A DNA stretch of 64,000 nt from Candidatus Sericytochromatia bacterium. Its GTDB lineage: Bacteria; Cyanobacteriota; Sericytochromatia; UBA7694. A model generated the notes under the pieces. It saw only the letters and a list, made by a program, of their open reading frames with translations, ran no database searches and had not been told where the DNA came from. Both the position numbers and the translations under genes were made by a program. The stretch is from positions 10,426 to 74,425 of the forward strand of contig JBIKWL010000002.1 in NCBI GenBank assembly GCA_044356335.1, read 5' to 3'. Positions 1-64,000 of the stretch are shown here, piece after piece. Positions within the stretch are counted from its first letter, which is position 1, and each line of letters starts with the position of its first letter.

Positions 1-2
1 AT

Positions 3-2042
3 CCCACGGCCACCCCCAATGCCATTGGCAAACAGCATTACGAGATTTTGCAAATGCTGGGAGAAGGGGCGATGGGCACGGTCCATCTGGTCCGCGACAG
101 TCGCTTGGAGCGCACCGTGGCGTATAAACAGCTACACAAACGCATTCAGAGCGACAATCCCGAAGTGCATCAACGCTTTTTGGGTGAGGTCCAAATCACG
201 GCCCAATTGCCCCACCCGTATATCGTGCCGGTCTATAGCCTCGAGGTGACCGAAGCCGGGGTGGGTTACACCATGAAGTGCATTCAGGGCAAAACTTTCA
301 AAGAGCTGATTACCGAGGCCAAAGCCCACAATGCCGAGCCCCATAAAATTACTTATCCCCAGGATTTCCCCAACCTGTTGGAGCATTTTCTCAAGGTCTG
401 CGAGGCCCTGTCTTTTGCCCATTTTAAAGGCGTGATTCACAGGGATCTCAAACCCGCCAATCTGATGCTCGGGCCCCACAACGAAATTTATGTGATGGAC
501 TGGGGCATCGCCCGTCCCTTTGGTGAGGCAGCCAAAGACTACCCCTTCGAAGCCGGGGAAAAAAACCAAATGATCGGCACCCCCCGTTATATGTCTCCCG
601 AACAGGCCCGCGGCGTCAACGACCGCCTCGACGAGCGCAGCGACCTCTTTGCCCTGGGCCTGATTTTATACGAATTGGTCTGTTTACAGCCGGGCTACAA
701 GGCCAGCAGCACCTCCGAATTGTTGGAAAAAGTGCGCAAAGGCCAGCTCAATCCCGTGGTCTTTTTTCGGCCCGAACTTAAGGTTCCACGCGAGTTGCAG
801 GCGATTATTGCCAAGGCCACGGCCTGGAAACGCGCTGATCGCTACAGCAATGTCGAAGCCATGTCTCAGGATCTGCGCCGCTATCTGCGCGGTGAAGCGG
901 TACAGGCCGCACCGGATACCCCGCTGCAGGCCGCAGGTCGCTGGTTTCGCGTTCACCGCACAGCCTGCCTGAGCAGCCTGATGGTCTTGGTTTTGGGCAG
1001 CAGTCTCTGGACCCTCTGGAACCTGCTCCAACAGCAACAGACCCTGCAGGCCGCCCTCCAACGCGAGCAGGTGATCACCCAGTTTATGGGCCAAATTCTG
1101 AATCAGGGCCAAGCGGTTGATCGCTATATGGTCGCGATTCCGCGCACACTTGAAAACATGGCCGGCACAGTGATCCAAGCTCTGGAGCATGGCAAGCCCC
1201 AACCCAATTTCCCCTATTATCTCGACGATGAACATTGGAATAAACGCATACCCAGTCAAGTACAGTCCGCCCATTATGGTTCTAAGATCAGCACCGATTG
1301 GCCGGCTATTACCCTGCCTTGGGGAGAACCCGAGTTACCCTTCAAACCCAATTTGCATAAGTTAGCACCGCTCAAGAAGCAGATGCGCAATCTCTTGATT
1401 CGCAGCGGCAAAGAGCAGGGAGCCAGCGAAACCGATCCCCAAATTTTGATCGCAAAACAGGGCGTGCCGCTGATGTATGTCAATATTTCGACCGCAGAAG
1501 GAATCCTGATTTTTTATCCGGGTGCCAGCTACAATACCCCCGGTTATGATGTGCGTAAGCGCCCCTTTTTCAAGCTGGTGTACAACAAACGCGGTGTCCA
1601 CTGTGGCAACCCTTATATCGACCGACTTTCGGGATCTCTTTTGCCCTGCAGTCTGGCAATTTATGATGCCCAAGAGCGCTTTCGTGGGGTGGTCTCCATC
1701 GACCTGCAATTCAATTATCTGGCCCGCAACGTCTTAAATATTTCCAATATTCCTGGCCTGCGCAACAGCTATTTGCTCGATGAAAAAGGCCAAGTGATTG
1801 TCAAAGGCAGCGACCGCAATCAAAAAATTGAAAAACGCGCGAAAATCAACCATGGCATGCAACTCTCACGCTTCAAGAATGAAGACCTGCTCAGAAAAAT
1901 CGAGTTACGCAGCGAAAGTGGTTATCTGCGCAGTGTAAATACCACCTTGGGCTATTTGCGTTTGAATTTTCAGGGTTGGTATTTTGTTGTCGAAGCAGAG
2001 ACCGAGCCCCTTTTTGCCAAGACCCCCTCAGGAAAAAACTAA
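3..2042 (+). CDS. Membrane Ser/Thr protein kinase with extracytoplasmic Cache-like sensor domain (5' end lies upstream of the window)
   Basis: Frame is open from base 3 (..HYEILQMLGEGAMGTV). Kinase motifs VAYK, HRDLKPAN, DWG, GTPRYMSPEQ, SDLFALG; one TM helix; Cache-like YDVRKRPFF..PYID..GVVSIDL. Confidence 0.92.
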   Translation, partial: PTATPNAIGKQHYEILQMLGEGAMGTVHLVRDSRLERTVAYKQLHKRIQSDNPEVHQRFLGEVQITAQLPHPYIVPVYSLEVTEAGVGYTMKCIQGKTFKELITEAKAHNAEPHKITYPQDFPNLLEHFLKVCEALSFAHFKGVIHRDLKPANLMLGPHNEIYVMDWGIARPFGEAAKDYPFEAGEKNQMIGTPRYMSPEQARGVNDRLDERSDLFALGLILYELVCLQPGYKASSTSELLEKVRKGQLNPVVFFRPELKVPRELQAIIAKATAWKRADRYSNVEAMSQDLRRYLRGEAVQAAPDTPLQAAGRWFRVHRTACLSSLMVLVLGSSLWTLWNLLQQQQTLQAALQREQVITQFMGQILNQGQAVDRYMVAIPRTLENMAGTVIQALEHGKPQPNFPYYLDDEHWNKRIPSQVQSAHYGSKISTDWPAITLPWGEPELPFKPNLHKLAPLKKQMRNLLIRSGKEQGASETDPQILIAKQGVPLMYVNISTAEGILIFYPGASYNTPGYDVRKRPFFKLVYNKRGVHCGNPYIDRLSGSLLPCSLAIYDAQERFRGVVSIDLQFNYLARNVLNISNIPGLRNSYLLDEKGQVIVKGSDRNQKIEKRAKINHGMQLSRFKNEDLLRKIELRSESGYLRSVNTTLGYLRLNFQGWYFVVEAETEPLFAKTPSGKN

Positions 2043-2046
2043 AGCC

Positions 2047-2874
2047 ATGCCGACTCTCGAAACCCACAACCGCCAGCTGTATTTGGATTTGCTCAAACGG
2101 GTCTTGGGGGATTTTATTTATGATCTCGGTGCTGCTGCCAAAGACGAAAAATACCCAACGATGACCTGGGCCGATACCCGCACAGGTCGCAAACACACAC
2201 TCTCAACCTATGCCGATTACAAAGCCAATGGGCTGCTCTTTCCCCAACAGGCCCATACCATGATCGGTCTCAAACGCCTGGACAATCTGCAGTTCTGTCT
2301 GGAACAAATTTTGGCCCAAAACACCCCTGGCGACCTGCTCGAAGCCGGTGTCTGGCGCGGAGGAGCCTGTATTTTTATGCGCGGCCTGCTCAAGGCCTAT
2401 GGCGAGACCCAACGCAAGATCTGGGTCGCAGATTCTTTTGTCGGTTTTCAAGCCAGCGATCTGGTCAACACCAATATTGACCTCGAAAAAACCAATTATC
2501 ACAGTGTCTCACAGGCACAGGTCGCTGAACATTTTAAGGCCTATGACCTCTTGGATGAACAGGTGGTGTTTTTGCCTGGATTCTTAGACCAAAGTTTGCC
2601 CAAGGCACCGATTGAGGCCTTGGCCCTCTTGCGTTTGGACGTGGATTTTTTTAATCCCACCCACGAAGGACTGACCTGGCTCTACCCCCGTCTGTCTCCG
2701 GGCGGCTTTGTGATCATCGACGATTATTATGCCTTTGAAGGCTGTCGCCAAGCGGTCAATACCTACCGCCAAGCACATCAGATCAGTGAGCCCTTGATAC
2801 GGATCGATCCCTGCGCTGTCTATTGGCAAAAGAGCAAATCCAATCAGGGGGCTCTTGCTCCTGGAAATGACTGA
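2047..2874 (+). CDS. TylF/MycF/NovP-family O-methyltransferase
   Basis: HTMIGLKRLDNL, GDLLEAGVWRGG, VADSF, LLRLDVD, GGFVIIDDY. ATG at 2047 lies just after the kinase stop. Confidence 0.9.
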   Translation: MPTLETHNRQLYLDLLKRVLGDFIYDLGAAAKDEKYPTMTWADTRTGRKHTLSTYADYKANGLLFPQQAHTMIGLKRLDNLQFCLEQILAQNTPGDLLEAGVWRGGACIFMRGLLKAYGETQRKIWVADSFVGFQASDLVNTNIDLEKTNYHSVSQAQVAEHFKAYDLLDEQVVFLPGFLDQSLPKAPIEALALLRLDVDFFNPTHEGLTWLYPRLSPGGFVIIDDYYAFEGCRQAVNTYRQAHQISEPLIRIDPCAVYWQKSKSNQGALAPGND

Positions 2875-2880
2875 TCTATA

Positions 2881-4137
2881 ATGGAAGATATGAAAAAATT
2901 AGCAATCCTCGTCATCGTGTCCTTGTTCAGCCTCTCTGCCCCTGCATTGTCTGCGGAGCCCCTCAGCGAGTTTAAATCCGCTCAGGAAGATCTCCGCCGG
3001 GACGGAAAACGTTATTCTCAATCGGCACGGGCTTTTGCCTTTTATGAAAAGGGACTGCAGGCCCTCAAAACAAAAAAACCCCAAGAGGCGGTAGAGGCCT
3101 TCACCAAAGCCCTGCGGGTCTACCCGGCCTATGCAGAGGCTTTTTATGAGCGAGGCAATGCTTATTTATTGCTCAAAGCCCCAGAACGGGCCCTGGCCGA
3201 TTTTTCAAAGGTGATTGATTTACAGGCCAAGCCCTTGCTGGTAGATGCCTACAATAATCGCGGTTTTGTCTACAATGATTTATTGAAGCAATACGACAAA
3301 GCGGTGGCCGATTTTAGCAAAGCGGTCCAGCTCAACCCACTCTATGCGCGCGCTTGGTACAACCGCGGTCTCGCTCACGACCGCTTGGGCCAACACGAAG
3401 CTGCCGTCGGCGACTACAGCAAAACCCTGCAGCTTCAGGCAGACTACCTTGATGCGTATAATAACCGGGGAATCAGCTATTTGGACCTCAAAGAATACGA
3501 CAAAGCCCTGCAGGACTTCGAAAAAGCGATCAAGTTGGCCCCCAATTATGCTGTCGCCTATTATAATCTGGGTTTGATTTATGCCTACCGCAAAAATTAC
3601 GAAAAATCCCTGCAATACTACAGCCAGGCAATTGAACGCAACCCCAATTATGTCGAGGCTTACCACAATCGCGGTTATCTCTACAACGATGTGCGCAAAG
3701 ACTACGAAAAAGCGCTCAACGACTTCAACCGTGCCCTGGCGATCGATCCGACGTATATCAACGCCTACTTCAACCGGGGACTGACCTATTACAATAAAAA
3801 AGACTTCCCCAACGCCATTCTCGACTTTAGTCAGGTGATCAAAGACAATGGCAAAGACGCTGATGCACTCTATTACAGAGGAGATTGCCACTATTGGCTC
3901 AATCAACTCGATGCGGCGATTCTCGACTTTCAAATGGTGGTTAGTTTAACCCCCGAAGACGCCTCAACCCATTATCTCTTGGCCAGTCTTTACGCCCAGA
4001 AAAAAGATGCGCCCAAGGCCTTAGCGGCACTTTCTCTGGCCATTCAACACAATCCAGACCTCAAACGGGCTGCCCGCAACGAAGCAGCCTTGGTTTTTTT
4101 ACGCAAGCTGCCTGAGTTTCAAAAGCTGGTAAAATAA
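2881..4137 (+). CDS. Secreted tetratricopeptide-repeat protein
   Basis: Signal peptide MKKLAILVIVSLFSLSAPALSA; about 10 TPRs (AYNNRG..A..DF..A..L.P); C-terminal capping motif AARNEAALVFLR. Confidence 0.92.
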   Translation: MEDMKKLAILVIVSLFSLSAPALSAEPLSEFKSAQEDLRRDGKRYSQSARAFAFYEKGLQALKTKKPQEAVEAFTKALRVYPAYAEAFYERGNAYLLLKAPERALADFSKVIDLQAKPLLVDAYNNRGFVYNDLLKQYDKAVADFSKAVQLNPLYARAWYNRGLAHDRLGQHEAAVGDYSKTLQLQADYLDAYNNRGISYLDLKEYDKALQDFEKAIKLAPNYAVAYYNLGLIYAYRKNYEKSLQYYSQAIERNPNYVEAYHNRGYLYNDVRKDYEKALNDFNRALAIDPTYINAYFNRGLTYYNKKDFPNAILDFSQVIKDNGKDADALYYRGDCHYWLNQLDAAILDFQMVVSLTPEDASTHYLLASLYAQKKDAPKALAALSLAIQHNPDLKRAARNEAALVFLRKLPEFQKLVK

Positions 4138-4192
4138 ACATGTCTGTTTTTAACTCTGGCACGTATCGCCAAGACGCGAGGTTTTGCGCCGC

Positions 4193-4768
4193 ATGAAGTT
4201 TTTCTATGACTCCCGCACCGATCAGCTCGGTATTCAGTTTCAGCCTGCGCGCAAAAAACCCACAGGAAAAATTCAGCGCAACCGCAAAGAAGTCATGCCG
4301 GGGGTCTGGATGGATTGGGACGAACGCAACAATCTCGAACGGATTGAAATTCGCGAAGCCTCGCGCCACCAGCCCGAACTCAAGAACTTTATTGGCGAAT
4401 TGGTTCAAGAGGTGATCAAAAATGCCCAAGACATCCCCAAAGAGGTGCTTTTGGCGATCGAAGGCACGATCAAACTCAGCCAAGAAGACAGCCCCAGCAC
4501 CCGCAGCGAAGACTACCAGCCCCGACTGAGTTTTGATGCCGTGGCCAATACGCTCACCACCGAATTCCGCACCCCCAAACCGGGCGAGGTGCAAATGAAC
4601 AAACGCGAAGTGATTCCCGGTATTATCGCCAGTTTTACCGATCAAGGTGAATTGCTCTCAATGGACATGTTACAGGCCCTGCAACACTTCCCAGCCCTGC
4701 AACAATTTGTCCAGCAGGGCAACGAAATGCTGGCCATGCAACATCTGCTGCGCAATTTTAATCGCTAA
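4193..4768 (+). CDS. Protein with two tandem DUF2283-like domains
   Basis: YDSRTDQLGIQF..EVMPGVWMDWD..LERIEIREAS, repeated as FDAVANTLTTEF..EVIPGIIASF..LLSMDMLQAL. Confidence 0.7.
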   Translation: MKFFYDSRTDQLGIQFQPARKKPTGKIQRNRKEVMPGVWMDWDERNNLERIEIREASRHQPELKNFIGELVQEVIKNAQDIPKEVLLAIEGTIKLSQEDSPSTRSEDYQPRLSFDAVANTLTTEFRTPKPGEVQMNKREVIPGIIASFTDQGELLSMDMLQALQHFPALQQFVQQGNEMLAMQHLLRNFNR

Positions 4769-4779
4769 AATCAGGTGTT

Positions 4780-4806
4780 AAAAAGCGGAGCCATTACTGG
4801 CCCCGC
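4780..4806 (-). terminator. Intrinsic terminator of the VWA operon
   Basis: Minus strand GCGGGGCCA-GTAA-TGGCTCCGC followed by a T-run, between convergent genes. Confidence 0.6.
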
Positions 4807-4838
4807 CCAATCATCAGCAGCTAAAAAAACAATCAGAA

Positions 4839-6602
4839 TCAGGGTCTATTTGAGAGCTTAAAAAAGCTTTCGATCAGTTTGCGGTACTCACTCGAAAGGG
4901 CACTGGCATAGTCACCCAGATCTTTGTTGAGTTCCTGTTTGGCAGCTTCCGGTGTCAGCTCTTTTTTGATCAAACTGGTCAAGAGGGTGATCATGCGGGC
5001 ATCTTTGATATTGTTGAGATCTTTGCCCAAGATCTCTTTGAGCGTGCGTTTAAACACCTCTTCTTTGGCAACACCGGTCTGGGGATCTTTGTACATGATC
5101 GTTAGCGTCAGACTTTGCTCGAGCAAAGCGGCATCGTCTCCGGCTTGAAAGCGCTCCCAGAAATACTGTGAGGTATTGTAAGAGAAATTGGTGGGCTGTA
5201 CCTCGCTTTGCACCTTGGACGATTGCTCAGCGGCTGACATGGCGTGCTTCAGTGCAATCGGATAGTCCAAGCGGAACTGCACATCGCGGGCAGCCACGGT
5301 CATCAGAGCCATAAAGCGCTCTTTAAAAGCCCGTTCTGCATCGTTGCGCGTAATCACAGAAAAATAAGCGCCCCGACCGGCTTCGGTCAATTTATTGAGA
5401 AAGCCCTCATTAAAGTTCTGGCCAAAACCCAGCCCTGAGAAATAAATGCCTTCAGCATTATTGATACGGGTATTTTGGGCAATCACCGAAGAGTCCACTT
5501 GGCCAATATTGGCAAAGGCATCGGTCAACATCAAGACCCGGTTGATTTTGCCGGGCTGATAGGACTTTTGAGCCAAGGCATAAGCGGTGCGAATACCCGC
5601 GTCTAAATTGGTACCGCCCTGGGTTTGCAAGCTGCGCACCACATTCAGGTATTTGCTGGCATCACCTTCATAGGTGAAGTTTTCCAGGGCCACAACCGCA
5701 GAGGTCGAAAATGTGACCAGATTAACGACATCACCGGGTTTGAGACTTCCCGCCAAGCTCTCCAGGCCGGCTTTGGCCACATCCAGTAAGCTGGGCGCGC
5801 GGCCGTCATCGGTCACCACCGGGGTCTGTTCGTTCATTGAGCCCGAAACGTCCACCACCAAGGTCAAAGCCAGATTCTGACGCTGCTGAACATCCAAGTC
5901 GGGAGCCGAAACGTGGATACCCAAATCGTAGGTATTGCCTGTTTCTTGGCCTTCAGCACTGCCATGTTGCCAGAGGCCCATCGAAACCTTAAACAACCCC
6001 GTGGATTCTTGCCCCTGTTTGACAAACGACTCATAATTCAAAAATTCCCAGGGCCGGGCCCAACTGACATTGGGAGCAAAACCCTGCTTAAGCGCATATT
6101 TGGTCAATTCCACCCCAGCGGTGCTGGCAGAGTCATCATAAGAAAAGTAGAAATAATCTGTGGTCTTTTTCTCTGGCTCAGCTGAGGGCTGAACCGAAGA
6201 CGCAGGCGTGGGGGTGCTCATGGGCGTGGGGGTTGGTACAACAGGCTGTGTCGTCAGCACTGGAGCAGTGAGCGCACTGTCACTCGCACCTGTGGCAGAG
6301 CCACCACCACCCGCTTGACCCGAAGCAGGCATGGGCTGAGGCGCGTTGGGAGGCAAAATTGCATTTTTACCAGCGGGAAGGGGCGCCCCCACGCTGATGG
6401 CCGTGTTTTCAGCGACCGGTTTCAAGAGCGAGTCTGTCGCGCGTGTTGGCAGCGGCCCTTTGGGCGGAGGGGTAATAGAGTTAGAACCCAATTGCACACT
6501 GCCCGTGCCGGGGGCATTGGCCAAAGGAGGTGCCTGCTGACAGCCCACCACACCCAACGTCAATGCAGTCAAGCTGAGGGTCAAGATAGCTCTGAATTTC
6601 AT
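4839..6602 (-). CDS. VWA-domain lipoprotein (YfbK-like)
   Basis: Lipobox VVG-C; Pro/Thr-rich linker; RPWEFLNY; MIDAS motif DVSGS; GGTNLDAG; LTDAFAN. Confidence 0.9.
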   Translation of the reverse strand: MKFRAILTLSLTALTLGVVGCQQAPPLANAPGTGSVQLGSNSITPPPKGPLPTRATDSLLKPVAENTAISVGAPLPAGKNAILPPNAPQPMPASGQAGGGGSATGASDSALTAPVLTTQPVVPTPTPMSTPTPASSVQPSAEPEKKTTDYFYFSYDDSASTAGVELTKYALKQGFAPNVSWARPWEFLNYESFVKQGQESTGLFKVSMGLWQHGSAEGQETGNTYDLGIHVSAPDLDVQQRQNLALTLVVDVSGSMNEQTPVVTDDGRAPSLLDVAKAGLESLAGSLKPGDVVNLVTFSTSAVVALENFTYEGDASKYLNVVRSLQTQGGTNLDAGIRTAYALAQKSYQPGKINRVLMLTDAFANIGQVDSSVIAQNTRINNAEGIYFSGLGFGQNFNEGFLNKLTEAGRGAYFSVITRNDAERAFKERFMALMTVAARDVQFRLDYPIALKHAMSAAEQSSKVQSEVQPTNFSYNTSQYFWERFQAGDDAALLEQSLTLTIMYKDPQTGVAKEEVFKRTLKEILGKDLNNIKDARMITLLTSLIKKELTPEAAKQELNKDLGDYASALSSEYRKLIESFFKLSNRP

Positions 6603-7813
6603 ACTTCTTCTCCTTGGTTGAGTATCCGGGCAAAGTCCCGCTTGCGGGCCTGTCTCAAATGATTTAAATCTGGGTCGTGACGTGCCTCAGCACGGGCGGG
6701 ATTATTGCCTGAATTGGCTTCGAAGGCCGATTGAAGGGCTTTTAAACCCCGATCCAACCAGCTCTTTTGGGGATTGTGGGCATAACTCAAACTGCAAAAG
6801 CAGGCATCGATATAATGTACCAACCAATAACCGGGATTAAAGCTGTCAAGCAGCCCCAAGGTCAATTCTGCTTCAGAGAAACGACCACTTTTGGTATAAG
6901 CATGTGCCAGAAAGGCACCGGATTCCATCAAGGTCTGTTGGCCCAATTGCTGTTTATTGGGCGAAATCAAGACCTGTTTAAAATAATCAATGGTGCGTTC
7001 CCAATAGACTTGGCTGGTTTCGGTGTCCAGCAAAAAAGCCTGATTAAAACTCAAGCGGGCATACTCATCACAGATAAACACATCATCGGGCGCCATGGCC
7101 ATGGCCGATTCAAATTTGGCTGCGGCCTGCGCAAAGTCTGCCAAAGCGGTTTTGCGCTCTGCTTCATCTTTTTCAGCCAGAAAGCGGCCCAAAGCATCAT
7201 AGCCCCTTAAAAAATAAACAGCGCCCAGATTAAAATGAAAATCTGCCGCGCGAATGTCCAACTGGGCCTGAGCCGGATGCATTTCATAGCTGCGCAGGGC
7301 GGTCTCTTGATTGAGCAAAGCTGCCTCATAATTGCCGCGACTCAGCTCCAGGGTAGAGAGCAGCGACTGCAATTGCACCCCCTCAGAAAAGAGTTGCAAT
7401 CCCTGTTGGATCTTCTCTTGCGCTTGGGCCGTGCGACCGGCTTTGATCAGGGCATAGACCAAACGCAAATAGGTAGAAAAATCTTCAGGATGCTGACTCA
7501 GGCTTTGCTCATAAGTGGCAACAGCATCCCGATAAGCCGCGGCAGCATCGCTGTTAACCGGTGCAAATCCAGCCAGAATCAAAAGCTCATCCCGGGCATT
7601 GCCGTTTCCCCCAGGAAAAAGCACTTCGGCCAATTTGAGCACCACCTCACGTGAGGGTTGGCGTTCACCGGCCTCTAACAGTGAGATATACGATTTAGAA
7701 ACGGCAATCGACTGGGCCAGTTTCTCCATATTGAGTCCTTTTTCTTTGCGCAAAACTGATAGGCGTCTGCTAAAAGGACTCTGAAGACCTTCATTTTGTT
7801 TCCCTTTTGGCAC
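6599..7813 (-). CDS. XRE-family HTH regulator with C-terminal TPR domain
   Basis: LRKEKGLNMEKLAQSIAVSKSYISLLEAGERQPS HTH, then helical TPR-like repeats and an ARHDPDLNHLR cap. Overlaps the VWA gene by 4 nt. Confidence 0.88.
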   Translation of the reverse strand: MPKGKQNEGLQSPFSRRLSVLRKEKGLNMEKLAQSIAVSKSYISLLEAGERQPSREVVLKLAEVLFPGGNGNARDELLILAGFAPVNSDAAAAYRDAVATYEQSLSQHPEDFSTYLRLVYALIKAGRTAQAQEKIQQGLQLFSEGVQLQSLLSTLELSRGNYEAALLNQETALRSYEMHPAQAQLDIRAADFHFNLGAVYFLRGYDALGRFLAEKDEAERKTALADFAQAAAKFESAMAMAPDDVFICDEYARLSFNQAFLLDTETSQVYWERTIDYFKQVLISPNKQQLGQQTLMESGAFLAHAYTKSGRFSEAELTLGLLDSFNPGYWLVHYIDACFCSLSYAHNPQKSWLDRGLKALQSAFEANSGNNPARAEARHDPDLNHLRQARKRDFARILNQGEEV

Positions 7814-7839
7814 AAGGAATCCTCCTTTCTTTTTAGTGC

Positions 7840-9141
7840 CTAACCTTTGCTGACCTGGGTCTGACTCGATGAAGAGGTGGCTGTGTCAGGCAAAGCCGTT
7901 TCAGCAGGCTTGGGCTGAGGCTCAACGGGCTTGGGCGGCTCTACCGGGAAGGGACCCTCACAACGCATGGGGGCATCGTACATTGGCAGATAGAGAGTGG
8001 GGCGACTGAGACTTTTGATCTCGCCACTGGCCGCATCCAGTTCAACCGAGCCCCACACCCGTGACTGCTCGGGATACATGGGCATCACCTGCACACAGCG
8101 GGTGCCATTGGGATCAAGCGCGGGATCTTTAACCTGAGCTGAGGGCATGGGCGAAGGCTGGGCTGGCATTTTTAAATCAAAACTGACGCTGACAAAATAG
8201 CGGTTTTGGTCTTGGCCCTGTTGATTGAGTTGAATCTGCCAGGAGGCATTGGCTGGGACTTCATAGGCAACTTGCAGATTGGGCTGTTGCTCAAGGGATT
8301 CAGGGTAAACAGGGTAACCCGGTTTGCTGCTGCGGCTGGTAAAGGCCTTCGTGGCGATCTCTTGGGCCCGTGAGCTGTCAATTTTTACTTTGCTCAGATC
8401 AATGGTGGGTTCACCCCACACCAAACGGTGCACACGGGTTTCTTTTTTGAGCAAATAGACATTCAGGGTCTCTTTGCGGGTGCTGGAGGCAAAACGAAAG
8501 ACATAATCCGGCTGCAATTGTTCGGCATTGCCATCGGCCCCAGGCAGAGAAATATATTCAATAAACGTACTGTTGCCATCGAGCCCCAAATTGGCCCGAC
8601 TTTCGACCAAGCGGGCAGAGCTGTCCCAATCAGCCAGAATCGGCTTCACCGTTTGTTCATACGCTTTGAGCAAGGTACTGGCCTGATTGGCAGGAAAAAT
8701 ATTTTCTTCGGCAAATTGAATCACATATTGATTAAACTCACCGCCACCAAACCAGGGCATACTCATACGTGCAGAAGCCCCCGTGGCAACATCGCCCACC
8801 ATCGGTGCGGCAATTTTATTGGCGGAACTGCTCTCTGCGGAGGCTGGGCGGCCCAACTGAGGAGCCGGGGCCGTCGCGGGTTGGCTGGCAGCTTGTTGCC
8901 CACCGGCCGTTCCCGACTGGGCAGCCGTATTCAGTGGCAAAAGCCGTTTAGACAGGGCATTGGAAAAAACAGTTTTGCCCGTTTGTGTACCCGAGGTCGG
9001 AGAACCGCTGGGTGAAGAGCTGGGCGAAGAGCTAGGAGAGGCTGAGGGGTTCGTCAAAATGGAATTGATCTGTCCCGCTGAGCAGGCACTTAAACTCAGA
9101 GCCAATACCAAAGAGAGAGGAAGCAGCGTTCTAAATTTCAT
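7840..9141 (-). CDS. Lipoprotein of unknown function with PepSY-like region (paralog A)
   Basis: Lipobox LSA-C; PSSS repeats; IDSSRAQEIA and VELDAASGEI PepSY-like motifs; clearly paralogous to the next gene. Confidence 0.8.
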   Translation of the reverse strand: MKFRTLLPLSLVLALSLSACSAGQINSILTNPSASPSSSPSSSPSGSPTSGTQTGKTVFSNALSKRLLPLNTAAQSGTAGGQQAASQPATAPAPQLGRPASAESSSANKIAAPMVGDVATGASARMSMPWFGGGEFNQYVIQFAEENIFPANQASTLLKAYEQTVKPILADWDSSARLVESRANLGLDGNSTFIEYISLPGADGNAEQLQPDYVFRFASSTRKETLNVYLLKKETRVHRLVWGEPTIDLSKVKIDSSRAQEIATKAFTSRSSKPGYPVYPESLEQQPNLQVAYEVPANASWQIQLNQQGQDQNRYFVSVSFDLKMPAQPSPMPSAQVKDPALDPNGTRCVQVMPMYPEQSRVWGSVELDAASGEIKSLSRPTLYLPMYDAPMRCEGPFPVEPPKPVEPQPKPAETALPDTATSSSSQTQVSKG

Positions 9142-9158
9142 GGTTTCAATTCTCCTAT

Positions 9159-10355
9159 TTATTGTTTCACAGGGGCTGGAGCAATCGCTGGAGTTGCCGT
9201 GGCCACACCGGTTGAGCCAACTGAAGATTCTGAGCTACCACCATTAACAGCCCCAGGATAAGGCATGTAATTGACAGGGCGATTGAGAGAGAGAATCGCG
9301 CCAGACTCAGCATCAATTTCAATCGAGCCAGACAGAGTGATCTGTTCAGGCATATAGGGCGCACGCGCAGAGATAGGGGCAATGGCAATATCTGGAGCGG
9401 CCCCACCACTGCTGGCAGATACTTGACTAACCTTCATCGCCATTGCGGGCATCGGCATGGGCATAGGTACAGGCTGGGCTGGCATAGCAAAGACATTGCC
9501 GGGTTTGTTCCAATAAAAATTGAGGAAATAGCGTAATTTTTTGCCCTCTTGTTGGTTGAGATGCACTTGCCAAGTGAGCTTTTCGGGCAGCTCATAAATC
9601 ACTTCCAGATTGGGCTGCTGCAACTCTTCGGCGACGGGATAAACCGGATAACCGGGTTTGCTCTGGCGATTGGCAAAGGCTTTGCGGGCAATGTTGAGAG
9701 CCTGATCGCTGTCGATCTTCACCCGGCTGATTTCAATCTGGGCTTCGCCCCAAACCATGCGGTGTACACGAATCTCATTGCTAAGCACGTAGACATTTAA
9801 GGTCTGTTTGAGTGGACTGGAGGCAAAGCGGAAGACATAATTGGGCAAAACCTTCATGGGCTCACCACTGCGACCGGGCAATTGAATATATTCAGGCTCT
9901 TGCGCATTGATCTGGGCCCGACTTTCAATCAAACGGGCAGAACTGTCCCACTCTTTGAGCAGAGGCAAAATGCTTTGATTGTACACATTCAGCAAGCTAT
10001 TCCCTTTGGCGGATGGGTAGATATTTTCTTCGGCAAATTGGATGGCATATTGGTTAAAGTCATGCCCCCCATAATAATAACCGGGAGCAATTGCAGGCTT
10101 GGTCATCGCCATTTGTTTAACACTAAAATCCGATTCTTGGCCTGAGGGCAAGTAGGCAACAGGCACATTTTGACCATTTTCCTGTTTTAAGAAAAGCGGG
10201 CGTTTGATCAGCGCAGAACTGAAAAAGCCCTTTTGAGATACGATCTGGAGAGTTGGAGAGAGCTGACCAGGCGGCAAACCAGCTCCTGAAAAGGCACAGG
10301 AAGTGAGCCCCAAGGTCAGGGAAAGGGTCAGAGCGGATTTGAGCAGGACATGCAT
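9159..10355 (-). CDS. Lipoprotein of unknown function with PepSY-like region (paralog B)
   Basis: ATG 10355 with GGAGA RBS; lipobox LTS-C; shares FNQY.IQFAEENI.P, WDSSARL.ESRA and KPGYPVYP with paralog A. Confidence 0.8.
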   Translation of the reverse strand: MHVLLKSALTLSLTLGLTSCAFSGAGLPPGQLSPTLQIVSQKGFFSSALIKRPLFLKQENGQNVPVAYLPSGQESDFSVKQMAMTKPAIAPGYYYGGHDFNQYAIQFAEENIYPSAKGNSLLNVYNQSILPLLKEWDSSARLIESRAQINAQEPEYIQLPGRSGEPMKVLPNYVFRFASSPLKQTLNVYVLSNEIRVHRMVWGEAQIEISRVKIDSDQALNIARKAFANRQSKPGYPVYPVAEELQQPNLEVIYELPEKLTWQVHLNQQEGKKLRYFLNFYWNKPGNVFAMPAQPVPMPMPMPAMAMKVSQVSASSGGAAPDIAIAPISARAPYMPEQITLSGSIEIDAESGAILSLNRPVNYMPYPGAVNGGSSESSVGSTGVATATPAIAPAPVKQ

Positions 10356-10387
10356 GGTGATATTTCTCCATTGATAAGAATAATTTG

Positions 10388-10437
10388 AGTTTAGCAAATA
10401 TGTTTACAAGCTGTCAACATAAAAACTTATTGTAAAC
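10388..10437 (-). promoter_or_regulatory. Sigma70-type promoter with an overlapping palindromic operator
   Basis: Minus strand TTGACA-18nt-TAAACT. Inverted repeat TATGTTTACA-AGC-TGTCAACATA at 10399-10421 overlaps the -35. Confidence 0.7.
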
Positions 10438-10480
10438 AAATTTTGTATTGGGCTCCTTTAAAGCGACAAAAAATGAATTC

Positions 10481-10501
10481 AGCCTGGAGAGATTCCAGGC
10501 T
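10481..10501 (-). terminator. Hairpin downstream of array gene 1
   Basis: AGCCTGGA-GAGAT-TCCAGGCT perfect stem. Confidence 0.5.
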
Positions 10502-10540
10502 TTTCAATTTACTGGGAGAGACCTTTATGGCCCCAACCGT

Positions 10541-10987
10541 TTATTCAATTTTGGCTGAAGTTTTATCGGTTTTGGGATTGTATTTGAGCGTCAGCTTATT
10601 AATTTCATCCAGACGCAGGCCATTCCAATATACATATTCTTGTTTGGCTCCCTCTTCCATCACCCAATCAGCACGCAGGTCCCACTCCACAGACTCTGCA
10701 TCCGGCGAAAATTGAATATTAACGGAATAGCCATCATAGAGAGTGTCGGAGAGAATATTGTCACCCCAGGAATCGGCATGAGAAGGGCTCATGTACACCG
10801 ATTGAATATCATAACCTGTGGCGTTGACCAATTTAAAATCCAAGTTTTTGTTTTGAACAGGCTTGACCCCTTCAGTAGCAGCAGGCCGAAGTGCTTGCTG
10901 AGGAGCGCTCAGCACAGAGGTGGCACCCATCAAGATCACCGCACCCGCAATAAGAACAACACGCAGACCCAATAATGCATTTTTCAT
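10541..10987 (-). CDS. Small secreted beta-rich protein, tandem paralog 1 of 6
   Basis: Signal peptide ending VLSA; core LDF.L.NATG..I..Y.SP...DSWG..IL...DG....FSPDAE..EWD.RADW. Confidence 0.88.
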   Translation of the reverse strand: MKNALLGLRVVLIAGAVILMGATSVLSAPQQALRPAATEGVKPVQNKNLDFKLVNATGYDIQSVYMSPSHADSWGDNILSDTLYDGYSVNIQFSPDAESVEWDLRADWVMEEGAKQEYVYWNGLRLDEINKLTLKYNPKTDKTSAKIE

Positions 10988-11113
10988 TTTTTATTGATCC
11001 TTTTTCGTTTAAATAACAATAAAATAAGTGATAAACAAAACAATCAAGAACAAGAATAGATAGTCAAGATAATTTTAACAGCAAAACCCGCTTGAGCTAG
11101 TCAAAGGTTTAAG

Positions 11114-11140
11114 TAAGACCCCCGAAATTCAAGGGTCTTA
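11114..11140 (-). terminator. Hairpin downstream of array gene 2
   Basis: TAAGACCC...GGGTCTTA, a degenerate relative of the 13205 hairpin. Confidence 0.5.
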
Positions 11141-11172
11141 AAAAAACGATTTCAACAAAAGCAATAACAGAG

Positions 11173-11607
11173 TTACTCAGCTATAGCTGTGGTTTTTTCG
11201 GTGGCTTCGTCATATTTGAGGGTCAGGGCATTGATCTGATCCAAAGGCAGCCCCATCCAATAGACATAACCTTCACCTTTGGTCCAATCAGCACGCATGT
11301 CCCACTCTGCGGCTTCGGCATCGGGTGAGAAGGAGATATTCAGGGTATCTCCATCATTAAAAGCACCGGGAAGAATACTTGCACCCCAAGAATCGGTGCC
11401 GGTTGGGCTGAGGTAGAGGCCGGTGATTTCATAACCGGTGGCGTTGGTCAAAGTAAAATCCAGGGCTTTGTTTTGAACAGGTTTAACCCCTTCAGAGCCA
11501 GCAGGTTTGAGTGCCTGTTGAGGTGCGCTCAGCGCAGAGGTAGCCCCCATCAACATCACAGCACCCGCAACCAAGAAAACACGCAAACCCAATAAAGACT
11601 TTTTCAT
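11173..11607 (-). CDS. Small secreted protein, tandem paralog 2 of 6
   Basis: Same signal peptide and core motifs; WTKGEGYVYWMGL subtype. Confidence 0.88.
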   Translation of the reverse strand: MKKSLLGLRVFLVAGAVMLMGATSALSAPQQALKPAGSEGVKPVQNKALDFTLTNATGYEITGLYLSPTGTDSWGASILPGAFNDGDTLNISFSPDAEAAEWDMRADWTKGEGYVYWMGLPLDQINALTLKYDEATEKTTAIAE

Positions 11608-11708
11608 AAAACCAGGTATCCTTTTTTTGATTTTTTATTTCAAATGACATCTTGAAACTTGGAAAACGAGAACATTCAACCTAAATGGTGAGAGCCACCA
11701 TGCCAAGC

Positions 11709-12146
11709 TTACTGGGCTTCGGCAGAAGTTTGGCCTGAAGAGGCATCATAATGAAGGGTCAAGGAATTAATCGTGGTCAGGTCTAAACCGATCCAATAGA
11801 CGTAGGCTTCTTCTGAATCATCGGCCCAATCAGCGCGCATATCCCAACTGGCGGCTTCGGCTTCGGGAGAAAATGAAACTTGGCCTGATTGACCATCGGC
11901 AAATTCACCAGGCAGAATATTGGGACCCCAGGTATCTACACCCGTAGGGCTGAGATAAAGACCAGCAATCGAGTGGCCGGTCGCATTGCTCAAAGAAAAA
12001 TCAAGGGCACCATTGGCAATGGGCTGAAGGGCTTGATGAGAAGGCTGAAGGGTTTGTTGAGGCGCACTCAGCACAGAGGTAGCACCCATCATCATCACAG
12101 CACCGGCCACCAAGAAAGTACGCAAACCTAAGTAAACATTTTTCAT
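11709..12146 (-). CDS. Small secreted protein, tandem paralog 3 of 6
   Basis: Same motifs; WADDSEEAYVYWIGL subtype; GAGGA RBS. Confidence 0.88.
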   Translation of the reverse strand: MKNVYLGLRTFLVAGAVMMMGATSVLSAPQQTLQPSHQALQPIANGALDFSLSNATGHSIAGLYLSPTGVDTWGPNILPGEFADGQSGQVSFSPEAEAASWDMRADWADDSEEAYVYWIGLDLTTINSLTLHYDASSGQTSAEAQ

Positions 12147-12248
12147 ATGAATTCATTATCCTCTTTAAATAAATTTTAGTTAAAAGTAAGCAAAAACAAA
12201 TATTTTACAACTTTTTAAAGCGTTAAACTTTGTTTTTCTTATACAATG

Positions 12249-12300
12249 ATTCTAGCAAACAAGTTTACTTGTTGTCAACTTAAAAAAACAAATTGTCAAC
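12249..12300 (-). promoter_or_regulatory. Sigma70-type promoter with the same palindromic operator as at 10.4 kb
   Basis: Minus strand TTGACA-18nt-TAGAAT; AAGTTTAC-TTGTT-GTCAACTT at 12261-12281. Confidence 0.7.
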
Positions 12301-12337
12301 AAATTTTTTATCAGTAGAATTTGATTGACAAAAAAAT

Positions 12338-12363
12338 AGAAAAAGCCAGCTTGGGAGCTGGCT
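12338..12363 (-). terminator. Intrinsic terminator
   Basis: Minus strand AGCCAGCT-CCCA-AGCTGGCT followed by TTTTCT. Confidence 0.7.
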
Positions 12364-12543
12364 CAATCCTGCTTATTCGATCTTGGCAGAAGTTGTTTCA
12401 GGGTCCGTTGATTGCTCTCATCCAGGCGGGGGGTCCTAAGAATCCGCATCAGACGAATTCATTTAGACGGACTGAATCTAAGGTCAATTGCAGCAAGGGG
12501 CTTTTGATTGGATGACCCTTTTTAATTTAATCGAGAGTATTTG

Positions 12544-12585
12544 AAAAGAAGAGAGGTTTAACTCTAAAACAAGCAAACCTCTCTT
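12544..12585 (-). terminator. Terminator of array gene 4
   Basis: AAGAGAGGTTT...AAACCTCTCTT stem about 10 nt after the stop, followed by CTTTT on the minus strand. Confidence 0.55.
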
Positions 12586-12594
12586 GTGCCAACA

Positions 12595-13038
12595 TTATTC
12601 AGCTTGTGCTGTCGTTTTGCCTGAAGAGTCATCATAGTACAGTGTTAAGCTATTAATGGTCGGCAGGCTTAAACCAATCCAATATACATAAGCTTCTTCC
12701 GAATCATCGGACCAATCGACGCGCAGATCCCACTCTGTGGCTTCAGCATCAGGTGAAAATGAGATATTCAAGCTATCCCCATCCGCAAATTCATCGCTGG
12801 GCAGAATATTGTCTCCCCAAGAATCCACACCCGTTGGGCTGCAATAGACACCAGCCATGGGGTGGCCTGTTGCATTGTGGAGTTCAAAGTCAAGCGCTTT
12901 ATTCTGAACGGGTTTGACACTTTGATAGCCTGAAGGCTGAAGGGCTTGTTGAGGCGCACTCAGCGCAGAGGTGGCCCCCAGCATCATCACAGCACTTGCC
13001 AAAAAGAATACACGTAAACCTGATAAAGTTTTTTTCAT
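12595..13038 (-). CDS. Small secreted protein, tandem paralog 4 of 6
   Basis: Start MKKTLSGLRV at 13038 chosen by alignment with paralogs; AGGA RBS. Confidence 0.88.
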   Translation of the reverse strand: MKKTLSGLRVFFLASAVMMLGATSALSAPQQALQPSGYQSVKPVQNKALDFELHNATGHPMAGVYCSPTGVDSWGDNILPSDEFADGDSLNISFSPDAEATEWDLRVDWSDDSEEAYVYWIGLSLPTINSLTLYYDDSSGKTTAQAE

Positions 13039-13204
13039 ATACTTTTTATCCTTTTTCCAGTTTTTTAATAAGTATAAAATAAAGAAAGAAACAGAACTAT
13101 CTCTATCGGTACCGACACCTAAGAACCAAGATATCATTTTTAAAGAAGCTTGTTAAGTCAGACTTTTGTTGAACAACCAGAATCTATTTGCCTTTCTCCG
13201 CATT

Positions 13205-13234
13205 AAAAAAGACCCCTGAAATTCAGGGGTCTTT
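13205..13234 (-). terminator. Terminator of array gene 5
   Basis: AAAGACCCCTGAA-A-TTCAGGGGTCTTT perfect inverted repeat with T-run. Confidence 0.75.
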
Positions 13235-13301
13235 AGAGAAAAATGAGGTTAGAACCTCGGCAAAGACTCTTCTGCAGATGCAGAGGACTACGAATTAAAG
13301 A

Positions 13302-13736
13302 TCATCCTTTAATTGCAGTAGTTTTTTCAGTTTCTTCATCATATTCAAGAGTCAGAGTATTAATTTCAGGCAAATTTAAGCCCATCCAATAGACATAACC
13401 TTCACCTTTGGTCCAATCAGCACGCATATCCCATTCAGCCGCTTCGGCATCGGGAGAAAAGGAGATATTCAGGGTGTCACCATCATTAAAAGAACCACTG
13501 ATGATACTCTCCCCCCAACTATCGGTGCCGGTGGGACTCACAAACAACGCTGTAATTTCATAGCCTGTGGCATTGGTCAAAGTAAAATCCAAGACTTTGT
13601 TTTGCACAGGTCTGACCACTTCAGAACCAGCGGGATTCAACGCCTGCTGAGGAGCACTCAGAACAGAGGTAGTACCCATTAACATGACCATACCAGCGAG
13701 CAAGAGAGCTCGGAAACCTAAGATCGTACTTTTCAT
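13302..13736 (-). CDS. Small secreted protein, tandem paralog 5 of 6
   Basis: Start MKSTILG; WTKGEGYVYWMGL subtype, closest to paralog 2. Confidence 0.88.
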   Translation of the reverse strand: MKSTILGFRALLLAGMVMLMGTTSVLSAPQQALNPAGSEVVRPVQNKVLDFTLTNATGYEITALFVSPTGTDSWGESIISGSFNDGDTLNISFSPDAEAAEWDMRADWTKGEGYVYWMGLNLPEINTLTLEYDEETEKTTAIKG

Positions 13737-13863
13737 AATCACTTCTACCCTTATTTATTTTCCATAAATATAAAACAACCAAGAAACGAAACCCAACAAT
13801 ATTCTTTGATGTCCGAAAATCAAAAAACTGCGAATTGTATGGCGTTAAGCCAAAATTTCACTT

Positions 13864-13891
13864 AAAAAAGCCCCTGAATTAAGGGGCTTTT
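13864..13891 (-). terminator. Terminator of array gene 6
   Basis: AAAAGCCCCT-GAATTA-AGGGGCTTTT. Confidence 0.75.
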
Positions 13892-13947
13892 AAAAAGCAA
13901 AACGTCAACTATCCTCAATATTGAAGACAAAGCTCAAAGACAAAAAG

Positions 13948-14391
13948 CTACTGAGCTTCAGCTGAGGTTTGACCTGAAGAAGCATCATAGTGAAGGGTCA
14001 AGGAATGAATGGTTGGCAAATCTAAACCAATCCAATAGACATAGGCTTCTTCCGAATCATCGGCCCAATCTGCACGCATATCCCAACTTGTGGCTTCAGC
14101 ATCGGGATGGAAAGAGATCGCCAGGGCATCGCCATCGGCAAAATCACCACCGGGGAGAATATTGTCTCCCCAGGTATCCACACCCGTTGGGCTGATATAA
14201 AGACCGGCAATTGAGTGACCCGTTGCATTGCTCAATTGAAAGTCCAGAGCCGCATTTTCAACAGGGGTCATCTGGCCTGCGCCAGAAGGCTGGAGGGCTT
14301 GTTGAGGCGCGCTCAACACAGAAGTTGCACCCATCATCATCACCGCACCGGCAACCAAGAAAACACGCAAACCCAGCAAAGCATTTTTCAT
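13948..14391 (-). CDS. Small secreted protein, tandem paralog 6 of 6
   Basis: Start MKNALLG at 14391; C-terminus LTLHYDASSGQTSAEAQ is identical to paralog 3. Confidence 0.88.
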   Translation of the reverse strand: MKNALLGLRVFLVAGAVMMMGATSVLSAPQQALQPSGAGQMTPVENAALDFQLSNATGHSIAGLYISPTGVDTWGDNILPGGDFADGDALAISFHPDAEATSWDMRADWADDSEEAYVYWIGLDLPTIHSLTLHYDASSGQTSAEAQ

Positions 14392-14668
14392 AGATTCATT
14401 ACCTTCCATCCAATAAAATAAGTAGAAAAAAAGCCCAAAAACAAAGTATGACACTTCATTTTCGATAAGAATAAACAACATAACATTTATTCAACAGGCT
14501 GTTAAGCTAGATGAATGGTCTTGTTACACAAAAATAACAGAGATTTAATCTTTGTCGAAAAAGCAGAAAGACGCTGACACTTCAGGCCGGGAACCGGTCC
14601 TTGCTCTTACACGGGCTTTGCCTGGAGTGTTAGAATGAACAAGAATACACGCAGATAGGTCATTTTCA

Positions 14669-15961
14669 GTGTTTGATACCCAATTACCCGTAGCAAGAGC
14701 CATTCTCGTGGGCGTCCAATTGCCGGATACCCCCGATTGGGAACTTGACTATTCGCTTGATGAACTGGCCTCACTGGCAGATACTGCGGGCATTCAGACC
14801 CTGGGCACTTGCACCCAAGGACGCCAACATCCCGATTCAGCCACGTATATCGGCAAGGGAAAAGTGCAAGAGGTTTTGCTGCTGGTTGAAGCCGAAAACG
14901 CGGATGTGGTGATTTTTGACTGTGAACTGTCACCTTCGCAAATGAGCAATTTGGAAAAACAACTCAATGTCCGGGTCATGGATCGCGGCGATGTGATTCT
15001 GATGATCTTTTCTGAAAGGGCCCAAACCCGCGAAGCCAAATTGCAGGTTGAATTGGCACGCATGAAATATTTTCTGCCCCGGCTCAAACGGCAATGGACC
15101 CACTTGGAACGCCAGGTAGGCGGGGTGGGTGTGCGCGCCGGGATGGGCGAAAAACAGATTGAAATTGACAGGCGTTTGGTGCGCAAAAAAATCGACCGCT
15201 ATGAAAACGATCTGAAAGAAATTGAAAAACAGCGCAAATTGCGCAAAAGCAAGCGCCACGAGTCCTTCAGCATGGCCCTGATTGGCTACACCAACGTGGG
15301 CAAATCGACCCTGTTTAACCGTTTAACCGAAGCCGGTGTCTTGGTCGAAAACCGCCTCTTTGCCACCCTCGACTCGACTGTGCGTAAAATTGAAATTGGG
15401 GCCCATGAATTTTTGCTGACCGATACCGTCGGCTTTATCCGCAAATTGCCCCACCATTTGGTGGCCTCGTTTCGCAGCACCCTCGAAGAGGCCTGTGATG
15501 TCGATGTCTTGATTCATGTCGTGGACGTCACTTCGCCCGTATTGGGCGAGCAAATGGCTGCAGTCAACGAGGTCTTAAAACAGCTCGAAATTGAAGACAA
15601 GCCCATCATTTATGCCCTCAATAAAGCCGACCTCTTGCCCCCCGGAGAAGAGCTGGATGTCTGGAAACACATCCCCCCAGAGGCCCCCTGTGTCACGATT
15701 TCGGCCCATACTGGCGAAAACGTAGACCTGCTCAAAGAATTGGCGCTTGAAACCTTTTCCGAACAATTCCGCGAAAGTACCTTTGTGCTTAACCTGAGCC
15801 AATCCGCTTGGGTCGCTCAGCTCTATGCAATTAGTACCATTTTAAGCGAAGAATACCTTGACGGAAACCGTGTCAAACTGCGCTGCCGGGCTCCGGCCAA
15901 AGATCTTGAACGCTTCCGCAAAAACTGGAAGGCCGCTGTGGGCGAAGAAAGCCTGTTTTAA
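14669..15961 (+). CDS. hflX: Ribosome-splitting GTPase HflX
   Basis: YIGKGK, AKLQVELA, GYTNVGKST, LFATLD, DTVGFI, NKAD, ISA. Confidence 0.97.
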   Translation: MFDTQLPVARAILVGVQLPDTPDWELDYSLDELASLADTAGIQTLGTCTQGRQHPDSATYIGKGKVQEVLLLVEAENADVVIFDCELSPSQMSNLEKQLNVRVMDRGDVILMIFSERAQTREAKLQVELARMKYFLPRLKRQWTHLERQVGGVGVRAGMGEKQIEIDRRLVRKKIDRYENDLKEIEKQRKLRKSKRHESFSMALIGYTNVGKSTLFNRLTEAGVLVENRLFATLDSTVRKIEIGAHEFLLTDTVGFIRKLPHHLVASFRSTLEEACDVDVLIHVVDVTSPVLGEQMAAVNEVLKQLEIEDKPIIYALNKADLLPPGEELDVWKHIPPEAPCVTISAHTGENVDLLKELALETFSEQFRESTFVLNLSQSAWVAQLYAISTILSEEYLDGNRVKLRCRAPAKDLERFRKNWKAAVGEESLF

Positions 15962-15997
15962 CCCCGATTACTTGCGCTGAGGTCACGCGAAAAGCCG

Positions 15998-17398
15998 ATG
16001 AACAATGACATTGCAGCCCTGATCACACAATCCCTGGTTTGGCTCTCTTTGATCTACCTGATGGCCCGACACAGCCTCTCTTTGGCTGCCTGTTTGATCT
16101 CCTTTCGCGCCCTGCAAAATTATGCCCGCAAACTCAAGTCTGTGGATATTGAATCGCTCTTAAAAGCCGCAGGTGCGCCTCCCCTGAGCATTTTGGTGCC
16201 GGTTTATAATGCCTCGGGAGAGGGCGTGAGTTGTCTTAAACACCTGTTGCAATTGCGTTATCCCGAACTGGATCTGATTATGATCAACGATGGCTCCACT
16301 GACAATACCCTCGAATTACTCAAAGAGATCTTTCAATTGCACCCAATGTCGCGGTTTCCCGTTTCAGAGCTGCCCAGCCGCCCGATCAACGCTGTCTACC
16401 AAAGTCAAATTCATCCCCGCCTCTGGGTGATCGACAAAGAGCGCGGCGGCAATGCGGATGCCCTCAATGCGGGTTTAAACTTTTGCCAAACCCCGCTCTT
16501 TTGCACCACTTATGTGACCATGATCTTGGAGCGGAATGCCCTGTTGCGGGCCCTGCGCCCGTTTTTAGAGAACGCGGCCACAGTGGCTGTGAGTGGCATT
16601 GTTCGCGTGCGCAACGGCTGTTCGCTCGAAAACGGCGAGATCACCACGGTCAAAATGCCCGAAGAGCGTTTGGTGCAATTGCAAATTTTAGAACATTTGC
16701 GCTTTTTTCTGGTGAGTTATATGGCGGGCAGCGCCCTGCGGGGGCTCCTGCTGATTTCAGGGGCCTTTGCCGTTTTCAGGCGGGCGATGGTGGTCGAAGC
16801 CGGGGGCTATGATGCCCGCTACCAAGCAGAGACCCCTGAGTTGATCTTGCGTTTACACCGTTTTTGCCAAGAAGCCAAGCGGCCTTACCACATTGATTTT
16901 ATTCCCGATCCGGTGGCCTGGCACGAATGCCCGAGCGAGATGGCCGAGGTACGCTCCCAGCACATGAAATGGCAAAAAGGCGTGACAGAAGCGCTTTTGC
17001 ATCACCGCTCGATGCTGTGGAAAAAAGGCACGGGGCGGATTGGCTGGTTTCTCTACCCGCTGTTTATGTTGACCGAAATCTGGGGACCGGTGTTGGAAGT
17101 GCTGGGCTATATTTTGGTGATTGCTGGTGGGATTTTGGGCTGGGTACCACCCCTTTTGATTCTGGCTTTTGCTCTGGCGGCCTTTGTTATGGGCAGCACC
17201 TCCGCCACATTGGCTGTGGCCCTGGGTGAGCTCACCCCGCGCCGCTATTCCGAAGAAGATCTGCGCCAATTGACACGCACGGCCTGGTTCGAAAACCTGG
17301 GCTACCAACAATTGCGCACACTCTGGCGGCTGCAAGCCACCTGGAAAGCCCTGCGCAAAGACAAAAAAGGCCAAGTACCCGTTTCGCTCGAGTTTTAG
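15998..17398 (+). CDS. GT2-family membrane glycosyltransferase homolog with degenerate catalytic motifs
   Basis: SILVPVYN, NDGSTD, DKERGGNADALNAG, ISGAFAVFRR, PDPVAW and C-terminal TMs. DXD, ED and QxxRW are altered. Confidence 0.85.
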   Translation: MNNDIAALITQSLVWLSLIYLMARHSLSLAACLISFRALQNYARKLKSVDIESLLKAAGAPPLSILVPVYNASGEGVSCLKHLLQLRYPELDLIMINDGSTDNTLELLKEIFQLHPMSRFPVSELPSRPINAVYQSQIHPRLWVIDKERGGNADALNAGLNFCQTPLFCTTYVTMILERNALLRALRPFLENAATVAVSGIVRVRNGCSLENGEITTVKMPEERLVQLQILEHLRFFLVSYMAGSALRGLLLISGAFAVFRRAMVVEAGGYDARYQAETPELILRLHRFCQEAKRPYHIDFIPDPVAWHECPSEMAEVRSQHMKWQKGVTEALLHHRSMLWKKGTGRIGWFLYPLFMLTEIWGPVLEVLGYILVIAGGILGWVPPLLILAFALAAFVMGSTSATLAVALGELTPRRYSEEDLRQLTRTAWFENLGYQQLRTLWRLQATWKALRKDKKGQVPVSLEF

Positions 17399-17421
17399 CT
17401 GGCGTTTTAGAGACCCCTTAT

Positions 17422-18975
17422 TTAGACCATCATGCGCCGGGCCAAAGCCATGGCAAGCCGCTCTTGCATTTGGTTTTGCTGAACCTTGGATAATTCTGGG
17501 TATTCTTGCAACTCGTTATAGACCTTGCTGAGAAATTCCAGGCTTTCAATGCTGTCGAGACCGCCGAGGGTTTCAATAATTTCCAAGCGTTCGTCCCAGC
17601 TGGCGTGGGGATAATGCTGCATCAAAATGGGCACCGATTCGGGGTTGGCAAAACTCTTAAGGGCGCGAATCAAGGCCAAGGGATCGGGGAAATTGCCCAT
17701 CATCAAACAGCTCAGGGTCTGATAAAAGAATTGGTAATCTCTGAATTTTTCCAGCTCCGTGGCCATAGCATAACGCACAGCAGAAGAAGTAGCAGTGTCA
17801 AAGAAAAGGTGGATCACCAAGGCCCGAACCTCTTGCGAGTCGTGTTTCTTGAGCTGCAAAAACAACCTACCCACATGGGGGGCAAAGGCCGGGTCTTTGA
17901 CCGATTGTTCGACAAATTCAAGCGAATTGAACTCCCCGAGCATCTGACTCGCCAGCTCCGAGCGGGGGTGTTCAGCCAGATCCAACTCATGTAAAACCCG
18001 GTGATGACCAGTTGTTTTCAGCGATTGTGCTGCTTCCATTGCCACCCAAGGCGAAGGGTCATCAAGGGCCTGGCGAAAAGTGGAATGGTCGGCATTGCTC
18101 AAAATCCCCAAGGCCCGAATGGCATGCAAACGCACAGGGAAAAAGGGTGAGTTGTAGCGCTGGCGAATCAGTGGTATATGTTCACTGCCCCCCATTTGGG
18201 CCAAGAGCTGAATCGCAGCGATTTGCAAATTGATGTCTTTTTCCTGACGCAGAATCTCCACAGCCAAAGGCGTGGCCAGGGGATCCCGCAGTTCAGTCAG
18301 CGCTTTCATGGCAATCGTGCGCACCCACGATGAGTGGTGGGTATTGCGCAAATTGGTGCGCAGTGAAGGTGCCACGGTTTTGCCCAAAGAGACCAAAAGT
18401 GAGGCCAAGACATTGGGGTTCCAGGCTTCAAAACGCTGCAGAGCAGGCAAAAGATGCTCGGCCACAGCGGGTTCGCCCCAGGTCGCCAAAGCCCGCGCAG
18501 AGAGCAAAGCCACCAGTGGCGATTTGTCCTCCAGGGCTTTCATAAAGACGGGCAAGTATTGTTGTTCGCCCAAAACGGCCAAGGTGTGAACCGCCCGGGC
18601 CCGTTGCTCGCGATCCCCCGTGGCAACCCGCTCAGACAAGACCTTTAAATAGGGCGCGGCCAAATCGCGGTAGATACTGGTATGTTGTGCAGGGGCAGCG
18701 ACAGCCCGGCGCATGATTAAATCGACAAAATAGAGTTCTTCATCGGGTTTGACCAGCGGGCGAATCACATCCGGTACCCGGCGGCCTTTAGCAATATCTT
18801 CCAGCAGGGGCTCCCAACGGCTCTCCAACTCACCCCAAAAATGCGCCTTGTGCAAATTGCGACTGCGCAGGCGAAAAGTCAGCCTAGAGGCGGCCATGGT
18901 AAAAAATAGAAAAGACAGACCGTAAATCGAAACGGCTATCAGGAGCAGCGTGTACCCAGAAAAATGCGTGAAAAT
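17422..18975 (-). CDS. HEAT-repeat protein with N-terminal TM anchor (start uncertain)
   Basis: HEAT repeats (RARAVHTLAVLG, ALEDKSPLVA, VRLHAIRALG, LDDPSPWVAMEAAQSL). The frame stays open 28 codons upstream of ATG 18897 and encodes a TM helix there. Confidence 0.8.
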   Translation of the reverse strand: MFTHFSGYTLLLIAVSIYGLSFLFFTMAASRLTFRLRSRNLHKAHFWGELESRWEPLLEDIAKGRRVPDVIRPLVKPDEELYFVDLIMRRAVAAPAQHTSIYRDLAAPYLKVLSERVATGDREQRARAVHTLAVLGEQQYLPVFMKALEDKSPLVALLSARALATWGEPAVAEHLLPALQRFEAWNPNVLASLLVSLGKTVAPSLRTNLRNTHHSSWVRTIAMKALTELRDPLATPLAVEILRQEKDINLQIAAIQLLAQMGGSEHIPLIRQRYNSPFFPVRLHAIRALGILSNADHSTFRQALDDPSPWVAMEAAQSLKTTGHHRVLHELDLAEHPRSELASQMLGEFNSLEFVEQSVKDPAFAPHVGRLFLQLKKHDSQEVRALVIHLFFDTATSSAVRYAMATELEKFRDYQFFYQTLSCLMMGNFPDPLALIRALKSFANPESVPILMQHYPHASWDERLEIIETLGGLDSIESLEFLSKVYNELQEYPELSKVQQNQMQERLAMALARRMMV

Positions 18976-18998
18976 GCTTCTCTACCTCGCTGCATAGA

Positions 18999-19271
18999 TC
19001 ATAACCATTCGCCCCACATGGCACAAGCCAAAAAGAGGGCATTACCCAAAAAGAGCCAAAAAAGTGGCCTGAGCCATGTGGCAACAGCCCGTCTCAAGCC
19101 CCAAGCCAGCCCCAGAGCAAGCAATGTCGAACCCAACCCGGCACGTAACACAAAGCCCCAACCCGCTCCTCCCCACCAGAGCCGCGCATTTGGCCAAACA
19201 CTCACCCCACTGACTTGAATCAGAAAGAGATACAGGGCGATGGTCAGAGCTGCCAGCACGAAATGTTTCAA
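18999..19271 (-). CDS. Putative small membrane protein (start uncertain)
   Basis: Three hydrophobic segments; fills the gap between genes; TTG start (LKHFVLAAL) avoids overlap with the divergent gene. Confidence 0.45.
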   Translation of the reverse strand: MKHFVLAALTIALYLFLIQVSGVSVWPNARLWWGGAGWGFVLRAGLGSTLLALGLAWGLRRAVATWLRPLFWLFLGNALFLACAMWGEWL

Positions 19272-19364
19272 ACGCTTCGCCTTTCTCTCAACACGCCTCA
19301 GATACAACCAGTATAATGCAAGAACAGGTTGAAACAGGAGAAGAAAAGTTTGCTCAAACAAAGT

Positions 19365-22259
19365 ATGCGCCTGGGTTTTTTCAGCTTATTATTTTGTTTT
19401 TGTTTGGTTCTTCCTGTTCAAGCCGGGCGCTTCAGTTTATTGCACACAGCAGGCGTCAAAGGACTGGCTTCCAATTATCATTACCAAATTCAACAGCCTT
19501 ACCAATTGATTCACGAATACGCACGGCAAAACCCAGATGCCATTCGGAGCTTGCGCACCCAAGGTGCTTCAATCTATTTTTACCATCAGGGCCATTATGT
19601 CTGGGGTCCTGGCTTGGGCATTGAGCGCTTTCAGCAATTTTTGAGCCAGCTTTCAAGCCAAAAACCCACAGACCAAAGAGCACTCACTCTCCTGGACACT
19701 AGCGACAGTATTGTATTGGAGCCGAATTCTGCCCATGACTTGCTAAGCAAACTGAGGCCCTTGATCAAACAAAATCCAGGTTCAGAGCTGACGGGCGCAC
19801 AGTTAGACATTTATCCTGGCCCGATCTACGTTTTGCATCTGGATTCGGCGGAGGAAGCCCCCAATCCAGACCCGCATGTTTGGGAAATGCTGCTGGGACT
19901 GCAATTAAATATTCTCGAAAACACCACGCCGACAGAATGGGTACTGATTGGTAAACCCAGTGGCGATGGGCCCCGCCGCTTAAATCTGCTCTCAGGTCTG
20001 AAAGACCCGCAAACGCTGTTGGTCGACAGTGGCAATCTATTGGAAGGGCTGAGTTCAGTCAATACCGCCAGCCTCTCGCTGCAACGGGAAAACAGTTTAA
20101 AGGCCTTGCAAAATTTGGGCTACTTTGCCCTGAATATTGGGGCCGAAGAATTACGGGGTGGACTGGATAATTTACTGCGAGAGCAAGAGCAATACAACTT
20201 GCCCTGGATCTCAGCCTCGCTACGCCAAAACGGCCAATATCTCTTTGCCCCCTACAAATTGGCCCAGACAGAAGATGGAAAAATCCTTGCCCTGATAGGC
20301 ATTGGCAATCACAACGAATTGGAACAATTGCAGGAAAGAGGTTTGCTCGGCGCTGGGACAGAAATTCTCTCACCGGCAACGGCCATCAAATGGGCCCTCA
20401 AAAGCCTGGAGGAAGAATTAAAGCAGCCCGCTGATTTAATCGCTATTTTGACCAATGCCGAGGGACCTGAACTGGAAAATCTGGCCCAAACCAGTGCGGG
20501 CGTGGATCTGATTTTGGGAGAGACCTTGGCCCCCCTGCGCCCGAGCAAACTGCAGTTAGAAAGAGTCAAAGACCCCCATCAAACGCCTTTTGTGGTGGCC
20601 AATAACCCCCAAGCGTTGGGTTTATTGCAAGTGCAACTGGAAGCTGAGCAAATGCAAATCCAAAATGAAATCTTGCCCGTTTCGTTTGATCTCAAACCCG
20701 ACCCCGTTTTTTTAAACAGTACCATGCACATTCGCCAAGAGGCCTATCGCGATGCCCTTGATGAACTTTTGCCTGATTTAAGCAGTGAAATTCTGGCAAA
20801 CCCGGTTTTGCTCCAGCAATTTCTCAACAGTGAAAAAACACGCCAAGCCCGCCAGCGCTTGGAAGGGCGACATTCACTCACAGATTCCGAATTATTGCGT
20901 TTGTATCCCCCCCGCTTGAGTTCGGAAATGTGGGGTGTTTTGCTCAGCAATCTGCTCTTAAAGGCCTTTGATTGTGAAGTGGTTTTGGTTGAAAAGCTGC
21001 CTGACGGTATTTATGTTCCCGGTGCTTGGCCCCGGCTTTTGGTCTACGAAATGCTCAAAGACGACGCCACCCTGGAAGGGTATCTGCTGAGTGGCGCAGA
21101 CCTCGATCGGCTGCTCAAACTGCCCTTGAATCATGCCATCCAAGGGGGAACCAGTGCTGACAAAAGCAAGGTCTGGAACCGCCCCAGGCAAAAAAACGCC
21201 TACTACCGTACCCTGATCAGCAGCAGCCTGGCCCAAAGCGCAGAATTGGCTCCGCTGCTCAAAGGGGTACGCAAACACGAAGAACTGCGCAATCCTTTTG
21301 CGCCACACAATCCACCAGAGCGGTTATATTTGCGCAATATCTTGCTGAGTTTTTTGGAGCAGACCAAAGCCTCTGGCAAACTCAAAGAAACCCTCTTAAG
21401 CTATTTAGAGCCCCAATGGCATCAAAAACAGCCGCTCTGGAGCTTACAGGTCAGTGATTTACAGCTCAACCTGAGTGGTTATAATGCCATGAACAATCAA
21501 AGCTACTCAGCCGTACGCGAAACCCGCGTGACCTCTCCCAACAGTTTCACCTATGGGGGGCGCAGCAAAATATCCCTGATTTTTGACAATGCCAACGTGA
21601 GTTGGATCCAATCGCTGCAGGCAAAATACGAAGGCCTCTCACTTTTAGACGAAAGCAGCAAGCAGAACAAATTTACCGAAAACCAAGACGATCTCTTATT
21701 TTCAAGTGAGTTGCAATTGCAGCTCTTTGAATTTCCGTTTGGAGACAAAGAACTGCAATTAATTCCCTATCTTGAAGGCACCTATGATACGGAGTTTTCA
21801 CCCACACTTCAGCCCAATACCGGCCAGATGAACCCCCTGCAAGCTGAGTTAAGTGGCATTGTGGGCCTGACGATTCCCCCTGGGCCCATGCTCAAAGCCT
21901 TTAAGACAGGTCTGGCCCTGCGCCGGGATTTTAACGTGCCCAATAATTTGGAGTTGGGTCTGCAATTCAAGCTCGACCACGAACTGCCGCTCACAGCGGA
22001 ATTAAAATGGACAAACAGTCTTGATCTCAAATATTATCTGCCCAGCGTCAACGACAATGCCTCCAGTTTGGGACTGATCAGCCAATGGGTCTCAGCCTTA
22101 AAAGTTTCCCTGACCGACAACCTGAGTTTGCGTTTTTTTGCAGATGCCTATCTCTTTCAGGGCAAATTGCCCTCTACCTCCGAGCTCGGATCCAGTATTA
22201 TTCTAGGAGTAGGCTTGGCTTACGATCGACTTTGGAAACCCTTTTACGAGCCCATATGA
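19365..22259 (+). CDS. Secreted 5'-nucleotidase/metallophosphatase-like protein fused to a probable outer-membrane beta-barrel
   Basis: Signal peptide ending VQA; LLHTAG, LLVDSGN, NIGAEE, LPWISAS, VDLILG; C-terminal ~270 aa of alternating amphipathic strands. Confidence 0.65.
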   Translation: MRLGFFSLLFCFCLVLPVQAGRFSLLHTAGVKGLASNYHYQIQQPYQLIHEYARQNPDAIRSLRTQGASIYFYHQGHYVWGPGLGIERFQQFLSQLSSQKPTDQRALTLLDTSDSIVLEPNSAHDLLSKLRPLIKQNPGSELTGAQLDIYPGPIYVLHLDSAEEAPNPDPHVWEMLLGLQLNILENTTPTEWVLIGKPSGDGPRRLNLLSGLKDPQTLLVDSGNLLEGLSSVNTASLSLQRENSLKALQNLGYFALNIGAEELRGGLDNLLREQEQYNLPWISASLRQNGQYLFAPYKLAQTEDGKILALIGIGNHNELEQLQERGLLGAGTEILSPATAIKWALKSLEEELKQPADLIAILTNAEGPELENLAQTSAGVDLILGETLAPLRPSKLQLERVKDPHQTPFVVANNPQALGLLQVQLEAEQMQIQNEILPVSFDLKPDPVFLNSTMHIRQEAYRDALDELLPDLSSEILANPVLLQQFLNSEKTRQARQRLEGRHSLTDSELLRLYPPRLSSEMWGVLLSNLLLKAFDCEVVLVEKLPDGIYVPGAWPRLLVYEMLKDDATLEGYLLSGADLDRLLKLPLNHAIQGGTSADKSKVWNRPRQKNAYYRTLISSSLAQSAELAPLLKGVRKHEELRNPFAPHNPPERLYLRNILLSFLEQTKASGKLKETLLSYLEPQWHQKQPLWSLQVSDLQLNLSGYNAMNNQSYSAVRETRVTSPNSFTYGGRSKISLIFDNANVSWIQSLQAKYEGLSLLDESSKQNKFTENQDDLLFSSELQLQLFEFPFGDKELQLIPYLEGTYDTEFSPTLQPNTGQMNPLQAELSGIVGLTIPPGPMLKAFKTGLALRRDFNVPNNLELGLQFKLDHELPLTAELKWTNSLDLKYYLPSVNDNASSLGLISQWVSALKVSLTDNLSLRFFADAYLFQGKLPSTSELGSSIILGVGLAYDRLWKPFYEPI

Positions 22260-23266
22260 ACAATCAAATCTGGATCACTTTACAAAACCAATTAAAAGGC
22301 CAACTGCCCGTTCATTTACTTGAATGGACCGGGTTTGTTGATTTTCAGCAATTATTGCGAGAATTACAGGCCCTGTTGCATCAGGCTCTCGAAAGAGAGA
22401 TCGAAACACTGCTTTTTGTTGAGGGAGACCAGAAACAGGTCTGGGGTTTAAAAATGACACAGGGCCCCGATCTGGTCGTTCATTTTTATCCCTCTGAGCG
22501 CAGTGGAGAGATACTGACAATCCTCTTACAAATCCAAAAATTGGCCCATGCCCAAAACTTTCCAGCCCCGCAAACGCTTCTGTCACCCCATGCACTCGGA
22601 AAATGCCAGATCAGTGTTGAACTCTGTCTGCTCGGCAGCCGCAAACCCCATCCCCATCAGAGTGGAGATATCCAACTGATGGCTCAGACCTTGGCCCGTC
22701 TGCATCAGGTGACCTGTACCCTACACGCCTTACCCGCTTTACCACAGACACAGACACCTAGCCAAACCCATTTGTTTTCAAGCGGGGCCCCCAAAGAGCG
22801 CCGTTCAGAAACAGAATGGCTGGGTGCATTAACCCATGCCTTGCTGCGTCGCTTGCGCCAAGAGACAGGTCGCCAGGTTTTGAGTCCCTTGTATTGGACC
22901 CCCTCCCAACTTCAAGTCAAACAGCAAGAACTCGCAGCTGTTTATAGCTGGAGCAAATTAACTTTACAACCGGAGCTGTGGGCCTTGGGGAGAGCCATGG
23001 CCAGTTTGGGCTTTTTAAGTCAAACCGAGCCAGGAAAGCCAGCTTCAACAATTGAAATGCAACGCTTTTTAGCCGCCTTTTGTGAGGTTCGGGGGGTGCC
23101 CTTTCTCACGTCTGAATTGCGTTATTTGGAAGCCAGTCTGACCTGGTCCATGGCCGAGATTGCCCTCAAAGAACAGCAACGCGATCCGCTCAACCGTCAT
23201 TGGGAAGGCAGTTACCGCGAAGCGTTAACCAAACACGCGCATCCCTATTATCTCTCCCTGCTTTAA
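22256..23266 (+). CDS. APH/choline-kinase-like phosphotransferase-fold protein, degenerate
   Basis: ATGA overlap with the upstream gene; VWGLK..G..LVVHFY, FPAPQTL, MAQTLARLH; catalytic HxD and DW motifs absent. Confidence 0.55.
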   Translation: MNNQIWITLQNQLKGQLPVHLLEWTGFVDFQQLLRELQALLHQALEREIETLLFVEGDQKQVWGLKMTQGPDLVVHFYPSERSGEILTILLQIQKLAHAQNFPAPQTLLSPHALGKCQISVELCLLGSRKPHPHQSGDIQLMAQTLARLHQVTCTLHALPALPQTQTPSQTHLFSSGAPKERRSETEWLGALTHALLRRLRQETGRQVLSPLYWTPSQLQVKQQELAAVYSWSKLTLQPELWALGRAMASLGFLSQTEPGKPASTIEMQRFLAAFCEVRGVPFLTSELRYLEASLTWSMAEIALKEQQRDPLNRHWEGSYREALTKHAHPYYLSLL

Positions 23267-23281
23267 AGCTGAACCAAAGAA

Positions 23282-25603
23282 TTAGCGCAAAAGCACCACA
23301 GCGACCGCATCTTTAGAGAGGAAACCCTTTAAACGGTAGTAGCGGGCTTTTTCCAAACGATCTGTCTCGGCATGGCTGAAGAAGAGCGGCTCCACCTGCT
23401 CAAAGGAATGCATTAAATTGAAGCTGAGCGTAACATCTTGATCCCCTCCGCGGTTGATCATGCCCACCAATAAATGCCCTTCACTCGTTTGGCGCAGGAT
23501 CACCTCCACTTGGGGCACCCCTTCAACCAGGGGCGTGACGCCCGTCTCTTTGAGCAAATGGCCAAAGAAACGCAGCACCGAGGCCTTTTTTTCAGGTTCA
23601 ATCGTGTAATAGCCGGGCGTGTCAAAGAACAAACCGGGCAAGGTTCCCAAGAAATAGACACGTCCCCGGCCCAAGCGCTTGCTATATCCCACCGTTGCGC
23701 CTTCAGGCTGGCGCAGAACCGGGGTGATGCCTCCCCCTTGCCAGAAACTGGCAAAGCGACTGGCCCAAAAGGGTTCGGCCCGTTCGGTTTCGATCCAAGC
23801 CCCTGATTTACCCACATATTTGGAGAATTCCACAAAAGGATGCATCATATCCAGGGTATGCAAAGAGAGTTTATGAGAAATACTGCGGCGCATCATTTGA
23901 TAATCCATCATATCCAACGCCACTTGGGAGAGAACCGCGTTGGTACCATATTGCACTTTATTGGCGTTACCATAGGGTTTGGCCGGAAAAAGTGGATTGG
24001 TAGCGTAAAGCTCTCCATGTAAATCGGTGACCACAGGGGTGCCAAAAGAAACCAGTGTGCCGCCATTTTCGACAAAATAGACCAGCTTTTGATAAGACTC
24101 CCGATCCATCAAATTGGTCGAAGCCAAAAACAAAACCTGGAGCGGCTCCAATTCCTGCAAGCTGATTTTTTCCAGGTCATAGACCAAGGGATTGCAACCA
24201 CACTCCAACAGCACCCCGTGCATTGCCGTCAGCCCCGAAAAATGGCTCAGGGCGTTGTCCATCAGATCCAGAGCGCTCCAGACATTGATATTGGACTTGA
24301 GAAAGTCCCAACCCTGGGGAATGTATTTAACCAAACCGACCGGGCTGTGCAGCGGCTCACTCTGGGCCAAGAGCGCGCCATGATCACTTACAAATTCGCC
24401 TATTTGTTTGAGATAGGCATAACTGTCAACAGCCTCTCCGGCTATATTTAAAGGCGATTGAAAGATCCAGGGCACGCCATCACTTTCAACACAATCGTGT
24501 AAGAGATACCAGTTTAAAATGCGCATACCGCGTAAGAGGGCCACCATGCCATTTTGCAAAAGAGCCTCTTTGCGCACCTTGACACGGGGGTCAAACCAAC
24601 CAGCCCCCACCTCCACACCCATTAAAAGTTGATCGGGATTGAGATTGCGGTAATATTCGGGCGCAAACGAAATTCCAAATGGCACATCGTGAGTGGCATC
24701 GGGATCGGTTGTAAATTTGCTGTAGATGTCGTAGCCGGTTAGAGCCACCCGCGTTTTTTTGGCGCTGTTATTGGGCCATTGACAGAGATAGGGATCGTTC
24801 AGATAGAGCAGACCGGGCACAGAGAGACCTTTGAGGTAATCCTTTAAAGTGCCCAGGTATTGGACAATATAGTCTTCAATAAAGGCCGCCCATTGCCGAA
24901 AAGGCACCGGAGCATACGCGCTTTTGCGCGGGGGCTCAATGGCTTCAAAGGTCTCATAATCTGTGTGCCAAATGCGGTTGAGATGGGCCAACGAAGGGTA
25001 TTGCTGACGCAGCCAGTGATGATACGCCAAGACCGTATGGGGGTTGAAATCGCCGGAATAAGTGACACCGCCATATTGTGGCAGACCCGTTTCATTGTCG
25101 AGCTGACAAGCCACAATCCGCCCACTTTCAAAGCGCGGGCGGAGGTAGTCGATCACGGTCTTGAGCCATTGCTGGGTATATTTGAGAAAAATGGGGTGAT
25201 TGAGGGCCACCTCGTTGCTGAGTTGCCCCGTTTCGTAAACCATCAGAATTTCAGGGTGTTTTTTGCGCAGCCAATCGGGAATACCAAAGCCCTGATACTC
25301 CCCATAGACATACGGCCCTGGGCGAACAATGAGAGCCAAGTCATGACTCTCTACCAGCTGCAAAAAATGCGCCAGATTGCGTTCGGGTGCCGTCTGGCCC
25401 TCAAAATCGTAGCAGCCCTCTTCGTATTCATGCCAGATCCAGGGAATATAACAGGAAATAAAATTGATCCGTGCATCCGCCAATTGTTGCAAACTGGATT
25501 CCCACAGCTCAGCGGGAATGCGAAAGTACTGAAACTCGCCGCCATAGAGAATTCCTGGCTGCCCGGCAATTGTAAGCGCTTGGGAAGACAGAGTGATATT
25601 CAC
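23282..25603 (-). CDS. GH35/GH42-type beta-galactosidase-family glycoside hydrolase
   Basis: GGEFQYFR, YIPWIWHE, RPGPYVYGE, QLDNE (acid/base), VEVGAGW (nucleophile); trimerisation-type C-terminal domain. Confidence 0.88.
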   Translation of the reverse strand: MNITLSSQALTIAGQPGILYGGEFQYFRIPAELWESSLQQLADARINFISCYIPWIWHEYEEGCYDFEGQTAPERNLAHFLQLVESHDLALIVRPGPYVYGEYQGFGIPDWLRKKHPEILMVYETGQLSNEVALNHPIFLKYTQQWLKTVIDYLRPRFESGRIVACQLDNETGLPQYGGVTYSGDFNPHTVLAYHHWLRQQYPSLAHLNRIWHTDYETFEAIEPPRKSAYAPVPFRQWAAFIEDYIVQYLGTLKDYLKGLSVPGLLYLNDPYLCQWPNNSAKKTRVALTGYDIYSKFTTDPDATHDVPFGISFAPEYYRNLNPDQLLMGVEVGAGWFDPRVKVRKEALLQNGMVALLRGMRILNWYLLHDCVESDGVPWIFQSPLNIAGEAVDSYAYLKQIGEFVSDHGALLAQSEPLHSPVGLVKYIPQGWDFLKSNINVWSALDLMDNALSHFSGLTAMHGVLLECGCNPLVYDLEKISLQELEPLQVLFLASTNLMDRESYQKLVYFVENGGTLVSFGTPVVTDLHGELYATNPLFPAKPYGNANKVQYGTNAVLSQVALDMMDYQMMRRSISHKLSLHTLDMMHPFVEFSKYVGKSGAWIETERAEPFWASRFASFWQGGGITPVLRQPEGATVGYSKRLGRGRVYFLGTLPGLFFDTPGYYTIEPEKKASVLRFFGHLLKETGVTPLVEGVPQVEVILRQTSEGHLLVGMINRGGDQDVTLSFNLMHSFEQVEPLFFSHAETDRLEKARYYRLKGFLSKDAVAVVLLR

Positions 25604-25605
25604 GT

Positions 25606-26772
25606 TTATTCCTTGAGCAAAAGCACAGATGCTGAGGCATACTCAGGTAGGTGCATCACACCTTTGCTGTAGCTTTCGCGGGTGGGAAAAACCCCTGCCA
25701 GATAATCCAATTGGTAGAGATTGGGAATAAATGCGCCGCCGGTATCAGCCAAAACTGCCAAACGCATGACGGTTTTGCCCTGCAACGGATAGCGCAAAGC
25801 GAATAATTTACCCAGGCCCAAATTGTAAACATCTCCAGCAACGGTGACAGCGGGCTGGACAATGATCTTTTCGTCTTTGCCATAGCCCTGAATACCCGCC
25901 ACTTCTTTAAAATACCAATAGCGCTTTTGCAGCCGAGGATCTTTGATCCGCCGATCATAGGCGATACCGTTGTTGCGGTGCACATTAAACATGCGGGTTT
26001 GACCATCGGGCATTTTAACCATCAATGAACCTTGCATCAGGGCGTCTTCAAGGCCCTGGCGATTGACCCAAACCAGGGATTTGACCTTGTGTTTTGCCAA
26101 GGCTCCATCAACGGCCTGCTGTTTGGTATAGCGGTAGCGAATCAGTTTGGCTTTTTCTTTTTCAGCCTGATCAGCACTCAATGCCGCCTCTTCTTCGGGC
26201 AACGCATAAAGCGCACAGGTATGTGTGGCCGTTTGAACCGGACTGCCTTGGGCCTCAAAAACCACGTATTTGGTCAGGCGAATGCGCTCGTCACTGACCT
26301 GCACCTTGTGCGACGCTGCCGCGGCACGATCTGAGCGCCACTGAAAAAAGCGAAAGTGCTGCTCTAAAAAGACGGGATTGCTCAAACGAAAAGGCCGTTT
26401 TGCCGCTTGATCTTCGTCCACGGTTTTAACCACAAAGGCCAAAGTGGCTTTGACCTGAGCCAAAGAGACACCCAAACCGCCAAAGATCCCCGCATTCACG
26501 GCTTCGGCATCATCTTGGCCATGTTTATTCAGGTAAGCCAAGGTACTGCGAGCCACGCCGGCCAATTTGACCGGATCGGTTTCGAGTTTGACCCCAGTCA
26601 GGCCGGGCTGGGTCAGTTTAAAATACTGCTCAGGCGCAACCTGGCTGACCACCTGCCGGGCCTCGTTTTTAAGCGGGAACAAGGCGGGTGCAGCCCAAGC
26701 CCCTGCCGCCAGGCCCAGCGCCAAAGTGATCAAAACCCCGTTCCGAAGTGATTGCGCACGAAGAGCAGACAT
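25606..26772 (-). CDS. MltA-like lytic murein transglycosylase
   Basis: Signal peptide; RLTKY; DALMQGS; LADTGGAF..QLDYLAG 3D-domain motifs. Confidence 0.75.
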   Translation of the reverse strand: MSALRAQSLRNGVLITLALGLAAGAWAAPALFPLKNEARQVVSQVAPEQYFKLTQPGLTGVKLETDPVKLAGVARSTLAYLNKHGQDDAEAVNAGIFGGLGVSLAQVKATLAFVVKTVDEDQAAKRPFRLSNPVFLEQHFRFFQWRSDRAAAASHKVQVSDERIRLTKYVVFEAQGSPVQTATHTCALYALPEEEAALSADQAEKEKAKLIRYRYTKQQAVDGALAKHKVKSLVWVNRQGLEDALMQGSLMVKMPDGQTRMFNVHRNNGIAYDRRIKDPRLQKRYWYFKEVAGIQGYGKDEKIIVQPAVTVAGDVYNLGLGKLFALRYPLQGKTVMRLAVLADTGGAFIPNLYQLDYLAGVFPTRESYSKGVMHLPEYASASVLLLKE

Positions 26773-26881
26773 AGATTTTTACTCGCAGATCTTTTTTTTT
26801 CAGTATAACGCGAAGCAAGAGGAGGGCAGAAACCCACCCTCCCCATGTCAGGACTTTAGCGAACAGATCTACCTGAGAAAA

Positions 26882-28045
26882 TTAAGCCTCGGCAATCTGC
26901 ATTTTCACGCCCCGCAGGGCCAATTCCTCCAAGAAAATACCAGAAGGAACGGACTTCTCCAGTGGGATCGCCCCTTTTTCGGTTTGGCCTCGGGCCATCA
27001 TGATCGCCACAATTGAGGCCGGGAAACCCGTCATGCGCGACATGGAGTTAAAACCCGTGGCATCGTCAAAGAAATCGATGATGGTGTACTCCAAAGTTTT
27101 GGCTTGACCGTCTTTGAGACCTTTGCAGGTCGCCCGCAAGACCACCAGATCTTTTTCGCCCGGAAAATTGAGTTTGTCCAAGGCCAAAGTATGAAAGAGA
27201 TGACGGGGAATCACAGCTTGCCCATCAACCTGGACAGGTTCAAGTTCCAGCAGGCCCAGATCGCGCATCAATTTCATTTTGTCGTAATGGCCTTTGTAGC
27301 GGATCGTCTTGTATTCAAAGGTCTTGACCTGGCCTTCATAGGTCCAGGGACAAGTCGAGGTGCCACCCGAGGTGGTGAAGGCTTCACATTCGCCCAAAGG
27401 GGCCGGCAACTGTAGAGTTTCAAGTTCCGAAAAAGTACTCACTTTGTCAATTTTGCCATCCCGCAAGATCACTGCTTGACCAAAGTACTCGTTGGTCAGA
27501 CCTTCCACGCTAAAAACCAGCATATAGTCCAGCGGCGGTTGGGGATTTTGCGGAAGTCCGCCACAGCGCACCTGGACTTCGTCGCAGCTATCAAGTTGGC
27601 CAATCCCATGGGCAGCCAGGGTATTGCCCAAACCCGGAGCCAAACCGCAATCGGGAATCACCGAAACACCTGCAGCCAGTGCTTTTTCATGTAATTCCAA
27701 TTCCTGAAAGACCACATCGGTATTGCCGCCAAGATCGCAAAAATGGGTTTTGGCTTCGACCGCACAGGCCGCAATCTGGGGATTGAGGAAATAAGGTACA
27801 GCGCTCAGACAGCTATCTGCGGGTTTAAGCACTTCCAATAATTGTTCACGGTTGCGCACATCGACCGTGCCAGGCTCCACCACTTTTTTCTCAAGCAGCC
27901 CATTGATATGGCTCGCTGATTTTTGGGCCTGTTCCAAGCTCATATCCAGCAGTAAGACCTTGTCTGCATCTCCAAATTTGGCCATATCATAGGCAATCGT
28001 GGTGCCCTGAATGCCAGCCCCCAAAACAACGTAGGTATATCCCAT
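26882..28045 (-). CDS. Saccharopine dehydrogenase / lysine 6-dehydrogenase family protein
   Basis: GAGIQG Rossmann motif, DLGGN, CGLAPG, GGLPQ, FSVEGL, KTIRY, MSRMTG; AAGGAG RBS before ATG 28045. Confidence 0.9.
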   Translation of the reverse strand: MGYTYVVLGAGIQGTTIAYDMAKFGDADKVLLLDMSLEQAQKSASHINGLLEKKVVEPGTVDVRNREQLLEVLKPADSCLSAVPYFLNPQIAACAVEAKTHFCDLGGNTDVVFQELELHEKALAAGVSVIPDCGLAPGLGNTLAAHGIGQLDSCDEVQVRCGGLPQNPQPPLDYMLVFSVEGLTNEYFGQAVILRDGKIDKVSTFSELETLQLPAPLGECEAFTTSGGTSTCPWTYEGQVKTFEYKTIRYKGHYDKMKLMRDLGLLELEPVQVDGQAVIPRHLFHTLALDKLNFPGEKDLVVLRATCKGLKDGQAKTLEYTIIDFFDDATGFNSMSRMTGFPASIVAIMMARGQTEKGAIPLEKSVPSGIFLEELALRGVKMQIAEA

Positions 28046-28122
28046 AAAGGTCTCCTTGTGGTGTATGATTTCCATGTATTGTACCAAGCTCTCAAGCGCA
28101 ATCGGCGAGGAGGACATTCAGC

Positions 28123-28719
28123 ATGTGGCAAAAGGTTCTAATGGTTTCAGGCTCGGCACTCTGGGGATTGGCCCTATTTTTGGCTCAACCCACTCCGCTG
28201 CAGGCTCAAACAGCTGGCTGCGGGCTTTTAAGCGAAACCCAATTGGCAGGTTTATTGCCAGAGGCCCAAGCCATTCAGCAGCTCAGCCAAGTGCCCGGAC
28301 GCTGCGTGTTTGAATGGCGAAAAACCAACGCCGACGAGCTTGAGAAACAAAACCAGGAACGCCTGCGCAGCTCAATGCAACGTGGCGGAAGTCCCTACCA
28401 GCCCGTTTCTGGCTGGAGCAAGATCTCACTGGAGATCCGCCAAAAATTTGCCACGCAAGCAGAGGCTCAGGCGGCCTTCAAACAAGAGGCAGCCGGTCAG
28501 CGCGAAGCCCGTTTTGGTAGCCCCGACGCCCTGGGAGATCAGGCTTTTGAGGTTTTAAAAAACGACAAAAGCCTGATGGCCTGGAATGGCGAAAGCAAAA
28601 CCCTGCTCTTTCAATCAGGTCTGTATTTATGCGTACTCAGCCTGGACGTGGCTGAGACACCCGACAAAAACCGCGATCTGGCACTTAAAATCGCCCAAAT
28701 GGTCAAATTGGCAGCCTAA
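28123..28719 (+). CDS. Secreted hypothetical protein
   Basis: GAGGAGG RBS; signal peptide; two Cys (CGLL..CVFEW). Confidence 0.75.
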   Translation: MWQKVLMVSGSALWGLALFLAQPTPLQAQTAGCGLLSETQLAGLLPEAQAIQQLSQVPGRCVFEWRKTNADELEKQNQERLRSSMQRGGSPYQPVSGWSKISLEIRQKFATQAEAQAAFKQEAAGQREARFGSPDALGDQAFEVLKNDKSLMAWNGESKTLLFQSGLYLCVLSLDVAETPDKNRDLALKIAQMVKLAA

Positions 28720-28733
28720 AAAAATAATGGCGT

Positions 28734-30185
28734 TCAACGCCAATTGACCAATTGGGTGCAAAGCAAATCCTGCGAGGCCCGTGCCGCGTAAACGCCGGTA
28801 AAATGGTTCATCAAGAAAGAGAAGACCAGGGTTTCGTTGTTCTTGGTCTGCAAATAGCCCGAGAGGGCTGACACCCCATTGATAAAACCGGTTTTGGCCC
28901 GGATTCTGCGTTTGAGATCGGGAGAGTTGAGACGGGCATGTAAAGTGCCATCTACCCCCGAGATCGCCAGGGAAGAGACATAGTCGACCCCCACATCAAA
29001 TTGGGAGTGCATATAACTCAAAATTTGCGCCAAAGACTGGGCCGTGACGCGGTTCAAGGGCGAAAGCCCAGAGCCATCTGCGATCGCAATCCCGGTTTGA
29101 TTATTCAAACCCACCATGTCTTTGAGAAATTTTTCTTGGATCACTTTGGCCCCTTTGGCCGCAGTACCAGGTTCTCCCTCAAAAATCGCCCCCATGTATT
29201 TGAGCAGATTTTCGGCAATCAAATTGACACTGTGTTTGTTGAGTTCGCCAACAATATCCCGCAGCGGACGCGATTCTGTGCGGGCCAATTCATAGACACC
29301 GGGTGGAGTCTTGCTCTGCTCTACTCGGCCTGGCAGGCGCACCCCCTCTTTGCGCAAGAGATTTTGAAAGACATACCCTGTGTACAAAGCAGGGTTTTCG
29401 AGATTGATCGACTCCTTTTCTGGACGGGCCTGGGGCGAAACGGATCCCGAGACAGTGACACGGTTTTTGCCATTGACCATGCTGCGGGCAATCTGCAAAC
29501 GGGTGCGTCCTCCCGTATAGGTCTGATTCACAATTTCAAAATACTGATTGGGGGGCTCCAATGCCACCTCAGCTGGTTTACCGGGAATTCCGGGGCGTAC
29601 CCAGACATCCACGGTATTGCGATTCAATGAGAGCGCGCTGATCTGGGCACTGTAAGCCGAAGCTCCGTAGGTCTTTTTCCAGCCCCGTCCTTCCCGCAAG
29701 AGGTCAAAGAAAGTATCATCGACAATCAATTTGCCTTTGATCTCCTGAATTCCGCTGTAGCGGATCTCCGAAGCCAATTGGGTCAAACCATCATCGGTCA
29801 ACTCGGGATCCCCCAACCCCTTGAGATAGAGATTGCCATTGAGCGTGTTGCCCTGGATCCGTCCATCGGTATAAACCAGGGTTTTAAAACGAAATTCGGG
29901 TTTAAGCAGTGCAAGCGCCGCTGCAGAAGTTACCAATTTCATGTTGGAGGCTGGCATCAGAGGCGTATTGGCATTGTGTGAAACCAAGGATTTGCCCGTT
30001 TTGAGCGAGGTCACCTGAATACCCGTATGCGCGGCAGAAAGGCCTGGTTGCATCCACTGCACAGTTGCAGTAGTCTGGCCCTGGGAGCGGGCTGAGGCCG
30101 GAAAAACAAGGAGAGGAAAGACCCCCAGCAAGGGAATCAAAAATCTCCGTAACTTAAAGAAATGTAACACAATCCCTCCGAACAC
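28734..30185 (-). CDS. dacB: D-alanyl-D-alanine carboxypeptidase/endopeptidase PBP4 (peptidase S13)
   Basis: PASNMK (SxxK), SVN (SxN), DGSGLS, AKTG; exact start uncertain. Confidence 0.95.
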   Translation of the reverse strand: MFGGIVLHFFKLRRFLIPLLGVFPLLVFPASARSQGQTTATVQWMQPGLSAAHTGIQVTSLKTGKSLVSHNANTPLMPASNMKLVTSAAALALLKPEFRFKTLVYTDGRIQGNTLNGNLYLKGLGDPELTDDGLTQLASEIRYSGIQEIKGKLIVDDTFFDLLREGRGWKKTYGASAYSAQISALSLNRNTVDVWVRPGIPGKPAEVALEPPNQYFEIVNQTYTGGRTRLQIARSMVNGKNRVTVSGSVSPQARPEKESINLENPALYTGYVFQNLLRKEGVRLPGRVEQSKTPPGVYELARTESRPLRDIVGELNKHSVNLIAENLLKYMGAIFEGEPGTAAKGAKVIQEKFLKDMVGLNNQTGIAIADGSGLSPLNRVTAQSLAQILSYMHSQFDVGVDYVSSLAISGVDGTLHARLNSPDLKRRIRAKTGFINGVSALSGYLQTKNNETLVFSFLMNHFTGVYAARASQDLLCTQLVNWR

Positions 30186-30320
30186 AGGATAAGCTTGTTA
30201 AAATTATATTTTAAATTCATCATAATGCTCACAACTGTGATGAACCCACGTTGTTAATCCAAAGATCTTGTCGTATTATGTATAAGACGAGTTCCTGATG
30301 AGAATGAGGTAGTTCCTATT

Positions 30321-31217
30321 TTGACTAATAATCCTTTGCAATCACTCCGTTTTGTAAAGTCACGGCCCCTCACCGGTGATGATCTGAAGGCGTTGTATTA
30401 TATTCACGACAAGGTCGCTCAGACCCTGACAGAAATCCTGTCCGCTGAGCCGACTTCTGCTGCCACTTGGCAGGTTATCAGCGTAGAACAACAGAGCTTT
30501 CAACAGGTTTTGCGCAAATATCCGCGCGACTCCGTCTGGTCTTTGCTCGGTTTTGGCGAATCTTTGGTAGGTGGCGTGGCCCTTGTTATTGAAAAAGAAT
30601 CTGTCATTTCGATGGTGCGTCAGGCAGGTGCCGAGATCGCGCCCGAATCCGAAAACGAAATCACAGAATTTGAATTGGGTCAGATCGACAATCGCATCCA
30701 GCAATTTTCTGAGGCCTTCTCCACGGTCTGGGGCGAACACCATCCCCTCAGCCTGCAATTGGCGACCTTCCCCAATACGCCGACGATTGATGAGTTCCGC
30801 AATTTATTAATGGGGATCAACCCGGATACCCCGTCCGTATTGCTCACCTTTCAAGTGACCATGATTGCCCGCGAAGTTCAAAAAGCGGCGTTGGTCTTCC
30901 CCCAGCCTTATCTGGCTCCTTTGTATCACGCCCTACAGAGCGTTTTGGAAGGCACCAATGAAGAGGCTGATTTTGAACAAGTTCAAGAGCGCATTTCCAT
31001 GGTAGATGATGTCACTACGCCTGTGATCGTGGAATTGGGCAAAACCCGTATGAGTTTTGCTGATATCCAGACCATGGAATTCAATGACTTTATTGTCCTT
31101 GACCAAACCATTGACAAGCCTTTGACTGTCAAGGTGGGCAAGGATACCCTCATGAAAGGCATGCCTGGCACTACCTCTGATGGACGCCATCTTGCCGTGC
31201 AGATTATGGAGTCATGA
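30321..31217 (+). CDS. fliM: FliM-like flagellar motor switch protein
   Basis: CheC-like middle domain (SVEQQSF, ITEFE) and C-terminal SPOA (VIVELGKTRMSF..DFIVLD); first gene of the fli block. Confidence 0.7.
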   Translation: MTNNPLQSLRFVKSRPLTGDDLKALYYIHDKVAQTLTEILSAEPTSAATWQVISVEQQSFQQVLRKYPRDSVWSLLGFGESLVGGVALVIEKESVISMVRQAGAEIAPESENEITEFELGQIDNRIQQFSEAFSTVWGEHHPLSLQLATFPNTPTIDEFRNLLMGINPDTPSVLLTFQVTMIAREVQKAALVFPQPYLAPLYHALQSVLEGTNEEADFEQVQERISMVDDVTTPVIVELGKTRMSFADIQTMEFNDFIVLDQTIDKPLTVKVGKDTLMKGMPGTTSDGRHLAVQIMES

Positions 31218-31248
31218 GAACCAAAATGTCTGTAGAGAGAGATAGAGT

Positions 31249-33201
31249 TTGACTATGTACCAGCAAGATCCTTTGTTTGATGAATTGCTGCGCAAGCCGA
31301 TGATGATGGCTTCGCAGAATGATGATGATTATGATGAAGACGAAGACGAAGAGGAAGAAGACCTCTTTGGCGACGACATCATGGCCGCTCTGCAGGCTGA
31401 AAAAGATGCGGAATCGGCTGAAGCGGATGCATATGCTGCTTCATTGCTCGGTGGAGATGCAGGCGATGTCGAGGCGGCCCCCGCTGAACCGGTTGCTCCG
31501 CCACCTCCCCCGAAAGAATATACGTTACCAGGTATTTGGCGTCACCCCTGGGGCTATCGCCTGATCACCTTGTTTGGCTTTGTGCCCTTGGCCTTGCTGG
31601 CGGCATTTACCGTCATTCAAAAAAGTCTCAGCTTACCCATGACTTTGTTCATGGTGGTTTTTGTGGTGGGCTTGGGCTTCTCCATTCACCACATGCTCTA
31701 TCTCAACGCCAACAAATACACCTTTACTGTCAGCTTTGACAACGTTCGCGGTTTTTTCCGCTGGTCAGAAGTCCTGGTGATTTCTGCTGTGCTCTTGGGT
31801 GTGTCCTTCTTAAATCTGGGTAATTTGGCAAAAGGCAAACCCCTGACACTTTCAGGCAAGCCGGTGGCCACCGCTACCCATACTTCAGAAAACGAAGAAG
31901 AAGTGGTCTACTCTTCATTTAAACAAGTTAAAAACACCAGCACTGCCAGCAGCGAAAGCAAACCCGCTGTTGCAGGTGGTGCTGTTGGCATCAGCGGCGT
32001 TAAAGAAAAAGTTGGCGATAAATACAACAAAGCCTTAAAAGGCGGCGTAGCTGGTTCTGCAGCCGGTTTAATCGGCAGTCAAGACTTGCCCGATGAAACC
32101 ATGCCCCAGTCTGAAACCGCTCCTTTGCGCGGCACAGGCAGTCCTGTCTTGGACATGCTCTTTATGGGCGGGTCTCTGGCTGCCGCTTTTGGTTACGCTT
32201 TTGTCTTGGCAATTGCCGGCGCCATTTTCGGCCTGATGCGCAAATTTGAAACCCCGTTTTCACGTAAATATGTTGAAACCATTCACGTGGACACAGCCAA
32301 AGTCACCCGCATTGACGAACCCGAATCGGCCCCAGCCATGGGAGCGCTGAATATTGTTGCCCGTATGACAATTGGAGCCAGCTTTGGCGCCACCTTGGGT
32401 TTCATTCTCGGTTTGATCAGCGTTGTTTTGTTGAATCTCTTCTTCGGCAGAGAAATCGGCAATCCTGCGGTTGCCCCATTGCTTTCAAGCCTTGGGCTTG
32501 CTCCCAGCGCTGATTTGGCGTTTACCCATGCTGTCACTTTGGGCGGCCTGATGATTCCCTTCGTGATTCTGGTGGTTGGCAAAATGTCTCCCCAGGGCCT
32601 GTCTGTCAGCGATGAGTTGATTCGCACCCACTACCGTCATGAGCCCCAAGGCCGAGTCATTCCTGCGGATCAAGCAGGTGGCGCGTTTGCCAATCCTGCA
32701 ATCATCAGTTTTGATGGCAGTGGCATGATGCCTGATGCGCTGGAAGCCGAATTGGAAACCAGCAAACTCATGGAAGAATTGTCCATGGACGAAGACAATC
32801 TGGCCTCTGAAATCATTGATGAATTTGGCCGTGATTTTGAAAGCGTCTTTGGCATCGACACCCGTGAGCTTCTGGCTCCCCACACCAGCCGTCACATTGT
32901 CGATAAAAAGTTGCTCTCCTCTGCACTGGATGAGTCCTTCGGAGAACTGGGCAATGTACCTGTTGAGATCAGCGCGGAACTGGGCCAGGCCACCCTGGAT
33001 CTGGTCGAGTGGTTGAATCTGAAAGAGGGCACACTGGTTCTGCTGAATAAGCCAGCCAATGAAGAAATTGATATCCTGTTTAACGGGGTACGTAAAGGCA
33101 AAGGGAAGCTGCTCGTCACTGACAGCAACCTGTCTGTAAAGGTTTCAACAACCTATTTTGGTGGTAATAATGGCCACCAATTGCAAAATCTGACTGTTTA
33201 A
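31249..33201 (+). CDS. Multi-pass membrane protein with C-terminal FliN/SPOA domain
   Basis: Acidic N-terminus, about 6 TM segments, C-terminal [40 protein letters not shown]. Confidence 0.8.
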
Positions 33202-33223
33202 TATTCGAGGAGGCATTTCATCC

Positions 33224-33628
33224 GTGGCAGAAACGAAAGCGCAAAATAAACCGACGCGCAAAATGACGGTAAGTCCCGTCAAATTTGCACCCCTGGTCCG
33301 GGATCTGCCCACCTCTGCCGTTACCGGTGTTCTGGGTAATCTGGAACTGGTAAAAGACGTCAAAATGGACGTTACGGTGGAATTGGGAAGAACCCATCTC
33401 CCTCTGAAAGAGGTTCTTCAATTAGAAGACTCTTCAGTGATCAAATTAGAGCGTCTGGCCGGTGAACCGGTAGACTTGCTGGTAAATGGCCGTTTGATCG
33501 CCAAAGGAGAAGTTGTCGTCATCGGCAATAACTTCGGCGTCAAAATCACCCAGGTTCATAAGCCCAAAGCTTCTGAATCCGGTGGTGATTCCAGTGCCAT
33601 GGAAGGATTCGATGAGGGCGGTTATTAA
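33224..33628 (+). CDS. fliN: Flagellar motor switch protein FliN
   Basis: [47 protein letters not shown]. Confidence 0.95.
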
Positions 33629-33646
33629 CTAACCGCTGAACTTTTC

Positions 33647-34039
33647 ATGGGGGAACCCTTTCAGTTTGACTATGTAGGCTATTTGCGAAATATGGTTTTC
33701 CTTATCATTTTGATGGGAATCCTGGCCTTTATCTTGGTTAAACTGAAAGGTGGCAAAGCCCAAATCCCCGGGCTTCCCCTTTTAAAATTGCCCAAAATAG
33801 GCAATAATTCAAACCAACAGATTCGGATTGTCGAACGTACGCTGTTGGAGGGCAGAAAAAACCTGTATTTGATACAGGTTTTCGAAGACCAATACTGGTT
33901 AATCGGCACGACAGATACCCAGATTACCAATTTGGGACTGGTCAAGCCCCCTTACGATATGGGTGCTGGCGCAGAGCCAGACAATCCCAAAGCCTTTGCA
34001 GAATATGTGGAAGATCATGAAACAAAAACAACTGATTAA
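33647..34039 (+). CDS. fliO: Flagellar biosynthesis protein FliO
   Basis: One TM, then IRIVERTLL..KNLYLIQV..LIGTT..IT; lies between fliN and fliP. Confidence 0.85.
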   Translation: MGEPFQFDYVGYLRNMVFLIILMGILAFILVKLKGGKAQIPGLPLLKLPKIGNNSNQQIRIVERTLLEGRKNLYLIQVFEDQYWLIGTTDTQITNLGLVKPPYDMGAGAEPDNPKAFAEYVEDHETKTTD

Positions 34040-34832
34040 GACTCTTGGAATAGCCTCTTTGGCTGTTTTAGCTCTGATCCTCCTTTTTTATACTTTGCCT
34101 GTGCTGGCCCAGAATGGTCCCTTGCCAACCCGGCCCGTCACCCCCGCCAACCCCACCAATTTATTGGACTCGATTGATCTCCGCAAGTCAATGAGCCTCG
34201 AGGAATTGGGCACTCCCTTACAACTGATCGTTTTTATGTCTTTATTAACGGTCTTGCCTTTCATGTTCATCATGACCACCTCTTTTATTCGCACGATTAT
34301 TGTTTTGAGCTTTTTGCGTACGGCCATGGGTACCCAAACCAATCCGCCCAACCAAGTTGTGGTCGGTATTGCCTTGTTCTTAACGCTCTACACCATGTCT
34401 CCCGTTTGGGATCGCATCAACAATGACGCGATTGTGCCTTATCTTGACAACAAAATCACCCAATCGATTGCAGTGGAGCGGGGATTGACCCCAATCAAAA
34501 CCTTTATGCTCAAACACACAAGCAAACAGGAACTGGGCTTTTTCATCCGTTTGGCCAACGAACCCAAACCCCAGCGCCCCTCAGATGTACCGCTGCACGT
34601 CGTTGTTCCAGCCTTTATGGTCAGCGAATTAACCACTGGTTTTAAGATGGGTTTTGTCTTGTTCTTGCCCTTCTTGGTTATTGACTTAGTGGTAGCCAAT
34701 ACCTTGCTGGCCTTGGGGATGATGATGTTGTCACCCGTCACGATTTCTTTGCCCTTTAAGATTCTGGTCTTCACCCTGGCCGATGGTTGGTTCTTGATCC
34801 TCCAGGCCATTGTCATGAGTTTCCGAATATGA
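34017..34832 (+). CDS. fliP: Flagellar export gate protein FliP
   Basis: TSFIRTIIVLSFLRTAMG, PPNQV, PAFMVSEL, LGMMMLSP, LPFKILVF..DGW. Confidence 0.97.
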   Translation: MKQKQLIKTLGIASLAVLALILLFYTLPVLAQNGPLPTRPVTPANPTNLLDSIDLRKSMSLEELGTPLQLIVFMSLLTVLPFMFIMTTSFIRTIIVLSFLRTAMGTQTNPPNQVVVGIALFLTLYTMSPVWDRINNDAIVPYLDNKITQSIAVERGLTPIKTFMLKHTSKQELGFFIRLANEPKPQRPSDVPLHVVVPAFMVSELTTGFKMGFVLFLPFLVIDLVVANTLLALGMMMLSPVTISLPFKILVFTLADGWFLILQAIVMSFRI

Positions 34833-34848
34833 GGGGAGATTAACCAGC

Positions 34849-35121
34849 ATGTCTCAAAATCTCATTCTCACCCTGGGTACCCAAGCGATCATGATGATCG
34901 TCTTGATGTCTCTGCCCCTGATTTTAACAGCTATGCTCGTGGGTTTGACGGTGAGTATTTTGCAAGCCGTAACACAGATCCAAGAGCAAACCTTGAGCTT
35001 TGTTCCAAAAACGATTTGCGTTTTCAGTATGCTTATTTTGATCAGCCCCTGGCATATGTCTACTATTGGTGAATATCTCAAACATTTGCTGATCAATCTG
35101 CCCACCTACCTGAGCCGGTAG
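34849..35121 (+). CDS. fliQ: Flagellar export gate protein FliQ
   Basis: QAVTQIQEQTLSFVPK signature. Confidence 0.97.
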   Translation: MSQNLILTLGTQAIMMIVLMSLPLILTAMLVGLTVSILQAVTQIQEQTLSFVPKTICVFSMLILISPWHMSTIGEYLKHLLINLPTYLSR

Positions 35122-35134
35122 GCCAGGAAACCCT

Positions 35135-36028
35135 ATGGAATACATTGTCTTCGCCCTGGAGAAGCATGTACCCATTTTCATGTTGGTGGTGGCCCGCACC
35201 CTCGCCTTGACCTTGCAAACCCCTTATTTGGGCTCCGCAACCGTTCCGGGTATGGTAAGGGTAAGTATTTGCCTCTCGCTCTCATTTTTCTACCTGCTGG
35301 GCACCCCCAATCTGCCCGCTGAAATTCCCACCAGCTTTTTGCCCTATATGCTGTTGATGATTCGGGAGTTTTTGGTGGGTGTTCTGTTTGGCTTCTGTGC
35401 CAATATTATTTTGGTGGCCATTCAAGCAGGGGGCGAAATTATTGACGTACAAATTGGCTTGAGCATGGTGATGCAATTCAACCCCCAAACAAAGCAACAG
35501 AGTACCGTCATTGGTAAATTTATGTACCAATTGGGCACAATTGTGTTGATCAGCTCCTACTCTCACCTCTTCCTGCTCAAGGCCTATTTTAAAACCTTTG
35601 AAATTCTGCCGATAGGCACCTTTGACTTTGGCACAGGGCTGGCGCTCAAAGGGATCATCGATATCACTTCGCAAATTTTTGTGGTGGGCGCGCAAATCGC
35701 GCTGCCAATTATTGTGGTCGTTTTTGTCGTGGACTTTGGTTTGGGTATGATGAACCGGGTTGCGCCCCAGATCAATATTTTGGAACTTAACTTTGCCATG
35801 AAACCCACCACAGGCATGTTGCTGATTGTCGTGATTTTTGCCACCCTGATTTCAGTTTTGCACGATTTTTCCTACCGCATGTCGGTCAACGCCCAGGGCT
35901 CGATTACGGCTGTGGCGGAAGGTATTCGCTGGAAACAGATGAACCAGAACAACAAACACAAGGCCCTATTGGAAAAAGAGGGGGTTCCCCCTGGTTTCCC
36001 GATCTTCAAACCCCCTGGTTTCGAATAA
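35135..36028 (+). CDS. fliR: Flagellar export gate protein FliR
   Basis: AGGEIIDVQIGLS, GMMNRVAPQINI; multiple TMs; follows fliQ. Confidence 0.95.
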   Translation: MEYIVFALEKHVPIFMLVVARTLALTLQTPYLGSATVPGMVRVSICLSLSFFYLLGTPNLPAEIPTSFLPYMLLMIREFLVGVLFGFCANIILVAIQAGGEIIDVQIGLSMVMQFNPQTKQQSTVIGKFMYQLGTIVLISSYSHLFLLKAYFKTFEILPIGTFDFGTGLALKGIIDITSQIFVVGAQIALPIIVVVFVVDFGLGMMNRVAPQINILELNFAMKPTTGMLLIVVIFATLISVLHDFSYRMSVNAQGSITAVAEGIRWKQMNQNNKHKALLEKEGVPPGFPIFKPPGFE

Positions 36029-36075
36029 AGATCCGACTGCAATATTTAAACCGATGAGAGAGAATTGATAAGACT

Positions 36076-36771
36076 GTGGCACGTAAAAATGATTTAAAGA
36101 TGAAAATCTTCGGGGTCTTATTTGGCCTGATTTTTTTGGCGGGTTCGGGCTTTCAAGCCATCAAGATGCTCGAGGTCACCCCGGATCAAAGCCTGGCCAA
36201 AGCTGAAAGCCTGATGCTTGCCAACAAATTTCCCGAAGCCCTGGCAGAAGCCGAACAGGCTGCCACCAAAGCTCCCAAAGACGAACGCTTTTGGGTCTTA
36301 CAGGCCAATCTTCAGCTCAAAATGGGCAGCCCCGAAAAGGCCCTGCCTTTGTTTGAAAAGGCCCTCAGTATCAATCCCAACAGTGTCCTGGCCCACGAAA
36401 CAATTGCCGTGATCTATGCCAATAAACGGGACTGGGTTCGGGCCGAAAAACACCTCCAAGCGGCTTTAAAAGTCGAAAACAAAAATGGCGTGGCCCACAA
36501 TAATTTGGGTGTCATTTACCTCGAGCAAAAGCAACCTGCCAAAGCCGAAGCCGCCTTTCAAAAAGCAATTGAAGTCGATCCGCGCAACGGGGATTCTTAT
36601 CGCAATTTGGGGGCACTTTATCGCCAACAGGGCGATCGGGCAAAATCTGATAAGTATTTAATGAACTACCTCAAGCTCTTCCCAAAGGCACCTGATGCAG
36701 AAGAAATTCGGGCTGTTTTGCGCAAAAGTCTGCAATCTGAAGCGAGCCCAAAGCCTGATCCGCAATCCTGA
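36076..36771 (+). CDS. Membrane-anchored or secreted TPR protein
   Basis: N-terminal hydrophobic segment; TPRs (AHNNLGVIY, SYRNLGALY). Confidence 0.85.
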   Translation: MARKNDLKMKIFGVLFGLIFLAGSGFQAIKMLEVTPDQSLAKAESLMLANKFPEALAEAEQAATKAPKDERFWVLQANLQLKMGSPEKALPLFEKALSINPNSVLAHETIAVIYANKRDWVRAEKHLQAALKVENKNGVAHNNLGVIYLEQKQPAKAEAAFQKAIEVDPRNGDSYRNLGALYRQQGDRAKSDKYLMNYLKLFPKAPDAEEIRAVLRKSLQSEASPKPDPQS

Positions 36772-36907
36772 GCGGATATTTTTAAGAATCTTACTCCGAT
36801 CTTCAGAACTCTACCGCTAACCTATAACAAAGCGTATTATACTGATCGCAAACCCGTGAGCAAGGCTTAAAAATGTCTGCTCTACAAAGCAAAAAGAGGT
36901 AATACCT

Positions 36908-38032
36908 ATGAGTACAGAGACAGCAAACAAAGGGCTCGAAGGCGTTGTCGCCCTGAGTTCCTCCGTTTCATCGATTGTCGATGGCGTTTTAACATACCGC
37001 AGCTACGATATCGACGATCTGGCAGAAAACACCACCTTTGAAGAGGTGATCTATCTGCTCCTGAATGACGATTTACCCACCCAGGCCCAATTGGATCAAT
37101 TGAATCAGGAACTCAGTGACGCTCGTCCTGTCGATCCGGCTTTTCTTGAAGTGCTGAAACAATTTCCAATTACCCATTCACCGATGGAGCGTCTGCGCAC
37201 AGGCATCTCATTATTGGGGCTGTATGATAACGAGTCGGAAGACAATTCAAAAGCCGCCAACCGCCGCAAAGCGATTCGTCTGATCGCCCAAATGCCCACC
37301 GTCATTGCCGCCCAAGAACGAATTCGCCGGGGCAAAGCGCCGGTCGAACCCAAACCCAATCTGAGCACGGCTGCCAGCTTTTTGCAGATGATGCACAATA
37401 CCGATCCCGATCCTGTGGCTGTCGAAGCCCTCGACAAAGCCCTGATCTTACATGCTGACCACGAACTGAATGCCTCGACATTTGCCGCGCGTCAAACTGT
37501 TTCCACCTTGGCAGACATCTATTCTGCTGTGACCTCTGCTATAGGCACCCTCAAAGGCCCCCTTCACGGTGGTGCCAACGAGCAGGTCATCCGCACCCTG
37601 CAAAAAATCGGTGAAGTCAGCAATGTCAAAGATTTTCTGGTTGACGCCCTCGACAATAAAGAGCGCATCATGGGCTTTGGCCACCGGGTCTACAAAGACG
37701 GAGACCCCCGCGCCAAACATCTCAAAAAGATGTCTTATGAGCTGGGCAAAATGAATGGCGAAATGAAGTGGTATGAAATGTCGGATATGCTCGAACAGGA
37801 CATGCTTGAGAAAAAAGGCATGAAACCCAATGTCGACTTCTATTCTGCCAGCGTCTATTTTGTTCTGGGTATTCCCGTCGACCTCTATACCCCGATTTTT
37901 GCTCTCAGCCGCATCAGTGGTTGGGTGGCACATATTCTGGAACAATACGACAACAACCGCCTGATCCGCCCCCGCGCCGACTATACTGGCCCGGCACCAC
38001 GGGTGTCTAAACCAATCGCTGAGCGCGGCTAA
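36908..38032 (+). CDS. gltA: Citrate synthase (short CitZ/PrpC-like type)
   Basis: GLEGV, ADHELNAST, GPLHGGAN, GFGHRVY..GDPR, PNVDF, RISGW, LIRP. Confidence 0.95.
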   Translation: MSTETANKGLEGVVALSSSVSSIVDGVLTYRSYDIDDLAENTTFEEVIYLLLNDDLPTQAQLDQLNQELSDARPVDPAFLEVLKQFPITHSPMERLRTGISLLGLYDNESEDNSKAANRRKAIRLIAQMPTVIAAQERIRRGKAPVEPKPNLSTAASFLQMMHNTDPDPVAVEALDKALILHADHELNASTFAARQTVSTLADIYSAVTSAIGTLKGPLHGGANEQVIRTLQKIGEVSNVKDFLVDALDNKERIMGFGHRVYKDGDPRAKHLKKMSYELGKMNGEMKWYEMSDMLEQDMLEKKGMKPNVDFYSASVYFVLGIPVDLYTPIFALSRISGWVAHILEQYDNNRLIRPRADYTGPAPRVSKPIAERG

Positions 38033-38046
38033 ACATAACCCAACAC

Positions 38047-38074
38047 AAAGGCCTCCCAACAGGGGGCCTTTTTT
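38047..38074. terminator. Bidirectional intrinsic terminator
   Basis: AAAGGCCTCC-caaca-GGGGGCCTTTTTT between convergent genes. Confidence 0.8.
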
Positions 38075-39488
38075 AATGGCGAATATTTTGGCTCAGAATG
38101 AGCCCCAATTGGTAAAGAGCCTGCTCCAAACGCTCTCCCCAAGGCAAATTCAGGCTCAACCGCAAAGCAGGGTATTCCAGCTCGCGGTTGCTAAACAAAG
38201 GTCCTGGGGCAATGCTGATTCCCACAGAGAGGGCCTGTTTGTAAATATCCATGACCGAAGTGCCCACTGGCAATTCCAGCCACAGAATAAAGCCCCCTTC
38301 GGGACGGCTGACGCGAATCCCCTGGGGAAAGTGCTGAGAAATGATCTGCAAAGCCTGAAGCAAGGAACGCTCCAATTGGGGACGCAGCCGCCTCAAATGG
38401 CGTTCATAGGACCCAGAGGCCAGATACTCAGCAATCACCAATTGTTGCAAACTGGCTGTGCCCAACGAGGTCATGCGTTTGAGCTGTAAAAAAGTCTCAA
38501 AATGTTTGCCTGGCAAAGCCCAACCGACACGAAAACCCGGGGCGAGGGTTTTGGAAAAAGACGAACAGAGCAAGACCGATTGTTGCCGATCCAGCGAAAA
38601 CAAAGTGGGAGGAGGCTCGCGAAAATAAAATTCGCCGTAAATATCATCTTCGATGATTTGCAAACCACTGCGGGCTGCAATCGCCAATAAGCGCAGCTTG
38701 TTTTCAACCGGCATACAGGTACCAAGTGGATTCTGAAAGCTGGGAATGGTTAACAAGACCCGAATCGGGTGTTGTTTTAAAGCCAGTTCGAAGGCATCCA
38801 GATCGAGGCCTGTAGCGGGGTCGGTTGGCAGCTCCAGAACCCGCATGCCGAGGCTTTCTATCGCTTGCAAAATGCCATAAAAAGTCGGGCTTTCGACCGC
38901 GACCAAGTCACCGGGTTTGGCCAGGGTGCGTAAAGCCAAATTCAAAGCCTCCATGCAGCCAGAGGTAATCACGACCTCCTGAAAGCCAATCGGCCGGGCC
39001 GAATCGAGGGTGCGGCGGGCAATCTGGCGGCGCAGCCCTTCAAAACCCGCAGTGGGCGCATAGGTATGATTTTCGGGGCTGCCTGCCAAACGGGCAATCA
39101 GGCGGCTGAGATGTTTGACCGGCAAAAACGAAGGATCGAGAATGGTTGAGCCCAAAGGCAGAATTCCCGGTCGGCGGCTTTCATCGAGAATTTGGCTGAT
39201 AAAGGCATTTTTGCCGACCTGCGCCGGGGGATCGGGTGCCGAAGTGGCATGGGGCAAAGCCAAAGCAGGGGGACGCAGACAGACATAATAACCTGATTGG
39301 GGACGGGCCTCCAAATAGCCCTGGGCCTCCAATTGCAGATAGGCCTGAGAAACTGTGGCGATACTCACCTGGCGGTTTTCACTCAAAGAACGCAAAGAGG
39401 GCAGGCGCTCACCTGGTTGAAAGGTGCCTTTGTCAATCAGGTGAATGATCTCGTTGGCCAATTGGGCATAGAGAAAAGCAGGGGCCAT
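38073..39488 (-). CDS. MocR/GabR-family regulator (GntR HTH plus PLP aminotransferase domain)
   Basis: GERLPSLR..VSIATVSQAY HTH; FQNPLG, EDDIY, SFSKTLAPGFRVGW. Confidence 0.95.
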   Translation of the reverse strand: MAPAFLYAQLANEIIHLIDKGTFQPGERLPSLRSLSENRQVSIATVSQAYLQLEAQGYLEARPQSGYYVCLRPPALALPHATSAPDPPAQVGKNAFISQILDESRRPGILPLGSTILDPSFLPVKHLSRLIARLAGSPENHTYAPTAGFEGLRRQIARRTLDSARPIGFQEVVITSGCMEALNLALRTLAKPGDLVAVESPTFYGILQAIESLGMRVLELPTDPATGLDLDAFELALKQHPIRVLLTIPSFQNPLGTCMPVENKLRLLAIAARSGLQIIEDDIYGEFYFREPPPTLFSLDRQQSVLLCSSFSKTLAPGFRVGWALPGKHFETFLQLKRMTSLGTASLQQLVIAEYLASGSYERHLRRLRPQLERSLLQALQIISQHFPQGIRVSRPEGGFILWLELPVGTSVMDIYKQALSVGISIAPGPLFSNRELEYPALRLSLNLPWGERLEQALYQLGLILSQNIRH

Positions 39489-39504
39489 GGAAGTGTCTCC
39501 TCAA

Positions 39505-39544
39505 AACTGTTATGGTCAAAATTAGAAAAACTATATCTGTTATG
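39505..39544. promoter_or_regulatory. Probable MocR operator in the divergent promoter
   Basis: CTGTTATG direct repeat at 39507-39514 and 39537-39544. Confidence 0.55.
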
Positions 39545-39588
39545 CTTTTTCATTTTAACGTATGCTAATCATCAAGGAGAAAACAACC

Positions 39589-40641
39589 ATGTCAAACCCC
39601 ATCAACAGTGAGATCCGCAGCACCCTCCGTCAACATCCGGAAAGAGCCTGCAACGAGTCTATTCAGGCGATTTTGAGCGAGGGCTATCTGGCCCATGTTG
39701 GCTATAGCGAAAAAGACCAGACCTATATTATTCCCTTTTCGTACCAGTATGACTCCTCAGAACCCGATATGATTTACCTGCATGGTAGCCACGCCAGCCG
39801 CACCCTCAAATACCTGGCCACAGGCGTTCCTGCTTGTCTGGAAGTCACCCAAATCGATGGATTGGTCTATTCTCGCAGCGCCAAATACCATTCGATGAAT
39901 TACCGCTCGGTGGTCTGTTTTGGCAACTGCCAAGAAATCACCGACCTGGCCTTTAAACGGGAGATGTTGGACCAAATGATCGGACGTTATTATCCTGGGC
40001 GCAGTGCGGAGCAGGACTATGATTCAGCCCCTGAGTCCCAATTGAAAGGCACCCTGGTGGTGGGTTTTAAGATTTCTCAGGCCAGTGCAAAACAGCGCCA
40101 AGGCGGCCCCAAAGGGCCCAACGATGCTGAGATCTTTGCCCAGGGCCAGTGTGGTGTAGTCCCCCTCAAAGCCTCAGAACCCCATTGGCGCGCGGCGATC
40201 TGGAGCCAAGCCCCTTTTCAAATTTCCACAGAAAAAAGCCGGATTGTGCCAGATAAACTTTATGCCCTGCTCAAACCGACCTATTGGAATGATCGCCTGA
40301 CCCCCGATGGCCTGCTGCGGCGCATCGAAAACTCTCTCTGTTTTGGCCTCTACCACGAAGCCGAATTGATTGGCTTTGCCCGTTTGGTCACCGATTACGA
40401 CAGTTTTGCCTATCTCGCTGACGTGATCATTGCCGCTGAGTGGCGGGGTCAGGGCCTGGGCAATTGGCTGGTGGCCTGCGTATTGGAGCATCCGATTATG
40501 GCCCAACTGCGTTGGTGTCTGCTCTCAACCCGCGATGCCCACGAAATTTACCGCAGACAGGGTTTTCAGGCCCACGGCAACCCCGAAAAATTGATGGTAT
40601 ATATCCCACCGCATATGCAAGGAGATCCAAGCTTTCAATGA
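39589..40641 (+). CDS. Pyridoxamine-phosphate-oxidase-like (NimA-type FMN-binding) domain fused to GNAT acetyltransferase
   Basis: IYLHGS, HSMNYRSVVCFG; C-terminal GFARLVTD..AYLADV..RGQGLG; AAGGAG RBS. Confidence 0.88.
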   Translation: MSNPINSEIRSTLRQHPERACNESIQAILSEGYLAHVGYSEKDQTYIIPFSYQYDSSEPDMIYLHGSHASRTLKYLATGVPACLEVTQIDGLVYSRSAKYHSMNYRSVVCFGNCQEITDLAFKREMLDQMIGRYYPGRSAEQDYDSAPESQLKGTLVVGFKISQASAKQRQGGPKGPNDAEIFAQGQCGVVPLKASEPHWRAAIWSQAPFQISTEKSRIVPDKLYALLKPTYWNDRLTPDGLLRRIENSLCFGLYHEAELIGFARLVTDYDSFAYLADVIIAAEWRGQGLGNWLVACVLEHPIMAQLRWCLLSTRDAHEIYRRQGFQAHGNPEKLMVYIPPHMQGDPSFQ

Positions 40642-41519
40642 ACACCTCGCCCCCCCAAAAACGGGCTTATCTCTGGCTTGATGTCTTTACCAACACCCCC
40701 TTGGCAGGCAATCCCCTGGCTGTGGTACTGGATTCACAAGGGCTGGATACAGCAACGATGCAGGCCATCGCCCGCGAATTTAATCTTTCGGAAACCACCT
40801 TTGTGCTGACCCCAGAGAACCCTGAAAATACTTGCAAAGTAAGGATTTTCACCCCCAGCAAAGAATTACCTTTTGCCGGCCACCCCACCTTGGGAACCGC
40901 TTGGGCTGTGAACTACAGCAAGCAACTCAAGGCTTCGATCTTGCACTTGGAAGAGGGGGTGGGCACTGTCCCGGTCACACTTTTGCCCAATGGCTCACTG
41001 GAATTGGAAGTGATCTCCCCGCCAACGTATGCGCCACTTCCGATCAGCTCAACGCTCTTGGCCGAAGGGTTGGGGATCGAAGCCGAAAGCATCGGCTGGA
41101 ATGGGTATCTACCCCAAATTGTGTCCTGTGGTGTGGCTTATAGCCTGATTCCCATTAATCACCTGGAAGCAATCCAAAAAGCCCGCTATGGCTGGATGCC
41201 AGATCACCCACTGCTTGAGGCCTATCCAGCACTGGGAGAGATCTATCTGGTCTGTCCCGAAACCGAAGATCCCCAAGCAAATTTCCATGTGCGCCTCTTT
41301 GCCCCAGGAGCAGGGGTCGCTGAAGACCCCGCCACCGGCTCAGCAGCCGCAGCACTTGGTGCTTGGCTACTCAAACACAGCTCTGAAATAGGCCCTTGGT
41401 TATTGGAACAGGGCTCTGAAATAGGCAGAACAAGCCAATTGTGGGTTCGGCTCGATGGGCAACGGATTTTTGTGCGGGGACAAGTCGTCTTGGTTTCGCA
41501 AGGTGACCTAAGGGTATGA
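40638..41519 (+). CDS. PhzF-family isomerase
   Basis: DVFT..GNPLAVV, NLSETTF, ELPFAGHPTLG, EDPATGSA; ATGA overlap with the upstream gene. Confidence 0.95.
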   Translation: MNTSPPQKRAYLWLDVFTNTPLAGNPLAVVLDSQGLDTATMQAIAREFNLSETTFVLTPENPENTCKVRIFTPSKELPFAGHPTLGTAWAVNYSKQLKASILHLEEGVGTVPVTLLPNGSLELEVISPPTYAPLPISSTLLAEGLGIEAESIGWNGYLPQIVSCGVAYSLIPINHLEAIQKARYGWMPDHPLLEAYPALGEIYLVCPETEDPQANFHVRLFAPGAGVAEDPATGSAAAALGAWLLKHSSEIGPWLLEQGSEIGRTSQLWVRLDGQRIFVRGQVVLVSQGDLRV

Positions 41520-41741
41520 TTCTCTTGAAAGGAAAAATTGCAAAAGCTATTGATGTTGACAACAATCCATTACCTTAACTAAAATTCAGTCAGTATTTCA
41601 GAAAATCTTAAAAATTCTTCAATCATAGTTCCCTTCGATTCAGGTGGTTTCGAAGTCTAAAAACTTAAATCAGCCACAAATAAACTGCTCTAAAATGAGT
41701 ATTAACCGTTTATACCAAATCGAGATTCGGCCCTTCAAACA

Positions 41742-43388
41742 ATGTCAAAACGATCGGAAATGGAACCTCAAAATCGCGATTTGCCTCAGGATGGCCTAGC
41801 AGGCTTAAGGGAAAATTGGCGCTTTGATTTAAGCTCTGGCTTTCAAATTGCCTTGATTGCGTTGCCCTTGTCTTTGGGTATCGCTTTGGCATCCGGCATG
41901 CCACCGATGGCTGGTTTGATTGCAGCCATTGTGGGGGGCATGGTGGTTTCTCTGATCAGTGGTTCATTTGTCACCATTACAGGCCCTGCTGCGGGTTTGA
42001 TCGTGATTGTTTTAGGGGGGATAGAGACCCTGGGGCAGGGCAATGCTGTGGCGGGTTACCGCTATACCCTTGCGGCGATTGTGATTGCTGGATTGATTGA
42101 AGCAGCCTTGGGGCTATTTAAAGCAGGCAAGCTCAGCGCCTATTTTCCAGAAGCAGTCATCCATGGCATGTTGGCAGCCATTGGGGTCATTATTTTATCG
42201 AAACAAATTCACGTCATTTTCGGGGTCAAGCCGCACAGTCACGACACTCTCAGAGTAATAACCGAAATTCCCAATAGTATTATGCATGCCAATCCAGATG
42301 TTGCCCTGATTGGTTTGATCTGCCTGGGGGTGACCCTTTTGTGGAGCCTAATTCCTTGGGATTCGCTCAAAAAAATACCAATCCCACTCTTGGTCGTGTT
42401 TCTGGGCATATCTTTGGGTCATGTCATGGAGCTACAAAAAGAACATACTTCAACCTTCTTGGGCTCTCCCCATTTGGTCGGTCCTCAATTTTTACTTAAT
42501 TTGCCTGCAAATCTGGCCCAGGGTATTGTCTTTCCCGATTTTGGAAAAATCGCCTCTCCGGCTTTTTGGGGAGTTGTTTTGAGTCTTTCATTGATCGGCA
42601 GCCTGGAAAGCCTCTTGAGCGCTCTCGCTGTAGATAAATTGGATATCTATGGCCGTAAATCAAATCTTAATCGCGATGTGTTTGCCGTAGGGATTGGCAC
42701 AGCGATCTCAGGGATGCTGGGTGGGCTGCCGATCATTTCAGAAATTGTCAGAAGTTCAGCCAATATCAGCAATGGAGGCCGCACCCGCTGGGCCAACTTT
42801 TTCCACGGTCTGTTTATTCTGCTCTCGATTCTTTTATTGCCCGGCTTAATCCAACAGATTCCGCTGACTGCCCTGGCGGCTTTACTGGTCTATATAGGCT
42901 ACCGTTTGGCATCACCCAAAGAATTTGTGCATACGTATCTTTTAGGCAAAGAGCAATTGGTTATTTTTGTGGTGACCTTGTTATCGGCTTTGGCCACCGA
43001 TTTACTGATCGGCGTGGCCTGTGGGATAGTCGTCAATGTGTTTGTCGTAGCCCTTCAGGGAGCTCCCTTTCAAGATCTTTTTCAAGTCAAAGGCCAGCTC
43101 GAGGAGCCAGAATCAGGTCAATGGGTCTTTCGCAGTCAGGGAGCTTTGGTATTTTCAAACCTGATTGGTCTCAAACAAATATTGGAATCTCTGCCACTCG
43201 AAAAAAATATTCGGATTGAACTCAATGAGTCTTCACTGGTGGACCATACGGTGATGGTCTATCTAAAACAATTTGCTGAAGATTATCATCGACTCAGGGG
43301 ACAATGTGATATTCTCGGCTTGGAAAAACACAGCTCTGTGTCAACTCACCCTTTGGCAACCCGTAAAAAACAAAATGTCGCAGTGTAA
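41742..43388 (+). CDS. SulP-family anion (bicarbonate/sulfate) transporter with STAS-like C-terminus
   Basis: ALPLSLGIALASG, GPAAGL, SEIVRSSAN, many TMs, VDHT motif. Confidence 0.93.
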   Translation: MSKRSEMEPQNRDLPQDGLAGLRENWRFDLSSGFQIALIALPLSLGIALASGMPPMAGLIAAIVGGMVVSLISGSFVTITGPAAGLIVIVLGGIETLGQGNAVAGYRYTLAAIVIAGLIEAALGLFKAGKLSAYFPEAVIHGMLAAIGVIILSKQIHVIFGVKPHSHDTLRVITEIPNSIMHANPDVALIGLICLGVTLLWSLIPWDSLKKIPIPLLVVFLGISLGHVMELQKEHTSTFLGSPHLVGPQFLLNLPANLAQGIVFPDFGKIASPAFWGVVLSLSLIGSLESLLSALAVDKLDIYGRKSNLNRDVFAVGIGTAISGMLGGLPIISEIVRSSANISNGGRTRWANFFHGLFILLSILLLPGLIQQIPLTALAALLVYIGYRLASPKEFVHTYLLGKEQLVIFVVTLLSALATDLLIGVACGIVVNVFVVALQGAPFQDLFQVKGQLEEPESGQWVFRSQGALVFSNLIGLKQILESLPLEKNIRIELNESSLVDHTVMVYLKQFAEDYHRLRGQCDILGLEKHSSVSTHPLATRKKQNVAV

Positions 43389-43401
43389 TAATGTCAATTG
43401 C

Positions 43402-45684
43402 TCAATGACGATTATCACCAATATAATTGGTACCCAACCCCTTTGCATAAGGTATTGATACACCCGCTATTTCTTTGCCTTTCTTGGCACCTTCACCATC
43501 GGTAAAACTACGATTCAGCATGGTTTCTGAAACAATCCATCCTTTATCAGCGACCTTCCCTAGCACAGCCATCATCTCAGACTGGACGCGTGCGTAGTTG
43601 TATCCTTCATTGGCAAGCTTACCCTTAGAATCAATTTCCACACGGAAACGATCCACCTCCCGTTTCTCAAAATCGCACATAGTCGGATAAATTTCTGTAC
43701 CACGGCTGGTCACACGCGCCAATTTAAAGCCGTGGGCATGAAGTACTGGCTCCAGTTCCTGCGCACGAACATGATAGAAAGCTTGGATAAGCTTGATACT
43801 TTCTCTATCAAAATGCGCCAATAAAGCAAGGGCTTGTTTGTACTTCATTTGTTTCAGACTATCGCTAAATCGCGCTGAAAAAATCTCAGTTAATTTCATT
43901 TCAGTCAATACCTGGCCAAAAATCAGCTCAGATACGTCAGGATTTGCATCCATAAATCTATTTAAGACTCTTGAACTGTATTGAGAAAAACTGCGAACTG
44001 ACTGAATACTAACCACATTTCCTTGATTAAAAATTGCGTTTAGATCAATGCCAGATGTTTTTTTAAAAGCAGCAGTTACAGCAGGATCAATGATTGACGT
44101 TGTTTGGTCAACAGAACCATCGCCTAAAAAATTCACTTTCATGCCTGAATCATCAACGAACATGTCAAAACCAACTATCCTTGAATTGGCTCGGACAGGA
44201 TTGGGTGGAATGTTTCGGTTTACATAACCAACCCAGTTAGAACTTCCTGGCTCCATCTCTTTCGCATATTGCTCATAGGAACGCAAAACACGCTCAAATA
44301 AGGGTTTAAGCTCAATATCGGCACGCAATAGAGCAATTTGTTTGATGGTTTTTTCAGGATCTGCTACTTTAAGCTGTTTTAATTCAACAATTTTCTCAGC
44401 GATTAATTCTGCAAATTCCTGTGTGCCTGGCTTTTCTTTTCCCTTCGCTTCCTGGTAAGGACCTCTTTTGATATCACCGACATAATAGCCGTCTGCTAGC
44501 ACCTCAAGGATGGCTGTTTTTATCAATTCAGCGGCGATCATATTTTTCTTACCACCGATATGCAACAGCATCTCAGCAGCCGCATCTATCAAGGCGACCG
44601 GATTGGCCTTATTCTGACCAGCAATATCGTCAGCAGTGCCCCCCATGGTCTCAAACATAGATACAGCCTTTGGGTTATTGGGATTGGTATTATTAGAGCT
44701 GACCAAGCCAACACCACCACTGACCTTTGCAGCAATATCCGAGCCGATATCACCGAACATATTGGTAGTAACGATAACATCAAAATTTTCTGGCACAGCG
44801 GCGATTGCTGCCAGACCATCATCGATAATCATAAAGTTGGCGTCAATACAGCGATCACCAAGATTTTCTCGGTTGTAATCTTGAGCTACTTTCAAGAAGG
44901 TTTCTTTAAACAAACCGCCTGTGATTTTTAGAATATTTGGTTTTTCCAAAGCTGTCACTTTCTTTCGTCCATCACGTAGCGCGGCTTCGAATGCTGCACG
45001 GCAAATCAATTCACAACCTTCCGGTGTCTGGTGACGGAGCGCTTGCGGATAGTTGCGTCCGAGGGAATGTTCTATCGAAGCATATAAATCTTCCACATTT
45101 TCCCGTACAAAAAGAATGTCCACACCTTTCATTCCGGGAGCGAGAGGATCGAGCGTAACACAACGGCGAATATTGGCATACTGCTCAAAGGCTTTACGAA
45201 TGGTTACATTACGGCTCGGCTCATTTCCTTCATCCAGTGTCCTGAGAGCACCTTTAAGTACAGCCGATGAGTGAGAGGCATCGAGCAGTGTCTGTTTTTC
45301 CAAATTACTGACAAGCGTCTTTACCGTTTTCAAGACTTCCGAGGGTAGCTTTGCTAACAATTTTTTGTAAAAATCATTGATGTTGCCACCAGCACGGGCT
45401 TCTTCTTTTGCTTGTCCTTCAAGCCGATTTGCAAGAAGGAGCGGATCTTCGCTGCCAAAATAGCGCGCATATATTTCTGGCGATTTTGACTTAAGCATCA
45501 AAAATAAATCATTGGCATCAGGATAACCAAGACTGCCCTCTAAATAACTGATACTGACACCCGTTGCAGCCAACACTTTTTTGGTAGCATCCACACATTC
45601 AGGGCCAATACCTTGGCCTTTGACCACCAAAATTTTATTCACATCCACGCCGTCTGGCTTTTCTACATTCGCTCTGGAATTCAT
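43402..45684 (-). CDS. icd: Isocitrate dehydrogenase-family decarboxylating dehydrogenase with large insertions
   Basis: GQGIGPE, SRNVTIRK..YANIR, RENVEDLY, KPNILK, NMFGDIGSD, DIAGQNKANP; C-terminal VGFDMFVD..TSRG..YP domain. Confidence 0.8.
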   Translation of the reverse strand: MNSRANVEKPDGVDVNKILVVKGQGIGPECVDATKKVLAATGVSISYLEGSLGYPDANDLFLMLKSKSPEIYARYFGSEDPLLLANRLEGQAKEEARAGGNINDFYKKLLAKLPSEVLKTVKTLVSNLEKQTLLDASHSSAVLKGALRTLDEGNEPSRNVTIRKAFEQYANIRRCVTLDPLAPGMKGVDILFVRENVEDLYASIEHSLGRNYPQALRHQTPEGCELICRAAFEAALRDGRKKVTALEKPNILKITGGLFKETFLKVAQDYNRENLGDRCIDANFMIIDDGLAAIAAVPENFDVIVTTNMFGDIGSDIAAKVSGGVGLVSSNNTNPNNPKAVSMFETMGGTADDIAGQNKANPVALIDAAAEMLLHIGGKKNMIAAELIKTAILEVLADGYYVGDIKRGPYQEAKGKEKPGTQEFAELIAEKIVELKQLKVADPEKTIKQIALLRADIELKPLFERVLRSYEQYAKEMEPGSSNWVGYVNRNIPPNPVRANSRIVGFDMFVDDSGMKVNFLGDGSVDQTTSIIDPAVTAAFKKTSGIDLNAIFNQGNVVSIQSVRSFSQYSSRVLNRFMDANPDVSELIFGQVLTEMKLTEIFSARFSDSLKQMKYKQALALLAHFDRESIKLIQAFYHVRAQELEPVLHAHGFKLARVTSRGTEIYPTMCDFEKREVDRFRVEIDSKGKLANEGYNYARVQSEMMAVLGKVADKGWIVSETMLNRSFTDGEGAKKGKEIAGVSIPYAKGLGTNYIGDNRH

Positions 45685-45696
45685 TATTTCAGCTCC

Positions 45697-45724
45697 TAAT
45701 TTAACAGTATATTTAATTTAACAG
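45697..45724 (-). promoter_or_regulatory. 11-bp direct repeat just upstream of the icd RBS
   Basis: Minus strand CTGTTAAATTA-aatata-CTGTTAAATTA-GGAG..ATG. Confidence 0.4.
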
Positions 45725-45777
45725 CGAAACAACTCAGCTTATTACCACTAAAAAGCAATATCATTAAATAGCCCACT

Positions 45778-47190
45778 TCAGGGCAGGGGTAAAGCACTTT
45801 CTTGAAGCAATCCCAAGGCAGTAATATATTCCGCCCAGCTTTTAAACCAAACTTCCAAGGCTTCGATCTCTTCGTTCATAGCTTCTCCGCGGGCCTGTTC
45901 ACGCAGATTTAAAACGAGCAAGGTTGTTGCTCCCAATGCAAAGCGATCACGCTCAGCCATTTCAAGCTCCAAAGCAACTTTTACCTGTTGGCGAACCAAT
46001 TCCAGACGTTGCTGAGCAGCCTGCAAAACGGTGACTAAATTCTGAATTTCAACCTCTATCTCTTCGCGACTAAAACGCAGCTCCCACTCCAATTGCTGTT
46101 TTTCGGCCTCAAGTGTCTGCAGCAAACCTCGGGCCTTCCGGAATTGAATGGGCCATTCAAATCCCAATCCTGCTTCTAACTCTAAAGGTTCACGGGTTTT
46201 GTCATTGCCACCAAGATCTTTGGATATACCAAAGTTCAAATCCAATTGGGGCAAATTTTGATTCTCGGCCCAAAGCCGAGCCAGGCGATTCTGTTCTAAT
46301 TGCAGCTCCAAATCCAAGGGCTCGGGCCGAGATTGCAATGCGGTGGCAAGTAAAGAAATTAAACGTTTAACGTCGAGGGAAGGTAAGAAGGGAAATTGTC
46401 CTGGCGCAGATATTTGGGGCAGTTGAGGTCGACCTTCTGAGTTTCGCAATAAAAATAACGATAATTCCCAAGCTGTTTGCTGTTGTTTTTGTTGCGCTTC
46501 GACCAGTTTGGCCTGCCTTTTTAAAAGCGAGGTTTGGTTTTCGGTTAAAAGAATCCGAGGGGATTGTCCCAAAGCAACACTTTGACTCAAATCGTCATTG
46601 CGCTTCTGAGCCAAGAGCAACAAATCTTTTGCCAATTCTTGTTTTTTCGCAGCAGCAACCCAAGCCCAATACTGTTTACTGGCCATTTTTATAAATTTGA
46701 GTTGCTTTTCAAAAACACCTAATCGGGCACGCTCTAAATCCAATTCTGCTTGGGCAATTTCGAGCCGCGGCAAATCAATGGCATTGTCACGCAACAAGGG
46801 CAATTGGAATCCCGAACGAAGCTCTCCGAGTCCATCCGTCATTTTTTTTCCATCATAAGTGGCAAACTCTCCAGCACCCAACCGATAGCCGCCATAAAAA
46901 GTCAAACCAGCCACAGGCGTCGCCTGTTCAACCACACCATCCAGTACCACCTGTTCATAATAACCCAGTGGAACCAGACTGCTTTTGGCTTTAAACTTGG
47001 TATCAAAGGCGCCGCGTTTTTGTAGCAATTTGCCTTCGGCCATCTTCAATTTCTCACGGGCAGCCAAAAGGGGTGGATAACGTTGATCCAAGGATTTTAA
47101 TACTGCATCCAGCGTGAGAGCCTCTGCCTGGTTGGCTGTGAAGAGGAGTGCCCAAACACTTAGCCAACAGAATTTCCGGAACATGTTCAT
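45778..47190 (-). CDS. TolC-family outer membrane channel
   Basis: Signal peptide; GAFD; LPLLRDN; NLPQLDL; ERDRFALG..LNLRE. Confidence 0.92.
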   Translation of the reverse strand: MNMFRKFCWLSVWALLFTANQAEALTLDAVLKSLDQRYPPLLAAREKLKMAEGKLLQKRGAFDTKFKAKSSLVPLGYYEQVVLDGVVEQATPVAGLTFYGGYRLGAGEFATYDGKKMTDGLGELRSGFQLPLLRDNAIDLPRLEIAQAELDLERARLGVFEKQLKFIKMASKQYWAWVAAAKKQELAKDLLLLAQKRNDDLSQSVALGQSPRILLTENQTSLLKRQAKLVEAQQKQQQTAWELSLFLLRNSEGRPQLPQISAPGQFPFLPSLDVKRLISLLATALQSRPEPLDLELQLEQNRLARLWAENQNLPQLDLNFGISKDLGGNDKTREPLELEAGLGFEWPIQFRKARGLLQTLEAEKQQLEWELRFSREEIEVEIQNLVTVLQAAQQRLELVRQQVKVALELEMAERDRFALGATTLLVLNLREQARGEAMNEEIEALEVWFKSWAEYITALGLLQESALPLP

Positions 47191-48533
47191 TTTTTAACCT
47201 TGCGTTTGACCACTTCGGATCCCTCTTTTTTCTCAGATCCAGGTTCTTCTGGCACACTGGGGGGGAAACCATTGAATTGCCGCCAGAACTCATAACCCAG
47301 TGGCACCTGATCGAGCAAAACCCAACCATTGGCACGCACGCCTTGACGCAAAAAACGTCCTGCAGGCCAGGGCTCGTGGCCATCGGGCACAACCACAATT
47401 CTGAATTTGCCTTTGCCATCGTCAGTGGCATCCACAAACGCCACTTTGCCTCCAAAGGTTCCCACGGCCACCGAGGGCCAGCCTGCAAATTGCAATGCGG
47501 GCCAGCCTTCAAATTGCAAGCGCACCGACCTTCCTTGGGTGATCAACGGGGTATCATTGCCACTCATATACAATTCCACAGCCCGTTTTTGCGTTTCGGG
47601 TACCAAATAAGCCAAAACATCGCCCTCTTTAACAAAGACTGTTTCGGAAAAAGTATTGAGTTTGAGCACGGTGCCTGCTCGGGGCGCTTTGATTGCTTGG
47701 GTTGACTGCCGCGCCAATTGCACATCGATTTTAATCAGTTCAGCTTTGTTTTTTTCAATACTGCTGCGGGCCTCTTCCAAATTGGCTCGGGCACTGTTCA
47801 ATGAAGCTTTAGCACCCGCATCGGTTTTGACAACTTCTGCTTCTGCAGAGAGCTGATCACTGCGTAACTCTTGCAATTTGGCTCGCGACTTTAAAACATC
47901 GGCCTGAGATTTTTGTAAACTCAGCTCGGAGAGTTCCAAATCACGCCGTGAAGCCAAACCTTTTTTTTCCAGAGCAAACACCCGATCTTGATTCAGTCGG
48001 GCTGTTTCCAAAGCGGCCAGATCAGCCTCTAGCTCACGATTGGCGGCGTCTAATTTGGCTTTGGCAGATTCAACTTTGGCACGGGCCCCGTCAACCGAGG
48101 CCGAGCGAGAAAGCGTCAAGTCATCCACCCGCAATTCGTAAGCCAAAACCTTGGCGCGGTTGATCTCCAATTGATTGAGAATGGTCTGTCGTTCCTGTTG
48201 CAAGCGCAGCAAATAATTGGGATCATTGTCGACAATATCTGCAATCGGATCGCCCTTTTTGACCACAGATCCTTCTTGCACATACCAGCGCACGACACGG
48301 CCTTTGATCGGGGTTTCGATGGGCTGTTCACGCTCCAACGGAGAAAAAGCAATAACATCTCCCGAGCCACGCACATTCTGTTGCCAAGGTGTCAAAACCA
48401 AAGTCAAACCAAGCAGACACATAAGCAGCAAAAAAACCATTGCCAAAAGCTGGTAGGCACGGGGCGAGCGAACATTTTGCAAGATTGAGAGTTCATCTAA
48501 AGGTTCTTCAAACCAGAAGGGCATAGACAACAT
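47187..48533 (-). CDS. HlyD-family periplasmic adaptor
   Basis: TM, PWQQNVRGSG, VQEGSVVKKGD, coiled coil, IKAPRAG, FEGWPA..GTFGG. Confidence 0.93.
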   Translation of the reverse strand: MLSMPFWFEEPLDELSILQNVRSPRAYQLLAMVFLLLMCLLGLTLVLTPWQQNVRGSGDVIAFSPLEREQPIETPIKGRVVRWYVQEGSVVKKGDPIADIVDNDPNYLLRLQQERQTILNQLEINRAKVLAYELRVDDLTLSRSASVDGARAKVESAKAKLDAANRELEADLAALETARLNQDRVFALEKKGLASRRDLELSELSLQKSQADVLKSRAKLQELRSDQLSAEAEVVKTDAGAKASLNSARANLEEARSSIEKNKAELIKIDVQLARQSTQAIKAPRAGTVLKLNTFSETVFVKEGDVLAYLVPETQKRAVELYMSGNDTPLITQGRSVRLQFEGWPALQFAGWPSVAVGTFGGKVAFVDATDDGKGKFRIVVVPDGHEPWPAGRFLRQGVRANGWVLLDQVPLGYEFWRQFNGFPPSVPEEPGSEKKEGSEVVKRKVKK

Positions 48534-48535
48534 GA

Positions 48536-50713
48536 CTACTGCACCCCACCTTCGATGTTGTTCCGGCGCGGCAGAGGCGAATCGACCAATCTCCCACTTG
48601 AATCCAATGCATATCCCCGATCACAATAGCTCAAGAAGTCAGGTTTATTGGTTAAAACCAGCAAACTCATATCAGGGTGTTGCCCAAACAAAAAACGAGC
48701 CAAAGGCCCTTTTTCACGCCAATCTATGCGGTCCAAGGTACCGTCGAGAATCAGCAAGCGGGGTTTGAGCAACAAGGCCCGCGCCACCATCAAACGGTAG
48801 GACTCCTCTGGTGAAAGCGGAAAGCCACTCAAACTCAAAGGGGTATTTAACCCTTCAGGAAAAGCCTCAACTCGGCTCCAAAGACCCACGGCTTCGAGGA
48901 CCGCACGTAGATCTTCAGCTTGCAACTGGATCTGCCCCAAGCGCAAATTTTCCTCGAGACTGCCTGAGAGAATATCCAAGCCTCTGACCAAACTCACCTG
49001 AGAACGCAGATCCAAAGGAGAAATTTCACGCAAATTGCGGCGGTCCATTTCGATATAACCCTGATCAGGGTATCTGCTGGCATAGAGCAAATCACCCAAG
49101 ACATGGGCACTCCAACTATTGGCGCCCAAAATACCTATTTTTTCACCCGGCTGAAGTTGCAAGGAAATTTGATCCAGCAAAACACGCCCACCGGGAGTGC
49201 TCAATTGGAGATTTTCAATCTGAACGGCCATCCCCACTTCACGGGGCATTAAAAGGCCCGGAACACGCTTTTCGACTGGGATATCAAATAAATGCCCTAA
49301 TTTATCAAAAGCAGCCAATAAATCATAATAAGTTTCAAGCTGTTTACCAAATTTCGAAAACCCATCGAGTAAATTGGCCACGACCAACTCAGCGGCCACC
49401 AATTGACCAATACTGAGCTGGCGTTCAATCACCAACCAACCCCCCAAGCCCAAAAGTGCAGAACTGGCCAACGCTTGCAAAAGATAGGTTCCTACATGTT
49501 GACGCTGAACCACACGGAAATGGCTCCGACGGGCCTTTAAATATCCTCTTAAAAGAGTGTCTGTACGCTTTTGGGCATAATGTCTGCCTGAGCGCGAGCG
49601 AAACAAAGTCAGATGGCCGGACAACTCTTCCAACCAAGCCGCCACAGCATATTTGAGTTTAGATTCTTTAATCGCTGTGGCTTCGCCTCCCCAACCCAAG
49701 AGAAACAATATCATCAAAATGGCCAAGAGCAAGACAATGTCAAAGGTCAATAATAAGGGATGATAAAAAGCCAGCAAAAGCATGCCCGTAAAAATCTGCA
49801 ACAAAATCCCCAAACCGTCGATCAGGAGCACCGAAACCCCTTTTTGAACGGTTATAACATCAAAAAAACGATTGACCAGTTCAGGGCCGTGGTGACCTTG
49901 AAAAAAAGGTAATTTGACTTGAAGCAAACGCTCTGACAAATCCGACGCCACCCGAACAAAGATGCGCCGCTGAATAATTTCAACCAAATTTAAACGCAGG
50001 GTTCGCAAGAGCGCCAAAAAGCACAAAGCCCCCAAAACCAAACAGGTCAAAATGACAATGGGCTGCAAAAGTGTTCCAAAAGCCACATTATTGACCAAGG
50101 CCTGGATCGCGATCGGTACGACCAAAGAGAGCAACCCCGTTAAGATGGAGTAGATCACCACCACCATCAGATCCGAAGACTCCAACTTGATCAGCCTTTG
50201 TAAATGCTGGGTTGGTGTCAAATGGGGATTGTTCTCCCTCAGGGCATCTGTGGCACTGGATTGAAGCAGTAGACAAGAGATGCTCTCATCAAGTAAAAGG
50301 GTACCCAAATAAGCCCTGAGCTGTTTTGGGGGAATCCAGCGTGTAACGGTATTGTTCTCTCCAAAAACCGTAATCTGAAAATGACCCCAACGATAGCTCG
50401 TCAGAGCAATTAAAAGTTTTTTGCCCGGCTCAGGCTCACAGATCATTAGCAAAGGGGTTTTTTGGTGCAAGTATTTGATCACTTCCGGCAAGGGGAAATG
50501 CCTGCTTACCAGTGAAAGACCCACCACACCAGAAATGTACCGCAAAGACTCAAGGGGTTCAGTCGCACAGACGGGGTGATACATTGCCTCACTGAGCGCT
50601 TGCTCGATCCGAGCTGGCTCAAAATCGAGTGAACAACGCTCAGCCAGCCAAGCCAACGCCTGACGCAGAACGGCTATAGGCAGAGCACCTTGGCCCGAAA
50701 TAAGGTTGTTCAT
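48536..50713 (-). CDS. T1SS-type ABC transporter with C39-like N-terminus and degenerate ATPase motifs
   Basis: TMD with PELVNRFFD and GQLVAAEL; Walker A position GANSWSAH; signature LSPEE; Walker B LLILDG. Confidence 0.88.
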   Translation of the reverse strand: MNNLISGQGALPIAVLRQALAWLAERCSLDFEPARIEQALSEAMYHPVCATEPLESLRYISGVVGLSLVSRHFPLPEVIKYLHQKTPLLMICEPEPGKKLLIALTSYRWGHFQITVFGENNTVTRWIPPKQLRAYLGTLLLDESISCLLLQSSATDALRENNPHLTPTQHLQRLIKLESSDLMVVVIYSILTGLLSLVVPIAIQALVNNVAFGTLLQPIVILTCLVLGALCFLALLRTLRLNLVEIIQRRIFVRVASDLSERLLQVKLPFFQGHHGPELVNRFFDVITVQKGVSVLLIDGLGILLQIFTGMLLLAFYHPLLLTFDIVLLLAILMILFLLGWGGEATAIKESKLKYAVAAWLEELSGHLTLFRSRSGRHYAQKRTDTLLRGYLKARRSHFRVVQRQHVGTYLLQALASSALLGLGGWLVIERQLSIGQLVAAELVVANLLDGFSKFGKQLETYYDLLAAFDKLGHLFDIPVEKRVPGLLMPREVGMAVQIENLQLSTPGGRVLLDQISLQLQPGEKIGILGANSWSAHVLGDLLYASRYPDQGYIEMDRRNLREISPLDLRSQVSLVRGLDILSGSLEENLRLGQIQLQAEDLRAVLEAVGLWSRVEAFPEGLNTPLSLSGFPLSPEESYRLMVARALLLKPRLLILDGTLDRIDWREKGPLARFLFGQHPDMSLLVLTNKPDFLSYCDRGYALDSSGRLVDSPLPRRNNIEGGVQ

Positions 50714-50886
50714 GACAGAACTCCAAATATATTCATGTGTATAAATATTATAATTTTTGATTGCTTTATTGGAAACGAGATCTATGAAATTTTACGAATA
50801 TTCGTTTGAAATAGGATTGTAAAATAGATAACAAGCTCCTGTCTATGAAGCCAAGCACAAGTGACTACTAACAAGGGAGAGAGGAA

Positions 50887-51153
50887 ATGTCTGATTGGAA
50901 GGTGATCCGAATTACGCTGCCCCCCCGCTATTACCGCCAAGGTATCTACCAAGCAATTGAAAAATCAGTGGTACAGTGTCTCCTAAAAGGCCCTGGCTTG
51001 GATCTGGCTCTCCAAAATGGGCTGCTCCAAGAGGTCCATCCGGCCCGACAGGCCCGACCCGCTCGGCGATTTTTAATTTATCTCAGTGATGCCCGACAGG
51101 GCCATGAAATCCCTGTTAGCTTCAGTCTCAGCCACCAAGGTCAGGTTCTCTGA
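50887..51153 (+). CDS. Small hypothetical protein
   Basis: GAGAGG RBS and ATG; 88 aa; fills an intergenic gap. Confidence 0.6.
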   Translation: MSDWKVIRITLPPRYYRQGIYQAIEKSVVQCLLKGPGLDLALQNGLLQEVHPARQARPARRFLIYLSDARQGHEIPVSFSLSHQGQVL

Positions 51154-51305
51154 CGCAAGGCAAAGGGGTCGAAATGATCCCAGGTACTTGATCTTCGGGC
51201 CATTTTTGAGAATAATAGGAGAGTGCATTCAAACTTTCGTGTTCAGGATTCCATTTGTGAATTTCATCACAACCTGACAGATTTAATGAGGATATCGAAG
51301 CCATA

Positions 51306-52526
51306 ATGAAGCTTTTCGCAACAATATTAGCTACAAGTACCATATTAACCCTGCAGACAGGATGGATGAATTCAGCCGAGGCCCGCGAAGACCTGCCGAT
51401 TCGGGTGGGGCTTTCCGATGGCGCACGCCAAGTGACGTTACGTGTTTCGACAGGTACCCCTGTTGAGGTTTTGGCCCCGATTGGTTGGCAGCGCCTCGGG
51501 CAGCTCTCCGCCAATACCACTTTGCAGGTCAATTATAGCCAAGGGCAGCTCAAGCTCAATATTCAAAGCGATCAGCAAGTGTATAAAGGCCTGCGCCTGG
51601 GTCAAACAGACCAAGAGGGTACCTTGGTGGGACTCAATAATACTTGGTACCGTGGCAGCCTCAACCTCACCCCAACAGCTCGTGGAATCACTGTGGTCAA
51701 CGAAGTTCCCCTGGAACAATACCTCTACAGCGTTGTGCCCTCAGAAATGCCCTCTTCTTGGCCACTGGAAGCCCTAAAATCTCAGGCAGTGGCTGCCCGC
51801 ACGTATGCCATCAGCAGCCTGGGCAGTTACCGCAGCAAAGGCTATGACGTGGTCGCCACAACAGCCAGTCAGGTCTATCTGGGGGTCAAATCCGAGAGCA
51901 ACCTCAGCACCCAAGCGGTGACCCAGACCAATGGGGAGATTCTGACTCATGCAGGCAAAGCGATTCATGCCTATTTCCACTCTTGCTCAGGCGGTCAAAC
52001 CGAAAGTGGTGCCGATCTCTGGGCTCCATTTGCCTATCTTAAATCTGTGACAGACTATGATCACGCCTCTCCCAAACATGTCTGGCATAGCGAAATGAGC
52101 CAAAGCGAAATGAAGTCCAAATTGGCCAATTTGGGGGTACGTGTGGGCGATGTATTGGCCCTCTCTACCGTCAAACGCACCAGCAGTGGCCGGGTAAAAA
52201 CCCTGCAAGTCTGGGGCAAAGAAGGCCAAAAGCTGGTAGATGGCGCCAAAGCCCGTGTGGCATTTGGGCTCAACAGTACCTTTTTTAATGTAGGTGCGAT
52301 CGATGCCCGGGGCGAACTCCAGAAAAAACCCAGCGCAGATTCCGTACCCACTTCTTTTCAATTTGCAGGCCGGGGTTGGGGCCATGGCCTCGGCATGTCC
52401 CAATGGGGTGCCCGCCAATTGGCACTCAATGGCTATGCCCACCGCGACATCCTCAACCACTATTATCCCAGTACCCAATTGGGCCCCCTCAACAAAGCCC
52501 AGTTCCGCATGGCCTATAACCCCTAA
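51306..52526 (+). CDS. SpoIID/LytB-family lytic transglycosylase
   Basis: YRGSL, LEQYLYSVVPSEM, EALKSQAVAARTY, SQVY, GWGHGLGMSQWGA. Confidence 0.95.
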   Translation: MKLFATILATSTILTLQTGWMNSAEAREDLPIRVGLSDGARQVTLRVSTGTPVEVLAPIGWQRLGQLSANTTLQVNYSQGQLKLNIQSDQQVYKGLRLGQTDQEGTLVGLNNTWYRGSLNLTPTARGITVVNEVPLEQYLYSVVPSEMPSSWPLEALKSQAVAARTYAISSLGSYRSKGYDVVATTASQVYLGVKSESNLSTQAVTQTNGEILTHAGKAIHAYFHSCSGGQTESGADLWAPFAYLKSVTDYDHASPKHVWHSEMSQSEMKSKLANLGVRVGDVLALSTVKRTSSGRVKTLQVWGKEGQKLVDGAKARVAFGLNSTFFNVGAIDARGELQKKPSADSVPTSFQFAGRGWGHGLGMSQWGARQLALNGYAHRDILNHYYPSTQLGPLNKAQFRMAYNP

Positions 52527-52553
52527 AAGATTTAAAATAAACAGTTAAACACC

Positions 52554-53609
52554 ATGCCTGAATCCTTTCAGCAGGAAGACCTGTTGCTTTCCTCCTACGA
52601 TTTTGAGTTGCCCGAGGCGCTGATCGCGCAAACACCTGCAGATCGCCGAGATCAATCAAGATTACTGGTTTATGATCGCCAAACGGGCAGACACAGGCAC
52701 AGCCATTTTTATGATTTGCCCGACCTGCTTCAGCCTGGGGATATGCTGGTGATGAACAATACCCGGGTCTTTCCAGCACGCATCTTTGGCCAAAAGTCCC
52801 ACACGGGCACCCGCTTTGAGTTTTTGCTCACACGCCAGACAGCTTCCCTGACTTGGCAGGCCATGGCCAAAAACAGCAAACGGATCAAACCCGGTTATGT
52901 CTTTGTCTTCTCCGAAACCGTCAGCGCTGAGATCGTCAATTGTGAAGAAGGCGGGTTGGTCGAGCTGCATTTTAAAGGGCTCGAACCGGAAGCCTTCTTC
53001 AGCTGGCTCGACCAACACGGGGAAATTCCCTATCCCCCGTATATTACGGCGCGAACCAGCAGCCAGGATCGCTACCAGACCGTCTTCAGTCGCTCAGAGG
53101 GGTCTGTGGCAGCGCCAACGGCGGGCCTACATTTTACCCCTGAACTCTTGGCTCAATTGCATCAAAGAGGCATCAAAAGTGTTGAAGTCACCCTGCATAT
53201 TGGCATGGGTACCTTTGCTCCCATACGCAGTGAGCGCATAGATACCCATCCCCTGCATCACGAATGGTATTCACTGTCTGAAAACGCTGCCGAAAAACTC
53301 AATGCCCAAAGACAGGCGGGCGGACGCATTATTGCCGTGGGTACGACCTCTGTACGCACCCTCGAAAGTGTCTGGCGCAAACATGGCATGTTTCAGGCCG
53401 AACAGGGTGAAACCAATATTTTTATCTATCCTGGCCAAACAATCGCTGCAATTGACGGTTTAATCACCAATTTCCATTTGCCCCGCTCCAGTCTGCTGAT
53501 GCTGGTTTCGACCTGGATCGGACGCAAAAATTTGTTGGAACTCTACCAACTTGCGATTGAGGCAAAATACCGTTTTTATAGCTTTGGCGACGCCTGTCTT
53601 TTGCTTTAA
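52554..53609 (+). CDS. queA: SAM:tRNA ribosyltransferase-isomerase QueA
   Basis: YDFELP..IAQ, PPYI, RYQT, AAPTAGLHF, VGTTSVRTLE, TNFHLPRS, YRFYSFGD. Confidence 0.98.
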   Translation: MPESFQQEDLLLSSYDFELPEALIAQTPADRRDQSRLLVYDRQTGRHRHSHFYDLPDLLQPGDMLVMNNTRVFPARIFGQKSHTGTRFEFLLTRQTASLTWQAMAKNSKRIKPGYVFVFSETVSAEIVNCEEGGLVELHFKGLEPEAFFSWLDQHGEIPYPPYITARTSSQDRYQTVFSRSEGSVAAPTAGLHFTPELLAQLHQRGIKSVEVTLHIGMGTFAPIRSERIDTHPLHHEWYSLSENAAEKLNAQRQAGGRIIAVGTTSVRTLESVWRKHGMFQAEQGETNIFIYPGQTIAAIDGLITNFHLPRSSLLMLVSTWIGRKNLLELYQLAIEAKYRFYSFGDACLLL

Positions 53610-53670
53610 ACTGCCCAACGGGCCGCAGATTCAGCTAAAATAGCAGGTAATTGAGGTCGACCAGATACCT

Positions 53671-54054
53671 ATGCAGACATCCCCCGCCACCGTGCCCTTA
53701 AATTTCTTTCGTGACTTGCGTCAAAAACGCTATGATCAAGCCTGGAAACACCTCAGCAACTACAGCCAACGGGTCTTTCTAGAAACCCTGTTTAAATCGC
53801 TTAAGCCAGACAGTTGCTCGCTCGAACGCCTGCAGGATGACTTTGCCAAAGGGACAAGCTGGGCCGCGCACTACTGGGACGATTTTTCGCAACATCTGCA
53901 ATTGGACACCTGGCTGAGCCAGCAGTACAAAGAATACGGCGCCAGCCAAAAGCAGATTTTGGTTTTGGCCCAACCGGCCAATCTCTATCTCTTGGTGATT
54001 GAAGAAGAAGGCGATTGGCGCTTTGGCTATTTTGAAACTTTTTTGGACAATTAG
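53671..54054 (+). CDS. Hypothetical protein
   Basis: GAGG RBS; 127-aa ORF ending EEGDWRFG. Confidence 0.7.
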   Translation: MQTSPATVPLNFFRDLRQKRYDQAWKHLSNYSQRVFLETLFKSLKPDSCSLERLQDDFAKGTSWAAHYWDDFSQHLQLDTWLSQQYKEYGASQKQILVLAQPANLYLLVIEEEGDWRFGYFETFLDN

Positions 54055-54095
54055 ACAGATTAAGTTAATCTAATCATGAAAATGGGTAAACCAGA

Positions 54096-56252
54096 ATGAA
54101 CGATCGCGCAGTGAAATCAGGCTTCCGGACAGCAGCTCTGGGAGCGCTCTTGAGCCTCAGCACAGCCTGTCAAACGGTGGACAATCTTCTGGTTGGCATC
54201 GGTGGCGCACCCAAACCACAACCCTCCAGCAGCGCGCCAGCCAGCAGCCCCACCCCACCGCCGGAAAAATTTTCATTTCCCGATCAACATCCCGTGCCAT
54301 TTACAGCCAAAGACCGCCAATTTCTGGCCCGCTGGAACGGCAACCAATACGAAAATTTTTATATCAAAGGGGTCAATCTGGGTATTGGTCTCCCCGGCAC
54401 CCAAGCCGGAGATTTGGCTGCCACCCGTGAACAATTTGCCCGCTGGTTCAAACGCATGGGGGAGTTGGGGTTTAACAGTCTGCGCGTCTACACCCTGCAT
54501 TTTCCCCATTTTTATGAAGAGCTGGCCCGTTACAACTCCACACATCCAGATAAACCGATTTACCTCTTTCATGGGGCTTGGCTCGACGAAGTCGAAAATG
54601 CACATGATCTCTATGCTGCAACCCAGGCCTTTGATGCGGGCGTCGAAGAAGTGGTCAATGCTGTACATGGCAGAGGCAATATTGCCACCCGCCAAGGACG
54701 CGCTTATGGCACTTACACTGCAGATGTCTCACGCTGGATCATGGGCTGGATCATTGGCCGCGAAGTTTCTCCTGAAGAAGTCATTCTGACCAACCAAAAA
54801 CACGCAGACAAAACCAACTATCAGGGCAAAAATCTCAAGTTAGCCGGTTCTCCCAGCGAAGTCTGGTGGGCCGAGCGCGTGGATAAATTGCTTGAATTTG
54901 AGCGCAACACCTTCAAGGTCGAGCGCCCAATCAGTGTTTCCAGTTGGCCAACGCTCGATCCGCTGACGCATCCAACCGAAAACGAAAAATACAGCCAAGA
55001 AGACACAGCCCAAATCGATATGAGCAAATTGCAATTGGGCACTGCCCCCGCAGGCTATTTTGCCAGCTACCACGCCTATCCCTATTATCCCGACTTTATG
55101 AACGACAACCCCGAATACGTCAAAAACCGCGACAGCGAAGGCGTCAATAATTATATTGGCTATCTCAAACAGCTCAAGGCCCATTACCCCAATATGCCGC
55201 TCGTGATCGGCGAATACGGTGTGCCCTCCAGTTGGGGCAATGCCCATTTCAGCCCCAGTGGTATGCACCACGGGGGCCACGACGAAGAGGCCCAAGGGCG
55301 CTACAACGCCCGCCTGACCCGCGATATTCACGATCAGGGCCTCGCAGGCGGCATGGTCTTTGCCTGGATCGACGAGTGGTGGAAACGCACCTGGATCGTC
55401 GATGAAATCTCGATGCCACGTGAAAATTACCGCCTTTGGCACAACCTGACCTCTCCAGAAGAAAATTTTGGCCTGATCGCCTTTGATGTCGAAACCCCCG
55501 CCACCCACACAGTGGCAGAAGGCCAGGGGCGCATCCGTTCGGTCAAAGCCTCTGCTGACGCAACCTTTTTTCATCTCAAAATCGAGCTGAATTCAGCCCT
55601 GGGCCCAGAAGATGAACTGGTCTTGGGTGTCGATACCTACAGCGATGAACTCGGCGACCTGATCTTGCCCAATGGGGTCAAAACCGTTCGCCGCAACGAA
55701 TTTGCCCTGCGCATCCAAGGCACTGAAATGGCCCAGTGGTTGGTCACTCAGCCCTATGATCTGTTTGGTATTTGGCACAATTCTTCGGGCCCCCAGCAGA
55801 TCTACCAATCCAAAAAAACCGAAGGTGCTCCCTGGATTCCCATGCGCTGGCAAAATGGCCAGGAACATGTCAGCCGAGATGGAAAATTGACCTTTCCGAT
55901 CACCATTTTTCCGATTGGCGAATTGCAGGTACGTGGCCCTGGTGAAAATGCCAGTTCCAGAGATGCCGTGATTTTAAACGGCAATGCCGTAGAAATTCGA
56001 CTGCCCTGGACCCTGTTGCAATTTGTCGATCCCACCACCTTGACGGTGACCCACGACGACCGCGCCACCAAAGGCCGAGAGACAGCTCCCTCCGAAGGGG
56101 TGGGTGTGAGTGTCTCCTTACAGGGAGAATTGCTCGAAAGCGGCCGTTACCGCTGGGCGCCCTGGACCCAAGCCCCCGAAGTGAGAGAGCGCGAAAAAAC
56201 AGGAACCCGCCTGTTAGAAGCGGCATTAAAAGCCATTCCCGACAAACCCTAA
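54096..56252 (+). CDS. Lipoprotein with clan GH-A-like TIM-barrel glycoside hydrolase domain
   Basis: LSTA-C lipobox-like motif; IKGVNLG, LRVYT, IGREV, YHAYPYYPDF, IGEYG, FAWIDEWWKRTW. Confidence 0.75.
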   Translation: MNDRAVKSGFRTAALGALLSLSTACQTVDNLLVGIGGAPKPQPSSSAPASSPTPPPEKFSFPDQHPVPFTAKDRQFLARWNGNQYENFYIKGVNLGIGLPGTQAGDLAATREQFARWFKRMGELGFNSLRVYTLHFPHFYEELARYNSTHPDKPIYLFHGAWLDEVENAHDLYAATQAFDAGVEEVVNAVHGRGNIATRQGRAYGTYTADVSRWIMGWIIGREVSPEEVILTNQKHADKTNYQGKNLKLAGSPSEVWWAERVDKLLEFERNTFKVERPISVSSWPTLDPLTHPTENEKYSQEDTAQIDMSKLQLGTAPAGYFASYHAYPYYPDFMNDNPEYVKNRDSEGVNNYIGYLKQLKAHYPNMPLVIGEYGVPSSWGNAHFSPSGMHHGGHDEEAQGRYNARLTRDIHDQGLAGGMVFAWIDEWWKRTWIVDEISMPRENYRLWHNLTSPEENFGLIAFDVETPATHTVAEGQGRIRSVKASADATFFHLKIELNSALGPEDELVLGVDTYSDELGDLILPNGVKTVRRNEFALRIQGTEMAQWLVTQPYDLFGIWHNSSGPQQIYQSKKTEGAPWIPMRWQNGQEHVSRDGKLTFPITIFPIGELQVRGPGENASSRDAVILNGNAVEIRLPWTLLQFVDPTTLTVTHDDRATKGRETAPSEGVGVSVSLQGELLESGRYRWAPWTQAPEVREREKTGTRLLEAALKAIPDKP

Positions 56253-56280
56253 AGCCAAGGACTTGAAACCGGACCCGTCC

Positions 56281-57327
56281 CTATTCTTCCCAATCGGGGC
56301 TGGTCTGGCGATAGAGTTCGCGCAGCAATTCTTCTTTTTCTTCGATCATGGCTTTAAACACATCGCGGAATTTCGAGTAAAAATCGTAGACATTGTGGCG
56401 AAATTTGTCTTCGCGCTGCTGAAAATCCGCGACCAATTGCTCGTATAAACTGCGGGCATGTTCAACTTCGCTGGCTCGGGCTTTGCGCTCGCGCAACAAA
56501 CTCTGGAGCAGGGCATTTTTTTCCTGACGCTCTTGAAACAGGGTGTTTTCTTTGTCTTGCAACACCTGGCTGTATTTGTCCATTTGCTCCCGCAACAGGC
56601 CATTGGCGTGTTCAATATTCTCAAGCAGCATTTCATAACTTTTGCGTTGCTTGTCCTGTGAGCGCAAAGAGGTGCGCAGTTGCTGCATTTCCTCTTGCAA
56701 GCTGCGCAGCTTTTCGTCTTTACTCTGCACCTCTTCACTCAATTGCTCAATGGTAGACTTCACATTTTTGATCTTGTAAAAAATACTGGCAGGCATGCCA
56801 AAAGCCATCTGGCGGCAATAGGCATCTTCACTGTCCAGGGCGGCTTCTAAAATGCCAATCGCAGGGGAATCAGTCAGGTCAATCGACTCATAATTGGAGA
56901 GCAAGATCAACAGCCGGGAGCTTTTAACCCGCACCCGCTCAGAGGAGTCAAAGAGCATGCGCTTGAGCGCAATTTCAATGCCCTGATCGAGATAGGCAAT
57001 ATTACAGTCCAGCACATCCAGAGCCAAGAGGCGCAATTGGGGGTCTGCCTGAATCAGCGAATCCAAGGAAAAGCGAATCGCCTGCTCAGGATCTTTTTCG
57101 GAAAAACGGTGAATCACGCGGATGCGTGCCAAGCTCTGAGGGTCCATCAGCTCCTGATAGGCCAAGGGATTCTTAAAAACCGCATCCAAAGAATAACGGG
57201 CATGATCGGGATGCTCATCGCCAATCGCATCGAGCAGAGAGAGAATGCTCTTTTTATCGCCGGTCCGGGCTAAAAAGTCCCAGCCACGCAAGCGCACCAA
57301 TGAAGCATCGGCTTTTTCGGGATTCAA
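56281..57327 (-). CDS. HEAT-repeat plus coiled-coil protein
   Basis: DPQLRLLAL, DSSERVR, DSEDAYCR repeats, then a long heptad-rich C-terminus. Confidence 0.75.
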   Translation of the reverse strand: MNPEKADASLVRLRGWDFLARTGDKKSILSLLDAIGDEHPDHARYSLDAVFKNPLAYQELMDPQSLARIRVIHRFSEKDPEQAIRFSLDSLIQADPQLRLLALDVLDCNIAYLDQGIEIALKRMLFDSSERVRVKSSRLLILLSNYESIDLTDSPAIGILEAALDSEDAYCRQMAFGMPASIFYKIKNVKSTIEQLSEEVQSKDEKLRSLQEEMQQLRTSLRSQDKQRKSYEMLLENIEHANGLLREQMDKYSQVLQDKENTLFQERQEKNALLQSLLRERKARASEVEHARSLYEQLVADFQQREDKFRHNVYDFYSKFRDVFKAMIEEKEELLRELYRQTSPDWEE

Positions 57328-59192
57328 CGGGTGAGTTCCTCGATCAGCGGATCGACCAGACTTTCATAACCGGCATTGCGAATCTTGAGCAAGCGCTCAA
57401 AGGCATGATCAACCACATCTTGTTCGGTATCGCGAATAAAGTCCACCAAGAGCGGGACCACATGGCCATAGAGCAAATAGGTCTGGCCCAAATAACAGAG
57501 AATGTCGATCAGGTATTTGCGCAGTATGCGGTTGCTCTCTTGGTGTTTTTCCAATAAACCCAGCCAGACCAGGGCATCATCCGGGTTTTTCACCAGGTCG
57601 CAGACCTCGCGAATCAAAAGTGCGCGCACACTGACATCTTCATGGTAGAGCACCGTGGCAAAGAGATCTTTACAAAGGGCTGCATTGGGGGCTTCCGGCA
57701 GTCGCAAAACATCGGCCAATTCACGCACACTGGCCAATTGTTGGCTGCGCGAGCCATGTTGCATCACATCTTGAAAATGTTTTTCCGGCAACGCGGGCAA
57801 GTTTTTTTCTGCAGGGCCAGCATTCAGAACCGACGGAGCAGCATTGCGAAGGTTGACCGATTTATTTAAAGCTTTGCGCATAAACGACAGCAATCCCTCC
57901 TTGGGAGCAGAACGGGCAAGCGGTGCTTGCCAATGGCGCGGGGGAGCGGGAAACCAGGGTACTTTATTCAGGCGTTTCTGCCATTGAGCCTCGGGGGGAA
58001 TCAGCTGACAAATCCGCCAATTGCCGGTATCCGTAACAAAAATCCGGCCCAAATGATCCATGGCAATGCCCTGCGGTTTGCAAAACTGATCTTTTTCGTT
58101 CCAGGGCTGCTCTACAGAGCGATACCCGGCAACCGTTTCGACCCAACCATCGGGAGCCACTTTACGCACACAATGATGGAAGCTGTCCACGACCAAGACA
58201 TGGCCCTGTTCATCCACAGCCAAACCCGCCATTTTTTCGGGTGAGATACGCCAATTGTCTTCACCTTTAAAACGCAGTGGCGTCAGCGTCAAATCTCCCT
58301 CTGGACTGATTTTCAGGAGCCGCTGACGATCGACAAGATAAATGGCTCCCTGGCGATCCAGGGCCAAATCCAAACGTTCATCGGCCCGAAAAGCCTGATT
58401 GCTCAAAGAAAAGGGCAAAAGCCGATCGGCGCGCTCACAAAACCAGGGGTTAAAAGGTTTGTTTTGGTCTCCATTTTTATAGGCTTTCCAGCTAAAAACA
58501 CCCGATTGTTCTACCAGCAATTCGCTTTGGCCCGAGGGCAAAAGCCGGCACAGAGCCAGGTAAAATTGTTTCTCAAAGCGCAGCTCGGTCGTGAAATAGA
58601 CCATGCCTTGCGGCCCACAGGCCAACCCACCCAAAGGCTGTCCACAGATCGGCAGGGTATGGGTTTCTCCCTGGGGCGAAATTTTGCGCAAGGCCTGATT
58701 GAGACTGTCAACCACGTAGAGAAAACCCGATCCATCGAGCGCAAGCCCCGTGGGCTGGTTAAAACGAGCTTGAGCACCCACCCCATCTTGAAAACCGCGC
58801 TCACCATTGCCTACAAAGGTACTGACTTTACCCTGGCGCGACACTTTGCGAATACAGTGGTTGAGGGTGTCTGCCACATACAAAATACCCTGTGTATCCA
58901 CCACCAAGCCAGTGGGTTTATTAAACAGGGCCTGCGGACCTCGGCCATTGCGAAAACCACTGCGCCAGACGGGCACGGGCAATGGCGTCCCACTCACACC
59001 GCGTTGCGCCGTAACCTGATCAAAGCGACCGGCAACAGTCAAAACCTCGTAATGGGGACGAACAATGGGGAGTACAGCCTCTTGCACAGACATAGGAATA
59101 GGCGCATAAGGGCTTTCTTGCACTGGTAAAGTGGCACGGAAGCCCGATTGAACCCCTAATTTTGCATAGATCGGAAGATGTTTAACCCGCAT
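57324..59192 (-). CDS. NHL-repeat beta-propeller protein with C-terminal HEAT-like domain
   Basis: FNKPTGLVVD..LYVADTLNHCIRK, FNQPTGLALD, PQGIAMD..VTDTGN; helical C-terminus; no signal peptide. Confidence 0.85.
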   Translation of the reverse strand: MRVKHLPIYAKLGVQSGFRATLPVQESPYAPIPMSVQEAVLPIVRPHYEVLTVAGRFDQVTAQRGVSGTPLPVPVWRSGFRNGRGPQALFNKPTGLVVDTQGILYVADTLNHCIRKVSRQGKVSTFVGNGERGFQDGVGAQARFNQPTGLALDGSGFLYVVDSLNQALRKISPQGETHTLPICGQPLGGLACGPQGMVYFTTELRFEKQFYLALCRLLPSGQSELLVEQSGVFSWKAYKNGDQNKPFNPWFCERADRLLPFSLSNQAFRADERLDLALDRQGAIYLVDRQRLLKISPEGDLTLTPLRFKGEDNWRISPEKMAGLAVDEQGHVLVVDSFHHCVRKVAPDGWVETVAGYRSVEQPWNEKDQFCKPQGIAMDHLGRIFVTDTGNWRICQLIPPEAQWQKRLNKVPWFPAPPRHWQAPLARSAPKEGLLSFMRKALNKSVNLRNAAPSVLNAGPAEKNLPALPEKHFQDVMQHGSRSQQLASVRELADVLRLPEAPNAALCKDLFATVLYHEDVSVRALLIREVCDLVKNPDDALVWLGLLEKHQESNRILRKYLIDILCYLGQTYLLYGHVVPLLVDFIRDTEQDVVDHAFERLLKIRNAGYESLVDPLIEELTR

Positions 59193-59287
59193 AATTTTAT
59201 TATAGCCAGTGATCTGGATTTTTCATCCCTTGGTTAATCAAGATTTTACAATCCAACCCAGAAAAAACAGATTCAAGCCCATTTTAA

Positions 59288-61138
59288 TTATTTTGTGAGG
59301 GGCAAAACGCTCAGAACCTCAAAAACAGGATCCAAGCGCCCAAAAGGAGCACTGATTTGGACTCCCTGCACGTGTGGGCGCAAGATCTGCACCATTTCTT
59401 GAGCGATTAAAATACCCTCTTCTTTGGCCCTGCCCGCGGCATCTGCCTCACACATGCGCTGCATAATGACATCGGGGATGACCACACCGGGTACTTCGTT
59501 GTTCATAAATTCCGCATTGCGGTAACTGGCCAAGGGCCAGATGCCTGCCAAAATCGGGATTTTATGCGATTCAATCTGTTCGAGAAAATGCAGAAGCGCC
59601 TCCACGTCAAAGACCGGCTGGGTAATCGCGTATTCAGCTCCAGCCTCGACTTTATAGTAAAAACGGCGAATTTCCCGCTCCAGGTCCACGGCACAGGGGT
59701 TGGCTCCCACCCCAATAAAATAGCCGGTGGGTTTGCCAATCGGGTTATTGCCCAAATCGTAACCATGATTGAGCCCATTCACCATATTGGTCAGGCCAAT
59801 CGCATCCACGTCAAAGACCGCCGTGGCATCGGGATAATCTCCCAGTTTGGGCGGGTCACCTGTAATCAACAAAATATTGTGAATGCCTGCGGTGTAAAGC
59901 CCGAGCAAATCAGACTGCATGCCGAGCAAATTGCGATCGCGACAACAATAATGGGGAATGGGTTCTATGCCCACCTGTTGGTGCATCAAAACCGAGAGAA
60001 TCTGGTTACTCATCCGCGCCGAGGCACGTGGCCCATCGGGCAAATTGATTGCGTCGACACCCCGCGCGTGCAATTCGCGGGCCTTGTCTAAAATGGCTGT
60101 GGGGTCACAGCCTTTGGGCGGGGTCAATTCGACACTCACGACAAAACGACCGGCTTGAATGCCCGCTGCCAAACGTGATTTTTCCGCCAAGGGCACGGGG
60201 CTGATATTCAGTTCGGGGGCCGGTTTATTTTTGGGTTTGGCATCAAGGTGGGCCCGCATCGGCTGCAGGGCTTTAACCGAACGGGCGATCTCGCGGATAT
60301 GCTCAGGGGTCGTACCACAACAGCCACCCAAAATTTGCACCCCGGCTTTGATCAATTTGCGGGCATAAGAGGCCATGTACTCAGGGGAGCAGAGGTAGAT
60401 CGTGCGATCCTGATAAATGCGGGGATGTCCGGCATTGGGCTGGGCTGCCAGGGGCTTATCTGTCCATTCCGACATCTGCATAATCGCATCCAACATGGGT
60501 TTGGGACCCACACTGCAATTCAAGCCGAGCATATCCACATCCAGCGCATCCAAGCGGGGGGTAAAGCGTTCTGGGGGGGTACCATAAATAGTATTGCCAT
60601 CGTCATCAACGGTGACCGAAGCCAAAATCGGCAAATCACTGTGTTTGCGAATCGCCGCAACAGCCTGAACCAGCTCATCGAGATTGGTAAAGGTCTCAAC
60701 CACAAAGAGGTCGACCCCGCCTTCGAGTAAAGGCAATACCTGGGTTTCAAAAGCTGCTTGGGCCTCGGCAAAAGACGTAGGGCCCAAAGGTTCAATTTTG
60801 ATTCCCAAGGGCCCAATAGAGCCCGCCACATAGGCTTGGTCGCCAGCTGCCCGGCGGGCAATCTGGGCCCCGGCCAAATTAATGGCATGGACCTGTTCTT
60901 CGAGGCCATGGGCCTTGAGTTTATAAGGATTGGCACCAAACGTATTGGTCTCAATCACATCGGCCCCAGCCTCCAGATACAGTTCATGCAATTCTTGCAC
61001 CAATTGGGGGCTTTGCAAATTGACCAGATCAAAATTGGTATTGAGAAAGACGCCTTTGCTGTAGAGCATCGTCCCCAAGCCCCCATCAAAGAGAATCAAG
61101 CGGCCACTGGCCAGCAGTTCACGAAAAGGGGCGGGCAT
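59288..61138 (-). CDS. yitJ: Bifunctional homocysteine S-methyltransferase / methylenetetrahydrofolate reductase
   Basis: DGGLGT, TNTFGAN, GLNCSVGP, GGCCGTTP; VELTPP, CRDRN, TGDPP, TQPVFD. Confidence 0.95.
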   Translation of the reverse strand: MPAPFRELLASGRLILFDGGLGTMLYSKGVFLNTNFDLVNLQSPQLVQELHELYLEAGADVIETNTFGANPYKLKAHGLEEQVHAINLAGAQIARRAAGDQAYVAGSIGPLGIKIEPLGPTSFAEAQAAFETQVLPLLEGGVDLFVVETFTNLDELVQAVAAIRKHSDLPILASVTVDDDGNTIYGTPPERFTPRLDALDVDMLGLNCSVGPKPMLDAIMQMSEWTDKPLAAQPNAGHPRIYQDRTIYLCSPEYMASYARKLIKAGVQILGGCCGTTPEHIREIARSVKALQPMRAHLDAKPKNKPAPELNISPVPLAEKSRLAAGIQAGRFVVSVELTPPKGCDPTAILDKARELHARGVDAINLPDGPRASARMSNQILSVLMHQQVGIEPIPHYCCRDRNLLGMQSDLLGLYTAGIHNILLITGDPPKLGDYPDATAVFDVDAIGLTNMVNGLNHGYDLGNNPIGKPTGYFIGVGANPCAVDLEREIRRFYYKVEAGAEYAITQPVFDVEALLHFLEQIESHKIPILAGIWPLASYRNAEFMNNEVPGVVIPDVIMQRMCEADAAGRAKEEGILIAQEMVQILRPHVQGVQISAPFGRLDPVFEVLSVLPLTK

Positions 61139-61163
61139 ATTCTTTCTCCTTCAGACCACAAAA

Positions 61164-62510
61164 TCAAGGTTGGGAGTATTGTAGCAGAGGCGGCAAGCTC
61201 AAACCCTCCCGATAGAAGAGATTATAGGTATCAAAGGGAATAATCCGCTGGGCATCGGGCGTCACAATATGTACACAGCTCTTTTTCACACTGCGAATGT
61301 CCAGATCCCAAGCGTCCATAAACCGCATGATAATGATTCGGAACAGGTTCTGGTAGCCCATGCCTGCGGGCACGGGAATCTGCGGCAAACAACAGAGCAA
61401 TTGGGCCGCCATTTCGGGGGAGTGAGCCGTTGAAAAAAGTTTTAAAAATTCTTCGTAGCGAATGGTATTGCCCTGGCACTCAGGATCAACCAAACGCGTC
61501 ATCGGAATCACACGATCGGGCAGTTTGAGTGCATACCCCATGGCAATACAATCGGGATGGCAGGGCACCGGCAACAGGTCTTCGGCACTAAACAGGTCGT
61601 GCTGGGCCAGAATTTGGGCCCGGACCTCACTCAGGGTGAGCCGATCGCGGGCGGGATCATAATTTTCCAGGCGTCCAGCTTCTTGAACCGGTTGAAAAGT
61701 CACGCCGCGCACACAGGACTGCTGCAGAGCGAAATCAATGATTTTACCAATTTCGCCATCATTTAGGCCTTTTTTAAGCGTGACCACCAGCGTGGTCGAA
61801 ATGCCCAATTCATTTAAGGTTTCGAGGGCTTTCATTCTGATCGGGCGCAGGTCTTCGCCACGCAGGGCCTCTAAGGGAGCCGCCTCAAGCGAATCAAACT
61901 GCAGATAGAGTTCAAAACCGGGCATATACTCAGCCAAACGCTCGGCAAAAGCCCGATCGCGGGCAATGCGAATGCCATTGGTATTGACCATCAAATGGCG
62001 AATGGGGCGGGCCCGGGCCTGATCGAGAATCGCAAAAAAATCGGGGTGCAAAGTGGGTTCTCCGCCACTGATCTGCACCACATCAGGCTCTTTTTCGTTG
62101 GCCACCACCCGATCCAACATGGCAATCACTTCATCCAAGGAGCGGTGTTTACGCCCAGGGGCCGAAGCCGCATAACAGATCGGGCAGGTCAAATTACAGG
62201 CATCACTGATTTCGATCAGGGTCAAACAAGAGTGCTGCTCGTGATCTGGACACAAACCACAGTCAAAGGGACAGCCCCGGCTCATCGGGGTATTAAAGGC
62301 ATAGGGCATCTGACCCGGTTTGAGCAAAGAGCGGGTTTTGAGGTAATAATCCACATCCGTGGAGATCAAAACTTTTTGCAGGCCGTGTTGGGGGCAAAAC
62401 TTTTGCAGATAGACATTGTTCTGTTGAAACAGCACTTTGGCTTCAACTTTTTGCAAACAGGTGCTGCACACCCCATTGGTCAATTCATAAAAAACATAAG
62501 GCCGATCCAT
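61164..62510 (-). CDS. Radical SAM enzyme of the MJ0619/Tes (GDGT-MAS) family
   Basis: N-terminal CSTC..CPQHG; CPFDCGLCPDH; CNLTCPICY; SGGEPT; YLQFD; CHPDC; SCVH..RIIPF.TYN. Confidence 0.9.
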   Translation of the reverse strand: MDRPYVFYELTNGVCSTCLQKVEAKVLFQQNNVYLQKFCPQHGLQKVLISTDVDYYLKTRSLLKPGQMPYAFNTPMSRGCPFDCGLCPDHEQHSCLTLIEISDACNLTCPICYAASAPGRKHRSLDEVIAMLDRVVANEKEPDVVQISGGEPTLHPDFFAILDQARARPIRHLMVNTNGIRIARDRAFAERLAEYMPGFELYLQFDSLEAAPLEALRGEDLRPIRMKALETLNELGISTTLVVTLKKGLNDGEIGKIIDFALQQSCVRGVTFQPVQEAGRLENYDPARDRLTLSEVRAQILAQHDLFSAEDLLPVPCHPDCIAMGYALKLPDRVIPMTRLVDPECQGNTIRYEEFLKLFSTAHSPEMAAQLLCCLPQIPVPAGMGYQNLFRIIIMRFMDAWDLDIRSVKKSCVHIVTPDAQRIIPFDTYNLFYREGLSLPPLLQYSQP

Positions 62511-62514
62511 TTAA

Positions 62515-63246
62515 TTACCTTTCCAGGCGCTCCAGGCGCCACATAGAGATCAAAGAATACACAGCACCCAGCAAAGAGGCCCAGGCAATCGCACTCAGAC
62601 CACCATAGATCATCATCACCGGCTTGAGCCACTCAGAGGCAAAGCGAAAGAGCAAATAGCCCGCCATAAACAGGCGAAAACGCGAACCAGGGGATTGCAC
62701 ACGAAACAGACCAAAATAAAGCGCCAAGCCCCATATCAAGACAAACAGAGACTCATAAACTTGGGTCGGGTGGCGGGGAATACCATCGCCAAAATCCACA
62801 GCCCAGGGCAAAACACTCGGGTTGCCATGGGTGCCATCAGGGAGCCCGGTCAAAAAACAGCCCACACGGCCCAGGCTCAAACCGAGTGCCATGGGCAAAA
62901 GGTAGACATCCCCCGTGCGTTGGCGAATCTGGAGACCGATTTTGACTATTTCAATACCCAGCCAGCCCCCCAAAAGTCCCCCGACAATGGTCTTGCCTGG
63001 TGGCAAAATCGCGCCGGTCAGTGGGTCAAAGGGTGTTTGTAGCCAACCCAAGCCTTTGGCGCCCAGCACAGCCCCCAAAATACAGCCGGCCAATAAGGCC
63101 AAACGCTGAAAAGGTGAAAAGGAAGCAGGCTGACGTTTTTGCAGCCAGCGATAGAGCTGAAATCCGCCTGAATAGGCCAAAATTTCAAATACCAGATGGG
63201 GGTGCAGGCGGACTGGCCCCAAAGACAGCCAGACCGGAAATTCCAT
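62515..63246 (-). CDS. Prolipoprotein diacylglyceryl transferase (Lgt)-family protein, divergent paralog
   Basis: GAVLGAK, GKTIVGGLLGG, GRVGCF, RHPTQVYE, YLLFRF..E; about 7 TMs. Confidence 0.88.
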   Translation of the reverse strand: MEFPVWLSLGPVRLHPHLVFEILAYSGGFQLYRWLQKRQPASFSPFQRLALLAGCILGAVLGAKGLGWLQTPFDPLTGAILPPGKTIVGGLLGGWLGIEIVKIGLQIRQRTGDVYLLPMALGLSLGRVGCFLTGLPDGTHGNPSVLPWAVDFGDGIPRHPTQVYESLFVLIWGLALYFGLFRVQSPGSRFRLFMAGYLLFRFASEWLKPVMMIYGGLSAIAWASLLGAVYSLISMWRLERLER

Positions 63247-63249
63247 GAG

Positions 63250-63435
63250 CTAAGGTGTGGTTTTGGGAGGGCAGGAAACGGGTTTTCCATCCGCATCGCG
63301 ACAGGAGGGTTGTGTCAGTGGTGGTTTTACAGGCGCAATCATTGGGCCACAAGCCTCAGAAGCAAACCAGGCGACAAGCAACAAGAGCCCAAAAGAAACA
63401 AAAAAACGTGAAGATGACATCCATTTCAAACGCAT
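63250..63435 (-). CDS. Small exported Cys/Pro-rich peptide, putative lipopeptide precursor
   Basis: AAGGAGGT RBS 5 nt before ATG; basic N-region, hydrophobic h-region, SEA-C, and two more Cys; stop is 3 nt before the lgt-like ATG. Confidence 0.8.
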   Translation of the reverse strand: MRLKWMSSSRFFVSFGLLLLVAWFASEACGPMIAPVKPPLTQPSCRDADGKPVSCPPKTTP

Positions 63436-63456
63436 ATTTGACCTCCTTTTTCCTTC

Positions 63457-63502
63457 ATTATACCTTTACTCAAAAACCAGATCGGACAATCTGGTTTTTG
63501 AG
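63457..63502 (-). promoter_or_regulatory. TATAAT -10 box next to a perfect 14-bp inverted repeat (terminator and/or operator)
   Basis: CTCAAAAACCAGAT-CGGACA-ATCTGGTTTTTGAG at 63469-63502; minus-strand TATAAT at 63457-63462. Confidence 0.6.
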
Positions 63503-63518
63503 AATGTCCCGCTTCTGT

Positions 63519-64000
63519 TCAACGTCGAGCAGGTTGGGTATAGACTGGGCGAGGCCCCTCTTCAAAGGCGTAGAGTTTGCCATCAGAAGACCCCACAAAC
63601 AAATAAGGCCCGACAATCACAGGACTGGCCAAAATTTCGCCCTTGGTCAGGGTAAAACCACGGGAGTTGCCATTGAGTCTGTCCAAGGCATAGATCAGTT
63701 TGTTTTCACAACCCACAAAGACGTGTTTTTCCGTGGCCACAGGGGCTGTCAGGGGCATGACTGCCCGAAATTTCCATTGCAGCTCCAAGGCACGGGTATC
63801 AAAGGCATAGAGGTTTTTTTCGCCCGTGATCAACAATTGGTTTTCAGCCAGGGCCATGTCTTTGGTAATGCTGTCTCCCTGGATCTGAAAACGCCAGTCG
63901 ATTTTACCCGTTTCTGGTATCAGACTGTAGACATAACCTCCCTGGGTACCAATAAACACACGGCCCTCAGCCCAAATTGGGGCAGTCGTGGGCTTGCTAT
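63519..64000 (-). CDS. PQQ-binding-like (BamB-type) beta-propeller protein, C-terminal part
   Basis: Repeats VYSL..TGKIDWRF, LYAFD..QWKF, SPVI..LFVGSSDGKLYAF; 5' end lies beyond the window. Confidence 0.85.
   Translation of the reverse strand, partial: SKPTTAPIWAEGRVFIGTQGGYVYSLIPETGKIDWRFQIQGDSITKDMALAENQLLITGEKNLYAFDTRALELQWKFRAVMPLTAPVATEKHVFVGCENKLIYALDRLNGNSRGFTLTKGEILASPVIVGPYLFVGSSDGKLYAFEEGPRPVYTQPARR

Follow-up and report, generated by a model that had tools for sequence, protein, structure and literature searches.

The archaeal tetraether synthase (Tes, or GDGT-MAS; MJ0619) couples the terminal carbons of lipid tails. Bacterial homologs of Tes have been known since 2022 and have been proposed as sources of the brGDGT lipids used as climate proxies; according to the available excerpts of the reports concerned, a 2025 paper still called their activity unconfirmed (PMC8941075, PMC11868695). 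In the accessible part of a further survey (PMC13159169), only three of the 14 Acidobacteria that produce iso-diabolic acid had Tes homologs, and no other producer that was screened had one, a sparseness that speaks against a role in bulk lipid synthesis. The second enzyme relevant here, the phosphatidylglycerol:prolipoprotein diacylglyceryl transferase Lgt, which moves diacylglyceryl from phosphatidylglycerol onto a lipobox Cys, is inactivated in Escherichia coli by mutation of H103, Y26 or E151, as stated in the excerpt available of PMC4728403. The bacterial lipobox follows the pattern [LVI]-[ASTVI]-[GAS]-C after a signal-type helix (PMC12462473, consulted in part).

Here, we describe a locus in the window (the whole 64,000-nucleotide stretch of DNA that was analysed) in which genes related to both enzymes are joined by a gene for a small cysteine-bearing peptide. 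An earlier note had proposed that a dedicated Lgt lipidates the peptide and that a Tes-like radical SAM enzyme cross-links the lipid chains. We found no published description of a link between an Lgt-type and a Tes-type protein of this pair. We present evidence that the two enzymes are functionally tied in many bacterial phyla, and we weigh what they may do together.

Results

Organization of the locus

The peptide ORF (63250-63435; 61 aa), the gene for the Lgt paralog, here called LgtP (62515-63246; 243 aa), and the radical SAM gene (61164-62510; 448 aa) all lie on the minus strand. The gaps between them are 3 nt (63247-63249) and 4 nt (62511-62514), which suggests translation coupling across both. 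Read directly from the sequence, a Shine-Dalgarno element, AAGGAGGT (63441-63448, minus strand), ends 5 nt before the peptide ATG. The close packing and strong ribosome binding site claimed in the earlier note are borne out, as are the motifs that it quoted: GKTIVGG and GRVGCF in LgtP, and CxxC..CxxH, CxxxCxxCxxH and the C-terminal CHPDC, SCVH and IIPF in the radical SAM enzyme.

The radical SAM enzyme

The third gene has no in-frame TGA, and its product matches the Pfam families Radical_SAM (87.1 bits) and Zn_ribbon_HMPTM (PF23545; 55.7 bits). The latter corresponds to a rubredoxin-type motif, C15-x2-C18-x20-C39-x2-H42 (62385-62468, minus strand), whose spacing is identical to that of GDGT-MAS, C9X2C12X20C33X2H36, in the part of PMC9433317 available. 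An auxiliary cluster motif, C80x3C84x2C87 with its histidine (H90), and the radical SAM motif C105x3C109x2C112 (62175-62273, minus strand) are invariant or nearly so in alignments A1 and A4. M395 (61326-61328, minus strand), invariant in A1, aligns with Met439, the labile ligand of the GDGT-MAS C-terminal cluster, when residue numbers are taken to differ from the chain index by 20, an offset derived from C9. The enzyme matches 7tol with an E value of 1.6e-63, and its structure model (pLDDT 87.1) superimposes on 7tom with a TM score of 0.83, the next fold scoring 0.39.

Family models and phylogeny place the enzyme apart from named relatives. Its best-scoring NCBIfam model is that of the radical SAM (seleno)protein TrsS (NF045646), yet the score of 316.5 bits lies below the cut-off of 490, and the score against Tes (NF045702) is 268 bits with a cut-off of 450. 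In a quick, midpoint-rooted FastTree phylogeny of 130 rows, the window enzyme falls in a 40-row clade (support 96), and ten archaeal Tes proteins, all of which pass the Tes cut-off, fall in the other half of the tree within a 64-row group (support 98). A true TrsS (P0227; 545 bits) groups next to the archaeal Tes proteins and away from the window's clade. We therefore rejected assignment of the enzyme as a Tes orthologue, on cut-off and clade, and as TrsS, on the same two grounds. Identity as a SPASM/twitch peptide maturase was also rejected; the highest scores among these models are about 33-47 bits, where the cut-offs are 265-650, and SkfB and SuiB match the core only (TM 0.36-0.40). The enzyme thus has the full four-domain GDGT-MAS/Tes fold, with a rubredoxin site, two auxiliary clusters, a radical SAM cluster and the labile Met among its metal-site motifs, and belongs to a distinct bacterial clade, so that its earlier description as Tes-like holds for fold and fails for orthology.

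LgtP, an Lgt paralog

LgtP scores above the cut-off of the Pfam LGT family (PF01790; 75.2 versus 24.9 bits) and below those of all three NCBIfam equivalogs (TIGR00544, 22.4 versus 118.9; NF000778, 36.7 versus 334; NF000775, 22.8 versus 428). Its structure model (pLDDT 89.2) has seven helices, and E. coli Lgt, 5azb, is the one PDB entry that it matches at an E value under 0.001 (E 1.8e-7, TM 0.64; next E 0.079). A subfamily profile separates LgtP proteins, at 301.7 bits or more, from canonical Lgt, at 83.1 bits or less. The same genome has a canonical lgt (260.5 bits) on a different contig, in agreement with the earlier claim of paralogy, and LgtP is an extra copy alongside canonical lgt in every bacterial genome checked. 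Genome annotation gives the LgtP subfamily the same name as the housekeeping enzyme.

In E. coli numbering, LgtP keeps R143, G142/G145, E202, Y235 and R239. R143, Y235 and R239 correspond to R127, Y197 and R201 of LgtP, the last two being invariant, and the position of E243 is E205 in LgtP and D or E in the family. R127 opens the sequence R127-V-G-C130 (62857-62868, minus strand), in which an invariant cysteine, C130, occupies the position of N146; the GRxGC motif is kept in all 28 long or fused LgtP forms. H103 is replaced by valine and Y26 by histidine, and N149 and E151 are lost. In alignment, 66 LgtP sequences carry TIVGG where eight canonical Lgt sequences carry sfHGG. R143 and the glycines of the Lgt signature G142-RLGNFINGELW-G154 are retained, and the H103 that defines HGGL is absent. 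LgtP defines a second Lgt subfamily, which is widespread and recognizable by GRxGC and by its lack of the HGGL histidine. Since residues essential in E. coli Lgt are missing, transferase activity cannot be assumed, and the claim that a dedicated Lgt lipidates the peptide is not supported in its original form, given the loss of H103, Y26 and E151 (PMC4728403, available excerpt).

Conservation of the LgtP-radical SAM cassette

A survey of 80 radical SAM loci from many phyla, among them aerobic Bacillales, Bacteroidota and cyanobacteria, placed LgtP within 6 kb of the radical SAM gene in 67; in 49 it is the gene immediately upstream, in the same orientation. Six loci with full flanks had no nearby LgtP; in five of those genomes LgtP was encoded elsewhere. 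Of 41 related genomes, 13 encode LgtP (at least 301.7 bits), and all 13 are radical-SAM-positive; none of the 26 that lack the radical SAM gene encodes it. Natural fusions of LGT with Zn_ribbon_HMPTM (and with Radical_SAM), from several sources, account for 21 of 27 long LgtP relatives. Adjacency, co-occurrence and fusion together support a functional tie between LgtP and the radical SAM enzyme that extends well outside this genome.

The tie has exceptions close to the window. A genome of the same genus (G001, 95% complete) has the peptide and radical SAM genes 65 nt apart, and no LgtP was found anywhere in it, which does not support the earlier note's proposal in its original form. In genus g6, LgtP is encoded away from the cassette. 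Both observations count against a three-part system that includes LgtP.

The 61-residue peptide and other small cysteine-bearing proteins

The peptide reads MRLKWMSSSRFFVSFGLLLLVAWFASEA-C29, followed by a 33-aa tail with a C45-x9-C55 loop. Its N-terminus is basic; next come a hydrophobic stretch of 18 residues that ends in WFASEA-C29 and a Pro-rich, hypervariable linker before the loop; the signal-type N-terminus, SEA-C site, tail and loop are all as first described. The peptide matches no Pfam or NCBIfam family. In all 10 of the family genomes that carry the radical SAM gene, a profile built for the peptide found one copy adjoining that gene; it found none in the three family genomes without the gene, G007 giving just a weak match (E 0.0091) inside a 368-aa frame. 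The peptide stays directly beside the radical SAM gene across three genera with differing flanking genes. Two alleles of the genus (G000 and G004) differ over the loop and tail by six synonymous changes in 12.8 sites and two non-synonymous changes in 38.2 sites. Because of these ten copies and the synonymous excess, the ORF is coding rather than a chance frame, and the loop (CRDADGKPVSC; 63271-63303, minus strand), with its few non-synonymous changes, is under purifying selection.

Cys29 (codon 63349-63351, minus strand), invariant in alignment A2, lies at the outer end of the hydrophobic helix, 17-19 residues from the last basic residue in the peptide family, and is the candidate modified cysteine. 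The peptide agrees with the lipobox pattern in its helix and in the alanine at -1, and departs from it at -3 (Ser) and -2 (Glu). A crude list of lipoprotein candidates from this genome has 209 entries, of which 129 carry Leu at -3, 11 carry Ser there and none has Glu at -2. The site is thus atypical for the housekeeping lipoprotein pathway of this genome; relatives of the peptide carry STAC or TQAC in its place. By the -3,-1 rule, S-E-A/C could also be a signal peptidase I site, which would make the product a plain secreted peptide and counts against the three-part system.

The earlier note had expected a conserved small Cys peptide upstream of lgt-radical SAM pairs. This exact peptide is limited to one Candidatus Blackallbacteria family, and no such upstream peptide was found outside it. 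The idea of a small cysteine-bearing partner survives in altered form, in that at least 55 of the 80 cassettes encode small membrane proteins, unrelated to the window peptide, in which a charged residue is followed by 15-22 uncharged residues and then a near-invariant cysteine (exceptions: one c3 member at 7, one at 14). Those encoded within cassettes form four sequence clusters, with the cysteine conserved in 27/28, 13/13, 10/10 and 9/9 members. A fixed rule alone detects such Cys-helix ORFs in 45 of 80 cassettes, at a density of 0.55 per kb versus 0.017 per kb-strand in flanks, the rule and its flank control both being rough; when cluster membership is added, the count is 55. The helix-to-Cys layout of the window peptide matches that of these proteins. 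The small proteins of other phyla have no C-x9-C loop. The common small-protein type is absent from this genome (positive control, E 3e-17), and the peptide's genus is without the usual small cassette protein. Most of the small proteins have their genes after that of the radical SAM enzyme, not after LgtP; they belong to several unrelated families, and 21 of 80 loci, inspection by eye included, yielded no Cys-helix ORF. All three points count against a three-part system.

Discussion

The homologies, folds, linkage, fusions, co-occurrence and conserved Cys-helix layout described above are observed features of the cassette, and we use them to propose, tentatively and at somewhat less than an even chance, a three-part membrane system in which a glycerolipid is tethered to a cysteine by LgtP and then has its tails coupled by a radical SAM enzyme that docks on LgtP. 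LgtP would retain a pocket for an anionic glycerolipid (R127, Y197, R201), with its acceptor side rebuilt. The radical SAM enzyme would sit on the cytoplasmic side of LgtP, to which it is joined as one polypeptide in some bacteria, and it would bring every metal site known from the archaeal tetraether synthase. The third part would be a small membrane protein with a basic cytoplasmic residue, 15-22 uncharged residues and a cysteine at the outer face, a helix geometry like that of an Lgt substrate; at this locus the 61-aa peptide would play that part. Transfer of the lipid, its timing with respect to the radical step and the resulting product are inferred as follows: LgtP would tether a diacylglyceryl-type lipid to the small-protein cysteine, perhaps by way of its own invariant cysteine, which lies equally deep in the membrane. 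Acyl-tail ends would then be joined by the radical SAM enzyme, either closing a ring inside the anchor or connecting it to an inner-leaflet lipid. The product would be a protein-bound macrocyclic or membrane-spanning lipid. The linked enzyme pair, the paralogy and the Tes fold of the earlier proposal are upheld; lipidation and tail cross-linking keep the standing of a proposal. Two considerations weigh against this three-part system beyond those already given. LgtP may bind lipid without transferring it, and, since the cysteine faces the outer side and a radical SAM enzyme has to act from the cytoplasm, only the tail ends would be reachable.

The main competitor, rather unlikely in our judgement, is remodelling of bulk lipid, with LgtP inactive as a transferase and acting as a membrane dock and lipid-presenting subunit while the radical SAM enzyme couples free phospholipid tails into macrocyclic or membrane-spanning lipids; the small Cys proteins would then be accessory subunits, and the window peptide would not be a substrate. 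Loss of the Lgt-essential H103, Y26 and E151 with retention of the lipid-binding arginine pair would suit such a dock, and the fusions point to one enzyme unit. The radical SAM enzyme is 58-67% identical across phyla though the small proteins differ, and G001 keeps it without LgtP. Bacterial Tes homologs have moreover been proposed as makers of membrane-spanning lipids (PMC8941075, available excerpt). Yet docking leaves unexplained both the near-invariant cysteine at a fixed depth in unrelated small proteins and the invariant cysteine of LgtP. The cassette also occurs in aerobic Bacillales, Bacteroidota and cyanobacteria, and we know of no reports of membrane-spanning lipids in these groups. 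Tes homologs, in the part of PMC13159169 available, do not track the producers of such lipids.

Improbable, in our view, is a cooperation of LgtP and the radical SAM enzyme alone, with the 61-aa ORF an ordinary small lipoprotein of the housekeeping Lgt/Lsp pathway, or a disulfide peptide secreted through signal peptidase I, that merely shares the operon in this family. The restriction of the peptide to one family, its persistence in G001 without LgtP, its hypervariable linker and the agreement of S-E-A/C with the -3,-1 rule would all be expected of a bystander. Its position directly beside the radical SAM gene in three genera with differing flanks, and its absence from the three family genomes without that gene, would not; nor would a helix-to-Cys layout shared with the cassette proteins of other phyla, in a genus lacking the usual small protein, or gaps of 3 and 4 nt that suggest coupled translation. 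Least probable by far is a RiPP-like pathway in which the radical SAM enzyme modifies the peptide, through thioether or C-C cross-links at cysteine, and LgtP adds a lipid to yield a lipopeptide natural product. A small Cys-rich peptide encoded beside a radical SAM gene and a conserved C-x9-C loop invite this explanation, but the enzyme has the architecture of a lipid enzyme, GDGT-MAS, over its whole length, scores far below the SPASM maturase cut-offs (about 33-47 versus 265-650 bits) and is highly conserved in phyla that lack this peptide, where the small proteins are also without the loop.

Within the three-part system, the stronger claim of a new kind of protein lipidation, in which a dedicated Lgt-type enzyme, a dedicated mini-protein and bound or fused Tes-type tail welding yield a protein-linked macrocyclic or membrane-spanning anchor, seems to us unlikely. 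If true, it would supply the first function for the large bacterial branch of the Tes superfamily and would explain why bacterial Tes-type genes miss known producers of membrane-spanning lipids. Should the product be bulk lipid rather than protein-bound, the cassette would still bear on which organisms make membrane-spanning lipids in soils and lakes. The largest bacterial Tes-like branch sampled is almost always paired with, and sometimes fused to, a specialised Lgt-fold partner, and it is usually accompanied by a small Cys-bearing membrane protein. The three-gene cassette makes the function of bacterial Tes homologs testable, and it occurs in culturable hosts, among them Paenibacillus, Chitinophaga, Flavobacterium and Fischerella.

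Besides TrsS, treated above, three described systems offer the closest comparisons. LgtP shares with E. coli Lgt (PDB 5azb) the PF01790 match, the seven-helix fold and R143, G142/G145, E202, Y235 and R239, but it is about 45 residues shorter, has valine for the HGGL histidine, histidine for Y26 and an invariant cysteine for N146, and is without N149 and E151. Mss, the bacterial membrane-spanning lipid synthase of Thermotoga and Clostridia, is likewise a radical SAM enzyme, one that joins the tails of fatty acids; its kinship with Tes is described as no more than remote, and the portions available of these reports mention no Lgt partner (PMC13159169, PMC13459092, PMC13274423). Zn_ribbon_HMPTM had no match in the Thermotoga maritima control genome. 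Tes/GDGT-MAS (MJ0619, 7tol, 7tom), for which the partly available literature describes no membrane partner of the Lgt fold such as the window enzyme has, is the third. The two enzymes are only 28-29% identical, and the cysteine set of the C-terminal cluster differs in the window enzyme (C317, C373/C374, C412), yet they match in fold over their whole length (TM 0.83) and have in common the rubredoxin motif, the N-terminal CX3CX2C cluster with its histidine, the radical SAM cluster, the labile methionine and the C-terminal IIPF..YN tail.

Organization of the cassette

The cassette lies on the minus strand and comprises three genes, encoding a 61-aa Cys peptide (63250-63435), the 243-aa Lgt paralog LgtP (62515-63246) and a 448-aa radical SAM enzyme (61164-62510), which are separated by gaps of 3 nt and 4 nt. 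A ribosome-binding site, AAGGAGGT, ends 5 nt 5' of the first start codon, that of the peptide gene. The three-gene locus observed in an earlier note is therefore confirmed, and all of the motifs quoted there were found in the window proteins. Pfam assigns the second protein to LGT (75.2 bits) and the third to Radical_SAM with an HMPTM/MJ0619-type zinc ribbon. A scan of 60900-63900 for promoters and terminators returned sites no more numerous than in shuffled sequence. Two RNA libraries from a single study (runs X23 and X24) contain a strain approximately 94-95% identical, and their contigs span both the peptide/LgtP and LgtP/radical SAM junctions; because contigs cannot demonstrate a transcript and the libraries may contain DNA, these are a weak hint of co-transcription.

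Directly 3' of the cassette, after a 25-nt gap, is a gene for a 616-aa bifunctional homocysteine S-methyltransferase/methylenetetrahydrofolate reductase (59288-61138, minus strand; NF006396, 736 bits), so that a methionine-cycle gene adjoins a SAM-consuming enzyme, an arrangement confined to the genus of the window. The cassette is also flanked by a 622-aa NHL-repeat protein (57324-59192, minus strand) and, on the other side, by a protein of about 398 aa (63519-64000, minus strand) that has a canonical LLAC lipobox, looks like a beta-propeller and continues beyond the window end.

LgtP is a paralog with an altered active site

A canonical lgt (260.5 bits) is present on a separate contig of the window genome (320 contigs, 94.9% complete), which rules out the window copy as the genome's sole lgt and bears out its designation as a paralog. 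All NCBIfam lgt equivalog models score far below cut-off against LgtP, and an LgtP profile separates LgtP genes (at least 301.7 bits) from canonical lgt (at most 83.1 bits). A PDB sequence search with LgtP gave no match, and Lgt was recovered by fold search alone: the LgtP model has seven helices (pLDDT 89.2), and E. coli Lgt is its sole PDB match below E 0.001.

Residues were compared between 66 LgtP and 8 canonical Lgt sequences, and a second alignment of 20 sequences gave the same invariants. LgtP keeps E. coli Lgt residues R143 (R127 in the window), E202, Y235 and R239. H103 of the HGGL motif is Val, Y26 is His, N149 and E151 are lost, and N146 is replaced by an invariant Cys (C130). Changes at H103, Y26, E151, R143 or R239 each abolish activity of the E. 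coli enzyme (PMC4728403). The GRxGC signature is present in all 28 long or fused LgtP forms. Long GRxGC-type relatives carrying other fused domains also occur (P0287, P0272 and P0295); these domains are PF04072 (leucine carboxyl methyltransferase family), PF25323, or PF12543 with PF13899.

The radical SAM enzyme belongs to the Tes superfamily

The third protein aligns with the GDGT-MAS structure 7tol (E 1.6e-63) over residues 11-317 and 388-436, and its model, built from 34 sequences (pLDDT 87.1), superposes full-length on 7tom with a TM score of 0.83, the second-best fold being SkfB at 0.39. Of the GDGT-MAS features described in PMC9433317, the window enzyme shares the rubredoxin motif with identical spacing, the CX3CX2C+His cluster, the radical SAM motif and a Met aligned with the labile Met439. 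The GDGT-MAS-like character proposed in the earlier note thus holds for both the fold and the metal-site motifs.

The two top-ranked NCBIfam models are TrsS, at 316.5 bits against a cut-off of 490, and Tes, at 268 bits against 450. In a FastTree phylogeny of 130 rows, a quick method with a midpoint root that combined the window's relatives, 50%-identity representatives and 10 archaeal Tes above the NCBIfam cut-off, the window enzyme falls in a 40-row clade (support 96) nested in a 49-row clade (support 100). Archaeal Tes occupy the other half of the tree, where a true TrsS (P0227, 545 bits) adjoins them. Identity with Tes was rejected on score and separate clade, as was identity with TrsS, given its score and the placement of P0227 in another clade; Mss was also rejected. 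Motifs, fold, tree placement and NCBIfam scores thus put the window enzyme in the Tes superfamily, with the architecture of that group, but as neither Tes nor TrsS.

At least 8000 90%-identity clusters match the enzyme at E 1e-10, under generic or automatic names only, and 7623 50%-identity representatives match at E 0.001. Among the latter, P0262, P0220 and P0229 represent other branches of the superfamily with fusion partners of their own (a class I methyltransferase; a MobA-like nucleotidyltransferase with an HD domain; DUF5714), and these fusions suggest that the superfamily may hold several further undescribed functions.

LgtP and the radical SAM enzyme are linked across phyla

A scan of one genome per species returned at least 594 radical SAM relatives, and the best 80 loci, whose radical SAM proteins are 58-67% identical, were analyzed. 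These span Planctomycetota, Bacillota, Acidobacteriota, Bacteroidota, Cyanobacteria, Myxococcota, Gammaproteobacteria and further groups. In 67 of the 80, LgtP is found within 6 kb of the radical SAM gene: directly upstream on the same strand in 49, upstream with a gap in 15, downstream in 2 and on the opposite strand in 1. LgtP is missing from 6 loci with full flanks, although 5 of these 6 genomes carry it elsewhere, and from 7 with an upstream flank shorter than 900 nt. Across 41 related genomes, which are non-independent samples, the radical SAM gene occurs in 15, of which 13 have LgtP, and LgtP is found in none of the 26 others; the two exceptions are G001 (95% complete), from the window's genus, and G012 (66% complete). 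Natural fusions of LgtP to the radical SAM enzyme also exist (P0122 and P0236), and 21 of 27 longer LgtP relatives combine LGT with the zinc ribbon, with or without Radical_SAM. The fusion proteins come from several sources, some clusters being represented on up to 8 contigs. Taken together, gene linkage, fusions and co-occurrence show that the two proteins function as a single unit at the membrane.

Apart from LgtP and small membrane proteins, no other conserved neighbor was found in the 80 loci, and an ABC ATPase present in 11 looks like chance. Radical SAM genes from a second family of the window's class group with Bacteroidota in the FastTree phylogeny (support 100), and the cassette is moving between lineages by horizontal transfer. 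One MAG titled Halobacteriales archaeon (L067) carries a bacterial-type cassette of LgtP, radical SAM enzyme and small Cys protein, LgtP being its only PF01790 match, and in a MAG titled Actinomycetota (L060) the radical SAM gene nests among Nostocales sequences; both findings could reflect either gene transfer or mis-binning.

The 61-aa peptide is family-specific

The earlier note had expected a conserved small Cys peptide upstream of such pairs. Outside the window's family, no peptide-type ORF precedes the LgtP/radical SAM pair. Within it, a six-peptide profile detects a single copy beside the radical SAM gene in all 10 radical-SAM-positive genomes (genera g1, g2 and g6). The profile detects nothing credible in the family's 3 radical-SAM-negative genomes, or in other families whose cassettes have a different origin. 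The gene order is peptide, LgtP, radical SAM in the window and genus g2; peptide, radical SAM, without LgtP, in G001; and housekeeping lgt, a 117-aa ORF, peptide, radical SAM and a small membrane protein in g6. In genus g6 (loci L024 and L025; genomes G010 and G012), this housekeeping lgt (about 250 bits) is the second gene upstream of the peptide/radical SAM pair, and the LgtP gene is on a different contig.

The conserved features of the peptide are a basic N-terminus, a helix terminating in W-F-A-[ST]-x-A-C, a linker rich in Pro and a C-x9-10-C loop. Two alleles from the genus differ by 6 synonymous and 2 non-synonymous changes in the loop and tail, and the linker has been swapped out between them; on a 26.7-kb metagenome contig, indels in the peptide gene sum to +3 nt. 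From this substitution pattern and the frame-keeping indels we conclude that the ORF is translated and under constraint. The linker between Cys29 and Cys45 (63304-63348, minus strand) is wholly different from that in G002/G004 and sequencing run X8, strains of one genus whose radical SAM genes are 98-100% identical, with indels that leave the peptide in frame. Such a pattern resembles allelic exchange or diversifying selection on an exposed segment. The SEAC sequence ending at Cys29, the candidate modified residue, is unusual among lipoprotein candidates of the window genome, and we take it to be equally compatible with a signal peptidase I site. A protein atlas search with the peptide gave no match at 0.9. 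A predicted complex of LgtP, the radical SAM enzyme and the peptide, the last entered as partner, scored 0.02 (mark 0.32) in a run without controls, which counts neither for nor against binding.

Small Cys-helix proteins accompany the pair in other phyla

Small membrane ORFs encoded inside the cassettes on the same strand fall into four sequence clusters and smaller sets. Cluster c1 (24 loci, several phyla) has three helices and the motif ..LLN[AG][AG]C[FW].., with Cys in 27 of 28 members; c2 (11 loci, Bacteroidota) has ..G[FL][AS]xCS (13/13); c3 (8 loci) has ..GLGICG (10/10); and c4 (5 loci, Acidobacteria), located between LgtP and the radical SAM gene, has ..SLGLCG (9/9). Smaller sets from the window's own class carry GFPSC or GSGICGG. 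In each cluster Cys is the most, or jointly the most, conserved column, and 15-22 uncharged residues separate it from the last charged residue, with the exception of two c3 members (7 and 14); the spacing in the window's peptide family is 17-19. By the positive-inside rule, this Cys would lie at the outer face of the membrane, the side of the Lgt active site (PMC4728403).

A fixed rule gave 63 hits to Cys-helix ORFs in 115 kb of cassette sequence, distributed over 45 of the 80 cassettes, and 22 hits in 1325 kb-strands of flanking sequence, the rule missing known members and the flank control being rough. The rule and cluster membership together account for 55 of the 80 cassettes; 4 more were recognized by eye, and 21 had none. 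Nine small cassette proteins searched against Pfam and NCBIfam gave nothing above cut-off except the Paenibacillus form, a B-box zinc finger (25.3 versus 24.1 bits). Where LgtP is unlinked (G010, G013 and Fischerella), no Cys-helix protein adjoins its gene. A c1-type protein is absent from the window genome (positive control E 3e-17), so that the 61-aa peptide is the sole helix-plus-Cys protein of the cassette.

In Paenibacillus (L077 4901-5164; L100 4829-5086), an 85-87-aa protein encoded upstream of LgtP consists of a B-box-like zinc finger and, after it, a single helix terminating in ..LITICGALIF, and represents another form of Cys-helix partner. In a Tepidisphaeraceae MAG (L050 4087-5906), LgtP and the radical SAM gene are separated by a tandem array of three paralogous lipoproteins with canonical LIGC, LTGC and LAGC lipoboxes; each lipobox precedes the motif [IL]Y[LI]P[IL].EH.

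Discussion

The Arg pair kept in LgtP suggests that it still binds an anionic glycerolipid, and the radical SAM enzyme, with its complete set of GDGT-MAS cofactors, probably still acts on the ends of lipid tails. The recurrent Cys-helix partner and the invariant Cys found in LgtP at the N146 position point to thiol chemistry at the outer face. We therefore tentatively favor, while holding it with some doubt, a pathway in which a lipid would be tethered to the Cys of the small partner protein and the lipid tails would next be coupled. The main rival, which we regard as rather unlikely, is that LgtP merely docks the enzyme and presents lipid, the product being a free (bulk) lipid. Tethering is opposed by the loss of H103, Y26 and E151 in LgtP, by G001 with its lack of LgtP, by the location of most small-protein genes 3' of the radical SAM gene rather than of LgtP, and by the membrane itself, across which the radical SAM enzyme and the Cys face each other. 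A free-lipid product sits poorly with published reports that the distribution of Tes homologs does not follow that of producers of membrane-spanning lipids (PMC13159169) and that Halobacteria with homologs make no GDGT (PMC8941075).

The earlier note had proposed that a dedicated Lgt lipidates the peptide and that the radical SAM enzyme then cross-links the lipid chains. This interpretation gains partial support: its Lgt paralog and GDGT-MAS architecture stand, and the peptide upstream of such pairs proves restricted to the window's family, where it appears to be one lineage's version of the cassette's third part.

Among the papers listed by our literature searches, none connected an Lgt-type protein with a radical SAM or Tes enzyme. 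Bacterial Tes homologs are already on record, with 456 in PMC8941075 and 281 MAGs in PMC11868695; their activity was still described as unconfirmed in a 2025 paper. Mss is the sole bacterial entry in a review of work up to 2025 (PMC13459092), and bacterial coupling is credited to Mss in a 2026 paper (PMC13274423). Beside these systems, the two- to three-gene cassette is widespread and uncharacterized, and unites known folds in a new combination.
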